Notes under the pieces: model-generated
Databases searched by the model: none
The model's input: only the letters and a program-made list of their open reading frames with translations
What the model was told of the DNA's origin: nothing
Assembly (NCBI GenBank): GCA_034226945.1
Contig: CP120462.1
Location: forward strand, 1-64,000
Direction of reading: 5' to 3'
DNA: 64,000 nucleotides
Source: Picochlorum sp. SENEW3
Taxonomy: Eukaryota
Shown here: in pieces, positions 1 to 64,000 of the stretch
Position numbering within the stretch: the stretch's first letter is position 1
How the letters are laid out: every line of letters starts with the position of its first letter
Made by a program: the position numbers and the translations under genes

Positions 1-4
1 CTCA

Positions 5-29
5 GTACTTCGTTCAGTTACGTATTGCT
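5..29 (+). other. Oxford Nanopore ligation adapter remnant (assembly artefact)
   Basis: GTACTTCGTTCAGTTACGTATTGCT matches the 3' 25 nt of the ONT Y-adapter top strand (AATGTACTTCGTTCAGTTACGTATTGCT) and sits at the very start of the contig. Confidence 0.93.
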
Positions 30-47
30 CCCTATACCCTATACCCT
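30..47 (+). repeat. Telomere-like repeat (CCCTATA)x2.5
   Basis: CCCTATACCCTATACCCT directly follows the adapter. It differs by one base from the plant-type CCCTAAA and has the C-strand orientation expected at a left chromosome end. Confidence 0.55.
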
Positions 48-1263
48 GTGCATACCGTCGTTCCTTGGCAGTGAGGGTAATGAGGGTATATAACACCATA
101 TTGCACCCACTCCCACCGCATTCGCAGAAAAATAAACACAATTTCTAAATTAAATAATATACAAACTACCCAAAAATAAGAAAATATCCAAAAAATCAAA
201 AATAAAGCCAAGAAAAAACACCACCAACAAGACCAAAATACCCTAACCAAAAAAACACATCAACTAAAAAAACATCCAAAAACACCACCAAAAGAACGAG
301 AATATACAATACAATATCAAGAAGAAGAATAAGTAGTATAATAAGCACCTACTACTATATATACAACAACAACGACAACAACAACAACAAAAGACACGGC
401 ATACCACAAGCTCTGCTACTATTACTGCTCCTCCTCCTACTACTACTACTACAACAACAAGAGAAGACAACAACAACAACAGCAACCAACACAAAAGAAG
501 GAAGCAAAACCAAAATCAAAAGATACAAATCTCATAATAATCATAATGACACAACAACAATCTATACTATGCTATGCATGAATGAAAAGAATCTCTGTCC
601 TTTTTCACAACAACAACAGCAACATCAACAGAAGGACACAATATTAAGTAAGTAAGTAAGAAGAAGAGTACCAATAATAATAATAATACACACCCATCAT
701 TAAAAAAAAGCGTCGCACACCCAGTGCAAAACAAACAGTGGTCTGCTGCCACATGTCTGAAGAAGAGGGAGCAGCTCGGAACAACAAGAATGGCGATCTT
801 CCCATCACCCCTTGACTTGACTGGGACCACCACCAAAAACATACCAACCAAACCAATACACAAAATAAAAAGGGTGTTGTATAGCAAAAAAAAGTAGCAC
901 TCACCAAAGCGTCGCACACCACCTGAAACAACAACTCTGACAACACACACCACAAGCTCTGCTACTGCTACTACAACACAAGAGAACACACCAACAAAGC
1001 AAAGCAATCAAAAGAAGATACTATCTCATACCAGTTACTATTAGTTAGAGAAATAGTAATAATCATACTAACATGCACAACAACAATCGATATGAGCAAG
1101 CAGCCAATAATAACAGGAGGAAACACAAATACACACACACAACAAGAAGATAAGAACCTGGAGATAGACTCACAGACAAGATATGAGATAGAGAGAGGTA
1201 CAAGAAGAAGTATGTGAAAAGACATGAGACAAGAAAGAATGAAAAAAGTATTGTCTTTGTTTC

Positions 1264-1264
<1 letters not shown>

Positions 1265-1312
<48 letters not shown>
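1265..1312 (+). repeat. (CAA)16 microsatellite
   Basis: Uninterrupted CAA run. It produces the poly-N, poly-V and poly-C shadow ORFs. Confidence 0.95.
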
Positions 1313-1680
1313 GAAGCAAGCTGAGGCAAGCACTGGAGTAACGTTGCACCAATGCTTGAGTATTTCAATATCATCATGCATGGAACGCTTACTTAATTAC
1401 TTATACTTCACGTGTTGCAATGAGCATAGTAGGATAGTAGTAATATATATATATATATATCTATACAATTGCGACGCTTCTTTGGGTAAGATCTCGTCGT
1501 GTTTAGAGACTGCTCCACAGCTATCCTCCTCTCCACCTGTGTGTGTGTGCTCCACATATCCAGGCGCCTCCATCAGAAGAGGTCTTCGATAGGAGGAGGA
1601 AAAAAGAAACACCAAAAGTGAAACTACCATACCATCATCATCGGTCAAACGTCCCTTGTGATGGGAGATGAAAAAAGCAC

Positions 1681-1741
1681 GCTGAGTGTGGCCGAGCGGT
1701 TTAAAGCGTGTGGGCTCTCTGGCCCATGGTCGTCCTTTTTT
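1681..1741 (+). other. tRNA-like 5' segment with Pol III A-box (also 8284-8343; degenerate 5560-5598)
   Basis: TGGCCGAGCGG (1689-1699) fits the A-box TRGCNNAGYGG. It is followed by TTTAAAGCG, a TGGGC/GCCCA hairpin and T6. No complete cloverleaf. Confidence 0.4.
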
Positions 1742-2242
1742 ATTGTCTTCATTTACGGACGAACACCACGTCCGAGGAGATCGAGGTTCAACTTGGTTCA
1801 ACTTGGTCCAACTTTTTTATTGTGTTTGTTTACGGACATTCGCCAGAGAGCACGACCAGAGACCAGACTCTACGGGTCGCATGCCAACGGTCTGGGGCTT
1901 TGTCGGACCGAAGGGTTCAGAGAACGAACAAAGAAGCATGTGGAGTTGTCCTCACAATACTTCTTGTATCCAAGAAGGAAAAGCCGTGTAGGAACCAGTC
2001 CGAATACGTCAGTATAAGGTGTCCCTTCCTATGATTGTTGTGCATACGCAACATATTGCGGGTAATCTCTCGAGTGTTCCAGACCAAGTTGACACCACCT
2101 TCCAGAGCCATGGCATCGCGTTGGCCCAGGGGATGCCACGCACTGCGGAAGAAACGGTACCCCATATTGATTAAAATTGAATGAATGGATAATTAAAACA
2201 GCATTCAAGAGTTCCTCCGTCGTCAACGCGTCGGTTTCCACG

Positions 2243-2436
2243 CCAACCGACGGTCGTCGATTCCATTCGCGTCGCGACGGTTGGGACTAGCACAGGCCTG
2301 GAGTCGTCCTCCATGGGCATAGAGGAGCATCATTATTGCTTTAAAATTAGATCTCAGTCGAAAAAGCCGACGACTGACCACCACGGAGCACAACAGGGGT
2401 CCAACAACAACCGTTCCACGGGAATGTCATGACAAC
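2243..2436. repeat. Conserved ~190-bp block, copy 1 of 4 (others ~8678-8875, ~11516-11703, ~12350-12538)
   Basis: Shared cores TCGCGTCGCGACGGTTGGGAC and CCGTTCCACGGGAATGTCATGACAAC. Copies 3 and 4 are more diverged. Confidence 0.75.
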
Positions 2437-2896
2437 ACTCGCAACGGTGCCAACAGGCCACGACCTCCTTCTCCCAGGTTTTCCACCCTCTAGTATCTTA
2501 TATTGATATATCTTTCAAGGAGACTCCTGGGCTCCCTCCAATCAAACTCACTCACAGAGGTGGCTTTGCCCAGAGGTTGTTGCGAATTCTGTTGTGAACA
2601 TTGGTGGTGAATGCGACGCGAAATACTCCTGATGCTGGTGAGCGGAGAAGCTCTTTACTAGCATCTCATCAATTCCATATGTATGAGATGCCTAAAGTCG
2701 TCAGGCCACGGGTGAAAGCTCTCAACCTTGGAGTCTGAGGCAGCTGCTTGTGCTTGATTCCTGGCCCACTGCAAAAACATGCGGTGACCAAGGCGAGTCC
2801 TCGACACATGAATGCGCAATCTGGCTCCTTGCATGGTTTCTGTGGATATATATAAGACATAGTAGCACCACAGACGCGACGATAGAGTGCTGATGC

Positions 2897-4190
2897 GCCC
2901 ACAATCGTATCCCAAGCGTTGGGAAGTGACTCCCAGACACACCCCTCCCTGGATGACCGGTCACGCAAAATCTGGGAAATCTGAGAAAGGTCTTTTTGAA
3001 TTACATCTATATCAGGTGCCTGAAAGTGACAAACCAGGGAGCAGAGCTCTCACGCGCCCACAATTGTGCCCCAAGCGTTGCAAAAGTGCCTCCCAGACAC
3101 ACCCCTCCCTGGATGACCGGTCACGCAAAATCTTGGAAATCTGAGAAAGGTCTTTTTGAATTACATCTATATCAGGTGCCTGAAAGTGACAAACCAGGGA
3201 GCAGAGCTCTCACGCGCCCACAATTGTGCCCCAAGCGTTGCAAAAGTGCCTCCCAGACACACCCCTCCCTGGATGACCGGTCACGCAAAATCTGGGAAAT
3301 CTGAGAAAGGTCTTTTTGAATTACATCTATATCAGGTGCCTGAAAGTGACAAACCAGGGAGCAGAGCTCTCAGCCGGCCACAATCGTGCCCCAAGCGTTG
3401 CAAAAGTGCCTCACAGACACACCCCTCCCTGGATGACCGGTCACGCAAAATCTGGGAAATCTGAGAAAGGTCTTTTTGAATTACATCCATATGAGGTGCC
3501 TGAAAGCGACAGACTAGAGAAAAAAGCTCTCAGGCGAGCACAATCGTGCCCCAAGCGTTGCAAAAGTGCCTCCCAGACACACCCCTCCCTAGATGACCGG
3601 TCACGCAAAATCTTGGAAATCTGAGAAAGGTCTTTTTGAATTACATCTATATCAGGTGCCTGAAAGTGACAGACTAGAGAAAAAAGCTCTCAGGCGAGCA
3701 CAATCGTGCCCCAAGCGTTGCAAAAGTGCCTCCCAGACACACCCCTCCCTGGATGACCGGTCACGCAAAATCTTGGAAATCTGAGAAAGGTCTTTTTGAA
3801 TTACATCTATATCAGGTGCCTGAAAGTGACAAACCAGGGAGCAGAGCTCTCACGCGCCCACAATTGTGCCCCAAGCGTTGCAAAAGTGCCTCCCAGACAC
3901 ACCCCTCCCTGGATGACCGGTCACGCAAAATCTGGGAAATCTGAGAAAGGTCTTTTTGAATTACATCTATATAAGGTGCCTGAAAGCGACAGACTAGAGA
4001 AAAAAGCTCTCAGGCGAGCACAATCGTGCCCCAAGCGTTGCAAAAGTGCCTCCCAGACACACCCCTCCCTAGATGACCGGTCACGCAAAATCTTGGAAAT
4101 CTGAGAAAGGTCTTTTTGAATTACATCTATATGAGGTGCCTGAAAGCGACAGACTAGAGAAAAAAGCTCTCACGCGCCCACAATCGTGTA
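2897..4190. repeat. 160-bp tandem satellite, about 8 units
   Basis: The unit cccacaatcgtgccccaagcgttgcaaaagtgcctcccagacacacccctccctggatgaccggtcacgcaaaa... recurs every 160 bp. The ORF track repeats at 2996, 3156 and 3316. Confidence 0.97.
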
Positions 4191-4245
4191 CCAAAGATCA
4201 CCAGTTTTGGCTGAAACCAAAAGTTTGAGGTTATGGACTCCCCTT

Positions 4246-5685
4246 TACACACACCAACCAAAACAACAATATAGACAACATATGAAAGAAGAAGAATTAT
4301 AATAAGAAGCACCCTTATATATACAGCAACAACGACTAAAAAAACACGGCACACAACAAGATCTGCTCCTCCTACTACACCAAAACAAACAGCAGACCAA
4401 CAAAGACGACGCAAAGCAATCGAAAGAAAATAGCTCATAATACTCCTCATTGATAATGATAATGATAAGAACATACACAACAACAATCGACACGACCAAG
4501 CAACCAACAATAACAGGAACAGGACACAACAGAACCAAACACACAACAAGAGAAGAGAACAACCTGGAGAGAGATAGGATAGACTCACAGACAACATCTG
4601 AGAGATTGAGAGAGAGAGGTGTAATAGTAATTGTAGTAGTAGTATAATATATGAAAAAAAATAAATAAATAAATAAAAGACATGAAATGAAATGAGAAAG
4701 AACGAAAAAAGTATTGTCTTTGTTTCACAACAATAACAACAAGCACTACTAGAGTAACCAACCTCACACCGATGGTTTTGGAGTTTTTCAGTATCTTATC
4801 ATGCAAGGCACGCGTACGTACTTATGTACTTGAACGTCGACTTCTATCTGTGAATGACAGGAAATCACGACATCCCCGGTCAGACGTCCCTTAATACAAG
4901 AAATCAACAACCATCCAGCATGCACCACCACTACTACTACTACTAAACAACACACAAACAAAGAAGCAAAGCAATCAAAAGAGAAGCAAGTAAATATCTC
5001 ATAATAGTAGTAGTAGTAATGATAATAACATGCACAACAATCCACACGAGCAATAATACCAACCAATAATAACAGAGCAGAACAGAACAAAGCACACAAG
5101 TCTCATGCTCACAAGAAGAAGAACAACCTGGAGCTACCCTACACAGACAACAAGTGAGATAGAGAAAGAGTTATAATAATATCATCTCCTTCACAACAAC
5201 AACAACAAGCAAGCTGTGGCAAGCACTAGAGTAATGTTGCTTGAATGCTGGAGGAAAGTATGACATTGTCTTACGTAGACTTCATGAGGAGTTGCAATTA
5301 GAATAGTAGGACATAACTGCGACGCTTCTTTGAATGAGGGAGATGTCGTCGTGTTTATGTTGCTGCCAAGAAAGCAGGCGAGTCTGGCTCTCCTCCTCGA
5401 CCAGCTGGCTGTGTGTGTGTGCTCCACATCCACTCCCATCAAAATATGTGTTCGATGGAGAGAGCTGTGAATCACAAGAAAATCCACGACATATCCTCGG
5501 TCAAACCTCTTGTGTGATGGGATGGGAAGAAGAATGAAAAACATGCCACCAAAAAGCACGACGAGTGTGCCCGAGCGGTCTCATGGTCGTCCTTTTTTAT
5601 TGTCCTCATTGACGGACGAACACCACGTCCGAGGAGACCGGGGTTCAACTTGGTCCTACTTTTTTATTGTGTTTGTTTACGGAGA
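4246..5685. repeat. Rearranged partial copy of the C/A-rich block
   Basis: Segments match ~340-520, ~990-1400 and ~7600-8300. It ends in the same pair of 34-bp motifs as 1728-1838. Confidence 0.75.
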
Positions 5686-5760
5686 GATCTCCGTACGACA
5701 CAACCTGCCGTACCGAAACACCAGGGCGCCCTGTCCACATCAGCAAAAGAGTTGTACCTG

Positions 5761-6400
5761 CCACCAAGGTCACCCCTTCACCCCGCCGAATGACCACGCC
5801 AGAGACAATGTCCACTCCTCTCGCTTTGCACATATATTACTATCATATCAATACATCTACACAAAAACGCGCAGGACTGGACATTGTCTTTGACACCCCC
5901 AAACACGCGCTACAAGGTCGGTCATACTCACCACCAAGGTGACCACTTCACCTCGCCGAATGACCATGCCAGAGACAATGTCCACTCTTCTCGCTTTGCT
6001 CATACATTGATATTATATAAATACATCTACACAAAAGAGCACAGAACTGGACATTGTCTTTGACACCACCAAACACGCGCTACAAGGTCCGTCATACTCA
6101 CCACCAAGGTGACCACTTCACCTCGCCGAATGACCATGCCAGAGACAATGTCCACTCTTCTCGCTTTGCACATATATTACTATTATATAAATACGTCTAC
6201 ACAAAAACGCGCAGGACTGGACATTGTCTTTGACACCGCCAAACACGCCCCACAAAGCCACTGATAGTGACCACCAGGGTGACCCACTTCAGCCCCCTGA
6301 AAACCAACCTCAGAGACATTTGTTTTTTCTTTACGATCTCTCAGATACTACTTATATATGATTATATATCTGGGCAAACGTGCGGGACTGGACACGTTTT
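5761..6400. repeat. 170-bp tandem satellite, 3 full units plus 1 degenerate
   Basis: ccaccaaggt at 5761, 5931 and 6101, and ccaccagggt at 6271. Core is agagacaatgtccactcttctcgctttgcacata...ggactggacattgtctttgacacc. Confidence 0.95.
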
Positions 6401-6668
6401 CGTCTGGTAGGTAGACCACTGCAAAGGATTGGACTACTGACAGTCACCTTGTCCCAAGTGGGGGCGCCTTTTTCTCCTTGTGGCGCGCCCAATTTTGTGC
6501 CAGTTTTGGACCCCTCTGAAATGGACCCAAAACAAAATATTTTTCAGTTCTGACTCGTGTTTGATGCTATTGAAAGGTAAATAAAACTTAATATGTGGAG
6601 AGACGGGGCACATCGTCAAAAAATCTATACCCTACCGTGCTTGACACATGGATTTGGGCCATATAATT

Positions 6669-8363
6669 GGCAGGAGGGTAATGAGGGTATATAACAACAT
6701 ATTCACCCTACTTCCCACCACACAAACAAAAAATAAACACGATTTCTAAATTAAATAATATACAAACTACCCAAAAATAAGAAAATATCCAAAAAATCAA
6801 AAATTAAGCCAAGAAAAAACACACCCAACAAGACCAAAATACCCTAACCAAAAAAACACACCAACAAAAAAAACATCCAAAAACAACACCAAAAGAACCA
6901 GAATATACAATACAATATCAAGAAGAATAATAAGTAGTATAATAAGCACCTATACTATATATACAACAACAACAACGACAACAACAAAAGACACGGCACA
7001 CCACAAGCTCTGCTACTACTACTGCTCCTCCTCCTCCTCCTCCTCCTCCTCCTACTACAACAACAAGAGAAGACAACAACAACAGCAACCAACACAAAAG
7101 AAGGAAGCAAAACCAAAATCAAAATCAAAAGATGAAAATCTCATAATAATCATAATCACACAACAATCTATACTATACTATGCTATGCTATGCATGAATG
7201 AAAAGAGTCTCTGTCCTTTTTCACAACAGCAACAGAAGGACACAATATTAAGTAAGTAAGTAAGAAGAATACCAATACCAATAATAATAATAATAATAAT
7301 ACACACCCATCATTAAAAAAAAACTCCCACAACCAGTGGTGCAAAACAAACAGGTCTGCTGCCACATGTCTGAAGAAGAAGAGGGAGCATCTCGGAACAA
7401 CAACAAGAATGGCGATCTTCCCAGCACCCCTTGATTTGACTGGGACCACCACCAAAAATATACCAACCAATCCAAACCAATCAAAAGGGTGTTGTATAGT
7501 ATTTTAAAAAAAAAAGCACTCATCAAAGTGTCGCACACCACGTGAAACAACTCCTCCTCCTCTGACACCACAAGATCTGCTACTGCTACTACAATACAAG
7601 AGAACACACCAACAAAGAAGCAAAGCAATCAAAAGTAGAAGAAAGTAAATATCTCATAATAGTCGTCGTCGTAATAATGATAATAACATGCACAACAACA
7701 ATCGACACGAGCAATAATACCACCCAATAATAACAGAACAGAACAAAGCACACAAGTCTATCCTGCACACAAGAAGAAGAACCAGGAGCTACCCTACACA
7801 GACAACATACATATGAGATAGAGAGAGGTATAATAGTAGTAGTATATATAAAAAGAATAAATAGAAGACATGAAACAAGAATAAAATGAAAAGAAATCGT
7901 CGTCTTCACAACAACAACAACAAGCAAGCTGAGACAAACACCAGAGTAACATTGCAGCAGCTGCAATGCTGGAGCATCTCTCAATATCATCATCATGCGA
8001 GGCACGCGTACTTAATTACTTACATAGACTTCATGAGTTGCAATGAGTATAGTAATAGTAGTATAGAACTGCGCAGCGTCTTTGAATGGGGAAGATCTCG
8101 TCGTGTTTTTACAGTACAGCAAAGAAAGACTGCTCATCAGCTCTCCTCCTGACTGCTGTGTGCTCCACATATCCAGGCGCTCCCATCAGAAGGGGTCTTC
8201 CATCGGAGAAGGGAAACCAACATCGAAAAGAAACTACCACCACCGGTCAAAACTCCGTTGTGATGGGAGATGAAAAAAAGCACGCTGAGTGTGGCCGAGC
8301 GGTGAAAGCGTGTGGGCTCTCTGGCCCATGGTCGTCCTTTTTTATTGTCTTTATTTACGGACG
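6669..8363. repeat. Subtelomere-like C/A-rich long repeat block, copy 2
   Basis: Collinear with 66-1761 at an offset of about 6602 bp. Preceded by CTATACCCTA at ~6625-6634. Confidence 0.9.
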
Positions 8364-9324
8364 GACACGCCTGGAAAAAAATTTGAAGAAGCCCGACCTC
8401 ATCCATTGTCCCTGCTATATGAATGCACCATCTAGCAGCTTCCATAGTTTCTTTGGATACATAGAAGACTTGGTAGTAGCACCGCAGATGTGACCCTAAA
8501 CAGAAAACGCACTCAGCCACCTTCTTGCACACAACGCATCATGTGGCCTCGGTGATCTCACACCCTTGCCACTCTCCGGCATAGTGCATAGCAGTATTGG
8601 TTGTTGGTATTGGATGATTGGACAAATATAACAATATTAAGGGCTATTTTCATCGGCGCCGAGTCGAATGGATCTCACCAACCGACGTTGGTCCACTCCG
8701 ATCGCGTCGCGACGGTTGGGACGAAGACGCCGAGAATCGTTCCTTTGTGTTCCATAGGGGAGCGTCATTGTTGGTTTAAAATTAAATATTATTCAAAAGA
8801 GCGAATGGCCGACCACCACGGAGCACAACAGGGTTCCAACAACAACAACCGTTCCACGGGAATGTCATGACAACAATGACAATCACAACCATTCCGGAGC
8901 CGCGACGTTGAGGCCTCTTTCTTCTGATGACTGTGTTCTAACACAGTGTTGAATACAAGTCACGAAAGCAGACAAATCCAAAGTCGACGTGACTGTATGT
9001 TTGAGGGAGATTCGCGTCGTTGTCTCGAATGCGTGAGCACACTCCTCGCGTGGGTTGGTCTTCCTGAATGTGTGACAAATGATCTTACTGGCTTCTTGGA
9101 TGAATTTTGACTACTATATAGTATAGTAGCCCCCGCAAATCCCACGTACATGCCCCACAGGTGGGGCAAGGCTCTCGGGGAGCCGCTCTCGTCTTGATGG
9201 CTGCTATCTGTTGTTGAGGCGGTTTTTATGTGGTCCGGTCCTGTCCTGTGGGCGACCGGAGAGGAGTCGTCCTGTCGCCAGATTACCTTCCGGAATAGAA
9301 TACGATAAAAAACCCCGACCAAAA

Positions 9325-9400
9325 GGTTATTTGCTGGTTACTTGCCGGTTACTTGCTGGTTACCTGCCGGTTACTTGCTGGATACTTGCCGGTTACTTTG
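9325..9400. repeat. 11-bp minisatellite (GGTTACTTGCY)x7
   Basis: Units at 9325, 9336, 9347, 9358, 9369, 9380 and 9391. The last base alternates T/C, giving a 22-bp higher order. Confidence 0.92.
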
Positions 9401-9439
9401 TCATGGTCATACATTTTTATTGTCCTCATTTAAAGACGT

Positions 9440-9785
9440 CCAAGGTGCACATCACCTTCTTCCCGACGAATAACCATGCCAGAGACAATGTCCACTCTTC
9501 TCGCTTTGCACATATATTACTATTATATAAATACATCTACAAAAAAACGCGCAGGACTGGACATTGTCTTTGACACCACCAAACACGCCCCACAAGCTCG
9601 GTCATAGTGACAACCAGTGCGACCCCTTCACCCCGCCGAATGACCATGCCAGAGACAATGTCCACTCTTCTCGCTTTGCACATACATTGATATCATATAA
9701 ATACATCTACAGACAAACGCGCAAGACTGGATATTGTCTTTGACACCCCAAACCCGCGGCCACAAGCTCGCTCATACTCACTACC
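9440..9785. repeat. 170-bp satellite, 2 further units
   Basis: agagacaatg at 9481 and 9651. Same monomer as 5761-6400. Confidence 0.92.
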
Positions 9786-10440
9786 AATCTACCACCCATG
9801 ATGTAACCCTGCCCTCAGCCTTAGACTCTGTCTGAGACCGCTCGTGCTTGATTCCTGGTCCACTGCAAAAACATTTTGTGAGCAAAGGTGGGTCCTCGCC
9901 ATGTAAATGCACCATCTGGCACCTTGCGCTTTTGGATTTTAATTTTAATTGCAGGGTATAGGGTACGGTCATCCTTTTTTATTGTCCTCATTTGCGGACG
10001 GACACGCCTGAAAAAGAAAAGGAGGCCGACCTCACCGATCGGTCAAATACCCTGTCGGACCGATGCCTTCAGTCTATCTACCCTCCCGATGGGGATGGAT
10101 GAAAAAGACCTTTGAAGAGTTACACCTTTTGTTCTTCTTCTTTTCTACAACTATTACTATTGGTTTACTACTAAAAACAAACAGCAGTAATCACTGCCAT
10201 TGCTGCTCGAGAGGTAGAAACAACGAAACAACGAAGAGAGTAGTAGTAATAGCAATAGCACACCATGTGTGCTCACCCACCATCCACAGACTCAACCAAC
10301 AAAACAGCAAAACAGCTCCATACATATCTCCACACACACACACACACTGATTCGTGGATTCAGAAAACACAAGAATAACACGAATGTTCCAATCGATCTA
10401 TTCTATCGTATGGTAAGTAGGACAACGTGTGAATATAAGG

Positions 10441-10700
10441 ATGGATGTGGACACACACACTTATGCTGCACAGGGATCTGTTGGGAATCATGCAACACCC
10501 CCTGCTGTCCTGACACGCGACTGCTTTTTGAGCAGTATTTCTAGTAGTATGTCGTATCCTTGTACATCAATAATACAAGAACAAAAGATATATAGCAGAC
10601 TCAATCTGTTTTTGATTGAAATGATAGGTGTTGTCTGTCCACCAAAAGACTAGGGAATGTGGCCATCACAAGAGATGCTGCTCTGACCTGGATGAATAAA
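10441..10700 (+). pseudogene. Possible decayed superfamily-1 (UPF1/DNA2-like) helicase C-terminal fragment
   Basis: DVDTHTYAAQGS resembles motif V (TVDxxQGxE). IGVVCPP followed, after a frameshift, by KRLGNVAITR resembles IGFL..PRRLNVALTR (motif VI). Confidence 0.3.
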
Positions 10701-11515
10701 TGTAGGATCTACAACTACTAAAGAAAAAAAAAAGAAAGGCTTCTCTGTTACACAACAACAACCAAAACGACGACAAAGAACAAACACAAGGTATTCCCAT
10801 GCGTCTCTGTACCAGATCAACAACATTGAATGGAACAACAACACAAAAAGAGCCTGTGACAAAAGAAAAGAGGTGAGCTCACCCTCAATAGATTGGTTGT
10901 TGAATGGGACTCTACTAGTATTTGACACCTTGTCGAATAGTCGAGATTCCAAAGGCTGCCAAGCAACAAGAACAAGAAAAGGAGTTGAGAAGATTGGAAG
11001 AGCAGGCACAGCCTCAAACGGAGGCAAGAAAAAAAAAAAGAAGAAGCCACGCGCCAGGCTCGCAGGACAAATCGATCCATCTGTTCAAAAAAGAAAAACA
11101 GAAGAAAGAGCGGAAAGCACAGAGCGAAAGAGCAACGTTCGACGACAAACAAAGGGGTAGGTTCACCACAAGAGGCCCAGGTTGCATTCCACAACCACAG
11201 GCCTACAACATGCACTGTCCATACTAGGGGCAAATTATCGCCTAGTAAAATCTATATCTAATTCAATGCCCCTAAATATTGCCGTCGCTGCCCCCCAACT
11301 GGGAGGAGGCACAGGACACCTCTCACAGGATGCGTCATCATACCTCGTGATGCGAAATCAGTCAGTGAATTTGGAACAAGCATGCGTTATTGCCACCACT
11401 GTATCTGGGACCTCTTAACGCAAGGTAACGCAACATTCGACGCATCAAAAATTCGACATCGCGACATTAGCTAATGTTCTACTATGTATAGGGTTCTACA
11501 CAATATCCTGCATAT

Positions 11516-13157
11516 CGTCGTCAATTCCACTCGCATCGCAGCAGCTGGGAGTCGCTCCCCAGGAGGGGTAAGAAAAAGAAGAACCATGAATACGATTCAT
11601 GCATTCCTATTAATAAACCAATTTTGATAGTATAACACCAACGAATGGCTACAGAGGGAGAAAACTGTCCCCTCCAACTATTCACGACAAAGCCATGGCA
11701 ACATGGCACGACGTCGAGGAACCTCTTCTTCTCCTGGTGGGTTTTGTGTCTTCTTTATCGTTGATTGTTACTCCACCATCTAAAAATAGTAGTATTGAAT
11801 CAAGCCAAGGAGACGACAGAAGAAAGCAAACCAAGCAGGCGGGTGGCTGTGAGTGTGTTGCACCAAGAGCACGCTAGCTTGTTCAACCCTGTGTCTCTCT
11901 CACTGAATTGTGTCCGCTCCTGTCATCCATTCGACCGGAGACACAATTTCAACAAAACGCTCGTCGTGTTTCCGTCCGTAAACGATAAAAAAAGACGACC
12001 ACAGGGTAAAAGTGGACACATAGAGAGAAGAGCATCCCATCTGTGTAAAGCCAATGAGATAATTCGGTCCATCGGACTCCTGGACGGAGAGAAGAAGCCA
12101 CGTTAGTTGCTCTATTCGTCCGTAAAAAGACACGATAAAAAAAGACGACCACACAACATTGGGACATTGGGGGCACGGGTCACGATTTTTTATTGTGTTC
12201 AATTACAGCACAAAAACACTTGGGTACTCGGGAGTGTGTGTCGATCAGTCTACTAGAGTGTTCAATTACATTGAATATGGGATTATTATACTTGCAAAAA
12301 CGTCCTGCCGACACCGCAACGAATGAAAGTCCCCATTAAAAACACAGGTGGTCGTCGTCAATTCCGTTCGCGTCACATTGGTTGGGACGAGGAGGAAGGG
12401 CCTGCAGAGCTGTCACCCATGGGCAGGAAGGGCCATTAATATGATTTATAGATTCATAATACGTCCATCATACGACCCACGTATGGCCACATTCACAGAG
12501 AAGGGTCCCTAGCCGTTTCACGGGAATGCCTTGGCAATCACAGTGGACAGAGCCACGACGTCCAGGACCTCTCTCTCCTGATGAGTTTGTGCATGAATCG
12601 TTGATTAAAATTGCAATACTGTTGAATCAAGTCAACGAGGCGGCAGAAGAACACAACCAAGCTCAAGCAGACGGGTGGCAGTGAGTGTGTTGCGCCAAGA
12701 GCACGAATGCCACGCTTGCTTGTTGAGAGGAGTATCTGTGGTCGGCTCGATTGCTGGAAGTACACCATGCTATAGGTTCATAGTAATACGGGTAGAAGGA
12801 AGCGTGTTTTTGCCCAGCATTATAGGGAAAGGAGATTTTGATTGAGAGCGGAGGGAAGCCATAGGGTCTCTTTTTTCTTTGAGAGATGTCCGCTCCTGGC
12901 ATCGATTCGACCGGAGACACAATTTCAACAAAACGCTCGTCGTGTTTTCGTCTGTAAAAAGACACAATAAAAAAAGGCGACCAGTGTCCAAAAGTGGACA
13001 GTTTTGCACAAAAAGTGACACCAGCGTGGAGCTTTTTGACACCACCACGGATATGCACAATGGTCCGGTCCATCGAACGGCTGGACCGGAAGAAGAAGAA
13101 GAAAAGTCGCGTTCGTCGCTCTCGTTCGTAAGAAGACACGATAAAAAGGAGCAAACC
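11516..13157. repeat. Diverged tandem duplication (~11516-12150 vs ~12350-13157)
   Basis: Shared order: conserved block, acgacgtc.agga, gggtggc.gtgagtgtgttgc.ccaagagcacg, ttcgaccggagacacaatttcaacaaaacgctcgtcgtgttt, then two reverse 34-bp motifs. Confidence 0.85.
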
Positions 13158-13224
13158 ACTTGATTTGCAGTGTAGTTACCACGTCCATGTAATACAGAAT
13201 ACAGTAAATCGTATATGAAATTGG

Positions 13225-14449
13225 ATGATAGGAATCACGGATGAAAGGGTACCGTACCAGCCATTCCTGAGTCGTCAATTTTTGGCGTGCCAGGCGGAAG
13301 GGCTGGGTGTCGTCCCTTTTCCTCCGCCTGGCCAGGAAGACTCGGAAGGAAGAACATCTCAGCACAATATACTATGTTTGGGAGGTTGGAACGAGGAAGC
13401 AAAGGTACGTCTGGTGACCTGCTGTCAACGTTGCCGGGAGACCCCCCAAATTCTCTCACCGACTAATTTGGGTTTGTTGCTTGTTCACACTTCAGGAGTA
13501 TCAACTTAGTTTGTGCAATCTATGTGTCGAGAAAAAGTATGGTGATATTATCGCACCACCAGACGTCTCTGTGTTGGCGAGTTTCCAGACTCCTGGGTGT
13601 TGCTCGACTGTGGACGTTGCCAGGAGCAACCAGTCTTTTCAGGGGTCGAGCGACGTGATTGTGGCCGGATCAAAACATGGTCACCTCCATCGGCTGAGAG
13701 TAACTGTTCCAAATGTGCCGGGATCGTGTCCGTCGGCGATACGCCTTCGGGAAGGGGACTTTGATGACACAGTCTTGACGAGTTTTGCGAGGCCACACCG
13801 AGGACCGTGCACGTCAGTCTCCGTGCAGGATGGGGCCAGCATAGTTGCGAGCGTCTCGTTGGACGGAACTCTAGCACTTTCTGATCTGGAAGGCTCGTCG
13901 TCAGGCAGCAAGGTGCACGATGACGCGGGAGGAGCAGTGTCCTATACCTCGTGCTCATGGACCAAGATGGCTGATTCATTGGTGACGACCAACCACCAAG
14001 GACGGGTGACGCTCTGGGATTTTCGGGACCGAGTATCCTCAATGTGTATGGGATATGACAACTATATAGCCGAGCATCACGAACCTTTGCTGTCCCTCGC
14101 GAGCAACCCAGCCAAATCGCATGTCTGTGTTACTGGCTCGAGTGCGGGAGAATTTTCTGAATGGGATTTCAGGTACCCGAAGGAGCCAACTTTCACCGAA
14201 CGCGTGCGAGGAGCCATAAATGCTATTAGATATGAGTGCGAAGGATCTACTGTAGAGCGTCTCCGCTTTTGCACAGATTCTGGGGGAATATATAAAGTGG
14301 CTGGCGGGGAGGCTCACCTGTTGTATGAGGAGCCCCATGGTGTGTTTGAAAACATGTGCGTCTCTTCGACGGGAACGGATTCCCAAATTTTCTGCTCTTC
14401 CAATCAAGAGGGGATTATTTTTATTTCGAATTTGGTTAAATACTTTTGA
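13225..14449 (+). CDS. WD40-repeat protein, nucleoporin Nup43-like (intron ~13405-13495)
   Basis: WD repeats (VTLWDFR, FSEWDFR, HVCVTGSSAG). Exon 1 ends LGGWNEEAK|gtacgt and the acceptor is ttcag|GAG. Confidence 0.7.
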
Positions 14450-14461
14450 AAATTTCTTTTC

Positions 14462-17400
14462 TCATTTCTTCAAGGCAGCATAGTATAACTGAATGTAATC
14501 TATGGCAGGCTTGTTCCAGCTCCAATCCTGGGCCATCACCCTTTGCTGCAGGCTTCTGAACCATGCTCGATCATTGTAATACGCGTCGAAAGCTCTATTC
14601 AATGCATAATCCATTGCACCCTCGTCGGTGCCCTCAAAGGAGAAACCATTTGTTGCATCTACCTTGTCACCTTCCCAATCCGTGGAACCTTCCAGCTCCC
14701 ACGCAGCTCTTGCCTTGTCAGTATCCACGTCGAATACAGTGTCCTTGAGTCCACCAGTTGCACGCACCACGGGCACTGCCCCGTACCTCATGGCAATCAT
14801 CTGTGTCAGACCGCACGGTTCAAACATGGATGGTACCAAAATCATGTCGCAGGCTGCATAGATCAAGTGACTCAGAGGCTCATCAAAGGCAAAGCAGAAC
14901 GCTGCATTTTCTCCAGCATGTATTTGAGCGAGACCATCGAATTCAGCCTGGACTTTTGGATCAGGAGCAGACCCCAGGAGAACAAACTGGCCTCCCCGGT
15001 CCAAGGTCCTCCAGCATGAATGCGCTATCAGGTGTGTTCCCTTTTGCTTGGTCAGCCGTGTCACTACTCCTACCAGGAGCTTGTCACCCCACCCAGAAAG
15101 TCCCAAGCGCTGCCTGAGAGCTTCTCTTGCTGCTGCTTTCCCTGCATCGCAGGAGGCTGCTGTGTAGCTCACGGGCAAAAACTGATCAGTTTCTGGATTC
15201 CAGATGTCGACATCGATACCGTTTCTGATGCCAGTTAGCTTTGCATTATTTGCAGCAATGGCTGGATTGCCACCGATTTCCCAGGCATACGATGGCGACA
15301 CTGTCGTGAACCTTTGAGAGTAGTACGCAGCCTCGCCAATCAGGTCGGCTCCATAGTTCAAATTGTGAATGGTGAACACGACGCTCGACTTCCACAAACC
15401 TTGGTCATGGTAATGGGTCCAATAGGACCTCGCAACCGTCGCTGTAGACCAATCATGACAATGAATAATGTCTGGCTGCCTCTGTGTGCGCAGGAGGAAC
15501 TCCAATGCTGCATTGGAGAAGAACTCGAACCTACCAGCATCCTCGTTCCCCCTGTAGACGGTATCCCCCGAGAACATACCATTTGCGGGCTCAATGAACC
15601 AGCACCTGATGCCTTCCACGATGCAAGTGCTGACAAAGATTCTGGTTCCTCCCCATTCAAATTCGGTCTCGTATTGTGTGGCCCCGAGGAGGGGACTCTG
15701 CTGGAAAAAGTCGTACCGAGGCAAAATTACCTCTACGTTATGGCCAAGATCCATGACAGCACGCCCAAGCGCGGTGACAACATCCCCCATCCCTCCAACC
15801 TTGGCAATCGGTGCCATCTCAACGGCAATATGCACGGCATACAATGATGGCTCCTCCACCACAGATCCTTGCACAGCGACATTGTAATCGAGGCCACCTC
15901 TATTGTCATAAAGCCCATCAGAGTTGGAGAAGACAAAGTCCAAAGCATAGGCGTCTTTGGGAATGTGAATGGCTGCTTCATAATGGTCCCCCGAGGTGGG
16001 CTCCATCTGTACTGGCCCAACCGCCTTGGGGTGCCTCCACCTGTTGAATCCCAGAGTGAGATGGATATCAGTGCTCCCATTTAGAGTCGTGTTGTTAGGA
16101 TTATAATAGATTTTGACATCCTTACCGGCCACAGGAATCTCTGGGTCGGTGAACAACACATGTTTGAGTTGGAGCCTTCGTACTTGTTCAGCTTTGTCCT
16201 GCACACACACGGAAAACACAAGTTCATACGAAGAAAAATGCATTGAATGCATCATGAACCATGAATATACGCACCCGAACTGCCTGTCTCGCTTTGGCTC
16301 TCTCCTCCTCCAACCTCCTCGCTGCCTCCTCTTCCGCATGACGTGCTGCCGTGATCTCCTTCGTTAGAGGCTGCACAATGGAGTCAGCCCATGATTCCAC
16401 ATCTGTGCCTCTGTCAATCACGATACAGTAGTCCTCTTCATTATTGTTGTCAAATATATCATTGCAGAAGAACACCATATTCAGGACGACTGCATCCACT
16501 GGAACCTGGATGGTGGTCTCCCACCATTCTGTATCATCAGAAGCAGCAGATTTCTTCACTTTAGCAGGCTTCAAGGAGAAGTCGGCCGGACTTTGCCATG
16601 CGTTGTGACCCACTCGTACCATGGGCATGGAATCAGAGGTATCGACGTCGACGAGATTCGTCGCTGCCCTGTTGTACAGAATCTTCAACTGCACAGACCC
16701 ACTGACAGTCTTCTGCTCCACTGTCACCATCTGTTGACCGCCATCTCCATCTACTGATGTCACAGCGCCCGCAGTCAGAGAGTCATATTGTGATTTGATA
16801 TCTTCAACGATCTCACGTGCCTTGTGAGCATCACTTTCCAACGCCCTTATCTCTGCCTCCTTGGCTGCCACCTCGGCCGCAATCCGTTCTTCTTCTTTCT
16901 TCCTCAGGTATTCTGCCTCTGCCCGCTCTGGTGCAGTGTCTATCCATTTCTGCTCCGTCATATCTCCCATCACTGGCAAGCGATAGTTATTTGTCTCATT
17001 ATTATCATACATGTCCTCCTTATCGCTGAAAATAAAATTGAGTTCATAGGCATCATGCGGGACATCAAACTCTGCCCTGACCAAATCCATCCCCGGTCCT
17101 TGCACGCCAGCTGCGACCATGTCGATTCTGTCAGAATCTCCCATATTTAACTCCCAATTGTTGAATTTCGCGTGTAGTTGGATATGGGGCCTGTGCTGCA
17201 ACACTTGAGACTGTGCTTTGTTGTAGTACAATACTGCCTTTGCCCCAGCAGTCAGATCCGTTGGCACCGTCACAAAAAGCCAATCTTCTTTCCCCTCAAG
17301 TACGGTTGCGGGATCGTGAGTGGCTACTTCTGCATTAGCTCGATCAATCTTTACTGTATTACTGTTCACTTGCTTTGTTTCTGCTGCACCTGAGGCCGTT

Positions 17401-18085
17401 TTCAGGGGCATTGCACCACTTCGTGGCAACCCGTCTCCTTTATTCGACGCTGATGAAGACATACTAGAAGCCACAGCGTTATTCGAGACGGATATACTCT
17501 GAAACCTGAACAAGATTGCATCATCTTCCTCCACCTCCACCTTGACACCAGCATCAGCAGGAATTCCTGGAAAATCATTACTGGCGCCTTTCTCTTCCGT
17601 AACTATATCATCTTTATCGAGTATAGAGGGGATGTATTCGCCAACACGCTGCCCGATCGTCACAAGGGCCTCGTGCTTTTCAAGAAAGGTTGTCAACTGC
17701 TCTTGCTTCTCTGGCTCATTGGTCACTATCGCCCTCAACCGCTCTCGAAGAATGCTATTCTCCTCTCTCAGTGTACTGCATTGTTCATCGTTCTCCCCTG
17801 TTGTCGCTGGTCGCGCGACGGAGCGAATAAGACGCCTCCTCGGCTGTGCACCAGCAAGACTGCTGTGGGACCCTGTCTTGGATATATGGCGATCTGCAGA
17901 AAACGCGATCGATCAGTGACTATTTTTCAAATATACGAGTCAAATGTACTCCATCCGACCAAAGAAACCCTTTTTCAAGTCGAGGGCAACTACGTACTTG
18001 TGACATGGCAAAATCGTATCCTGGTCGACGATAGACTAGGGCTGCAGCGCATTCTGCTGTCTCCTATTCGTCCAATGCCGCGCAT
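14462..18085 (-). CDS. SS3: Soluble starch synthase III (CBM53 repeats + GT5), 3 exons
   Basis: AVEMAPIAKVGGMGDV, HCHDW and PSMFEPCGLTQMIAMRYG motifs, with three starch-binding modules (YDNN, FDNN, YDNRGG). Introns at ~16198-16273 and ~17894-17997. Confidence 0.93.
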
Positions 18086-18364
18086 TCCAAAAATTATGTG
18101 ATGAATATTCTATACTAATTTCTTTCTGGGCGGCAGGTGGGGTAGGGGACATCTAAGCATCATTCTGGCTCTTGTTCCAGTACTGTAGTTGATCAGCGCT
18201 TACGGATCATCATGATGATCCTTGCAGTTAACAATCAACGTTGATGGCCATGGCCAATCTGTATCATGAGAGTCAACATTGAATTTACAAACGAAACAAA
18301 CTGCTGCAAATACATCAAACATGAAAAAGTACAAATTGAATTGAAAACTAGTGTACATGTAGAT

Positions 18365-19507
18365 CTAGAGAACCGATTTCTGTTTGACCAGCAAGGTGCC
18401 CTCTGACGTGCCCACACACAGTGCATCAGAACTCACAGCAAGAGACCGTATGGGCTGCTCACACGAGCACACCACGTCCATTTCGACCAATAAATTAGAT
18501 TCCCAAGCTCTGACAGCACCATCTCCTCCGCCCGTGTACAGAATGCCATCACAACAGCCCATGCTGTTCACGCGCTGGCCTCCATGTGCATTCGAGCACA
18601 GATCTACGATTTCCAAGTCCTCCAGATCCCAAGATTTAATACTTCCATCGTACGAAGAACTAAACAAGAGACCTTTGTGCACTTTGAGATCGGTCACCCG
18701 CCCGTTGTGAGCCTTCACTCTCGAGGCAGAGGGTGCCAGGCCACCCAATTTGTCAATGTCATACCCGTAGAGGCCACCGTCAACGGTGGCCGCAAACAGT
18801 TTATCTTTGGTGCATGCAAGACTCAATATATCTCCCTTCTCAAGATATTGCGTCGAGACCAAGGAGGGAACGGCACGGACATTGTCAAACTGCTTGATTT
18901 CATTGCATGCTGCACTAAAAAGCCAGCGGTCATTGGTCACCAACGATCGCACCCATCCACAATGATTTTCAATGACCGAATACGCGTCGTTATCGAGATC
19001 GCTTCTCGAGGGCGCCCACGACAGAATGTTTTTGGCATGGGTTCCCATGAGGATGCTGTCAAACCCGTCCTCATCTTCCACATGGAGAGAAAAGCATGGT
19101 CCCCCAGACAGCACAATCCTTTTCTCGATCTCAAGATGTCCTTCCTCACCAACGCTCCAAATGGCCACCGTCTTATCCATTCCCGCGCTGAGTACCTTTG
19201 TCCTTCCTTGGTCGCTAATCAACTTCATGGCAGTGACTGCACCGCTGTGGGCCTGCTGTATGGCCCAACAAGAGCCATCGCGTCTCCCGACCCAATCACC
19301 TGAATCCAATACCATATCTTCCACCCCACAAGGGAGGAAACAGTCGTCCAAGCTCATTTGGGATCCTTGGGATGCGGTAGCGCTGCCCGCTCTCACACTG
19401 CAGCGGTGGTTCGCACGAAGAGGGGCCCTCGGAGCCACACAAGGCTTCACGCCTGCGTTGCGTCCTACCAATCCCACCCGCACCAATTTAATACGAGAAG
19501 CACGCAT
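18365..19507 (-). CDS. WD40-repeat protein with transit-peptide-like N-terminus
   Basis: AHSGAVT..SAGMDKTVAIW, AHNGRVT..SSSYDGSIKSWD and TGGGDGAVRAWE. Confidence 0.85.
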   Translation of the reverse strand: MRASRIKLVRVGLVGRNAGVKPCVAPRAPLRANHRCSVRAGSATASQGSQMSLDDCFLPCGVEDMVLDSGDWVGRRDGSCWAIQQAHSGAVTAMKLISDQGRTKVLSAGMDKTVAIWSVGEEGHLEIEKRIVLSGGPCFSLHVEDEDGFDSILMGTHAKNILSWAPSRSDLDNDAYSVIENHCGWVRSLVTNDRWLFSAACNEIKQFDNVRAVPSLVSTQYLEKGDILSLACTKDKLFAATVDGGLYGYDIDKLGGLAPSASRVKAHNGRVTDLKVHKGLLFSSSYDGSIKSWDLEDLEIVDLCSNAHGGQRVNSMGCCDGILYTGGGDGAVRAWESNLLVEMDVVCSCEQPIRSLAVSSDALCVGTSEGTLLVKQKSVL

Positions 19508-19906
19508 TCAGAAATAACAGTTCCTCTTTATAGTAGTTCTTTGGTTGCCTTGCACAGAATCGATTTGTGTGCCCTGTTGTCCAATGCCTCGTTCGCGGGC
19601 ATATCCAGGTTTCTCAAATGTGGTGGGTGACACCGTCACAAAAAATTCTGAATGTCATTCAGCCTGTTTGGTTTGTTTCGTGGCGGGTTCACTGTGTGGA
19701 GTAGACGCAGTACCTTGCCAAGGTACTGCATCAAGTTGCGATGGCCAAGCCAAACTGCAGAGATGGACGGACATAGAGGCAGAGCATTTGCATTGGGACC
19801 TTTGCATCGAAACATCAACGGATAGTCGTATCAGGGCATATCCGTCTGCAGGTATCCAGTCTAAGCAAAAGGGGGTCTCTCCCTTTTGGAACGTTTGAAT
19901 TGGACA

Positions 19907-20316
19907 ATGTCGTCTTCAGGGCTTGCGCCATTCGTGGATAGTACGTATACTTGATGCAATTGATTTTGTGTACAAAATAAATGGAAAGACATGAGTGAAT
20001 TGTTGGCAGCGGCCAGTGCTCGGCTGACCACGTGGCATTTTGTTCCTGCTGTGCAGCTCCAGTGTCCATCATCACGAATGATGGAAGGCATATTGTTGGG
20101 ATACTACGGGGGTACGACCAGGCGACAAATCTTATTGTAGATGAGAGTTTTGAACGAATTTATAGGGAAGATGCGGGGACCGAGACCATTGTCCTGGGCT
20201 TGTACGTGGTGAGGGGGGACAGCATTGCAGTTATTGGAGAGTTAGATGAAGAAGCTGACGCGGCCATAGATTTCAGCAAGATAAGGGCTCCACCCTTAAA
20301 AGATGTGGCTCATTAA
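19907..20316 (+). CDS. LSM8: U6 snRNA-associated Sm-like protein LSm8 (intron 19941-20057)
   Basis: Spliced product reads MSSSGLAPFVD|TPVSIITNDGRHIVGILRGYDQATNLI...LGLYVVRGDSIAVIGELDEE. Confidence 0.92.
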
Positions 20317-20328
20317 ATAAATAAAACA

Positions 20329-21522
20329 TTAGCAAATGTTCAGGCGAGGTTGATTGGTCAATGACGACGTCACGGCTGAGGACTTTAAGGAATTTTTGTT
20401 GTCTCCACAGCCCAAGGAATTGTTCTTCGTCTGTGGATCCACAAATATGCAAAAACTGTCTTCAGAAATATCATAGCAAGTATTGTTTAGAAATAAATTA
20501 GACGAGCCATACGTCGGGGCCCTTTTCAGAACTCTGATGCCAGCTCCCTTGACTGCAAGTGAAAATCCTGTATTATTGGCAACGAGCCACTCCTTTCCTT
20601 TCAGGGCGACCCACGAAGTGGATGCATGGATACCCTTTAAGCCTGCACCATTGAATGTGTTGTTCACAATTCTTCCTCCTACGGTAAACTCTTTCACATC
20701 AATGTTCTCTGAGGGAACCATGGGCCCAAATGAATTGTGCGCAATTGTGTTATAATCGGTCTGATCACTCGGATTCCCGCAGTCTACAGTCCTCCCGGAG
20801 GCAGTGCCTACGTAGATGCCCTCTCCATTTCCAGGATAGCCCTTTCCAGTGTGCATGATTTTCGAAAAGGCCACTGTATTGTGTGACGAATTGTATCGAA
20901 TCCTCATGCCCTCATGCCAGGTGTTGGTGCTTGTGATATACAAAATCTCTGAGTGGACTGTATCCTGCACATCAACAGCGCGAAGCACATTCTTGATACT
21001 GAACCCCGCAAATCTCACGTAGGAACTCTGTGCCACTTCAAGCCCAGCTCCAGTGTTGAGATTGGGCGTGCCGTCAATAACCGTATCGTGAGGGGATCCA
21101 CAGAAGGTTATCATTTTTTCTGGAGTCCCATGGAGCTTGAATGCGGTAGCACTCTTCAATCTTCTCGGCCACTCGCCACAGAGCCCCTCTCCGTCGGTCT
21201 TCTCCCTTGTACTGTAAAATGGCTTGTGGATACCAGGCATCAGCTCAATCATGTCTCCAGGGACGGCTTTCTTACCGAATTTCCGCATCTGAGAGAAATC
21301 GTGTGCTCTAAAGTATCTCTCATACGAAAACTGTCGACACGCGGGTGAGAAGGGCGTGAGTGACTGTCGAAGGGCAAGTGGTTTCCAGCCCACCGCTCTC
21401 ACAGTCTTACTCCAGTGTCGAAAGTCTTCGAGGTGCGTTGGATGCTGTAACGCAACCCAGAAGAAGAGCGAAAACAGGAGTACAGAAAAGACAGCGCCAA
21501 CAAAGGCCAAGGCGGAAGCCAT
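20329..21522 (-). CDS. Right-handed parallel beta-helix (pectin-lyase fold) protein with N-terminal membrane anchor
   Basis: Intronless ORF (open to 21606) with a hydrophobic N-terminus. Motifs GEGIYVGTA, DYNTIAHNSFGP, ENIDVKE..GGRIVNNTFNG and SWVALKG. Confidence 0.75.
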   Translation of the reverse strand: MASALAFVGAVFSVLLFSLFFWVALQHPTHLEDFRHWSKTVRAVGWKPLALRQSLTPFSPACRQFSYERYFRAHDFSQMRKFGKKAVPGDMIELMPGIHKPFYSTREKTDGEGLCGEWPRRLKSATAFKLHGTPEKMITFCGSPHDTVIDGTPNLNTGAGLEVAQSSYVRFAGFSIKNVLRAVDVQDTVHSEILYITSTNTWHEGMRIRYNSSHNTVAFSKIMHTGKGYPGNGEGIYVGTASGRTVDCGNPSDQTDYNTIAHNSFGPMVPSENIDVKEFTVGGRIVNNTFNGAGLKGIHASTSWVALKGKEWLVANNTGFSLAVKGAGIRVLKRAPTYGSSNLFLNNTCYDISEDSFCIFVDPQTKNNSLGCGDNKNSLKSSAVTSSLTNQPRLNIC

Positions 21523-21602
21523 GTCAGTCAACTTCAGCTGTTGCGCATATCCCTTGTGTTTAGAAAAATAAAATATTATACAAATAAAATTATCATAAAA
21601 TT

Positions 21603-22843
21603 TCAAGACACGGGGAGGCTCTTATCCTCTGATTCTCTCATGCTATCATTCTTGCTCCCATCAGTTTGTCTTGGTCCAGAACACACTGCATTTGGGACTG
21701 AGCGTGATCTCTCCAAAGAATTACGAGACGAGGATTCGGATTCTATGGTTTCATCCAATTCCATCGGGTCCTCCTTGACGTCCAGGACCATATCCTCCTC
21801 AGCTTTCACCTCTGCTTCTGTCTGTGCCTGGTCGTACAGCCCACTGTGAATCACATCAAAAGAAGCTTTTGCCCAGCAGGTGACTGCAAGCTTAACATCA
21901 AAAGTATCTGGAAACTCTAACTCAAACCGCAATGAGCTAGGGCCTTGGTATGGGGCTGGCACAGGATGGCCGTCTCGGTTCCATTTTATTTCCTGTGCAT
22001 CCCTAGGGTAAATCAAAACTATCTGGACCAAACCACGGCGTGCTACCAAATCGACCATAGTCCCTCGAACAACTGGGACTTTCACGGGGAGGTGGGATCC
22101 AGCTGTGATTTGGGAACAGAATCCAGTGCACCGCTGCTCCCTCCTCGACTTTACTGCATCAGTCTTGTGCAGTGAATTTTGGTTTGCTTCCAAATCAACC
22201 GGAATCACTCCAAACTCAACAGCGGTGTTGCCAGTCACACGTAACCTCCACCTCAGAATTGATTGGTCACAGGTACTCATATTTGAGAGCAACAATTTTG
22301 GTCCCATATCCAGCAAGCGTACTGTGGGGCACTTGCTCTGACCATCCTTTGCATCTTGGATGCTGAATCCGGAAGACTCGCACCATCTCGAGTCAAAACC
22401 ACACCCAGCATTTTCCTCTAGAAATAGCCTCTCTCTCCAAGTGGAATGCCTGCAGGCATTGGGAGAAAAGACGAGTTAGAAAAGAAGACGAAGACAACAC
22501 GTCAGAACAACACGGAATCTCGCGTTCCGCTCATTTGCACCATGTTGATTCTCTTTATACTTAATATTATGAGACGTAAAATCGATATCATGATCTGACA
22601 TCCCCAGTGCACAACGTACTTGAAGCGACTTGCTGATTCAAGGTCGCCCTCGTGCAGGGCCAACACCCGCTCTCTGGCCACGTGCTCTGTTAACTTAAGA
22701 CCACTCACTGGCATATATAAATTGAAATAACTATGTGTTTGTGATAGCGCATTCAGGGATTTTCCGTCCAGACACTGCAAGACTGTGAGTAGGGCGGTGT
22801 CGGGCAACTGGAGCAAATCTACCGCTGTCGCGTTACTGCTCAT
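21603..22843 (-). CDS. F-box-like protein of unknown function (intron ~22450-22619)
   Basis: N-terminal LLQLPDTALLTVLQCLDGKSLNALSQT is F-box-like. GT-AG sites join the 22502-22843 and 21603-22316 frames. Confidence 0.65.
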
Positions 22844-23510
22844 TCCGTTTGTATACTTGCCTCTCTCTGACTAACTAATATCAATTGAATTCTAAAAACA
22901 TATTTATGCGCGCATATATATTTACTTGTGACGCACGAGGTCTGTGTCGCTCACAATATACTGGAGGAGCACATGGTCACGCAGCGCATGATTGGATGGA
23001 AGATATGCTTCGACAGCACCCCTCGCAGCCACGAGACGGTCCGGATACCCCCGGGTCAATCAGCTATTGGAGCATGGGTGACCAGAGATATCGTATCCTA
23101 ATGTATCCCATTCCTCAATCAATAAAGACATGATTGCGTCCTGTTGCTCGTGTTTAGAGCCACTATCTTGAATGCCGATGGAGGCAATGCATGCTGTGGA
23201 ATGATTTTTCTTTCTTTTGTTGGTGCCAGGACCGATCCATGGTCGACAGACCGATCCTTGGGGGAGTCGTCCGGCTATGGACGCAGTTTGACCGATGAAA
23301 CCGTGTCAAGAAGAACACACGTCTTCGTGTGGGCCCACGATGGGCCACAAAACAGTCGACGTAGACTCGATACTTTCTGGAAAATTCTGGAAATTGTATC
23401 GCATGGGCACCGGGAGAAACCGAAAATCTGGGGTATTCGGTCACGCGTGCCATCATCTGTAACAACCGTATTGGCAACTCGTTGGCATCGATAAAAAAAA
23501 ACGTGCAGAG

Positions 23511-24200
23511 ATGTCGAGCAAGGCATCAAAAATGAGGATGGATGCGTATGAGGCTAGGGGAAGGGCGTATCAACGCCATTGGGTCAGTGACCTGATGGGG
23601 ACTACCGGAGAATCGCCCGGGTATTGCTGCTACACGATTTGGTGTCCCTGGTGTGCGAGTTATCAGCTGCGAAAGAGGGCTTTGTACGGAGATATGTCGC
23701 GATATTTATGCTGTGCCGGATATTTGCCCTGTTCCGGACGGTGTGGAGAACAGAAGTGTCCAAGCTGTTGTCTGTGCCTGGAAGTCTGTGTGTGTTTCTC
23801 GCAGAGTGTGGCCTCTACGCGATGGTTATTGCAAGATGAGATGCACCTGTCCAACACGAAGTGCGACAATTGCATTATCGCGACAACGGTTTTCATGCAG
23901 TATCTGTCCTGCATATTTTCGTGTATAGCTCTTTGCGTCGATGGCATGCAAGAGGCTGCATGCATCCTCGACTATATTGCAGATTGCCTCTGGTGCTCGA
24001 TGTGCGCTTGCATGCAGACACAGCACAAGATTCAGTTGGATGCTCGAGATAGGGACCCTTCCTTGGTCCAGCCACCGCATCCTTTCATGGCACCTGTCCA
24101 ACAGCAAATGGGCATGCCTCAACCTCCCCCTCACATGGCCGGAGGATATCCTGGTCAACAGCAACCTGCCTATGCTGGGTACCCTCCTCCACCGAAGTGA
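23511..24200 (+). CDS. PLAC8-family cysteine-rich protein
   Basis: CCYTIWCPWCASYQLRKRAL, a Cys-rich core and a Pro/Gln/Tyr-rich tail. Confidence 0.88.
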   Translation: MSSKASKMRMDAYEARGRAYQRHWVSDLMGTTGESPGYCCYTIWCPWCASYQLRKRALYGDMSRYLCCAGYLPCSGRCGEQKCPSCCLCLEVCVCFSQSVASTRWLLQDEMHLSNTKCDNCIIATTVFMQYLSCIFSCIALCVDGMQEAACILDYIADCLWCSMCACMQTQHKIQLDARDRDPSLVQPPHPFMAPVQQQMGMPQPPPHMAGGYPGQQQPAYAGYPPPPK

Positions 24201-24243
24201 TGTAACATTACAATGTAAAAATTTACAAAGCAAAAATTCATTT

Positions 24244-26556
24244 CTACGGGGTTGTCAATGCTGCACCAAGCTTGATGCCTCTGGCTAGAGCGTGCTGCAC
24301 CAGGCCCCACTGCACATCCACAATCAAATCTTGCATGCCTGGCTTTTGTAGCAGACGTCTAACCTGAGGATCTGCGGATTGCAAACTAGATCTAACTCTT
24401 CCCATAAATGACACAATGTCTCTTGGCCCAGGCACTGCATTGGAACTTGGCAGAAGACCTTCAAGATCATCATCGCCTTGGGAGATCAATGGCGCAAGCA
24501 ATGACAGTCTTTCAAGCGCTTCACTCTCTTCACTCGTCTCTGGCACCAGCTTTTGAGCTTGTTCACTGCCTACCCTATCCACCAACGATTTGCGAACTGC
24601 GTTCGAGATGTATGAGTCAACGAGCCTCACAATTTCATTTGCCAAGGGTTTTCTCACTGGCCTTCCTCCATCCGACAAGACCCATTCTGCAAGCGTCCAG
24701 ATTTGTGAAGAGTCGAAGTCATAGCTCTTTGAACCTTCCCTTATCAAATTTTCTAATCTATTCCACCTCAGACGGCCATTTTGGAGAATCAAATCCTCAA
24801 GTGAGGATCGAAGTTCAGGAGCTGGATCAGTCAATAGCCGCCGTGCCACATATGGGTATGCAGCGCCTAATAAATTATAGCGTTTGTCTGCGCTCAGAGC
24901 CAAACCTTCCAGTACTGTCAAAGACCTCAAAATGAGAGCATAATACGCTGGGACTCTGAAAGGGTACTGGAACAACACTCCACCAAGCCCATCGACCAGT
25001 GTCCTGAAATTTAAGCGGGAGACCGTTGAATCCGCCAATACCTCGTCAAAAAACGCAGCAAGAGCGGGAGCTATGGGCGTTGTATCGACGTCTGGGTCCA
25101 TGAAATCCAATGTGTAATAATCGTAACACATTGCCAAGTAATCTTTGTTCACCAAATGGACTACGTGGGCAATTATAGCATATCGAGCGGATGGAGGAGC
25201 TTCACTCATCATTCCAAAATCCAGATACACTAAATCGCCCCCCTTGGTGGCCAGCAGGTTCCCTGGATGCGGATCTGCGTGGAAGAATCCAGCCTCCAAG
25301 AGCTGCCGCAGAGTACATTCCACCCCAACAGTAACAAAGTCCACGACATCCAGTCCAGCATTTGTCATGGCTTCTTTATCCGTCAGTTTGACCCCATCGA
25401 TCCACTCCATCGTTAGAACCCTCCTTGAGGTTGCTTGCCTCTTGATTGCTGGGGTTCTGACTCTTGGTACATGGGAGTACAGCTCCTGAAATCTCTCGCA
25501 ATTTTTTCCCTCCTGGACATAATCTAATTCTCCAAATAGCCTTCCAGCAAACTCATCAACCAAAGGAACCAAAGGTTGTGATAATATATCAAGTCGTGCA
25601 TCAATAACTTTCACCAAGCGCCGTAAGAGGACCATATCCACAGCAATGCCCTCCCCGATGGCGGGTCTTTGAACTTTTATCGCCACCTCCTCTCCGGTCT
25701 CCCTCAAAACACCTTTATATACTTGTCCCAGGGAAGCTGCTGCAACAGGCTCCTCAGAGATTGAGGAATACATCTGATCCACAGGGCAGCCAAGCTCTTC
25801 TTCAATCACAGCCATGGCTACCGGGGTAGGGAAAGGGTCCAGTCTATCTTGAAGCGATGCTAAACAGTCTAGATATGGCTTCGGAAGCAAATCTGGTCTT
25901 GATGAAAGAGCCTGGCCTACCTTGACAAAAGATGGGCCCAGTCCTGCCAGGGTCCTCCTAAGTTGCTCTGCTCTCTTGCCAGCGTTTGCCTCGAAACTAC
26001 CTGAAGCAATATCCGTTAAAATTCCACCTATAACTCCGCCAAGGGATGAAGCTATGCTCAGCGCTCTCGCCGTGAGATATGTGGGTCGCTGTGACATGGA
26101 CTGAGCAAGCTTGTCTGGGTCATACTGTTGTCCCATCTCTGCCAACAGTGTCGGAAGCTCGGGAGACAACGATGACAGCTCCATTGCATCAACGAGTGAT
26201 TTCTGCCCCGTTTCTGTGAAAAACCAGTCGTTGATGTCCCGCTCCACCGACTGCTCTTGCCTGTCCTGGACAGCATACCTCTTGGAGACACCTATCTGTG
26301 TCTCAGACGGTCTGGCATGTATCCAGCCAGCCTTGTATGAATGTATAACCCTGTTTGTGCCCCGAGACTTGCCTGCAACACCAAAGCGTTGCGGACAACG
26401 TGTGGCGCTCATGTCGCAACGTTCAGGCACCACCTCTTTGTTATGTAAACGGAGCTTCTGAGATGTTCTTGGCTTATAATAGTGTTCTTCTATTGTTATA
26501 TTTACCGTACTAGCCATTTCAAGTCCATTTCTACAGCCATCGACAAGAGAAGTCAT
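24244..26556 (-). CDS. ABC1/UbiB atypical kinase (plastid ABC1K family)
   Basis: LGPSFVKVGQALSSRPDL, AAASLGQVY, VAIKVQRP, FFHADPHPGN and YLDFGMM. Confidence 0.95.
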   Translation of the reverse strand: MTSLVDGCRNGLEMASTVNITIEEHYYKPRTSQKLRLHNKEVVPERCDMSATRCPQRFGVAGKSRGTNRVIHSYKAGWIHARPSETQIGVSKRYAVQDRQEQSVERDINDWFFTETGQKSLVDAMELSSLSPELPTLLAEMGQQYDPDKLAQSMSQRPTYLTARALSIASSLGGVIGGILTDIASGSFEANAGKRAEQLRRTLAGLGPSFVKVGQALSSRPDLLPKPYLDCLASLQDRLDPFPTPVAMAVIEEELGCPVDQMYSSISEEPVAAASLGQVYKGVLRETGEEVAIKVQRPAIGEGIAVDMVLLRRLVKVIDARLDILSQPLVPLVDEFAGRLFGELDYVQEGKNCERFQELYSHVPRVRTPAIKRQATSRRVLTMEWIDGVKLTDKEAMTNAGLDVVDFVTVGVECTLRQLLEAGFFHADPHPGNLLATKGGDLVYLDFGMMSEAPPSARYAIIAHVVHLVNKDYLAMCYDYYTLDFMDPDVDTTPIAPALAAFFDEVLADSTVSRLNFRTLVDGLGGVLFQYPFRVPAYYALILRSLTVLEGLALSADKRYNLLGAAYPYVARRLLTDPAPELRSSLEDLILQNGRLRWNRLENLIREGSKSYDFDSSQIWTLAEWVLSDGGRPVRKPLANEIVRLVDSYISNAVRKSLVDRVGSEQAQKLVPETSEESEALERLSLLAPLISQGDDDLEGLLPSSNAVPGPRDIVSFMGRVRSSLQSADPQVRRLLQKPGMQDLIVDVQWGLVQHALARGIKLGAALTTP

Positions 26557-26765
26557 TTGTGCAGGAGGTTTTGAAAGGAGCCGATCAACCTTTCATTCCG
26601 ATGGGAGGCATCCATCTTTGTTCTGCGATTCGAATATTCCTTCATCAGTTGCCTGAACTTCAACTTGAATTTCGAACACAATTCAGTAAAGGAATTGGCA
26701 TATCACATTGTTCATATTGCAGTGGGAGTTACCATTGGGGATACCTTCCCAAACCTTCCGGAAAG

Positions 26766-27905
26766 ATGTTGTCGTCTAACAAGGGCTTTGTTAATCTCAG
26801 CAGTTTGGTCGTTTTAGCCGTTGCTACGTCATTGATATTGCATGTTGATGGTCGAATTACCAAATGGGATGCCTGGATTCGAGATTTCAAGTCTATCGAG
26901 ACGATGATTACAAAATCGAAACAGGCTGGCAATCCGACTCCAGCAATCGGTATTCTCGCGCAGCGATGTCACAATTGCCCAGGAAAATCGTTCATTGCAG
27001 CTGGATTTGTGAAATGGATTGAATCAGCTGGGGGCCGCCCGGTGCCCATCCGGTATTATTCATCGGAGAAGGAGTTGAGAAGGCTGTTCCGTGCCACAAA
27101 TGGCCTGATTTTCCCCGGAGGTTTGACGGATTTGTACAAAGATTCTCCGTACGTCGTTGCCGCGAAAAAGCTTTGGACTTGGGCAAAAGAGGAAAATGAC
27201 AAAGGAAATCCGTATCCGATTCACGGAACTTGTCTTGGATTCCAACTCTTGCATATCCTTGAGAGTGACGTGTCGTTCAAGAAATTGCTGATTGAGACTG
27301 ATTCAGTTGCGCATCCATCAACTCTGGAATTCACGGAAGAAGCTTCGGAGTCCCTTATGTTTGGAACAATGGATCAAGATCTTCTTGATGCAGCAGAAGA
27401 TGAGGAGAAGAACATCATCATGGAGAATCATATGTTTGGTCTTCCCCCGGAGCACTACTCAACGTGGCCTGTACTGAAAGAAAACTTCAACATCTTGTCC
27501 ATCTCGAAAGATAGGAATGGCGTCGAATATGTTTCCTCTGCAGAACATAAAAAGTATCCATTTTTCGCGACCCAATGGCATCCCGAAAAGCCTCCTTTTG
27601 AGTTTGGCATGAAAGAGATTCCACATTCACTTGATGCCATAAGGGTGGCCCAACATCTTGCTAATGTGTTTATTGAGACTGCCAGACAGTCTCCACACGA
27701 TTTTGAATCTCCTGAGGAAGAACTTTCAGATTTGATATACAATTATCATCCTTATTTTACACTCAAGGACTCTATTTTTGATGGATCATATGATGGTCCA
27801 GACATCTGCTACTTCTTTGATCGGACAGATGATGAGCCGCACTCTGGAGCAGACGACAAGCCTGACAATAGCCCAAGTGTCAATTTTCATGGCAGGTTCG
27901 GTTGA
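26766..27905 (+). CDS. GGH: Gamma-glutamyl hydrolase (peptidase C26) with signal peptide
   Basis: PAIGIL, FVKWIESAGGR, GLIFPGG, GTCLGFQ and QWHPEK. Likely start MLSSNKGF. Confidence 0.92.
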   Translation: MLSSNKGFVNLSSLVVLAVATSLILHVDGRITKWDAWIRDFKSIETMITKSKQAGNPTPAIGILAQRCHNCPGKSFIAAGFVKWIESAGGRPVPIRYYSSEKELRRLFRATNGLIFPGGLTDLYKDSPYVVAAKKLWTWAKEENDKGNPYPIHGTCLGFQLLHILESDVSFKKLLIETDSVAHPSTLEFTEEASESLMFGTMDQDLLDAAEDEEKNIIMENHMFGLPPEHYSTWPVLKENFNILSISKDRNGVEYVSSAEHKKYPFFATQWHPEKPPFEFGMKEIPHSLDAIRVAQHLANVFIETARQSPHDFESPEEELSDLIYNYHPYFTLKDSIFDGSYDGPDICYFFDRTDDEPHSGADDKPDNSPSVNFHGRFG

Positions 27906-27967
27906 TTGAGATGCAACATCTTTAAAGTCTATATCTCTAAGTCTGTAATGTCTGAGTCTTAAGAAAA

Positions 27968-30900
27968 TTACTTTCTTGCTTGCCACATTGCTGAATTCGA
28001 ATTTTTCGCGGGATTGGTACCAAAAGATGATGTTGCCTGGCCCATCTGAGCGAATGATGCAAATTCCGTCTTTCCCTGATTTGCCATGGATGCAAACCCA
28101 GATCCTTGGCCTTGTGCTAACGTTGAGAATCCTGTGGTGGATTGTCCAAATGCTGGAGACTGACCAAAGCCAGATGCTATATTTTGTGTTGCAGACGCCT
28201 GTCCAAAGGTAGATGCCTGCCCAAATCCAGATGCCTGTCCAAATGCTGTAGACTGTCCCAAGCTAGAGGGTTGTCCGAAGCCAGACGACTGCCCAGGAGA
28301 TGCTGTACTTTGTGTGGTAGATGCCTGCCCAAATCCAGATGCCTGTCCAAATGCTGTAGACTGCCCCAAGCTAGAGGGTTGTCCGAAGCCAGAGGACTGC
28401 CCAGGAGATGCTATACTTTGTGTGGTAGATGCCTGTCCAAAAGCAGATGCCTGCCCAAAAGCAGATGCCTGTCCAAAAGTAGATGCCTGCCCAAAAGTAG
28501 ATGCCTGCCCAAATGCAGATGGTGTTCCAGAAAATGATGGCCTCCCTATTCCTGCTGATTGTCCCATGCTAGAGAAACTTCCGTTTGGAGATATTGTACT
28601 CTCACTGGAGATGGAAGGGGCACTTTCCAACCCTGCCGTAGCACTAGTCTGGCCCTGTGTTTCTGCAATTGTCTTAAGTGGGAATGCTTGACCAACCCCA
28701 AATGGTTGAGCATCTGATGATTCCAGCGTTTTAGGCTTTATGAAAGCCTGGGAGCCTGTCAAACTATTGTCTTTTTGAGTTTCAGTAGTCTGAATAACAA
28801 GTTTTCCGAATACATTGGATTCATTGCCAATCTTTCCAGTGATTTCTGTCGAGTCTTCCGAAAGTTTTGCAGTGTCTATGTTTGTCCCCTGAGACACATG
28901 AGAAGACGGTGCTGAAATATCCTTGGCAGGGGAAACATCATCAGATGTTTTTACTGTATTTCCCGTGCCCATCTTATCCATCAGCCCCTTGGACTGCTGC
29001 TGCATCGACAAGGAGGGTAGCGGAGGCTGGCTGCTGGCACTGCTGCCTCCCAGAATAGGCTTGGATTCCTTGACCCCAGGCTTTGCAGCAGCACCCATCT
29101 TATCCATCAGCCCCTTGGACTGCTGCTGCATCGACAATGAGGGCAGCGGAGGCTGGCTGCTGGCACTGCTGCCTCCCAGAATAGGCTTGGATTCCTTGAC
29201 CGCAGGCTTTGCAGTAGCGCCCAAGGGTTGTTTGAACACGGATCTCTTTTCCTCATATTTCGTGTATAGATCTCGTGGTTCAGGAATCTTTGGCAAAGAC
29301 ATAGGTGGCAAGGTAGGCAAACTGGACGCTAATTTTGATCCAGGATCAGTTTTTGGTGATATCAAGGTCCTCCTGATGCCCGCTTTGCTCATACATCTCT
29401 CTAAAATGTCCTTGCTGAGTTGATTGCTCGACTCATCACCATGTTGTGCTCCTACATTGGACAAGAAATTTACTTCACGAGAACGTATGATATCAGCACT
29501 CGGGCTCAATGAGACCCATTGCTGCCTGTCATGCTGAGGGCTGACATGCAAGAGGTCTTGGCCATGTGGAGACACTGGAGTGCCTGCAAAACAAAATGAA
29601 TAAATACATCATAGCTACCAGACATAATGACGGAAAGAATCCCTTTTGCTTCTGCATACCTGGCAAGGTTACAAGTCCCCTTTCTTTGAGAAGGGTCTCA
29701 TTTGACACAATCCCTACTTTGCAAGCTAGTGCCCAGAGTGCATTGATTTTCGCTACCTGATCTTTCATTATAACGTCTTGGGCATATACAGATTTCTTCA
29801 AAGAGCCCCATGGATTATTGTTTGAGAAACCTCTATTTTGTATCCCTGCCTCTCCAAAAGATGACAAAGTCTCCTGTAATTCTTCACATGAGAACCGCAA
29901 CGATTTCAATTGCGATTTTATAGCTTCTCTGACATTAAGAAGGGATGCATTCAACGGCTTCCCCTCCTTTCCTTGTATGCACGATTGTTTCCCCTGGAAA
30001 AGGGGCATGGCCTCCATCTTGCTGTAAGCCTCTTTGACGGAAGACAGCAAAGTGTCAAACCCGTTTTGAAGATCAGACAGTTCTATCAATGGAGCGCTCA
30101 TTCTTGGCATCAAATCATTTGTCTTGTCTCTCAGCGATTGGCTTTTCACCTTTTCAATTGACGATGCGAGAGTCTTGAATGACTGAAATTCCAAATGTCT
30201 GGATGTGAACAAGTCAGCGAGAAATTCCTTCTCAATTCTGGGAATGTCTCCTGGGCAATTAGACAATGAAGACACAGGATATGCTATTTCGGGGTCATCA
30301 GAAATGTGTCGCTCGCTTGTCTCGATCGAAACGGCACCCAGGACTGGCTCAGGTGCTTTTTCTGGCACAATCTTTGTCTCAAGCGACTTGCCTGCAGGCA
30401 CCTCTGAGGTTTCTTCATTAGCTCCTTCATCGCTGAAATCTTCTTCTAGAAACTCATCAGATTCATTTTCTGGCAACGCCGTCTGCAGACCTAGAGCTAC
30501 ATCTGACACCTCTTTGAAGAATACGCATCTGGTCTCCGAGGTGGCCAGTGGCTCGTTAGTGACCACTTTTGTATTCGCGAGGGAGCCTAGCGCATACAAT
30601 CTCAACATTCCGTCCGAAGTGAAGATCCAAACTCCTGGCAAATTTTCCAAGTCTGGAGCTGTTGCATCCACTGGATGTGGGCATGAAATTCCTGTTGTCT
30701 GATCAATGCCAATTTTCCTGACAAAATTGTCCACATCCCCTGGACCACCTGGAATCCGAATGGATAAAGCATCTTCAACTATTGGATCAAATGAAATACC
30801 GCTTCCATCGCTCGAAAATACCCTAATGTGGCCATCCGCGATGCCTTGATGGGAGGACACAAGGACACCCCACTCAGGTATTACCCCGCCGATCAACATT

Positions 30901-32013
30901 TGCTTTGGAGGAACAGAGCTCTCCACCGTAGCAGGAAATAGCTCATGGATGGATATGTTCTGCTCTGATTCCGGGAACGAATCACCTGTCCAAGTCAATG
31001 AAAGATGAGCCACCAAAAGTTCCTCCTCATCCACAAGCTCTTGGCAGGTGACAATGATACTTCGATCTCCCAGCCAAATCGAGCCATCCACCATCTCAAT
31101 CGAGGCACAATTCTCTTCCACATCTATACTCGTCAATTGCATATTCTTGGAGCGTGCACGCGAGACAACATCAAACAGATACACAAAATCTCCAGATGCA
31201 ACCACCATCGTTCCTCCAGTGGGCTTCCAGCTGAACGAGCGGACATTGCTATCAATTTTGCAAGAATTCAAGAGATTCTTTACCGAGACGTCCAACAAAA
31301 ATAAGTCTCCCCTGTCTGTCAACACTGATAGAAGGTGAGAATTTTTCCTTGGTTCCCACTCAATATAGCAGACTGGGCCATCCATGTCAATGTCCCAAAG
31401 GGACGATACACAACCATTCTCTATATCAAAAGCACTATAAACACTAATCCTGCTCCCGCAGATGATTGTGAGAAGGGCTCCATCTCGGGTGAGGACGAGG
31501 TCAGAGACAGGCCTTGAAACACCAAAAACAGGTCGCACATCGGGATTGTCGAAAATTGTGGCCAAATTCGGGCTGCATAGCACACAGATGTACGCACTAG
31601 TTAATCGGCTTCAAGGAAATACGAGCAGCCGTCCCCCTCAGGTTCTGCGAGGGAGGCATACTTGAAGAAATCAAAATCAAAAGACGCACATGGTATCGCT
31701 ATTTTCAATCTTCTCCAACAGACTGCGAATTACAGAGCATTTTAGACAATATATATCTACATAAAAATCGATACGTGTGTTGGTCAAATGAAGAAAGTCG
31801 AAACTGGTTCTCAAGTCTCAAGGCATGAAACGTACCTGTTCCTGACGCCAGATAGATCACCCCATTCGTTCTTGAGAAGGCTACACAACCATTATCTTTA
31901 TCACCACCCAATCCAATCTTACACTCTCCAATGCGACTGAAAAAGAGGCCATTGCCCGAGTCTTCCTGAATCTCTTGAACACTGTCAAGAACAATGGTGC
32001 CAGGCGAAGACAT
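27968..32013 (-). CDS. FG-repeat nucleoporin, Nup214/Nup159-like (multi-exon; boundaries approximate)
   Basis: N-terminal beta-propeller-like region, central coiled coil, and C-terminal FGQ repeats across frames 31705-32013, 29529-31583 and 27968-29575. Confidence 0.75.
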
Positions 32014-32273
32014 CTGATCAGTCCATAGATATTCAATAGTTTGTCACTTAACAATCTTTCAGCAATGAAATGAGCCACGTCGTGGTTGGCATCAGATTTG
32101 ATTGACGTGGGATTGTAATTAAACTATTTAAAAAAGTCCATGAAAAAAATAAGATTCTATGGCAGCATGGCGCAATAAGAAAATTTTGCAACGTACCAGT
32201 GCGTTTGGGCTGCCCTTCCCTGGATATTCAAAAGAACACGGGGATCGAAGGTGGTTGTGGTGTACCTGCCCAA

Positions 32274-34430
32274 ATGTCGTCAAGAATAGCACGATTGGCG
32301 ACGTGCAACCTCTGCCAATGGTCGATGGACTTTGATGGTAATTTAAAGAGAATTAAAGCATCAATTGAAGAATCTCGGGTGCTCGGTGCTCGGTATCGAG
32401 TGGGGCCAGAGCTGGAAGTGCCTGGGTACGGTTGTGAAGACCACTTCAACGAGCTCGATACAGAAACGCATTCTTGGGAATGTATTGGCGATTTGATTGT
32501 CAACGGGTATTCCAATGGTATGGTGATTGATATAGGGGCACCAGTGAGCCACAAAGGGGTCAGGTATAACTGTAGAATTTTCATCTTGAATTCAAAAGTG
32601 TTGTTGATCAGGCCAAAGATGGATTTGGCAAATGACGGCAACTATAGAGAGCCCAGGTATTTTTCGACATGGAAGGCCAGGAAAGCACTGGATGAGTTTC
32701 AGCTTCCTCACGAGATTCGTAAAGCTACTGGGCAGAAGAGTTGTCCAATAGGAGATGGGTACCTGCAGTTTGTGGATGCGACTTTAGCAGCAGAAACCTG
32801 TGAAGAGCTCTTCACTCCGGCTGCACCCCATATAGATCTGGCGCTCGCTGGAGTTCAGATTATCACTAACGGGTCAGGATCACATCATCAGCTGAGGAAG
32901 CTGAATGTCCGGCTCGATCTGATGAGAAGTGCGACATCCAAAGCAGGCGGAGCGTACCTGTATGCAAATCAGCAGGGATGTGATGGAGGCCGCTTGTATT
33001 ATGATGGCTGCGCTTGCGTGATAGTAAATGGTGATCTAGTGAAACAAGGATCCCAGTTCTCTGTGAGGGAAGTGGAGACGGTGGTGGCTGATATTGATTT
33101 GGATCAAATTGACACATACAGGGGTGCCCTGAGTAGCATGAGGGACCAATCTAGCAAGGCAGAGGCCTTTCCGGTCGTCTATGTGGACTTTTCTCTTTGC
33201 ATAGACGGTACATATCTGCCATCTCAAAGCATCAGTCCACGCTATTTATCGCCAGAAGAAGAGATTGGGCGGGGCCCTGGCTGCTGGCTGTGGGATTACC
33301 TACGGCGATCTGGTGCAAGCGGATTTCTTCTTCCACTGTCTGGAGGAGCCGATAGTGCGTCTGTTGCTGCCATCGTTGGGTGTATGTGTCAGATGATCAT
33401 GGAGAATATACCCATCGATGCAGGGCTGAAGAAGGACGTGGAAAGGGTTTGTAACATTGAGGATGCCTCTCTGATTCAGACCCATCAGGACCTTGCCAGA
33501 ATGATTCTCACGACAGTGTACATGGGTACTGCGAATTCGAGCAACGAAACACGCATGCGTGCTTCCAGGCTCTCAACGGAGATTGGGGCGTATCATCTGG
33601 ACGTGAAGATTGATACAGTGGTCTCAGCCCTGACAGCTTTGTTCTCTGCTGTCACGGGCAAGATGCCAAAATTCAAGGTTCACGGAGGCACCCATTCGGA
33701 GAACGCCGCGCTACAAAATATACAGGCTAGAATAAGAATGGTGATTGCGTTCCTCCTTGCACAGCTGATGCCTTGGGCCACTGGGAAGTCTGGCTTTTTG
33801 TTGGTTCTAGGCAGTGGGAATGTTGACGAGGCCCTCAGAGGGTACCTCACTAAATACGATTGCTCTTCAGCTGATTTAAATCCTATTGGTATGTGGTATT
33901 GAGTGCTATTTATTCTTTTCAGGGATGGATCAACGGAAGTTTTCTCGCCTGCAGGTGGTGTCAGTAAGCAGGATCTGCGGCGATTTCTGAGATGGGCTGC
34001 TGATGCACTTGGATACATGACCCTGGCAGAGATTGAAGCAGCTCCTCCCACTGCGGAGCTAGAACCCCTTGATGGATCAGGAAAGATTACACAAACGGAT
34101 GAAGCAGATATGGGCATGACCTACGAGGAGCTGTCTGTTTTTGGTCGGCTCAGAAAGATCAATATGTGTGGCCCCGTCAGCATGTACAAGGCGCTCGCGG
34201 GCATTTGGAGGAATATCCATCCACCAAATGTGATCGCGGACAAAGTGAAACATTTCTTCAGGCAATACAGCATCAATCGACACAAAGTGACGGTGTTGAC
34301 ACCGTCATATCATGCTGAGAATTACTCTCCTGATGACAACAGGTTTGATCACAGGCAATTTCTGTACAATGTATCTTGGCCATGGCAATTTAGGAAGATT
34401 GACGAGATAGCTAAGGCACATTCGGAATAA
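32274..34430 (+). CDS. QNS1: Glutamine-dependent NAD+ synthetase (intron ~33889-33953)
   Basis: Nitrilase domain ([22 protein letters not shown]) and synthetase domain ([37 protein letters not shown]). Confidence 0.96.
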
Positions 34431-34445
34431 CTTATGTATTTTCAG

Positions 34446-35342
34446 ATGCCCACTCTTTCCTCATCTCCTCGCACTGGCAGAGGACCTGCAAGGTTCGTGT
34501 TGCCACTCAACTCCAACTCTCGCAGGCGGCAGGTACAGGGCCGAATTCAAGGAGTCAAAAGCAAAAAAAATGGTGAGAAGAGTTCAAGCTTAGATATCGA
34601 TGTCTTTGAGACAATTGGAACGGACAAGGACACGTCAAAGTTCGAGCCCTTCTCCAACGGATTGAACCTGTTCCGCAGTCTTGACACCTCCGAGCCTGTG
34701 TCTTTCGATGGCCAAGAAAAGGTTGAGTTTGACCCACTACGAGATGGACCGTTGCGGTATCTGGGGTATTCTAACGAGCTCGGAGAAGCATTCTCGGCGT
34801 GGCTCTTCCCTGGAGGTGTCAGTTTGTCCTATGCGGTGGCCATAGGCTATGTGCTATTCGACACATGGGACAAGTACACGAAAACTTTGACTGAAGCCGA
34901 GGAAGTTCTGGGTGCGAGGCGCCTGCCTGGGGTTGTGGACAAGGACAGACTAGTCTCCATTATCGGTCTTGAGAGAGGTGTCGACACTTTGATCTGGCAG
35001 TTGCTTGCCTCGGTCATCTTACCTGGATACACAATTCATACAGTGGTTGGAATCTCTAGCAGTATTTGTAACAGGGTGCTAGAAAGTAGTCTCGGTGATG
35101 ATCTTTTCAGCAGGTTAGGACATGCATTCATGCTTGAGCCTGAGTCTCTTCAGAGCTTGTCAGAGAAATCTCTTCCCACCTTTCTGGGGCTACTCGCGAT
35201 TCCTTTCATTGTCCACCCCATCGATTCTGGTGTTCACGGAGTATTGAATGCAACCCTAAGAAAGCAGTTGAGAAAGTACATCTGTATCCAAGGAAAGGGA
35301 GCACAAGCAGGACTGCCAATATGTGCAGAATGCCAAAAATAA
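34446..35342 (+). CDS. MTP18/MTFP1-family protein with transit-peptide-like N-terminus
   Basis: PLRYLGYSNELGEAF, DTLIWQLLASVILPGYTIH and LGLLAIPFIVHPID. Alternative ATG at 34434. Confidence 0.85.
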   Translation: MPTLSSSPRTGRGPARFVLPLNSNSRRRQVQGRIQGVKSKKNGEKSSSLDIDVFETIGTDKDTSKFEPFSNGLNLFRSLDTSEPVSFDGQEKVEFDPLRDGPLRYLGYSNELGEAFSAWLFPGGVSLSYAVAIGYVLFDTWDKYTKTLTEAEEVLGARRLPGVVDKDRLVSIIGLERGVDTLIWQLLASVILPGYTIHTVVGISSSICNRVLESSLGDDLFSRLGHAFMLEPESLQSLSEKSLPTFLGLLAIPFIVHPIDSGVHGVLNATLRKQLRKYICIQGKGAQAGLPICAECQK

Positions 35343-35398
35343 ATACACAGAAATTATTTTTTATTATTTTTAAACCATGTACATGTAATATTTCAAAA

Positions 35399-38071
35399 TT
35401 ATTGTTCTGGACCAGAGGATGCTTGCTCAGCCTCTTGCTTTGCTCTCTCCTCTGCTTCCCGCTTTTTCCTTGCTATCGTAGCTTTTCTCTTCTCTGCTGC
35501 AGCCTTATACTTGGCCTTCCTTTCCTCCTCTGTCAAAGTTCTCTTCGCACTCTTTTTGGGAGCTCTCGACTTGACGCTCTGTAATTCTTTCAGTTTTTCC
35601 ATGGCTGCTTCGTATTCCGAACGGAGGTCCACCAGTTGAGATTGGACATCAGAACGGGCCCTCTCCTCAGCATCTGCAATGGCTTTCAGCTGTCCTTGCA
35701 TGTCTTCTAGAGAGGCCTCCGCATCAGAGCGGGCCAACCTTTCTGACTCTAATTCTTTTTGGGCCGAGACTGCAATTGCTTGAGATTCTTGCATGTCTTC
35801 TTGCAGCATCCTGATGACATTTTCCAGCTTGTCAATAGCAGCGATTGCATCTTCCTTGGAGGCCTGGGCACTAGTTGCATTCTTCTCTGCCTCAGCAAGA
35901 CGGCTCTCTACCTCGGCCAATTTCTGCTTATTTTGGTCTTCCACCTGCATTAAATTCGATCCGAGGACTTTATTTCTCGTCTCCAGGTCTGAGATGGTCT
36001 TTCGAAGGTCTGCTGCCTCTCGGCGAAGGGCAGCCACTGTGTTCTGCTCGGCTTCCACCCTCTCAGACATTGTGTTGTAATCTTCTTTCAACGATTCCAT
36101 GGCTCCAAAAATTTGTTCCCCTACACAAATTTATACAAATGAGTGGTAAATTTGAAAGAGATCATGAAGACAAAAAAGACGTACTCTCATCCCTTTCTGC
36201 AACCAAGGTGGACGAAACCTGGGAAAGTTCTGAATGCAGAGCTGCCAGTTCTGAACGCAATGAAACATTTTCACTTCGTGCAGCACTGGAAGAATCTTTC
36301 TCCTCACTAAGAGATTTTTCAAGTTCAGATGCTTTGTTTGTGAGATTTTGAATTTCTGCCTCCATAGTGGACATCTTCTCTTGGGCTTGTTTCAGCTGCT
36401 CTTTCGTCTGATTCGCTTCGTCATTTGCCCTCTGAATTGCAATCTTTGCAGCGTCAATCTCGGACTGCAATGAAGCAATCATCGCCTGCTCGTCGGCGAT
36501 TCTATCACGGAAGGAATCTGCTTCTGCCTGATGGCGTTCTCTTTCCCTTTGAGCTTCTTCTGCAGCAGCTTGCGCTGCCAAGGCTCTCTCCGTGGCCTGC
36601 GCTCTCATGACGGACATTGCTTCTTGCATGGAAAGAGCATCTTTTCCAATGCGTTCGATCAAGTCGTTTTGGGAAGCATTCACTGCATCCGCATTGGCAA
36701 TTTGCTCCTGGAGAGCTTTTGCTGCCTCATTCAACTCCTCAATCCTTGTTTGGCGGGCCTCCAAATCCTCTCCAAGCTCTTCATTCTCTCTTTGAAGGTC
36801 ATTGTTACGGCTTTGTGCCTCTGAAAGCCTCTTGTTTGCCGTCTGTGTGTCAGCAATCCATTTCTCAACCTGTTTCTGCTCCTCTGCCAATGCACTCTGT
36901 ACCTGGCTCAACTGATCTTTCAACTGTTTTGCCTCCGCATCAGCAGCAAATTTAGCAGCTTTCTCAGCCTCTAACAGCTCTTGTGTTCTCTCAGCCTCCA
37001 CTCTCAAAGCTTCTGCCAATCTCTGCTCAGCAGACAAGGACTGTTCAACCAGTCTGCGCTCCTGGCCAATGGCCTCTTTTGCTGCCTTTTCCAGGCTGAG
37101 CTGCCTTGCGTATTCGGCAGAAGCTGTCGATGATTCTCTCTTGATCTTTTCCACCATGTTTCTCTCATCCTCCACGAGTTTTTGAATTTGCTCCAACTCC
37201 TTTTCCAGACCTGAGATCATGCTCTTCTCTGCCTTGATCTTGTCATCATACTCCTGCTGTGCCACCTCAGCGTCTTTCTTTTGCAGCGTAAGAAATCCTC
37301 CAAGAATTGAAGCAGCTACAATTCCAAAAATATTCAATACAGGTAGGGCTGCACTGGTCCCTTCGGTCTCTCCAGGAGCCTTGTCCGTGACTGCAGCCTG
37401 CTGCTGTGCTGAGGGCTCCACCCTCTTTGCGCCGGATGATTCCAATTGGGCCTTTAGCCTCTTGATTTCTTCATTTTCTCTGCGCAGCTCCTGAATCAGC
37501 TCTCTGTTGCCTCCTGTGATCTTTGGCTCAGCTGGAGCCTGGTTTGGAGAAGACTGGAGTGCAGGCAACCTGGCTCCGCGCTTCTCCAATATACTCTGAA
37601 ATTCAGCCTCCGTTCCACGTCTCTCCGCCGTGAGACTAGCTTCTGCTGGCCCAGAGAAACCAAAGAAATGCACCATCTGCACATGACAAACCCAAGCAGG
37701 TATCAACAAAAGATGGAGGAATGCCAAACACTTCAAGGCTTCAATGCCTAGTGCCCCTCCCAGCGCACGACATCTATACTACGTACCGAGAAGAAAGACA
37801 CTGACAGCGCTGCACCCGCCAAGGTATCGAGGAACCTGGGGTGCCCGGCCGTGCCCAACTCCTCTTCCACCTCAGTTTGAAACCTCTCTGATTTCACACG
37901 GCATGCAATGTGCCTCAACACGCTCGATCTTACGCCTGAGATCTGATGATAAGATTCGTTGATGACGTGTGAAGAAGATCTCTGGCCACAGCAAGCACGA
38001 GCCCTTGTCCGTGGGACCGAGAGTGTCGGTTTGCCGCGCCGCACGTGTACTCCTCCAATACTTGCATACAT
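35399..38071 (-). CDS. Long coiled-coil protein with transit peptide and TM helix, MFP1-like (3 exons)
   Basis: Transit-like exon, hydrophobic segments (LAGAALSVSFFS; VLNIFGIVAASILGGFLTL) and an extended heptad-rich region. Introns at ~36121-36185 and ~37677-37785. Confidence 0.65.
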
Positions 38072-38480
38072 GTCTTCGATGTACACCTAAAACTCTAATT
38101 CACTCTTCAATTATGCAATTTACTTTCAGAATGTGGTTGTCTGCGACAATCCTGCGTACCACATCCTGATAGACCGGCTCGTTGTTGATGGGTCTGAGGC
38201 CCATCCAATCCATCTTGTGATGGGCAAGGTTGACAGACCTCAGGAGTGCATGAGGCTTTCGAATCGGTCGCATGGATACACCGATCAAAGTACGAGCCAT
38301 CTCAAGCGACACATGCATTGAGTTTTGTTTACTTACAACTGCGGATATAGTGCAGGTTCTGAGGTCATGCTTTCTGAACAGAGTCAGTAGGAGGCAATGA
38401 GGTCTTGTAGAAGAGACTGATTTCAACGCCACCTTGGGTAACTGGCGGAAGATCGGTTCTTTACTGTGATAAAAAATAAG

Positions 38481-39746
38481 ATGGTCGAGCGAAAGAAAAG
38501 AGTCGCGTACATGTATGATGCCGACATAGGCTCATTTTACTATGGTCCAGGGCACCCAATGAAACCACACAGGGTGAGAATGGCGCACTCACTGATCATG
38601 CATTCGGGGATCTATGACAAACTCGATTGCTATATGCCTTCACGTGCGCAAAAGGAGGACATGATGGCGTTTCACGACGCCGACTATGTCGATCTGCTCA
38701 GCAACACCAACCCTGCCTTGGCGCAGCAGTTGAGGATGTACAACATGCACGACGATTGCCCTGTTTTTGAAGGCTTATGGGAGTATAATCAGGTAGCAGC
38801 AGGGGGTACTCTGGGTTGTGCCGTCAAATTAAACAAAGGGGAGGCTGATATTGCAATCAATTGGGCTGGAGGATTGCATCATGCAAAGAAAGCTGAATCT
38901 GCGGGCTTCTGTTACGTGAATGATATCGTGCTCGGAATTTTAGAGCTTTTGAAGTATCATCAGAGGGTTCTATATATTGATATCGATGTTCATCATGGGG
39001 ATGGTGTGGAAGAGGCTTTTCTGACAACTGATCGTGTGTTGACCCTCTCTTTTCACAAGTGTGGGGATATGTTCTTTCCTGGGACTGGAGACATCGTCAA
39101 CGTTGGGCATGGGCCTGGAAAATATTACTCCGTCAATGTTCCATTGAAGGATGGAGCGAGTGATACTTCCTACGAGCTCATGTTCAAACCAATAGTGAAC
39201 AGAATCATGCAGGTGTATCAACCAGAAGTGGTGGTGTTTCAAGCCGGCGCTGATTCCTTGGCGCATGACCGTCTGGGAAAGTTCAACCTGTCTTCAAAGG
39301 GACACGCATCGTGCATCGAGCATATGAAGCAATTCAATGTGCCCTTATTGTTGCTGGGTGGAGGAGGATACACGATAAAGAATGTTGCCCGATGCTGGGC
39401 ATTTGAGACAGCAGTGTCAGTTGGGGATGATATTGGAGCTCAAACGCCTCTCAGTGATTACTACGAATATTTTGCACCCGCTTACAAAAGCGAGGTCGTC
39501 TGTGACCCTTCTGTAAAGGATCAGAACGATGAGGCCTACAGGAGCAAGATCTTGGAAAAGGTGATGCACCACTTGTCATATGTGCAACATTCGCCAAGTG
39601 CAGCATTTCATGAGCGCCCACCTGATACTCCCGATGCGACAATGGCGTTACCATCCGTTGAAGATGGCCATGAAGTCGTGATGGGTGTCAGCAGACCTCC
39701 TCAGCAGATGTGGAAATCACCGAATTACAGTAGAAATTTTATTTAG
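38481..39746 (+). CDS. Class I (RPD3-type) histone deacetylase
   Basis: YYGPGHPMKPHR, GGLHHAKK..GFCYVND, DIDVHHGDGVEEAF and GGGGYT. Confidence 0.96.
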   Translation: MVERKKRVAYMYDADIGSFYYGPGHPMKPHRVRMAHSLIMHSGIYDKLDCYMPSRAQKEDMMAFHDADYVDLLSNTNPALAQQLRMYNMHDDCPVFEGLWEYNQVAAGGTLGCAVKLNKGEADIAINWAGGLHHAKKAESAGFCYVNDIVLGILELLKYHQRVLYIDIDVHHGDGVEEAFLTTDRVLTLSFHKCGDMFFPGTGDIVNVGHGPGKYYSVNVPLKDGASDTSYELMFKPIVNRIMQVYQPEVVVFQAGADSLAHDRLGKFNLSSKGHASCIEHMKQFNVPLLLLGGGGYTIKNVARCWAFETAVSVGDDIGAQTPLSDYYEYFAPAYKSEVVCDPSVKDQNDEAYRSKILEKVMHHLSYVQHSPSAAFHERPPDTPDATMALPSVEDGHEVVMGVSRPPQQMWKSPNYSRNFI

Positions 39747-41133
39747 ATGTATTTTTTCTTCCAAAGCTTAGTGCCATGCCGCAATCCTTCTGAAATAATG
39801 TAGTGCGACCCTCACGAATTTCTTTTCCGTTTCCGTTTGTCAATGCCAATGCCCTCCGGAGGGAGTCATCAGGGGGAAGTTCTGGCACAAGCTTCTTTGA
39901 TACCATCATGGAGCACATATTCGATACTTCTTCCAACGAGAACCGGGGAACTCTAATAATACGAGATTCTGAGTGGATTGGAACATGCACACGAGGAGAT
40001 ATTGGGCCACCATGTGTGCATGCAGTGGCAACGATGCCTGCTTCCCTGTCCTGCTCACTGAGCATGAATGCAGAGGCAAGTTTCAGCTCACGAGGTTCGA
40101 TCCGCCTCCGATGAAACTGATGCATAGTTTCATGATATTCTGTTCTATGATATAAATAATTATATTCGTCCACGATGACGAGGGTGCGAATGCCATGTTC
40201 CCCATCTGCCCTAAGCAGCCCGCGCATCACCTCTATGGCAGCATCAACCCTTTCAAAGTCATCCTTTGTCTCCAGTCCATGCCGACAAACGTCACCCAGA
40301 GATCTCCTCCCATCCAATGAAGATAATATTTCCAAAGATTCGGCATGGGGCTCAAATACTGCTCGGAGGATGTGATGGGCAGCCTGCGGCGTGTACCACA
40401 CCGCCTCATCCTCGTCCTTTCTCTTGAACATTCCACCCTGCACCAGCAAGGACGCAGAAGGGACAAACATAACCACCCATCCTTTCTCACGAGCCAATGC
40501 AGCCAAGGAATACAGTGCGACGGTCTTGCCCGAGCCCTTCCAGCCATCTAGCACAATGTCAACCCGTGACCCTTTGTTTCCTTCATCTAGAGCAGCACTA
40601 TACAGTTCATCCAGGCATGGCCTGTACATACACATATGCTGACCCGTTGCATTGAATTCTTGCATTGCTCCTTTGCATCCATAGTCGAACTGTCGAATAT
40701 TAGCCCTCGTCAACTCGGGATGATGGTAAAAGGAGGCAGTGGCCTCTGCCACCACGTTCCCTGCCCTCTTCGGCAGGTCAACGTACAGACCAAACGTGTC
40801 TTCTTTGTTCCTCGAATCCACAGCCTCTTTTAAACTCATTCCGGCGTGCCAGTTGTCCTTGAATGTAATGGGATCCCTCACAGTCACAATCCCTTCCGGT
40901 GGTACATCTGACATGCGCTCATACCGCCCTTCTCCCGACACCGAAGGATCCCAGGATGCCGACGACCATGCCCTCTTCCCAAAATCTTTTGAAACATATT
41001 CTCTTGACGGGTTGATTGTATACACAGACGACAAAATGCCATCGACTCCTGACACCTGAGTTGGCAGTTTTCCATACTCGACCAGGAGGCCTACTGTTCG
41101 ACCACACCTCAGGCTACCTCGCAAATGAGCCAT
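39739..41133 (-). CDS. DAP3: Mitochondrial ribosomal protein mS29 (DAP3)
   Basis: P-loop VLDGWKGSGKT, GWVVMFVP, Walker-B-like LVIVDEYN and LTNGNGKE. Confidence 0.85.
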   Translation of the reverse strand: MAHLRGSLRCGRTVGLLVEYGKLPTQVSGVDGILSSVYTINPSREYVSKDFGKRAWSSASWDPSVSGEGRYERMSDVPPEGIVTVRDPITFKDNWHAGMSLKEAVDSRNKEDTFGLYVDLPKRAGNVVAEATASFYHHPELTRANIRQFDYGCKGAMQEFNATGQHMCMYRPCLDELYSAALDEGNKGSRVDIVLDGWKGSGKTVALYSLAALAREKGWVVMFVPSASLLVQGGMFKRKDEDEAVWYTPQAAHHILRAVFEPHAESLEILSSLDGRRSLGDVCRHGLETKDDFERVDAAIEVMRGLLRADGEHGIRTLVIVDEYNYLYHRTEYHETMHQFHRRRIEPRELKLASAFMLSEQDREAGIVATACTHGGPISPRVHVPIHSESRIIRVPRFSLEEVSNMCSMMVSKKLVPELPPDDSLRRALALTNGNGKEIREGRTTLFQKDCGMALSFGRKNTSK

Positions 41134-41343
41134 CCTGATGATGAATTTTGATATATATCATGTGTATTGTGATATCAAGCGTAGCCATCCATCCATTGCT
41201 CATTGCAATTGCCTCCAAAGACAGGGCCGGTCGTGCCCTCCGTCTGATGGGAGTCTTATCGATCCGTGAAAGACACTGGACATCAAATCTGAACGTTTGT
41301 CCTCTGTCGCAGTACACCGTGTAAAATTTGAACGAATATTACT

Positions 41344-42294
41344 ATGACAGGGATATTATCTACCAAGCACCTGCACCATACGCCGGTGCTAGGAGTACCA
41401 CCACTTGTCGTTCACCAACCAGTGGGTATCTCGCGAAGTGCGACAGGAATGTTACCTAGGATGCATTGCAATGTACTTTATAGTCCAAAGTATTCAAACA
41501 AGACCCATGGTCATGGGTTCGCCGATGGGTTCTCTACGGTTGTGCGGTCCTCCTCCAAGGGAGACGAGGGAGGGAACGACTCTCAGGGTGGTTCGGGCCC
41601 TCCCTCTGTGGAACAGGGAATGAAGCTAGAAGAAGCATATGGCGTATTTGGTCTGTCAACGAACGCAAGCTATGACGATGTTCTTGAGAGGAAGGGGAAG
41701 CTGTTGGAGGAGTGCCAGGGTGACCAGGAGAGGGCCATGGTGGTTGAAATAGCATACGATGTCATATTTAGCTCCCAGCTCAAAGCACGTCTATCCGGGG
41801 ATTTGAATGTTAGCACGAGCGTCAGATTTGCGGACGTCAAGCCTAAGGCAAAGAGCACAGGTTTTGCCAACAAGCTGCAGGAGAAGGTGAACATTCCAAA
41901 GGTGCCTGACGGGCTCATCACCGTGACGTTGCTGGATAGACAGGAGGATCTTTTGATCATATCAGGCATATTTGCCACTCTTGGCGTGTGGTCTGTCGCC
42001 CAAGGAATGGCCATGGGGGTTCAGGGGTCCGCCTCGGGCGATATTCCAAGCCTTCAAATTGCAATCGGGCTTGCTGCTGCGATATATTTTCAGCGAGAGA
42101 AGAAGCGAAGCACTCTTCAGAAGTCTGTAATTTTAGCGACAATTGGCTTGATCGTAGGGACACTGTCGGGTGCCATGCTGGAAAGTTGGCTGAGGGTGGA
42201 TGTATTGCCCATCTTTGGGATGAGCTCTCCTGGAACGGTCGTGGGAGAATTTAGTCTATTGGGACTGTACTTGACCCTTTGCTTGCTCGCCTAG
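41344..42294 (+). CDS. Chaperone-like protein of POR1 (CPP1/CDF1, DUF3353)
   Basis: J-like segment (AYGVFGLSTNASYDDV, VEIAYDVI..LKARLSG, VRFAD) followed by C-terminal TM helices. Confidence 0.85.
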   Translation: MTGILSTKHLHHTPVLGVPPLVVHQPVGISRSATGMLPRMHCNVLYSPKYSNKTHGHGFADGFSTVVRSSSKGDEGGNDSQGGSGPPSVEQGMKLEEAYGVFGLSTNASYDDVLERKGKLLEECQGDQERAMVVEIAYDVIFSSQLKARLSGDLNVSTSVRFADVKPKAKSTGFANKLQEKVNIPKVPDGLITVTLLDRQEDLLIISGIFATLGVWSVAQGMAMGVQGSASGDIPSLQIAIGLAAAIYFQREKKRSTLQKSVILATIGLIVGTLSGAMLESWLRVDVLPIFGMSSPGTVVGEFSLLGLYLTLCLLA

Positions 42295-42428
42295 GAATAC
42301 ATAATTTTAATTTAAACACACACACATTGATCGAGCGTCTATTGTGAGCAAGCAAAAAATGCTTCGACTTTCAGCCTGAAGGAATCGACTCATGACAGAA
42401 GTGCACAATAGCTAGAACTGAAGATACT

Positions 42429-44444
42429 ATGGGAATGAATACTTTCATGGGAGTTGATCTGGATGATCGGCGCAGCATTCTGTGGCTGTTGAGCGGCGCA
42501 GGGGTTGTTTCTGCGTACTGCACCTACAGATGGCTGAGAAAGCCCGCGGAGAAAAAGGGTCCTCCGGTGGATTTTGAATCGTATTTGAAAGTTCCCACCG
42601 AGAATCCTAGTCTGGCTGCTGCCAAGAGGGTCGCGGGGAAGAGGCCTGCTCCAACAGACTTTGAGTCCTATCTAAAGGTTCCTGATCCGCAGAGCGTGAC
42701 GGAAAAGTTTAGCTCTCATGAGACGTCTGATGATGAGGTTGCACCTCCGTCTCATCTCAAGCCTGTGGGGGTGCTGTACGGAACGGAGTTTGGTCTATCC
42801 CGGGAAGTGTGCGAGAAGCTGTGTGACACGCTCAAGGGCACTGGGGAATACTGGCCTCTGTTGATGAGCATGGACGATTACCCACAGGGCATGGATCTAA
42901 ACAATTTTCAAGCTCTATTTATTGCCTGTTCAACGCAAGGAGAAGGCGTTCCGCCCACAGATTCAAGACCTTTTTGTTCTTGGTTACACGGGCCAGATGC
43001 TGGAGCCATCTCAAACATGAGGTTCAGTGTTTGTGCGCTCGGTGATACATCGTACACTCACTTTGCGCAGTGTGGAAAGGACATTGATGCTCGCCTGGAG
43101 AGCTTGGGGGCAACCAGGGTGGTATCCAGGGTGGATGTCAATAAAGAGGACTGGATTGCCATTGATGGATGGATTAACAGTGTGGTTTCTGCCCTTGCGG
43201 GGATGGAACTGAAATCACTTGCCGAATCACAAGAGAGCATGAAATTTAAAAAGGCATCCGTGGACACTCAAGGGGACGTGACGTACTCGAAGTCCAAACC
43301 ATACCTTGCAGAAATCACAAGTGTGACAAGCCTGTGTTCCATCAGGGGGCAAGATGACAAGAACACCATCCGCGTTGACATAGATTTGGGAGACTCTGGT
43401 CTTCAATATTGTGTAGGAGATTCTTTGGGGGTGTGGCCACGGAATGATGAGAAGGCCGTTCAAGAAATCATCCAGTTCATGGGATGGGATGCGGATCAGA
43501 GCATGGCCATGCCTAGCTGGCATTATAAACTCCAAGGGGCGAGGTCAAAAGGCGAATCAGCATCATTGAAGGATTTATTGACTATTTGTTATGACATTAA
43601 AGCACCCAAACCAGATATTCTGGACATATTGGTGGAGGATGGGTCGGATGCAAGGGTTGCTGACCCGGCCACCAGAGCGAAATACCTGGGAGAGCGGCAC
43701 GTGATCGACATCCTACAAGATTTTCGTGCGAATGAAAACTCGAAACTAACAGATCCTGGTGTCTTGTTAAAGAATTTGAGGCAATTGGCGCCTCGCTTGT
43801 ATTCGATTTCGAGCTCTCCTCTTGCCAGTCCAAGCAGTGTCACTCTGACTGTTGCTGTAGTCGAGTATGAGCAACTTGATAAATCTCGGATCGGCGTGTG
43901 CTCGACGTATTTGGATCAGAGGGTATCGAAAGGAACAAAAGTTCCTGTCTATATGTACGAAAATCCAGACTTCAGACTGCCAGATGACGATTTGACACCA
44001 ATTATCATGGTGGGACCGGGTACAGGTGTTGCCCCATTCAGAGCATTCTTGCAACAGAGGATCCAATCCAATGCGACATGTGGTGAGAATATACTATTCT
44101 TTGGAAGTCGAAGAAGGGATCAGGATTTTTTGTATGGTGATGAATTGGCCCAGTGGCAGGAATCTGGCAAGTTGTCCCTCATCACAGCCTTTTCGAGAGA
44201 GCAGGATGAAAAAGTATACGTGCAGCACAGGCTGAGAGAGCACGGCGAGCTCGTTTGGATGACTCTTGAAAAAGGAGGACATTTTTACATTTGCGGAGAT
44301 GGGGAATACATGTCAAAGGCAGTGGAATCAGCTCTCCTTTCTGTGATTGAATCCCATCAGGGCAAAGGCATGGAAGATGCAGAAGAGTATGTGAAATCCT
44401 TGGTAGCTTCCAAGCGATTGCAGAAAGATGTCTGGATATCATAG
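42429..44444 (+). CDS. Diflavin (FMN/FAD/NADPH) oxidoreductase, CPR/CysJ-like, with N-terminal anchor
   Basis: VLYGTEFG, STQGEG, ALGDTSY, RLYSISSS, GVCSTYL, MVGPGTGVAPFRAF, FYICGD and KDVW. Confidence 0.92.
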   Translation: MGMNTFMGVDLDDRRSILWLLSGAGVVSAYCTYRWLRKPAEKKGPPVDFESYLKVPTENPSLAAAKRVAGKRPAPTDFESYLKVPDPQSVTEKFSSHETSDDEVAPPSHLKPVGVLYGTEFGLSREVCEKLCDTLKGTGEYWPLLMSMDDYPQGMDLNNFQALFIACSTQGEGVPPTDSRPFCSWLHGPDAGAISNMRFSVCALGDTSYTHFAQCGKDIDARLESLGATRVVSRVDVNKEDWIAIDGWINSVVSALAGMELKSLAESQESMKFKKASVDTQGDVTYSKSKPYLAEITSVTSLCSIRGQDDKNTIRVDIDLGDSGLQYCVGDSLGVWPRNDEKAVQEIIQFMGWDADQSMAMPSWHYKLQGARSKGESASLKDLLTICYDIKAPKPDILDILVEDGSDARVADPATRAKYLGERHVIDILQDFRANENSKLTDPGVLLKNLRQLAPRLYSISSSPLASPSSVTLTVAVVEYEQLDKSRIGVCSTYLDQRVSKGTKVPVYMYENPDFRLPDDDLTPIIMVGPGTGVAPFRAFLQQRIQSNATCGENILFFGSRRRDQDFLYGDELAQWQESGKLSLITAFSREQDEKVYVQHRLREHGELVWMTLEKGGHFYICGDGEYMSKAVESALLSVIESHQGKGMEDAEEYVKSLVASKRLQKDVWIS

Positions 44445-44479
44445 TCATTATTTCGTTGATGTTATAAATTATATTCAGA

Positions 44480-45082
44480 TCACTTTTTTCTCCTGAACGA
44501 ATCCAATACTTGAGGCAAATTTGCCTGGAACTCATTCCACCCGAGCAGCGACCCCTCTCTCGTGGGATCAAATGAAGCAGAGACGATCCCATACGAGATA
44601 CCCACCAAAGCCCCCCCGAAAACGCCAGTCTGAACAATATATACTGCCCACACAGGAAGATCTATCCCTTGGACCTTTTTAATGTAATAGAAAAGAGGGA
44701 ACAACAGCATCCCCAGAAGGAGTGGACCACCACTGAACAGGAGTATACGTCTCAGCATTCTATCCGTGATCTGCTCTGGAACGACCGCATCCGAATCGTC
44801 CTCCTCTGGTGCGTCACTCACAGAGGTTGCATACTTTCTCTCCATCTCCTCCCTGTATTTCTTCTCATCTTCCTGCAGTCGTTTCAGTTGCTCCTTTGGA
44901 CTGGGTCCTTTGGGGGCTTTCCGCCTTCCCTTTTTCTTCGCACTACTACTAGATCGTTTCTCATTCTCACTCCCAAATCCACTACGACACACGGTCTCAT
45001 ACCTAAAAGCTCTTCCAGAGGTGGGGCGTGCGAGCCCACGTGTTGCTAGTCCAGTCGAAGCATTCAAAGACGACCAAAGCAT
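44480..45082 (-). CDS. PAM68: Photosynthesis affected mutant 68 (DUF3464)
   Basis: VVPEQITDRMLRRI, two TM helices and GISYGIVSASFDPTREGSLLGWNEF. Confidence 0.92.
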   Translation of the reverse strand: MLWSSLNASTGLATRGLARPTSGRAFRYETVCRSGFGSENEKRSSSSAKKKGRRKAPKGPSPKEQLKRLQEDEKKYREEMERKYATSVSDAPEEDDSDAVVPEQITDRMLRRILLFSGGPLLLGMLLFPLFYYIKKVQGIDLPVWAVYIVQTGVFGGALVGISYGIVSASFDPTREGSLLGWNEFQANLPQVLDSFRRKK

Positions 45083-45327
45083 GATGATATCTTCAAATAA
45101 TCAGTGCATCCAGAGTCTTTACATGCATCGAAGGATCAATAGATTTGTTGCATTCTGGGAGACAATCCTTGGCTTGAGGCAAGATGGATGCAATCCTGAT
45201 GAGGCAAATAAGAGATCTTTAGAGATCGCGATCGGTGAGTGGTTGGAGAAGTACTACTACCACTCAGATGGGTCATGTCCACAATAATTTATTTGATCAA
45301 CTTTATCGTATCACAGTTTTGGTCACG

Positions 45328-46662
45328 ATGCGTCGATCTGCTCGTACATTGGTCGCCAGGGCTGCCAGAGCTCTGGAACTCCAGGGAGTGAACACTACCA
45401 CAACCAGCAGCAGTGCACAAGTGGCAGCACCCTTTGCGATATCGGCCAGATCGTTTGCCAACGACGCTGATTTATTGAAAACTCCATTGTACGACTTCCA
45501 CGTGGAGAATGGAGGTGGGTTCGGTGTCATTTGTCTTTGTCTGATATTCAGTCTTTTCTGACCGAGTCTGTTATCAACGATGTATGCAGGCAAAATGGTG
45601 CCCTTTGCTGGATGGTCGATGCCTATTCAGTACAAAGATAGTATCATGGAGGCGACGAATCATTGCAGGACGCACGCATCGTTGTTCGACGTGTCCCACA
45701 TGTGTGGACTGACTCTCAAGGGCAAGGACGCGATCAAGTTCTTGGAGGGACTCGTGGTCGGAGACATCAACGCTCTTGCTGATGGCACTGGTACGCTCTC
45801 GGTGTTCACCAATGAGAAGGGTGGAATCATTGATGACACTGTGGTCACAAAGGTGAATGGGAATGAGGTGTATTTGGTTGTGAACGCTGGGTGCAGAGAG
45901 AAGGATTTGGCCCATTTGAACAAGCATTTGCAAGCATTCACTGCCAAAGGTGGAGATGTTACAATGGATGTCCACGATGATAGGTCTTTGTTGGCTCTTC
46001 AGGGCCCTGAGGCAGCCGAGGTGCTGCAGCAGCATGTCAAGGAAGACCTGTCCAAGTTATACTTTGGCATGTTCACCAAGATTGACATTGCGGGGTCGCC
46101 GTGCTTCGTGACTCGTACTGGGTACACGGGAGAAGATGGATTCGAGTTATCCATCCCAAACGCTGACGCCGTCGCGCTCGCAAAGGCTCTGACGAGTGAC
46201 TCCCGTGTCCGCCTGGCTGGCCTCGGGCCAAGAGATTCTCTTCGCCTGGAGGCGGGTCTGTGCCTGTATGGCAATGATCTGAACGAAGATATTACACCAG
46301 TTGAAGCTGGTTTGACTTGGACCATTGCCAAATCTCGAAGGGACGCGTGTGACTTTTTGGGCGGAGACGTGATCAAGAAGCAGCTTGCTGATGGTGTCAA
46401 GCAGCGCCGCGTTGGATTTGTCTGCAAGGGAGCCCCAGCGAGGCAGCACTCCGACGTCATCACTCCCGAGGGCCAGAAAGTAGGAGAGATTACATCTGGT
46501 GCCTTCTCACCATGCCTCAAGAAGAATATCGCCATGGGATATGTTGACAAGCCTTTTGCCAAGGCGGGCACTGAGCTCAAGGTGGTTGTCCGAGGAAAAG
46601 CCTCTGATGCCGTGGTGACGAAAATGCCATTCGTCCCTGTGCACTACCATAAACCATCCTAA
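45328..46662 (+). CDS. GDCT: Glycine cleavage system T protein (aminomethyltransferase), intron ~45514-45589
   Basis: [39 protein letters not shown] and [16 protein letters not shown]. Confidence 0.97.
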
Positions 46663-46707
46663 ATCATATTTGATGAATGACACACGCATGTAAATGAATT
46701 GACGTTA

Positions 46708-47256
46708 TCACGCATCGTTCCTCCTTCTGTGTGTCAGCCTGGCAATGACATATCCAGTGATGAAAGAAACCCCTGCGCCGACTACAAATGCCCGTCGAAT
46801 GTCCTTCTCCACCTCCTTCAACTTCTCGTTTATAGGTTGCTTGACGCCATCCAAGAACGGATCCATGATTGGAGACAGCAGCGGTTCTACAGTCTTGAGT
46901 AGTTCGGCAGTGGACTCTGACACACCAAAAGGTGGCCCACTATTTTTGGCATCATCGTACGTAACAGTCACACTTTTTCCACTCACAAAACTAGATCGAA
47001 TAGCCTTCCCAATTGCTACCCCTCGTTCTCGGATGATTGGCTCCAGAACCCTTGCCTGCTTTCGATAGTCGTTCAAAAAATCTCGCTGGATCCGTCGCTC
47101 TAACAACAAAAGGCCCCGCTCATGCTCTCGGAAAGGACCGTGAAATCTCTCCGGAATGAATGATCGGATCGAATCAAAAATGCGTGTCGTCAAACTCGGT
47201 GGAAGCTTGCCGACATGCTGGTCAGATGTGTTCGTCTCCTCGCCCTTCTGAGACAT
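46708..47256 (-). CDS. Hypothetical protein with C-terminal TM helix
   Basis: 182-aa ATG ORF filling the intergenic gap. AFVVGAGVSFITGYVIA plus a basic tail suggests a tail anchor. Confidence 0.65.
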   Translation of the reverse strand: MSQKGEETNTSDQHVGKLPPSLTTRIFDSIRSFIPERFHGPFREHERGLLLLERRIQRDFLNDYRKQARVLEPIIRERGVAIGKAIRSSFVSGKSVTVTYDDAKNSGPPFGVSESTAELLKTVEPLLSPIMDPFLDGVKQPINEKLKEVEKDIRRAFVVGAGVSFITGYVIARLTHRRRNDA

Positions 47257-47298
47257 GGCATAAAATTTACTTGTAACTACTCTTACATCAAGAAATCA

Positions 47299-47667
47299 CT
47301 ATGTTTCATCCTCTAGAAGCAATAAATTAGGAATTCCGTCGTGGATCTCAAACCTCCTTCCAGTTTCTGGGCAGATCAAAGCTCCCTCCTCAACATACAC
47401 TTCGAGCAGGGCGTGATGGAACTTTTGAAGGAATTCATCATCCTCAAGCATCTCCTCTGTAACCTCTGTCGGCAAATCTGTCTCTCCTAGAGTATCAGCT
47501 GCTTCTTTCAGTGCCTGCCACTGGAGCCGAGGGAAAATATGTCGAAGAAAGTCGGGGTCGTAGTCTACCTCTCGAGTCTCTATCTTCTCTGCCTCAATTT
47601 TGAATGGATATCCATTCTTTACATTCTTAATATGGCATTGAAGCATATTATGGGTCAACAGCTTCAT
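47299..47667 (-). CDS. TRM112: Multifunctional methyltransferase subunit TRM112
   Basis: MKLLTHNML, HHALLEV..EEGALICPETGRRF and GIPNLLL. Confidence 0.96.
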   Translation of the reverse strand: MKLLTHNMLQCHIKNVKNGYPFKIEAEKIETREVDYDPDFLRHIFPRLQWQALKEAADTLGETDLPTEVTEEMLEDDEFLQKFHHALLEVYVEEGALICPETGRRFEIHDGIPNLLLLEDET

Positions 47668-48159
47668 GGTATGCTATGCTATGTCTACACCGTGCAATTG
47701 CAATGCAGTGAATATCAATCGTTCTTTGCTTGGTGGTATCCCTGTGATATATGTATCAATACTTTTTATATGTTTTTTCTTCATGGGGACCGTCAGAGGT
47801 AGAGTGTTTCTAATAGTTCAATTGTCCATGCGCATTATCATTTGCCAGAGTATTACATTACAGTATCATCAGTCTGGTGACTCACCATATGGTGAAGATG
47901 TATGACTGAGAACATGAGAACACGAATAGACGCTCGTATGTCAAGAGAGGGGATACATGCGTGTATCATGGCCCATGCATGATGTGTGGCATTTCCTCCA
48001 TTTCGAAATGGAGTGAATTGAACATGAATTGAACATGTTCTCATATCTGGATAAGGCGCCTTTTTTCGTAGGATTTGAGGTCTTGTCATTGCGATACATT
48101 GGCTAAAAATTCTTTAGTATTTCATAGTATTGTCCTCATCGAACGTTTTATCGTACAAG

Positions 48160-49425
48160 ATGCTCGCCAAGGCCACATCCGCGTTCACTGGGTGCGCACT
48201 TTCACGTGGCACTGCAGCCTCTAGAACACCTGCATCGTTGTTTGCAACCAAATCATACAAAAATAGTGCGTTTAATGCTATTGTGGTGCACTGAATTTAC
48301 AGTTTGATTAGCCTGGGTGGGTATAGGGATGGGTGTGCTCTGAACACAATCTGATCTTTTGTTCGGACTAACGCGGACCTCTGTTCTTTTTTTATAGGAA
48401 TTTCACAGAGAAATGTAGTCTCCAATGCTCAGAAGCAAAAGTCTGGAAAGGAGCAAGAGGTTTTTCTTGGGGTCAAGGGTAATGCTCAGTTGTTGGGAAT
48501 GAAGGGTGCTGATGAGGAGACTGATGTGTTGAAAATCCGAATTCAGCTGATGAAACCAGTTACATGGATTCCGTTGATTTGGGGTGTTCTCTGTGGAGCT
48601 GCCGCCTCTGGAAACTTTGAATGGACCCCGAGGGATGTGGGTTTGTCAGCTCTGTGCATGGTCATGTCAGGTCCTCTGCTCACTGGATTCACGCAAACCA
48701 TTAATGATTGGTACGATAGGGAAATCGATGCCATTAACGAGCCATACCGCCCCATTCCATCCGGCAAGATTTCAGAGAATGAGGTCGTGGGTCAGATTGT
48801 GGGGCTCCTTGCTGGAGGATTGGGTGTGGCATACCTGTTGGATACTCTGGTCGGGCATGAGACACCCACACTCTTTTGGCTCGCTCTTCTTGGGTCTGGA
48901 ATATCGTATATTTACTCCGCACCTCCATTGAAATTGAAGCAGAGCGGATGGATTGGAAATTACGCCCTTGGCTCCTCCTACATCACCTTGCCGTGGCTTG
49001 CTGGGCAGGCTCTCTTTGGAACAGTCACATTGGATGTTGTCATCCTGACAATGCTTTACTCAATTGCAGGACTCGGCATTGCTATTGTGAATGATTTTAA
49101 ATCTATTGAGGGAGATCGTCAGATGGGACTTCAGTCCCTCCCAGTCGCCTTTGGAGTGGAAACTGCCAAATGGATCTGTGTGGCTTCCATTGATATCACG
49201 CAGTTGGGCATTGCTGCATACCTGGCATTTGGTTTGGATGAGCCGATATACGCCGCCGTACTGACCGGATTGATCATTCCCCAAATCATTGCTCAGGTCA
49301 AGTACTTTATTCCAGACCCCATTGCAAATGACGTCAAGTATCAGGCATCAGCCCAACCATTCCTTGTCTTTGGTTTATTAACGACTGGATTGGCCATTGG
49401 CCATCATGTCAATAGTGCTTTGTAA
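48160..49425 (+). CDS. CHLG: Chlorophyll synthase (intron ~48267-48397)
   Basis: KPVTWIPLIWGVLCGAAASG, NDWYDREIDAINEPYRPIPSG, NDFKSIEGD and NDVKYQASAQPF. Confidence 0.97.
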
Positions 49426-49966
49426 TCAATCAGCATGCATGCTCCATGAATGGAGGACATCATCTCCTGCTTGCTTAAGCAAGCTTGCTTGCTTGCATCA
49501 GAATTGGTGATTTCGCTGCATGACTCGATCTGATGCTGTGTATTGCATTACATGTAAGTCAGTCGTCATATGAATGGCCAATAAAATCTGTTTTCTAACA
49601 CCCAGCAACCTTATCGTTGAACAGCACTATAGAGAAGTATGTCCAATGGACAGCATTTGGGTCAGGAGGTTTTTTTCATCCCTACGTAAATCTCTAAACA
49701 TTTTATTTAGGGATTTCCTCCTGGGGGCCTGATTGTCTTGGATGATATTCGTCATATTTTTCGCCTGTGTAATATATCCCAAAAAAAAACATGTAAAATA
49801 ATAATAATAGTAGTTTGTTGTTGTTGAATGCTGTACTCGTCAAGAGCGTATGCTACCCTCTCTGGCTGAAAATACTTTCAAAGCGACGTCCTGTTAAAGC
49901 TGAGAATCTAGTATGAATGCAGACGCATTTGTGCATAACTAGTGTATTTAGTGAAATATAGCACCG

Positions 49967-52900
49967 ATGGACTCCTTTGAGGTGGAAGAGACTGGCAGTT
50001 CTGGTCGTCGAATTCTGGGCGACTCGAGTTCGAGTGGGTTTTGGAGGTACGGGGTGTTTGATACCTGTTCTGTTTGCATTGTTTGTTCATAAACATTGTA
50101 CTATTGGCCGTGTGCAGATTTTTTGGTGATGGGCTGGGTCGTGTATTCGGCAAAAGGACTCAGAGCTTTCGTCCTCTCCCTACTGAGGAGGAGGAGGGGT
50201 TAGGGGAGGATGTGTCATCCTATCTGCATCGTTGGTGTCCCGAAGAAGAGGCTGGAACTATGTCTGGGTTATTTTTTGCGTGGGTGGGTGGTCTCTTGAA
50301 GCTTGGTAGGCAGAAGGCTCTGGAGCAGCATGATTTGTGGGACATTGCGCATCAGGATGATGCATTCAGAGTGTCAGACTCCTTTAGAAAACAGCTCATC
50401 TCCACTGCTGATAGCATCGAGGCTCCCGAGGGAAGGATTGGGTGGGCCATGTGGAAGGCGCATAGAAAGATGTTCATCATTGCCGGCTTGATCAAGTTCT
50501 TCCATGATTGCATCATGTTCTTGGGGCCTTTTATTTTGGAGGTGCTGCTGAAGCACATTCAGGGAGACGGATCCCGGTGGCTTGGAATAGTGTTTGCTTT
50601 GGCTTTGACTGTGGCAAATATAGTACAAACACTTGCAGTGAACAAGTACTTTCACATTTTATTCCGAATATGTCTGCATTTGAAGACAGGGTTGGTCAAC
50701 TCGCTGTATGAAAAGAGTCTGAGGCTTGCAGCTGGGAAAGTGTCGGATCTTGGAGTAGGCTCCGTTGTTAATTTACAATCAAATGATGCGGCAAAATTGT
50801 GGAAATTGCCCCAGTATTTGCATATGATATGGTCCGGCCCCTTTCAAATTCTCACGGTGATGGGATTGCTGATCAGAATCATACACTTCTGGCCTGCATT
50901 TGTTGGGCTCGCAGTGACAGTGACAATCATCCCGTTGTCGACGATAGTGGCGCGGGCTTTGGCACGAATACGGAAGCGAGTCGTGAAATTGACCGATGCT
51001 CGCGTGAAACTCGCTAGCGAGGTGATCATAGGCATCAAAGCGATCAAGTTGTATGCCTGGGAGGAGGCATACTGTGAGAGAATTCAAGAGCTAAGGAGGA
51101 AAGAGCTTGGGGCGATTAGAACTGCTGCACTTGTGGGTTTGTGGAACAATATATTATGGCTTGGAGGCCCAATTGTGATTAGCATGGCAGCCTTCTATAC
51201 CTACACCATGATGGGGTATGAACTCACAGCAGCTGTGGCTTTTCCAGCATTATCTTTGTTCAACTTGTTGAGGTTTCCAGTCATGATGTTCCCCACGCAG
51301 TTGATGAATATTGTTAATGGAAAGGTGGCTTTGGATAGGATACAGGCATTCATGGAGTCGGATGAGATGGCCCAAGCAGAAGAGCAAGCAGCTGGGGCCC
51401 CTGCAGTGTCAATCGCAAAGGGTTCCTTCTCGTGGATGATGGGGCATGATACCCTGCTACATGATATAAATTTATCTGTAGGAAAGGGACAGTTTGCTAT
51501 TGTTGTCGGGGAAGTAGGTTCGGGCAAAACGAGTTTGCTGGCAGCTATATTGGGTGAGATGCTCGCTCGCTCTGGGAAGGTGACTGTCAGAGGCTCAGTG
51601 GCCTATACACAGCAAGATCCATGGATACAAAATGCATCTTTGAAAGAAAATATTCTATTGGATCGTGAATACGACGAAGAAAAGTACAACGAGGTGATCA
51701 GGGCATGTGCTCTGGTAAAGGATCTAGCAATGTTGCCTGCAGGTGATGAAACAGAGATTGGAGAAAAAGGTGTCAACTTATCTGGTGGTCAGCGTCATAG
51801 AGTGGCACTTGCCCGAGCTTGCTACGGAATGTCGGACGTATATCTGTTGGATGATCCTTTATCAGCTGTCGATGCACATGTAGGGAGACAGTTACTCAAC
51901 GAGTGCCTGCTTGGTTTGTTGAAGACAAGAACCAGAATATTGGTGACCCACCAGCTGCAATACCTTCCCGCAGCCGACGTTGTGATCGTAGTAAAGGGCG
52001 GTAAAATCATAGAGTCTGGAACGTACGAATCCCTCGTGGACAGGGGCATTGACTTCCACCAATTTGAGATGGAATCCTTGCCCTCATCATCGTCAACCTC
52101 CTCCATTGATGCAGGTGATGGTTCTAGTCAGGATGACACTACCAAGGATGGTGATCAACTTAGCTCTTCAATCGCATCCTCTAGTGAAGGATCTAATGGT
52201 GAGGCCCCGCTTTCTCTGGAGAAGGCGAGCGCGAAGAATAGCGGGTCAGAGGCCAAAGGCGAAGGAGCAGCAACAGATGCGGATGTATCACTAAGCCGCA
52301 AGAAACTTACCAAAGCAGAGGAGAGAGCGGTAGGACAAGTAAATAGAAAGGTATACATGAAATATTTCTTGGCATGGGGGCCAATGCTAATCATTCCCTC
52401 AACTGTATTGTTCCTGGCCATGACTGAGAGAGGACTCCAGTCCGCACAGAGTTGGTGGCTGTCGGTATGGTCGACAGCGTCTGAGGAACGCAAGCTTGCG
52501 CAAAGCGATTCTTTGTATTATATGAAAGTGTACTTTTTACTCGGCTTTGTGTCTTTGGGAGTCCAGGTGGTCAGGGCGGTGGTCCTTGTCCTTGGATCTC
52601 TGTTGGCAGCTGGGACCTTGCAGAACTCACTTTTGGCTACAGTTCTTCGCCTTCCCATGTCTTTCTTTGACTCGCAGCCGACTGGAAGATTACTTAACAG
52701 GTTTACAAAGGACGTAGAAGCTGTTGATACCTCGCTGCAAGCTTCTGTATCATCCTTTTTGAACTGCACTGTGAGTGTCTTTTGGTCCCTCATTGTTGTT
52801 GTTGCGGTAAGCCCAACCATAGCATTGGCGTTCGTGCCAATTGCGTTTGCTTATGCGTCTATTCAAAAGAGATACATTGCAACATCACGAGAATTGAAAC

Positions 52901-54090
52901 GGCTGGATTCTTTGGCGATGTCACCGATATTCTCGCACTTTTCAGAAACAGTCCAGGGCCTGACAGTGGTGCGAGCGTTCAGGGCCCAGGGCAACTTTGA
53001 ATCCAAGAATAAGGTTTTGCTGAACGAGTCCAACCGGTGCTTCTGGCCTACTCAATGCGTTAATAGATGGCTGTCTGTCCGATTAGAACTCTTGGGAACC
53101 TTCGTCGTGTTATGCTCTGCAGTCTTTGTGTCTGGCATCATGCCCACATCAGCTGGATTGGCAGGGCTTGCCCTCACCAGTGCCCTCAACCTGACCGGCC
53201 TGATGAGCTGGATGGTTCGTCAGACGACAGAGCTCGAAGTTAATATGAATTCTGTCGAGCGACTAATGGAATACGACGACGAGAAAACAGAGGCCCCTGC
53301 CATTGTACCAACCAATCGTCCTCTCCCAGAATGGCCTACACGGGGAGAGATACAGGTGGAAAACCTGGTTGTCCGGTACCGGCCGGAGCTGGACCCAGTA
53401 TTGCATGGAATATCTTTTTCTGTCAAGTCAGGGGAGAAGATTGGGATCGCAGGTCGCACTGGATGTGGCAAGTCAACATTGATGATGGCTCTCTACAGGA
53501 TTGTGGAGCCTTGGTCGGGCAGGGTCATCATTGATTCCATTGATGTGGGAGCCATCGGTCTCCGGGATCTTCGCTCACGCCTATCCTTGGTACCTCAGGA
53601 TCCAATCGTGTTCAGTGGAAGCGTCAGGAGCAACATTGACCCTTTTAACAACGCAGAGCATGATGACGAACTATGGGAAGCACTCTCCCAGGCAGGTCTT
53701 GCAAATTTAGTTCGAAAGCTAGATGGTGGATTGGACGCACCAATCGCCGAATCGGGAGGAAATCTCAGTGGAGGCCAGAGGCAGCTGTTGTGCATGGCTA
53801 GAGCATTGCTGAGGTCCAGCAAAATTTTGATATTGGATGAAGCAACATCGAGTATTGACACCTCAACCGACGCGATCATCCAGTCCACTATTGCCACTGC
53901 TTTCAAGGACAGTACCGTCCTCACAATAGCGCATCGATTGCATACCATCATTGGTAGTGATCGGGTACTCGTTCTGGATGCCGGACATGTGGCAGAGTTT
54001 GACACACCTGATGCGCTTTTGGCACAGCAGGGAGGTGCATTCAAATCATTGGTGGAGGAAACTAAAAGTAGCTTGCCCTCCAGTGCATGA
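49967..54090 (+). CDS. ABC transporter, subfamily C (MRP), intron ~50047-50118
   Basis: TMD-NBD-TMD-NBD layout. GEVGSGKT, GEKGVNLSGGQ, LLDDPLSAVD, GRTGCGKS, LDEATSS and TIAHRL. Confidence 0.96.
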
Positions 54091-54154
54091 GAATATTTCA
54101 TTGTTGTACAATTTTATTTTACACGTAGGTACATGTAAATTTGTTGAGCGCCCA

Positions 54155-55485
54155 TCAAAGAGACCCAGCAAGGCCTTGAATGATCATCTGATACCCATCT
54201 GGGATGGGGTCTCCCTGCATGACAGCTGCTGTGATGGCGTCCACGTCCTCTGGGCTGAATCCAGCCTTCTCAGCTAAAAACAGCATGAGGTGAAAATCTT
54301 TCAATCGCTCGGAGAATGGCCTAGCAGAATACTTGTCCAAGTGCGCCTTCAATTCTGCTGGGCCCTGGGCCAGCAACCTATTCTCTATTGCAAAAGAATT
54401 CATCACAATGCTTTCATGATCCTTAATACTCACAGGGACTAGGAAATAATCTACATCAACCTCGCTCGTATCTTTCCCTCCAACAATGACAGGCGTGGCA
54501 TCCCTAGTATCCTTTGGGTTTGTCACCTTTAATGTCGATGTCCCACCCTCCGAGAACCAGCCTTCCTTGTACAATCGAACGCATTGCTGGGACACTTGAA
54601 AGGCTTCAAAATGGATTTCTGGCACGTCGCCGTCTTCTTCTGGCTCCAGCAGCGCCACAACTCCAGTCACCGCACATTCACCCATCTCATCCTGTATGGC
54701 TGCCATTTGCAGCACTTCCTCCGCGCTGAAAATGTAATCACGCTCTTTCGTGCTTTGCGAAAATATCCATCCAACCTTTTTCCAACCCCACACTTCCGCA
54801 ATCCTGTCCGCCATCTCTTCCTGCGGCGTGTTCCTTTCCAGAGAGAGGCCATCCTGCGAGCCCTGCTGAGGTGGTTCGTAGATCGCATGGATCAAGACGT
54901 TCTTCTCATCATCCACTTCTCCATAGAGAATACCCCCTCGTTTTATAGAAAAGGCCATCGCCGATTGAATGTACGTCTGAAACATGTTGGCTGCATGCAT
55001 GTCAAACGAGGCTGATGAGCACACTGCCTTCTCTTGCCTTTCTATTCTAGTCTGCTTGGCAACCATCTCCTCGATAGTCATATGAGCTCCAAAACTGCGC
55101 TTCATAAACTCAGGGAGGCGAACACCCTCGACTTCCCTATCGAAATCATAGAACAAGTGAACAATGTCTCCATGACTGATCCCCAAGCTTTCCAACTCGG
55201 CAGTGTCATCGGACATGTCTCCGAACGACTCAGGACAGAAACCAACATCATCTCGGGTCGTTAATAATTTAGGATTCTGAGAAAGCGTCATCGCATCCTC
55301 AGGAACTCCGAGATCAGAGGCAATGTGCTGCTTCAAATCTTTCACCGTCGCCCCTTCTGGCACTTTGACCCTCTCCAGGCCATCCCTGAAATTCATTTAA
55401 CGAATATTATGCTTTAGAATCATTGTAGGATACCATGGGGGAGTGTTTCGTTGGCGTACCTCGATCGAACTCGAATTGTAACCAT
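54155..55485 (-). CDS. NPL4: NPL4 (CDC48/UFD1 cofactor), intron ~55386-55459
   Basis: Spliced N-terminus MVTIRVRSR|DGLERV. Motifs RGGILYG, AIYEPPQ, VGWIFSQ and HFEAFQVS. Confidence 0.92.
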
Positions 55486-55539
55486 GGCGTCAAAACATGG
55501 CACACTATCAACAATACACCGTTACAAAATATAAATATT

Positions 55540-57027
55540 CTATATGATATGTGGTCGTCGGGGACAGAGCAGATTGTAGAATGCACCAGACACGAAGAGA
55601 TCGCCCCCTGCTGCTGCCTTGTCACCAACTGACTTCCAAGCGACCCATTTCCCCTTGTGAATCTTGGTTAGGTCATCCGAGCCGGTGTAATGAGGGTCCA
55701 GGATCAGGAATGCACAGTCTCCTGTGGCTTCATCGTAATCAATGGCCAATAAGGTGTATGCGAGGACACCGCCTCCAATCATGATTGGGGTTCCCTGGGT
55801 GTCAAAGTGCTGACCAATCTGCCTTGCAACACTTGCCATCTCTGCCCCGTCCGACACAGTGATAATCTTGCATTGGACCTGGTACAGCGAGTCCAGTACG
55901 TATCCTAGCTCTATGGCACCTATCCAACTTTTGCTGCCAACGAAGCCTGCCTGCTTGTCACCCAACGCAACTAGTGTTTTTTGAATTTCTTCGTGTGATG
56001 GGGGATCCCTGGCAGTATATCCCTGCAGTTTTAGCCAGGAGCTGATTGTCTGTAGAGACCTATACGCGCATCCCCATCCAGAATCATCGATGTCCTGCAT
56101 GTAGTGGTAGTACTCGTAGGCCCCTTGTATCTTGTGCAGGGTGCCAGTGGCATTTCGTTCAAGGCCTTGGTCAACGCATCTCAGTCGACCGATTTTCTTT
56201 CCCGAGACTGACTCTGCTTGCATCGATGAAAACGAATTGGCTATCCGCAAAAAGGGTCGCTCATCTCCTAGCCCCAGCGCATGCTGGACAGCTCGTCTAT
56301 GGGCAATGGACTGCTCACCATCATCATCCATGGTGCCTTCTTTGACAGGGTACACCATGCACACGGGGAAGCCTAATCGCTCCGGCCAGAAATGAAAAGC
56401 TTCAAAATGATAGGATGGACCGTATCTATTGCTTTCGAACATGCTCCTCATGCTGGCCACCTGGCGCCTGAGGGCACTGGCAACACTCCCTTTTCCATCA
56501 CAGCCTGTGGAGGGGAGGAAACACATAACATTCATGCAAAACGTCGTCCAATTCACCTGGCCCTGTGAATCATCAATACTCAGGGATGGGGCAAGGTGGC
56601 GGTTATCCTTCGTGTGGGACAATACCATACCGGTGTCCGACAGGACAATACTGTCAAGCGAGTCCAGAAAATCATCCACATTGTGACTGCTATTTGAACT
56701 CACAGGCAATTGAGCTGAAACATGCAATGCCTTCATATGTGTCTCTAAAGGGTTTTCTTCCACGAGCATGACATCCTCCATCGCGTACTGTCCGCACGCG
56801 TCCAAAGAAAAGACAAGGTCTGTGCCATTCTTCTTCTCCGCGCTCCCCACCGTCTGCAGACCGGGCACTAGGACGCTCTCGACCAGTCTTGCGTCCCTGA
56901 CCACTCCAACTACATAAATTTCTTGTTCTGATCCTGAACACCCCACCAGAGACACCACGTCGTCCGTGTCCCACTGCTCCAGCGTTCGAATGACCGGAGC
57001 ATAAACAACCACCCGCGATTTCTGCAT
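55540..57027 (-). CDS. UFSP2: Ufm1-specific protease 2 (peptidase C78)
   Basis: YEYYHYMQD..DSGWGCAYRSLQT, GTPIMIGGG and LILDPHYTG. Confidence 0.95.
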   Translation of the reverse strand: MQKSRVVVYAPVIRTLEQWDTDDVVSLVGCSGSEQEIYVVGVVRDARLVESVLVPGLQTVGSAEKKNGTDLVFSLDACGQYAMEDVMLVEENPLETHMKALHVSAQLPVSSNSSHNVDDFLDSLDSIVLSDTGMVLSHTKDNRHLAPSLSIDDSQGQVNWTTFCMNVMCFLPSTGCDGKGSVASALRRQVASMRSMFESNRYGPSYHFEAFHFWPERLGFPVCMVYPVKEGTMDDDGEQSIAHRRAVQHALGLGDERPFLRIANSFSSMQAESVSGKKIGRLRCVDQGLERNATGTLHKIQGAYEYYHYMQDIDDSGWGCAYRSLQTISSWLKLQGYTARDPPSHEEIQKTLVALGDKQAGFVGSKSWIGAIELGYVLDSLYQVQCKIITVSDGAEMASVARQIGQHFDTQGTPIMIGGGVLAYTLLAIDYDEATGDCAFLILDPHYTGSDDLTKIHKGKWVAWKSVGDKAAAGGDLFVSGAFYNLLCPRRPHII

Positions 57028-57059
57028 TGCACCGTATTACAATTGAATAGCTGAAAAAA

Positions 57060-58280
57060 TTATCTCAAATCGGGACAGAGGAAAATACACCGCAGAGACT
57101 GTATTTCTTCCTCCCTCATGCCACCAGCCATCAAATACCCATCAACTCCGGAGGTGGTGGTGGAACCATATTCCTGCTCGAGAAAGTCTAGGGTGGCCTC
57201 CATCACGTTCTCTGCCGACGCCATGATGGCATCTGTCGTCAAAGACTCTGGCATTGATCGTAGTTGATGGTTCTGGCGGCCTTCTTTCAAGAGCACTTCG
57301 CTGAGGGCGTAATCTTTAATGATGTCTTCTCTTGGGACACCACACAACATATAGATGAGCATGATGAATAGCCCGGTCCTGTCCTTGCCATGAATACAGT
57401 GCACGATTGCTGGGAAACACGTCCTATTTGCATCTTTATCCAAGAAAAGTCTCAAGGCGCGCACAATCCTCTTCCTGCTGCCTTTCAGGATGATCTTGTA
57501 CAGCCTGACAAACCCCAGAACTTCTGGGTCAGCAACAGCTGCTGCCACCATGGTGTCTGGCTCCTCCCCTTTAATCTTCATCCACACCACCTTGGCTTTG
57601 ATATACATTGGTAATTCATAAAAGATCCAGTACTCTACCCAACTAGGGAGCAGGTCCACGTGGTACACGTCCACAGGAGCCACCCCGTACTTGGCCATGC
57701 TGTTGTTGGTGCACCTGATGCACTTTGGATACTCTTCCAAGGTGTTTTCATCCACCAGCACCGTCATGGTTCGCCTCACCAATTTTTTCTTCTTTCGCAG
57801 CACAAGCCGGCGAATGAGGACGACCATCCTTGTCAACCACCTGTTCAAACGCTGCATCTGATTCTGTGCAGATGCTTTGCAGGCAGCGGGTGGAACACGG
57901 AGATCCAACACCGTCCTGATGCCATGGTTCTTCATGTCCGTGCTGCTGATGACCTGCGACGATCTGAAAAGAATCTCGGCCCTCAGGTGATTGTGAGAGG
58001 CCTCAGGACGGCCCACATCCCTCATATTGACACTGTGCTGCTCATTATCCATGTATGATACCTTCCTCTTCAACTTGGCAAGGTCCACGTACGTGCTATA
58101 CCTAGGCCGTGGCCCATGGGCATTCACTGATTCAGTAGCATTGTCTGATGTTTCCGGGTGATCCAAGTCCACCTGATTCCCTTCGGGTAACAGCGAGACC
58201 CGTTGCTCTCCGTCCTCCTGCGTCTCTGCTGTCGTGGGCATATCTGGATTCTGATCCTCCTTGGGTACCTTTGATGCCAT
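57060..58280 (-). CDS. Tyrosine/lipid phosphatase (Y_phosphatase3, PtpB-like)
   Basis: NMRDVG, LFRSS, IRTVLDLR, active-site loop HCIHGKDRTG and IIKDYALS. Confidence 0.9.
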   Translation of the reverse strand: MASKVPKEDQNPDMPTTAETQEDGEQRVSLLPEGNQVDLDHPETSDNATESVNAHGPRPRYSTYVDLAKLKRKVSYMDNEQHSVNMRDVGRPEASHNHLRAEILFRSSQVISSTDMKNHGIRTVLDLRVPPAACKASAQNQMQRLNRWLTRMVVLIRRLVLRKKKKLVRRTMTVLVDENTLEEYPKCIRCTNNSMAKYGVAPVDVYHVDLLPSWVEYWIFYELPMYIKAKVVWMKIKGEEPDTMVAAAVADPEVLGFVRLYKIILKGSRKRIVRALRLFLDKDANRTCFPAIVHCIHGKDRTGLFIMLIYMLCGVPREDIIKDYALSEVLLKEGRQNHQLRSMPESLTTDAIMASAENVMEATLDFLEQEYGSTTTSGVDGYLMAGGMREEEIQSLRCIFLCPDLR

Positions 58281-58609
58281 GTTTGGCTTGGTCTATTAAA
58301 AAAAAATCACCATTTCCCTTTTCAAGGAAATTTTTGTAGTAGAAAGAGTGGGTGTGCATCATGGAATATCCGAAACAGACCATTGTGGACGTGCCAGGTG
58401 GGTTCTATGTATTCGTATGGGTTTCCCAGATCCTCTCTTGAGATCACTCTTGTGGTGCAGAGCTGAAAAGATGCGAGGGCTCTGTCCACTTTGAAGAGCC
58501 TTCATCATCAGCCGCGACGACTGCTGTTCACATTCGCGACTGGTCCATTCGCTTGACTCATGGGTCTCGTATAGCATCCCAGGAAGAGAGAGAACGCCTG
58601 GAGGAGGAG

Positions 58610-59296
58610 ATGTATTCTTCTCAAGAGCAAGGAGAAGGCGATCAGGGGCCTACCATTCGGAATCTGCCCGAGCAGGTCTATTCGGAGAATGTCCTGGTGC
58701 TGGAGCACAGGCCCAGTGGGAACACCATCAGGTTCAGCGCAGCAGATGCGTTGCAGCAATGGATTTGTGACGGTAACGAGCCTATACAGTTGAATATATC
58801 CGAAAAGTGGCAGCAGGAGAGGAAGAAGGATGCAGCAGAGGCGACACGAGTGGTGTATGATTGGACATACACCACCTCCTATGTGGGGAGCTGTGAGGGG
58901 TGGGATGTCCCTCGAGAGACGCAGGAGCAGATGGACAAGGCTTTGTTGATGGATCGACGTGCTCCAATTCTAGTATTTGATTCATTCCCGCTGTACGTGT
59001 CCGAGTTGGACGACATGGGGGTGTCAGAAGCGAGTGTCAAAATACGAGTAATGCCAGAGTGCTGGTTTGTCTTGCTGAGATTCTTCCTGAGGATAGATGG
59101 GCAGCTTGTTCGAATACGTGACGCGCGATATTTCTGCAATTTTGGACATGGTGAGACTGTCTTGCGCGAGGTGCGATGGCAGGAGGCTACCTCGGGGGTG
59201 GGCTATTGCAATGCAGATGAAGCAGCACAGATGCTCCAAGCTCTTGCCCCGTCAGGAGTGCAACACTACGCGATGGAGAAGCTCTTCGTCGGATGA
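58610..59296 (+). CDS. TIP41: TIP41-like protein (PP2A/TOR regulator)
   Basis: LPEQVY, YDWTYTTSY, LYVSELDDMG and VKIRVMPECWFVLLRFFLRIDG. Confidence 0.92.
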   Translation: MYSSQEQGEGDQGPTIRNLPEQVYSENVLVLEHRPSGNTIRFSAADALQQWICDGNEPIQLNISEKWQQERKKDAAEATRVVYDWTYTTSYVGSCEGWDVPRETQEQMDKALLMDRRAPILVFDSFPLYVSELDDMGVSEASVKIRVMPECWFVLLRFFLRIDGQLVRIRDARYFCNFGHGETVLREVRWQEATSGVGYCNADEAAQMLQALAPSGVQHYAMEKLFVG

Positions 59297-59309
59297 GAAA
59301 ATAGCATGT

Positions 59310-59316
59310 AAAAAAA
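59310..59316 (-). terminator. Pol III oligo(T) terminator of the permuted tRNA gene
   Basis: T7 run on the minus strand about 34 nt downstream of the 5'-half end. Confidence 0.55.
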
Positions 59317-59349
59317 TTTTATATCAGAATTCATTCGTATCGATCAGCA

Positions 59350-59452
59350 CTTAAAACTGGCGTGTTAGACCACTCCACCACATGACCTCTGAGAGGGTAT
59401 CTCGGCTTGGTCATGACAGGGTTCGAACCTGCGCCCTCAAAGAGGACCAGTG
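59350..59452 (-). tRNA. Circularly permuted tRNA-Leu(UAA): 3' half 59452-59408, 20-nt spacer, 5' half 59387-59350
   Basis: Acceptor stem GGTCATG/CATGACC plus discriminator A; D arm GTGGAGTGGTCTAACAC; anticodon stem CCAGT/ACTGG with TAA; long variable arm CCTC-TTT-GAGG; T arm GCAGG-TTCGAAC-CCTGT; bulge-helix-bulge at 37/38. Confidence 0.9.
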
Positions 59453-59601
59453 TCTTCAGCATCACGATTGCCAAATCGGGAATTTCCTGTGGAATACTTC
59501 GGGTGGAGACCCCGAGGGGGGCGCCCAAAATTCCTCAAAAAAACCTGTCGAGACTGAGATACCCCAAATTCTCTTCTTCTTATTAAAAAAAAACGATATA
59601 A

Positions 59602-60294
59602 ATGCGGAGAATATTTTTACTCATCATTGCTGCCATGGTTTTGGCCAGCCACGATGGAGTCGATGCTCGGCAACAGAGAGAACTGAGCAGAGAGAGAGCA
59701 GTGTTGCAAACTGATTTTGGTGATATTCACCTCGCCTTTTATCCTACGATTGCCCCTCGCACTGTTGAACTCATTCTTGCACTGTTTGAGTTGGGATGCT
59801 ACAACGCAAATCATTTCTTCAGGGTCGACAAGGGTTTTGTTGCGCAGATTGCTGATGTCCAGAATGGTCGACAGGCACCCATGGACGAGCTACAGCAGAA
59901 ATGGGCATCCAAGACTGTTCCTTTGGAAGTACACGAGGACGTCAAGCATGATAGAGTAGGTATATTGTCCTTGGCAAGGCATGATGATCCAAACAGTGGA
60001 GGATCATCATTCAGTATTCTTCTTGGTCCGGCGCCACACTTGAACATGCAATACACAATTTTTGGCCAAGTCACCAAGGGTATTGAGACATTAGAGTCTC
60101 TCCAACAAGTCGAGACTGTGACTGAAGGCATCTTTGTGATGCCCAAAACGCGAATACATATTCACAGCACCTATGTGCTGTATTCGGATTCCTCTCTGAG
60201 ATGCTCAGAGTCTGTGGACCTGGTCGAAACAAGATTGAATTCGACGCTATGGAGTTTGGAAAGACTAAGGGAAACATCTCTTCCAGGTCATTAA
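59602..60294 (+). CDS. Cyclophilin-type PPIase with signal peptide (CYP23-like)
   Basis: FFRVDKGFVAQ, GILSLARHDDPNSGGSSFSILLGPAPHLNMQYTIFGQVTKG. Confidence 0.92.
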   Translation: MRRIFLLIIAAMVLASHDGVDARQQRELSRERAVLQTDFGDIHLAFYPTIAPRTVELILALFELGCYNANHFFRVDKGFVAQIADVQNGRQAPMDELQQKWASKTVPLEVHEDVKHDRVGILSLARHDDPNSGGSSFSILLGPAPHLNMQYTIFGQVTKGIETLESLQQVETVTEGIFVMPKTRIHIHSTYVLYSDSSLRCSESVDLVETRLNSTLWSLERLRETSLPGH

Positions 60295-60357
60295 TTGCTA
60301 AAGTAATAACAAATTCGAAAAGAATGACCGAAATTCGCAGCTCTTGAAGGAACGACA

Positions 60358-60711
60358 ATGTCCGCCATCTACAGGGGAGGAAAGCTGGGCGATGCCCTCG
60401 TCGAAGCATTAGATGTATTGGTGACGGAGGGGAAGATTGGTGGAGATTTAGCACAGAAAGTATTGGAGGCGTACGACCAAACGATGATGGAGGCGTTAGA
60501 AAAGGACACGAGTGCCAAGGGGACAATCATCGGGAAACTCGATTTGTACAGGTATATTGATAACATTTGGACCTTTGTGCTTTCTAATGCAAAACTGCGT
60601 TCTGCTGTGAGCCAAAGCATTCCGAAAAAGGACGAGAACGAGGAAGATGTGGATGGGGAGGTGAAATTGACAGTGGTGGACGCAAAATTATTGCGTGTTG
60701 CGAGACAGTAA
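60358..60711 (+). CDS. TOA2: Transcription factor IIA gamma subunit
   Basis: IYRGGKLGDALVEALD.LV, GKLDLYRYIDNIWTFVL and VKLTVVDAK. Confidence 0.88.
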   Translation: MSAIYRGGKLGDALVEALDVLVTEGKIGGDLAQKVLEAYDQTMMEALEKDTSAKGTIIGKLDLYRYIDNIWTFVLSNAKLRSAVSQSIPKKDENEEDVDGEVKLTVVDAKLLRVARQ

Positions 60712-60719
60712 TAATTACA

Positions 60720-62289
60720 TTAATACCATGTCCACTTATTTCCTCGCCGTGTAGAGCACTGGAAAAGGGTGCTGGGACTGTACAAGTCTTCCTCAATTTC
60801 CCCAAAGGTTTGGTTGAACATTCGCAACATCTTTTTATAGTGGCCACGCCTACGCGTCTCGAGCCATGTTCGGCCTTTGGGGTGAGGTACATGCATTACG
60901 TACGCACGAGGAGTGACAACGAATATAAAGCCAGTCTTGTGGGCATGCCACGTGTGGACCACCTTGTTGAGCTTGAGGCCCCTGAATCTCTCTGCAGGGA
61001 GAGCACCATACACATGATCATCAACAGTAGCATGCACACATGTAAATAGAAATGAACGTACCATCATACCAAGGCAAAGACGCCTTTCTCGCGAGGTAGA
61101 AGGGTTCATAACCCAGCTGGATATCCATCAACCTGTACGGCTCTGTGCTGCCAATCCATCTGCTAAAGTTGGTGTCAATCTGCCCTATTGGATTACGAAT
61201 CGTCTCGAACGGTTTGATCTTTCCTTTTTCGTGCATTACTTGGATCCTATCTACGCCCTCCAGCGATCGATTGACCCACCTAGATGTGGTCAGATCGTCA
61301 TCCGAGCCTGTCACTGTGAGAGCTGGGAGCACAATCATTTGCCTGTTTGCAGTCACCCTATTCAGCGTCTCATACAGAGACATGACATGCAAGTCGTGCG
61401 ATAAATCCACATTTGGAACGACATCGACATCTACCACCAATACATTTTCTGCATCAGCAAGTTGGAGGGCGCGGTTTCTGAGAGAATTGATGGGGTACAG
61501 CCCCAGGTAAATGTCCCCAGCATTATAATCTTCATACGCCAGGAGAATGTCAAGGGTGCACACATCCTCCATGTCGTGAATTTTCCTAAAGAACGCACCA
61601 ACCTCTTCTTCGGCATCTGATAGAGTCTTGTTCACTTCAGCCGTGTATGCGTTTCCCATGGGGTTTTCTTCGTATGGCAGCTTGACATACACCGCAGCAG
61701 CAATTCTACTGCTCCAGAATTGGCACTGAAACTCGAGTTTATGCAACAAATCTATTGAAAGATGAGTCACGAGTGAAATATCTGTGTAGCGCCGCATTTT
61801 CTGACTCTTCCAGATCTGTCTCACGAGCACATTTGGTACTGTTGGGGGATATTGGCTCTTGCATGCACCATGGAAACGGTCCGTCAGGTTGCCTGCCAGT
61901 GGATCCTCTTTGAATTCCTTCTCGTCTGGCGGAGGCGGTGGAGTATTATCTCTCTCTGCTAACAATGCCGCCAAACTCTGCTGCGGGTCTTCCTCGTCAA
62001 TCGTATCCGTCACACTCCCAGTGAGGAGAGCATGGTTGCCAAGAAAGTTGGGCAGTTTCACGACGCCTAGAATTTTCCTATCTTCTCGTTCCACGTCTCC
62101 CACTTCCGGCTGAGAATCCGCCAGAAAGAGGTATATCTACATCAACATATATAGATCAGGAGAAATGCGAGAATGTTGCCCTGTCCGAACTAGTGTGCGT
62201 ACCAACACGGTCCCAATCGCTCCCAGAAACAGCAATGTCGCTCGGCCAAGGGTGCTGGTTTTCCTACTTGACTTTGGAGATAGTTGCAT
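60720..62289 (-). CDS. GT49-family glycosyltransferase (LARGE/B4GAT1-like), type II membrane, 3 exons
   Basis: ISLVTHLSID, YPINSLRNRAL, DxD motif VVDVD, GYEPFY and LPWYD|ERFRG..LNKV. Introns at ~60992-61061 and ~62135-62202. Confidence 0.85.
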
Positions 62290-62461
62290 TATAAATATTG
62301 ATCAATAATTCTACTTGCAGCATGAAATGCTCAGACTGCGTCCCTGAGAACACTCACAACCACCTCGATGGGATCCACGCCATGTGCTCTATGCGATCTG
62401 TTGCTCCGAATCGGATTAAAGATTCATTCTTTTTATTTACAATCATAAATTGGGGATTACC

Positions 62462-64000
62462 TCAGCGCCTTTGAGCGTACATATAGAGTCCGTTGGATGT
62501 ATGGATCGTGGCTCCGGTGGTCATGCCAATCTCATGATCTTCCTTGAGGGCAAATGTAAAGTTTTTGAGCAGCACAGCCAAGGCCACGACACCTTCCATC
62601 AGTGCAAATTGGTCTCCAACGCATTTGCGAGGCCCTCCACTGAATGGAATGTACTTGAAGTCTGTATTTTGCTCGTTTGGAATAGGGCCATCAATGTCAA
62701 ATCGCTCAGGCTTGAAAGCCTCTGGGTCTTCCCACACATCCGGCGAGTGGTGGATGTTGTACACACTAATCATGACATCCTGGCCAGCGGGCACGGTGTA
62801 TCCTCCTGGCAGTGAGTCCTCTACGAGAGCACGGCGGAGAAGAACTGGTGGGTGAGGGTACAGCCTCATGCTCTCGTTAATGCAACGCATGGTATATTTT
62901 AGTTCTTGGTATTTTGCCAGTGTCATGGGCCCATCATCTTGGCCCAATACTCTATCTATTTCTTCCTGCGCCTTCTTCATGCATTCGGGATTGGTGACCA
63001 GCAAATAGAGAGTCCAGGTCAACACAGAACCAGTGGTCTCGTGTCCTGCCACCAGCATGGACAGCAAATCGTCTCGCAATTGGACGGAGGAGACTTCTTC
63101 ACGAGATGCAATCAAAAACCTGAGCACGGATGGATCACTCTCGTTGACGTAATTGTCGGGATCGAATGCTGCTGCCTCTTCCTCAGCCTCAACCATGGCC
63201 TTGCAGGTTGCAATGAGTTCTTCTGTTGTTTGCCTGATAAGGTCAACCGCTTCCATGGCTTTTCTTTGCCTTGGAATGATATATCGCATGAATGGAATTT
63301 TCCATATCGGTAGTACGTCCGTCGCTCTCTGCTCTGTCTCCTTCAGGCTGGTATACACCGCCTGAATAAGGGGTGAGTTGGTCGTCAAAGAGTTGAAATC
63401 ATAATTGAACACGGCCTTGCCAATCACGTCGAGCGTCAATTGAGAAAAGCAAGCTTCCATATCTATTGCCGCTTTCGGGTTCTTCGCCAACTGCTTATCC
63501 AGTTCATCAACCAGCTGGTGCGCACTCGCGTCAAAGACCCTTTCAATCATTACCTCCAGATATCCTCGATGCAGCGACGGTCCAACCGCCCGTCTCCGTA
63601 TCCTCCACGTCTCTCCTCCATTAATTGCAAATCCTTGTCCGAACAAGAATTCGGACACCTCCGCAACGAGCCCCTTGACGTACACAGGCCTCTGTGGGTT
63701 GTCAGAGCCCCTCAACACATGCTTGGCAGCTTGCGGTTCAGAGATGACCAAAAACGACGACACGGGTCCCGTCGGCAACAGATACACCGGACCAGTCTCC
63801 ACCATCCATTTAAAGAGAGCCTTGAACAATGCGCCGCCCAACAAATCCTGAATGTCCTCAGGCTTGGCATCCGCCACTGGAACATCTGATTTTCCTCCCC
63901 ACAATCTGCCCAGCTGGGTCAGCCACCCAGGGCTCGTGAAACTCGTACCAGCTCCTTCAGCATCAATCAGTTTTCCTGTATCTATCGGCTGATCCAGATC
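62462..64000 (-). CDS. CYP97C: Cytochrome P450 CYP97C (carotenoid epsilon-ring hydroxylase, LUT1-like); 5' end outside window
   Basis: [41 protein letters not shown] and heme motif [10 protein letters not shown]. Confidence 0.93.

Follow-up and report, generated by a model that had tools for sequence, protein, structure and literature searches.

The window, that is, the whole 64,000-nt stretch of DNA that was analysed, carries a tRNA-Leu(UAA) gene with its two halves in reversed order, antisense in the 305-nt gap between a TIP41-family ORF and a cyclophilin ORF. The TIP41 ORF is 100% identical to the NCBI entry 'TIP41-like protein [Picochlorum sp. SENEW3]', which bears out the trebouxiophyte-type genome proposed in an earlier note made from the sequence; the G+C content (41–50% in 4-kb windows) and the long, unbroken ORFs fit a streamlined picoalga. 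The features of the locus are:

58442..59296, plus strand: TIP41-family ORF (Pfam)
59316..59310, minus strand: T7 run lying 33 nt after G37, likely terminator for RNA polymerase III
59339..59349, minus strand: trailer part of the junction (U, GC, UGAU, CGAU)
59387..59350, minus strand: tRNA-Leu(UAA) 5′ half, 38 nt, positions 1–37
59407..59388, minus strand: spacer between the halves, 20 nt, unrelated sequence
59452..59408, minus strand: tRNA-Leu(UAA) 3′ half, 45 nt, positions 38–73, discriminator A
59453..59468, minus strand: leader part of the junction (GA, UGAA, GC, UGAU, AUCG)
59469..59500, minus strand: upstream block conserved with metagenome contig L019; holds CAGGAAATTCC (59489..59479), GGCAATCG and a CAA motif
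59602..60294, plus strand: cyclophilin ORF (Pfam)

Read along the minus strand, the succession of leader, 3′ half, 20-nt spacer, 5′ half, trailer and T7 matches exactly the arrangement that the earlier note had described; the 3′ half precedes the 5′ half on the same strand, which is the order of a permuted tRNA gene. The 3′ half comprises the 3′ strand of the anticodon stem, a long variable arm, the T-arm and the 3′ acceptor strand, and does not encode CCA; the 5′ half comprises the 5′ acceptor strand, the D-arm, the 5′ strand of the anticodon stem and the loop through UAA to G37. The leader ends on the minus strand in ...CAATCGTGATGC-TGAA-GA and terminates before the 3′ half in ...GGCAATCGTGATGCTGAAGA, whilst the trailer begins TGCTGATCG. 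The B box lies at 59429..59420, such that the A and B boxes occur in reversed order.

No run of four or more T residues is present in the 20-nt spacer, and a T-stretch stands behind the 5′ half. The T7 run is likely to be the RNA polymerase III terminator, because the permuted genes of algae are described as ending in this way (PMC3978253). An internal T4 in the 5′ half (positions 31–34) could act as a weak polymerase III stop. Small hairpins can be drawn in the spacer (4 bp in the window and 6 bp in L019, with unrelated spacer sequences); possibly RNase P or tRNase Z favours such a shape on a circular RNA, or the hairpins arise by chance. On the plus strand (59303–59316), just past the TIP41 stop codon, there is a TGTAA, which we take to be the usual green-algal poly(A) signal; it adjoins the A7 that lies opposite the T7 of the tRNA gene, and the TIP41 and tRNA genes probably share their 3′ ends. 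Four public sequencing runs (X2, X11, X15 and X17) were compared with 59200..59650 by a method whose filter drops contigs; three gave no contig, and X17 gave one RNA contig, which starts at 59613, inside the cyclophilin gene, and covers no part of the tRNA gene.

When the halves are swapped by coordinates, ARAGORN calls an 83-nt class II tRNA-Leu(taa), in agreement with the complete cloverleaf and TAA anticodon claimed previously. The swapped cloverleaf has a 7-bp acceptor stem, a 3-bp D-stem, a 5-bp anticodon stem (to which ARAGORN adds a 26–44 G-U pair), a variable-arm hairpin forming the long arm, a 5-bp T-stem with a GGTTCGAAC T-loop, and discriminator A. The ARAGORN drawing includes the conserved tRNA nucleotides U8, the D-loop GG, U33, G37, the GGTTCGAAC T-loop and A73.

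With the halves left unswapped, the gene escapes standard scanners, as had been predicted: ARAGORN reports no tRNA gene in the 64-kb window with the intron option either on or off, and Rfam yields no match in the window at or above a family's gathering score. A permissive Rfam search of 59250..59550 returned three weak matches, all under the gathering score, one of which is a tRNA match (12.8 bits against a gathering score of 29) spanning the 5′ half and the trailer. The other two, a mammalian lncRNA exon (19.8 bits) and a Rhizobiales sRNA (9.5 bits), were taken as chance matches.

Two controls address how often such a pattern occurs in this DNA. In the first, 170-nt segments tiled over the 64 kb (n = 2128) were each doubled, by which a permuted gene comes to read as an intron-containing gene, and were submitted to ARAGORN with introns allowed. 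Three segments were called, all of which overlap the permuted tRNA locus (two as Leu(taa) and one miscalled as Glu(ttc)). In the second, both strands were scanned for a T-arm followed by an acceptor 3′ strand, with a complementary 5′ acceptor strand no more than 80 nt downstream; this recovered two sites in the window, the permuted tRNA locus and one at approximately 2176. The latter has two G-U pairs in its 5-bp T-stem and no other tRNA feature, and looks like a chance match. The permuted tRNA feature at the locus is real.

The junction between the halves lies at positions 37/38 and, as read from the sequence, has the bulge-helix-bulge arrangement and the very elements (UUUA/UGAA, AG|U, GA|C and GC/GC) given in the earlier note. 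Pairing of C27-U31 with A39-G43 forms the anticodon stem. The 4-bp central helix is formed by U32-U33-U34-A35 with the leader UGAA (59458..59455) and includes one G-U pair; position 32 pairs with leader position −3. On the leader side, the 3-nt bulge consists of G, A and C38 (GA at 59454..59453), and on the trailer side of A36, G37 and U (U at 59349), with both predicted cuts falling after the second nucleotide of the bulge. Beyond the bulges, an outer GC/GC pairing joins leader 59460..59459 to trailer 59348..59347, followed by a symmetric 4 × 4 internal loop with UGAU on both sides, after which the leader AUCG (59468..59465) pairs with the trailer CGAU (59342..59339).

Two 3-nt bulges, a 4-bp central helix and flanking helices are therefore all present in the junction. 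In ordinary 37/38 introns the cuts are placed in 3-nt bulges, and position 32 pairs with the third-last nucleotide before the 3′ cut; the geometry of the Picochlorum junction is canonical and like that of such an intron. According to the Soma 2014 review, more than two pairs are required in each flanking helix (PMC3978253), by which rule, as worded there, the outer helix in the window is borderline because it has 2 bp before the 4 × 4 loop.

Energy models do not favour the bulge-helix-bulge conformer. The free fold of the 161-nt region is unremarkable (z −0.35, with 75 of 200 shuffles at least as stable). When the cloverleaf is enforced, the GC/GC and AUCG/CGAU pairings are recovered and the 4-bp central helix is not; in the predicted minimum-energy fold, the leader GA instead pairs with two U residues of the anticodon loop. 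The explicit bulge-helix-bulge was evaluated at −32.7 against −38.8 kcal/mol, a gap that is overstated since the value was computed without the A39-U31 pair. The unremarkable fold energy of the region would suit a dead relic, i.e. a tRNA gene scrambled by tandem duplication and deletions whilst a conventional Leu(UAA) gene works elsewhere, and it is conservation in a relative that bears on this reading.

A survey of related genomes at the TIP41–cyclophilin locus had been proposed, and such a relative was found amongst metagenome contigs. These were scanned for a T-loop followed after 25–55 nt by a class II D-loop, a pattern that occurs at no fewer than 119 loci; among the matches listed, 102 of 123 are conventional genes, as judged by ARAGORN over both the T-loop and the D-loop, and most pattern matches are neighbouring ordinary tRNA genes in tRNA arrays. 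Also among the matches listed is a syntenic ortholog, contig L019 (1571 nt), which has the same two flanking genes and the same permuted order. Two blastn alignments link L019 to the window: one of 1105 nt at 83%, spanning the cyclophilin and the gene after it, and one of 308 nt at 81%, spanning the tRNA gene and the last part of TIP41.

All 38 positions of the 5′ half and 44 of the 45 in the 3′ half are identical in L019, the sole change lying in the variable-arm loop, such that 82 of the 83 tRNA positions are kept. The spacer measures 23 nt in L019, compared with 20 nt in the window, and matches in 5 of 23 columns. Of 21 columns in the proximal leader (20 nt), 19 agree with L019, compared with 3 of 20 in the proximal trailer; of the junction part of the trailer, L019 keeps GC alone and lacks the 15 nt that follow it downstream. 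Two substitutions adjoin the cut sites, G to U at leader −2 and U to C at trailer +1, both of which fall in the bulges. L019 retains the UGAA/UUUA helix and the GC/GC pair unaltered, and its outer helix gains a third pair (A-U), giving three pairs. In place of the T7 of the window, L019 has T5-A-T4.

Retention of the halves and the junction alongside a diverged spacer is the pattern expected if the halves and junction are used and the spacer is discarded, and the contrast between 82/83 tRNA positions and 5/23 spacer columns indicates that both halves are kept under selection in this relative. No compensatory change was found in any helix between the window and L019, the one ortholog compared; the indication of selection comes from conservation, not covariation, in a single relative. 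Against the dead relic described above, conservation of the halves stands beside diverged flanks (57 of 142 columns in the intergenic DNA further upstream), whereas a relic would decay like its flanks, and the junction helices and terminator are also kept in L019. We consequently regard a relic as very improbable.

The same contig bears on whether the permuted order might be an artefact of assembly, in which a tandem pair of complete tRNA genes was collapsed or mis-joined. No point in support of an artefact was found. L019 was assembled independently, from a metagenome, and shares the order of the halves with the window while differing from it in spacer and flanks; in the window itself, no 5′ half is seen in the leader and no 3′ half in the trailer. 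A tandem pair was also sought directly, and ARAGORN finds no complete tRNA gene in 59300..59500 or in the window as a whole. The probability of an assembly artefact is in our judgement minimal.

No TATA-like box was found within 50 nt upstream of the permuted gene. Over leader positions −21 to −48, L019 agrees in 19 of 28 columns, a higher proportion than in the DNA further upstream. Approximately 30 nt upstream of the 3′ half, the near-palindromic CAGGAAATTCC (59479–59489, minus strand) is identical in L019, amid intergenic DNA that has diverged. The block 59469..59500 may serve the tRNA gene as an upstream promoter or start region, or be an element that it has in common with the divergent cyclophilin promoter; CAGGAAATTCC itself could be part of either promoter. 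Since the A and B boxes occur in reversed order, an upstream element likely drives transcription.

The reversed boxes, which in the account of the Soma 2014 review are unsuited to normal TFIIIC binding (PMC3978253), could also be taken to mean that the locus does not yield one precursor at all: the halves might be made as separate RNAs and joined in trans, as a split tRNA, or the locus might serve mainly as DNA, for example as a B-box factor site between divergent genes. Its position within the 305-nt gap between two protein genes would fit the latter. However, the halves share a strand and are separated by just 20 nt that contain no T-run, and every stem and loop of both halves is conserved, not the B box alone. 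Split tRNA genes have long complementary flanks, whereas here the complementarity between leader and trailer is restricted to the junction, where it forms a short bulge-helix-bulge. These observations make separate halves, or a DNA site, a decidedly unlikely account.

From the order of its parts, its cloverleaf, the geometry of its junction, its terminator and its conservation in a relative, the locus is very probably a working, circularly permuted nuclear gene for the cytosolic tRNA-Leu(UAA), of type II, with its junction at 37/38. Its transcription, circularisation, end processing and use in translation would proceed as in the published algal cases. On this model, RNA polymerase III would start in the conserved upstream block and produce a transcript consisting of the leader, 3′ half, 20-nt spacer, 5′ half and trailer, ending at T7. 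The tRNA body would then fold, with the spacer as a loop closing the acceptor stem, and the leader and trailer would pair with each other and with positions 32–35 of the anticodon loop to form the bulge-helix-bulge. Cleavage by the tRNA-splicing endonuclease after G37 and before C38, followed by joining of G37 to C38 by tRNA ligase, would give a 103-nt circle. RNase P and tRNase Z would open this circle at G1 and after A73, respectively, with loss of the spacer, and addition of CCA would complete an 86-nt tRNA for UUA codons.

A need for this product follows from codon usage. The window has 24 ORFs of at least 300 amino acids, with 1184 leucine codons between them; 82 of these codons are TTA, spread over 22 of the ORFs. 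By the wobble rules, UUA can be read only by a leucine tRNA with U34; as TTA is in use, the cell must make tRNA-Leu(UAA).

Several further candidates for permuted tRNA genes were noted in the metagenome contigs. L007 (2501–2556, minus strand), and likewise L014 and L057, carry a permuted tRNA-Leu(UAA) with a 37/38 break and an 11-nt spacer. L007 is an AT-rich contig of 78 kb that looks like a giant virus of algae, with neighbouring genes for an SNF2 helicase, a YqaJ-like viral recombinase, RNase III and a SWIB protein. Its permuted tRNA is nearly the same as that on L054, a eukaryote-like contig where the neighbours are an ELO elongase and an Asp/Asn hydroxylase, and where a 665-aa ORF gave two matches only in a protein search; the near identity suggests that the viral gene is a copy of a host's permuted gene. 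The Picochlorum junction is near the strict form, whereas those on L054 and L007, judged by eye, have only three of the four central pairs. Bathycoccus and two of its viruses are described as carrying permuted tRNAs, and the five viral tRNAs listed in that paper for BpV1 and BpV2 exclude Leu(UAA) (PMC3673656).

L016 (minus strand, approximately 1175) and L117 (minus strand, approximately 301) also show a permuted Leu(UAA) with a 37/38 junction; the spacers are 8 and 20 nt long, respectively, and the acceptor stems differ. In L016, a T10 run directly follows G37, and no clear ORF was found on the contig. A different arrangement is seen in L089 (plus strand, approximately 301–400), L063 (plus strand, approximately 421–520), L105 and L071, which have class II tRNA-like genes with the 3′ part first. 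In these, the 5′ part breaks off a little past the D-arm, before the 5′ strand of the anticodon stem or inside it, with a T-run or A-run directly behind and ordinary tRNA genes around; if real, this junction is outside the five published types.

The Soma 2014 review tabulates 34 permuted tRNA genes, with an intervening sequence of 1 to 74 bp overall and 5 to 74 bp in algal genes (PMC3978253, Table 1). A 2026 review on photosynthetic organisms, in the relevant passages, attributes permuted genes to O. tauri, red algae and the Bigelowiella nucleomorph (PMC13578239). The Soma 2014 review also reports that sequencing in red and green algae recovered precursors, circular intermediates and products with a CCA tail (PMC3978253).

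For Picochlorum, no report of a permuted tRNA was found in the literature searched, which included work on Chlorella and Trebouxiophyceae and from 2016 onwards. The chromosome-scale SENEW3 paper annotated tRNAs using tRNAscan-SE 2.0; the word 'permuted' is absent from its text, and its supplements are without a tRNA list (PMC11092101). Across three Picochlorum assemblies, tRNAscan-SE gave 24 to 75 nuclear tRNA genes (PMC6141220, Table 1). The published Picochlorum tRNA sets come from tRNAscan-SE, and a permuted Leu(UAA) would therefore be missing from them. Codon-usage models and transgene design based on lists that lack Leu(UAA) would be wrong for UUA, in a genus of fast-growing, salt- and heat-tolerant algae used in biotechnology.

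The novelty envisaged in the earlier note, which knew of no permuted tRNAs in trebouxiophytes, stands for the genus Picochlorum and falls for the lineage: permuted tRNA genes were reported in 2025 for the trebouxiophyte Auxenochlorella UTEX 250-A (Plant Cell 2025, PMC12636532). It is further weakened because the same isoacceptor and junction are entered for two prasinophytes in Table 1 of the Soma 2014 review (PMC3978253). The layout is rare and already known from other tiny green algae; Picochlorum adds a genus, the second amongst trebouxiophytes. The finding is of value for annotation and for tracing how the layout is distributed in evolution, and offers no new mechanism.

It may be asked whether the permuted gene is the sole UUA-reading gene in Picochlorum, and whether the 37/38 permutation of Leu(UAA) is ancestral to Mamiellophyceae and core chlorophytes instead of having been invented repeatedly; that both hold is a speculative proposal, which we consider unlikely. 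If it were true, RNA circularisation would have been essential to green-algal translation for most of the history of these algae, and many published green-algal tRNA sets would be incomplete for that reason.

Five known systems come closest to the Picochlorum gene. The gene resembles ordinary nuclear tRNA genes with a 37/38 intron in its cut sites, in the bulge geometry, in the pair between position 32 and the third-last nucleotide and, on the proposed route, in the enzymes. It differs from them in that the 'intron' is split into leader and trailer and the exon order is reversed, as a result of which ligation would yield a circle and not a linear tRNA. The split tRNAs of Nanoarchaeum equitans share the break after position 37 and the joining through a bulge-helix-bulge, but their halves reportedly lie at separate loci, each with its own promoter, whereas those of Picochlorum are 20 nt apart on one strand. 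These split genes are cited as Randau et al. 2005 in the relevant passage of the 2026 review (PMC13578239).

With the red alga Cyanidioschyzon merolae, as described by Soma et al. 2007 (via PMC3978253), the gene shares the order of 3′ half, spacer and 5′ half, the bulge-helix-bulge at the junction and a T-stretch downstream. Maturation through a circular intermediate has been demonstrated in C. merolae, whereas the Picochlorum gene is known here from its DNA anatomy; the C. merolae Leu(UAA) is of type I, with its junction at 20/21 and an intron, and the review describes TATA-like elements upstream of the permuted genes of this alga, none of which is clear in Picochlorum (PMC3978253).

Auxenochlorella is, like Picochlorum, a trebouxiophyte with a streamlined genome, in which permuted genes complete the set left incomplete by tRNAscan-SE; the sole example shown, which also appears in the supplement, is tRNA-Pro(UGG), as opposed to Leu(UAA) in Picochlorum, and the available text of the report mentions neither Leu(UAA) nor Picochlorum nor a survey of relatives (PMC12636532). 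A further likeness is to the Leu(UAA) genes of Ostreococcus lucimarinus and Micromonas pusilla, for which a 37/38 junction and spacers of 25 and 20 bp, respectively, are listed (Maruyama et al. 2010, via PMC3978253). These match the Picochlorum gene in isoacceptor, junction, similar spacer length and lack of an intron, and are likewise nuclear genes of streamlined green picoalgae, although they belong to Mamiellophyceae and Picochlorum to Trebouxiophyceae, and the likeness is drawn from entries in Table 1. The same isoacceptor broken at the same position as in prasinophytes bears on whether the layout is ancient or has originated repeatedly in streamlined genomes.
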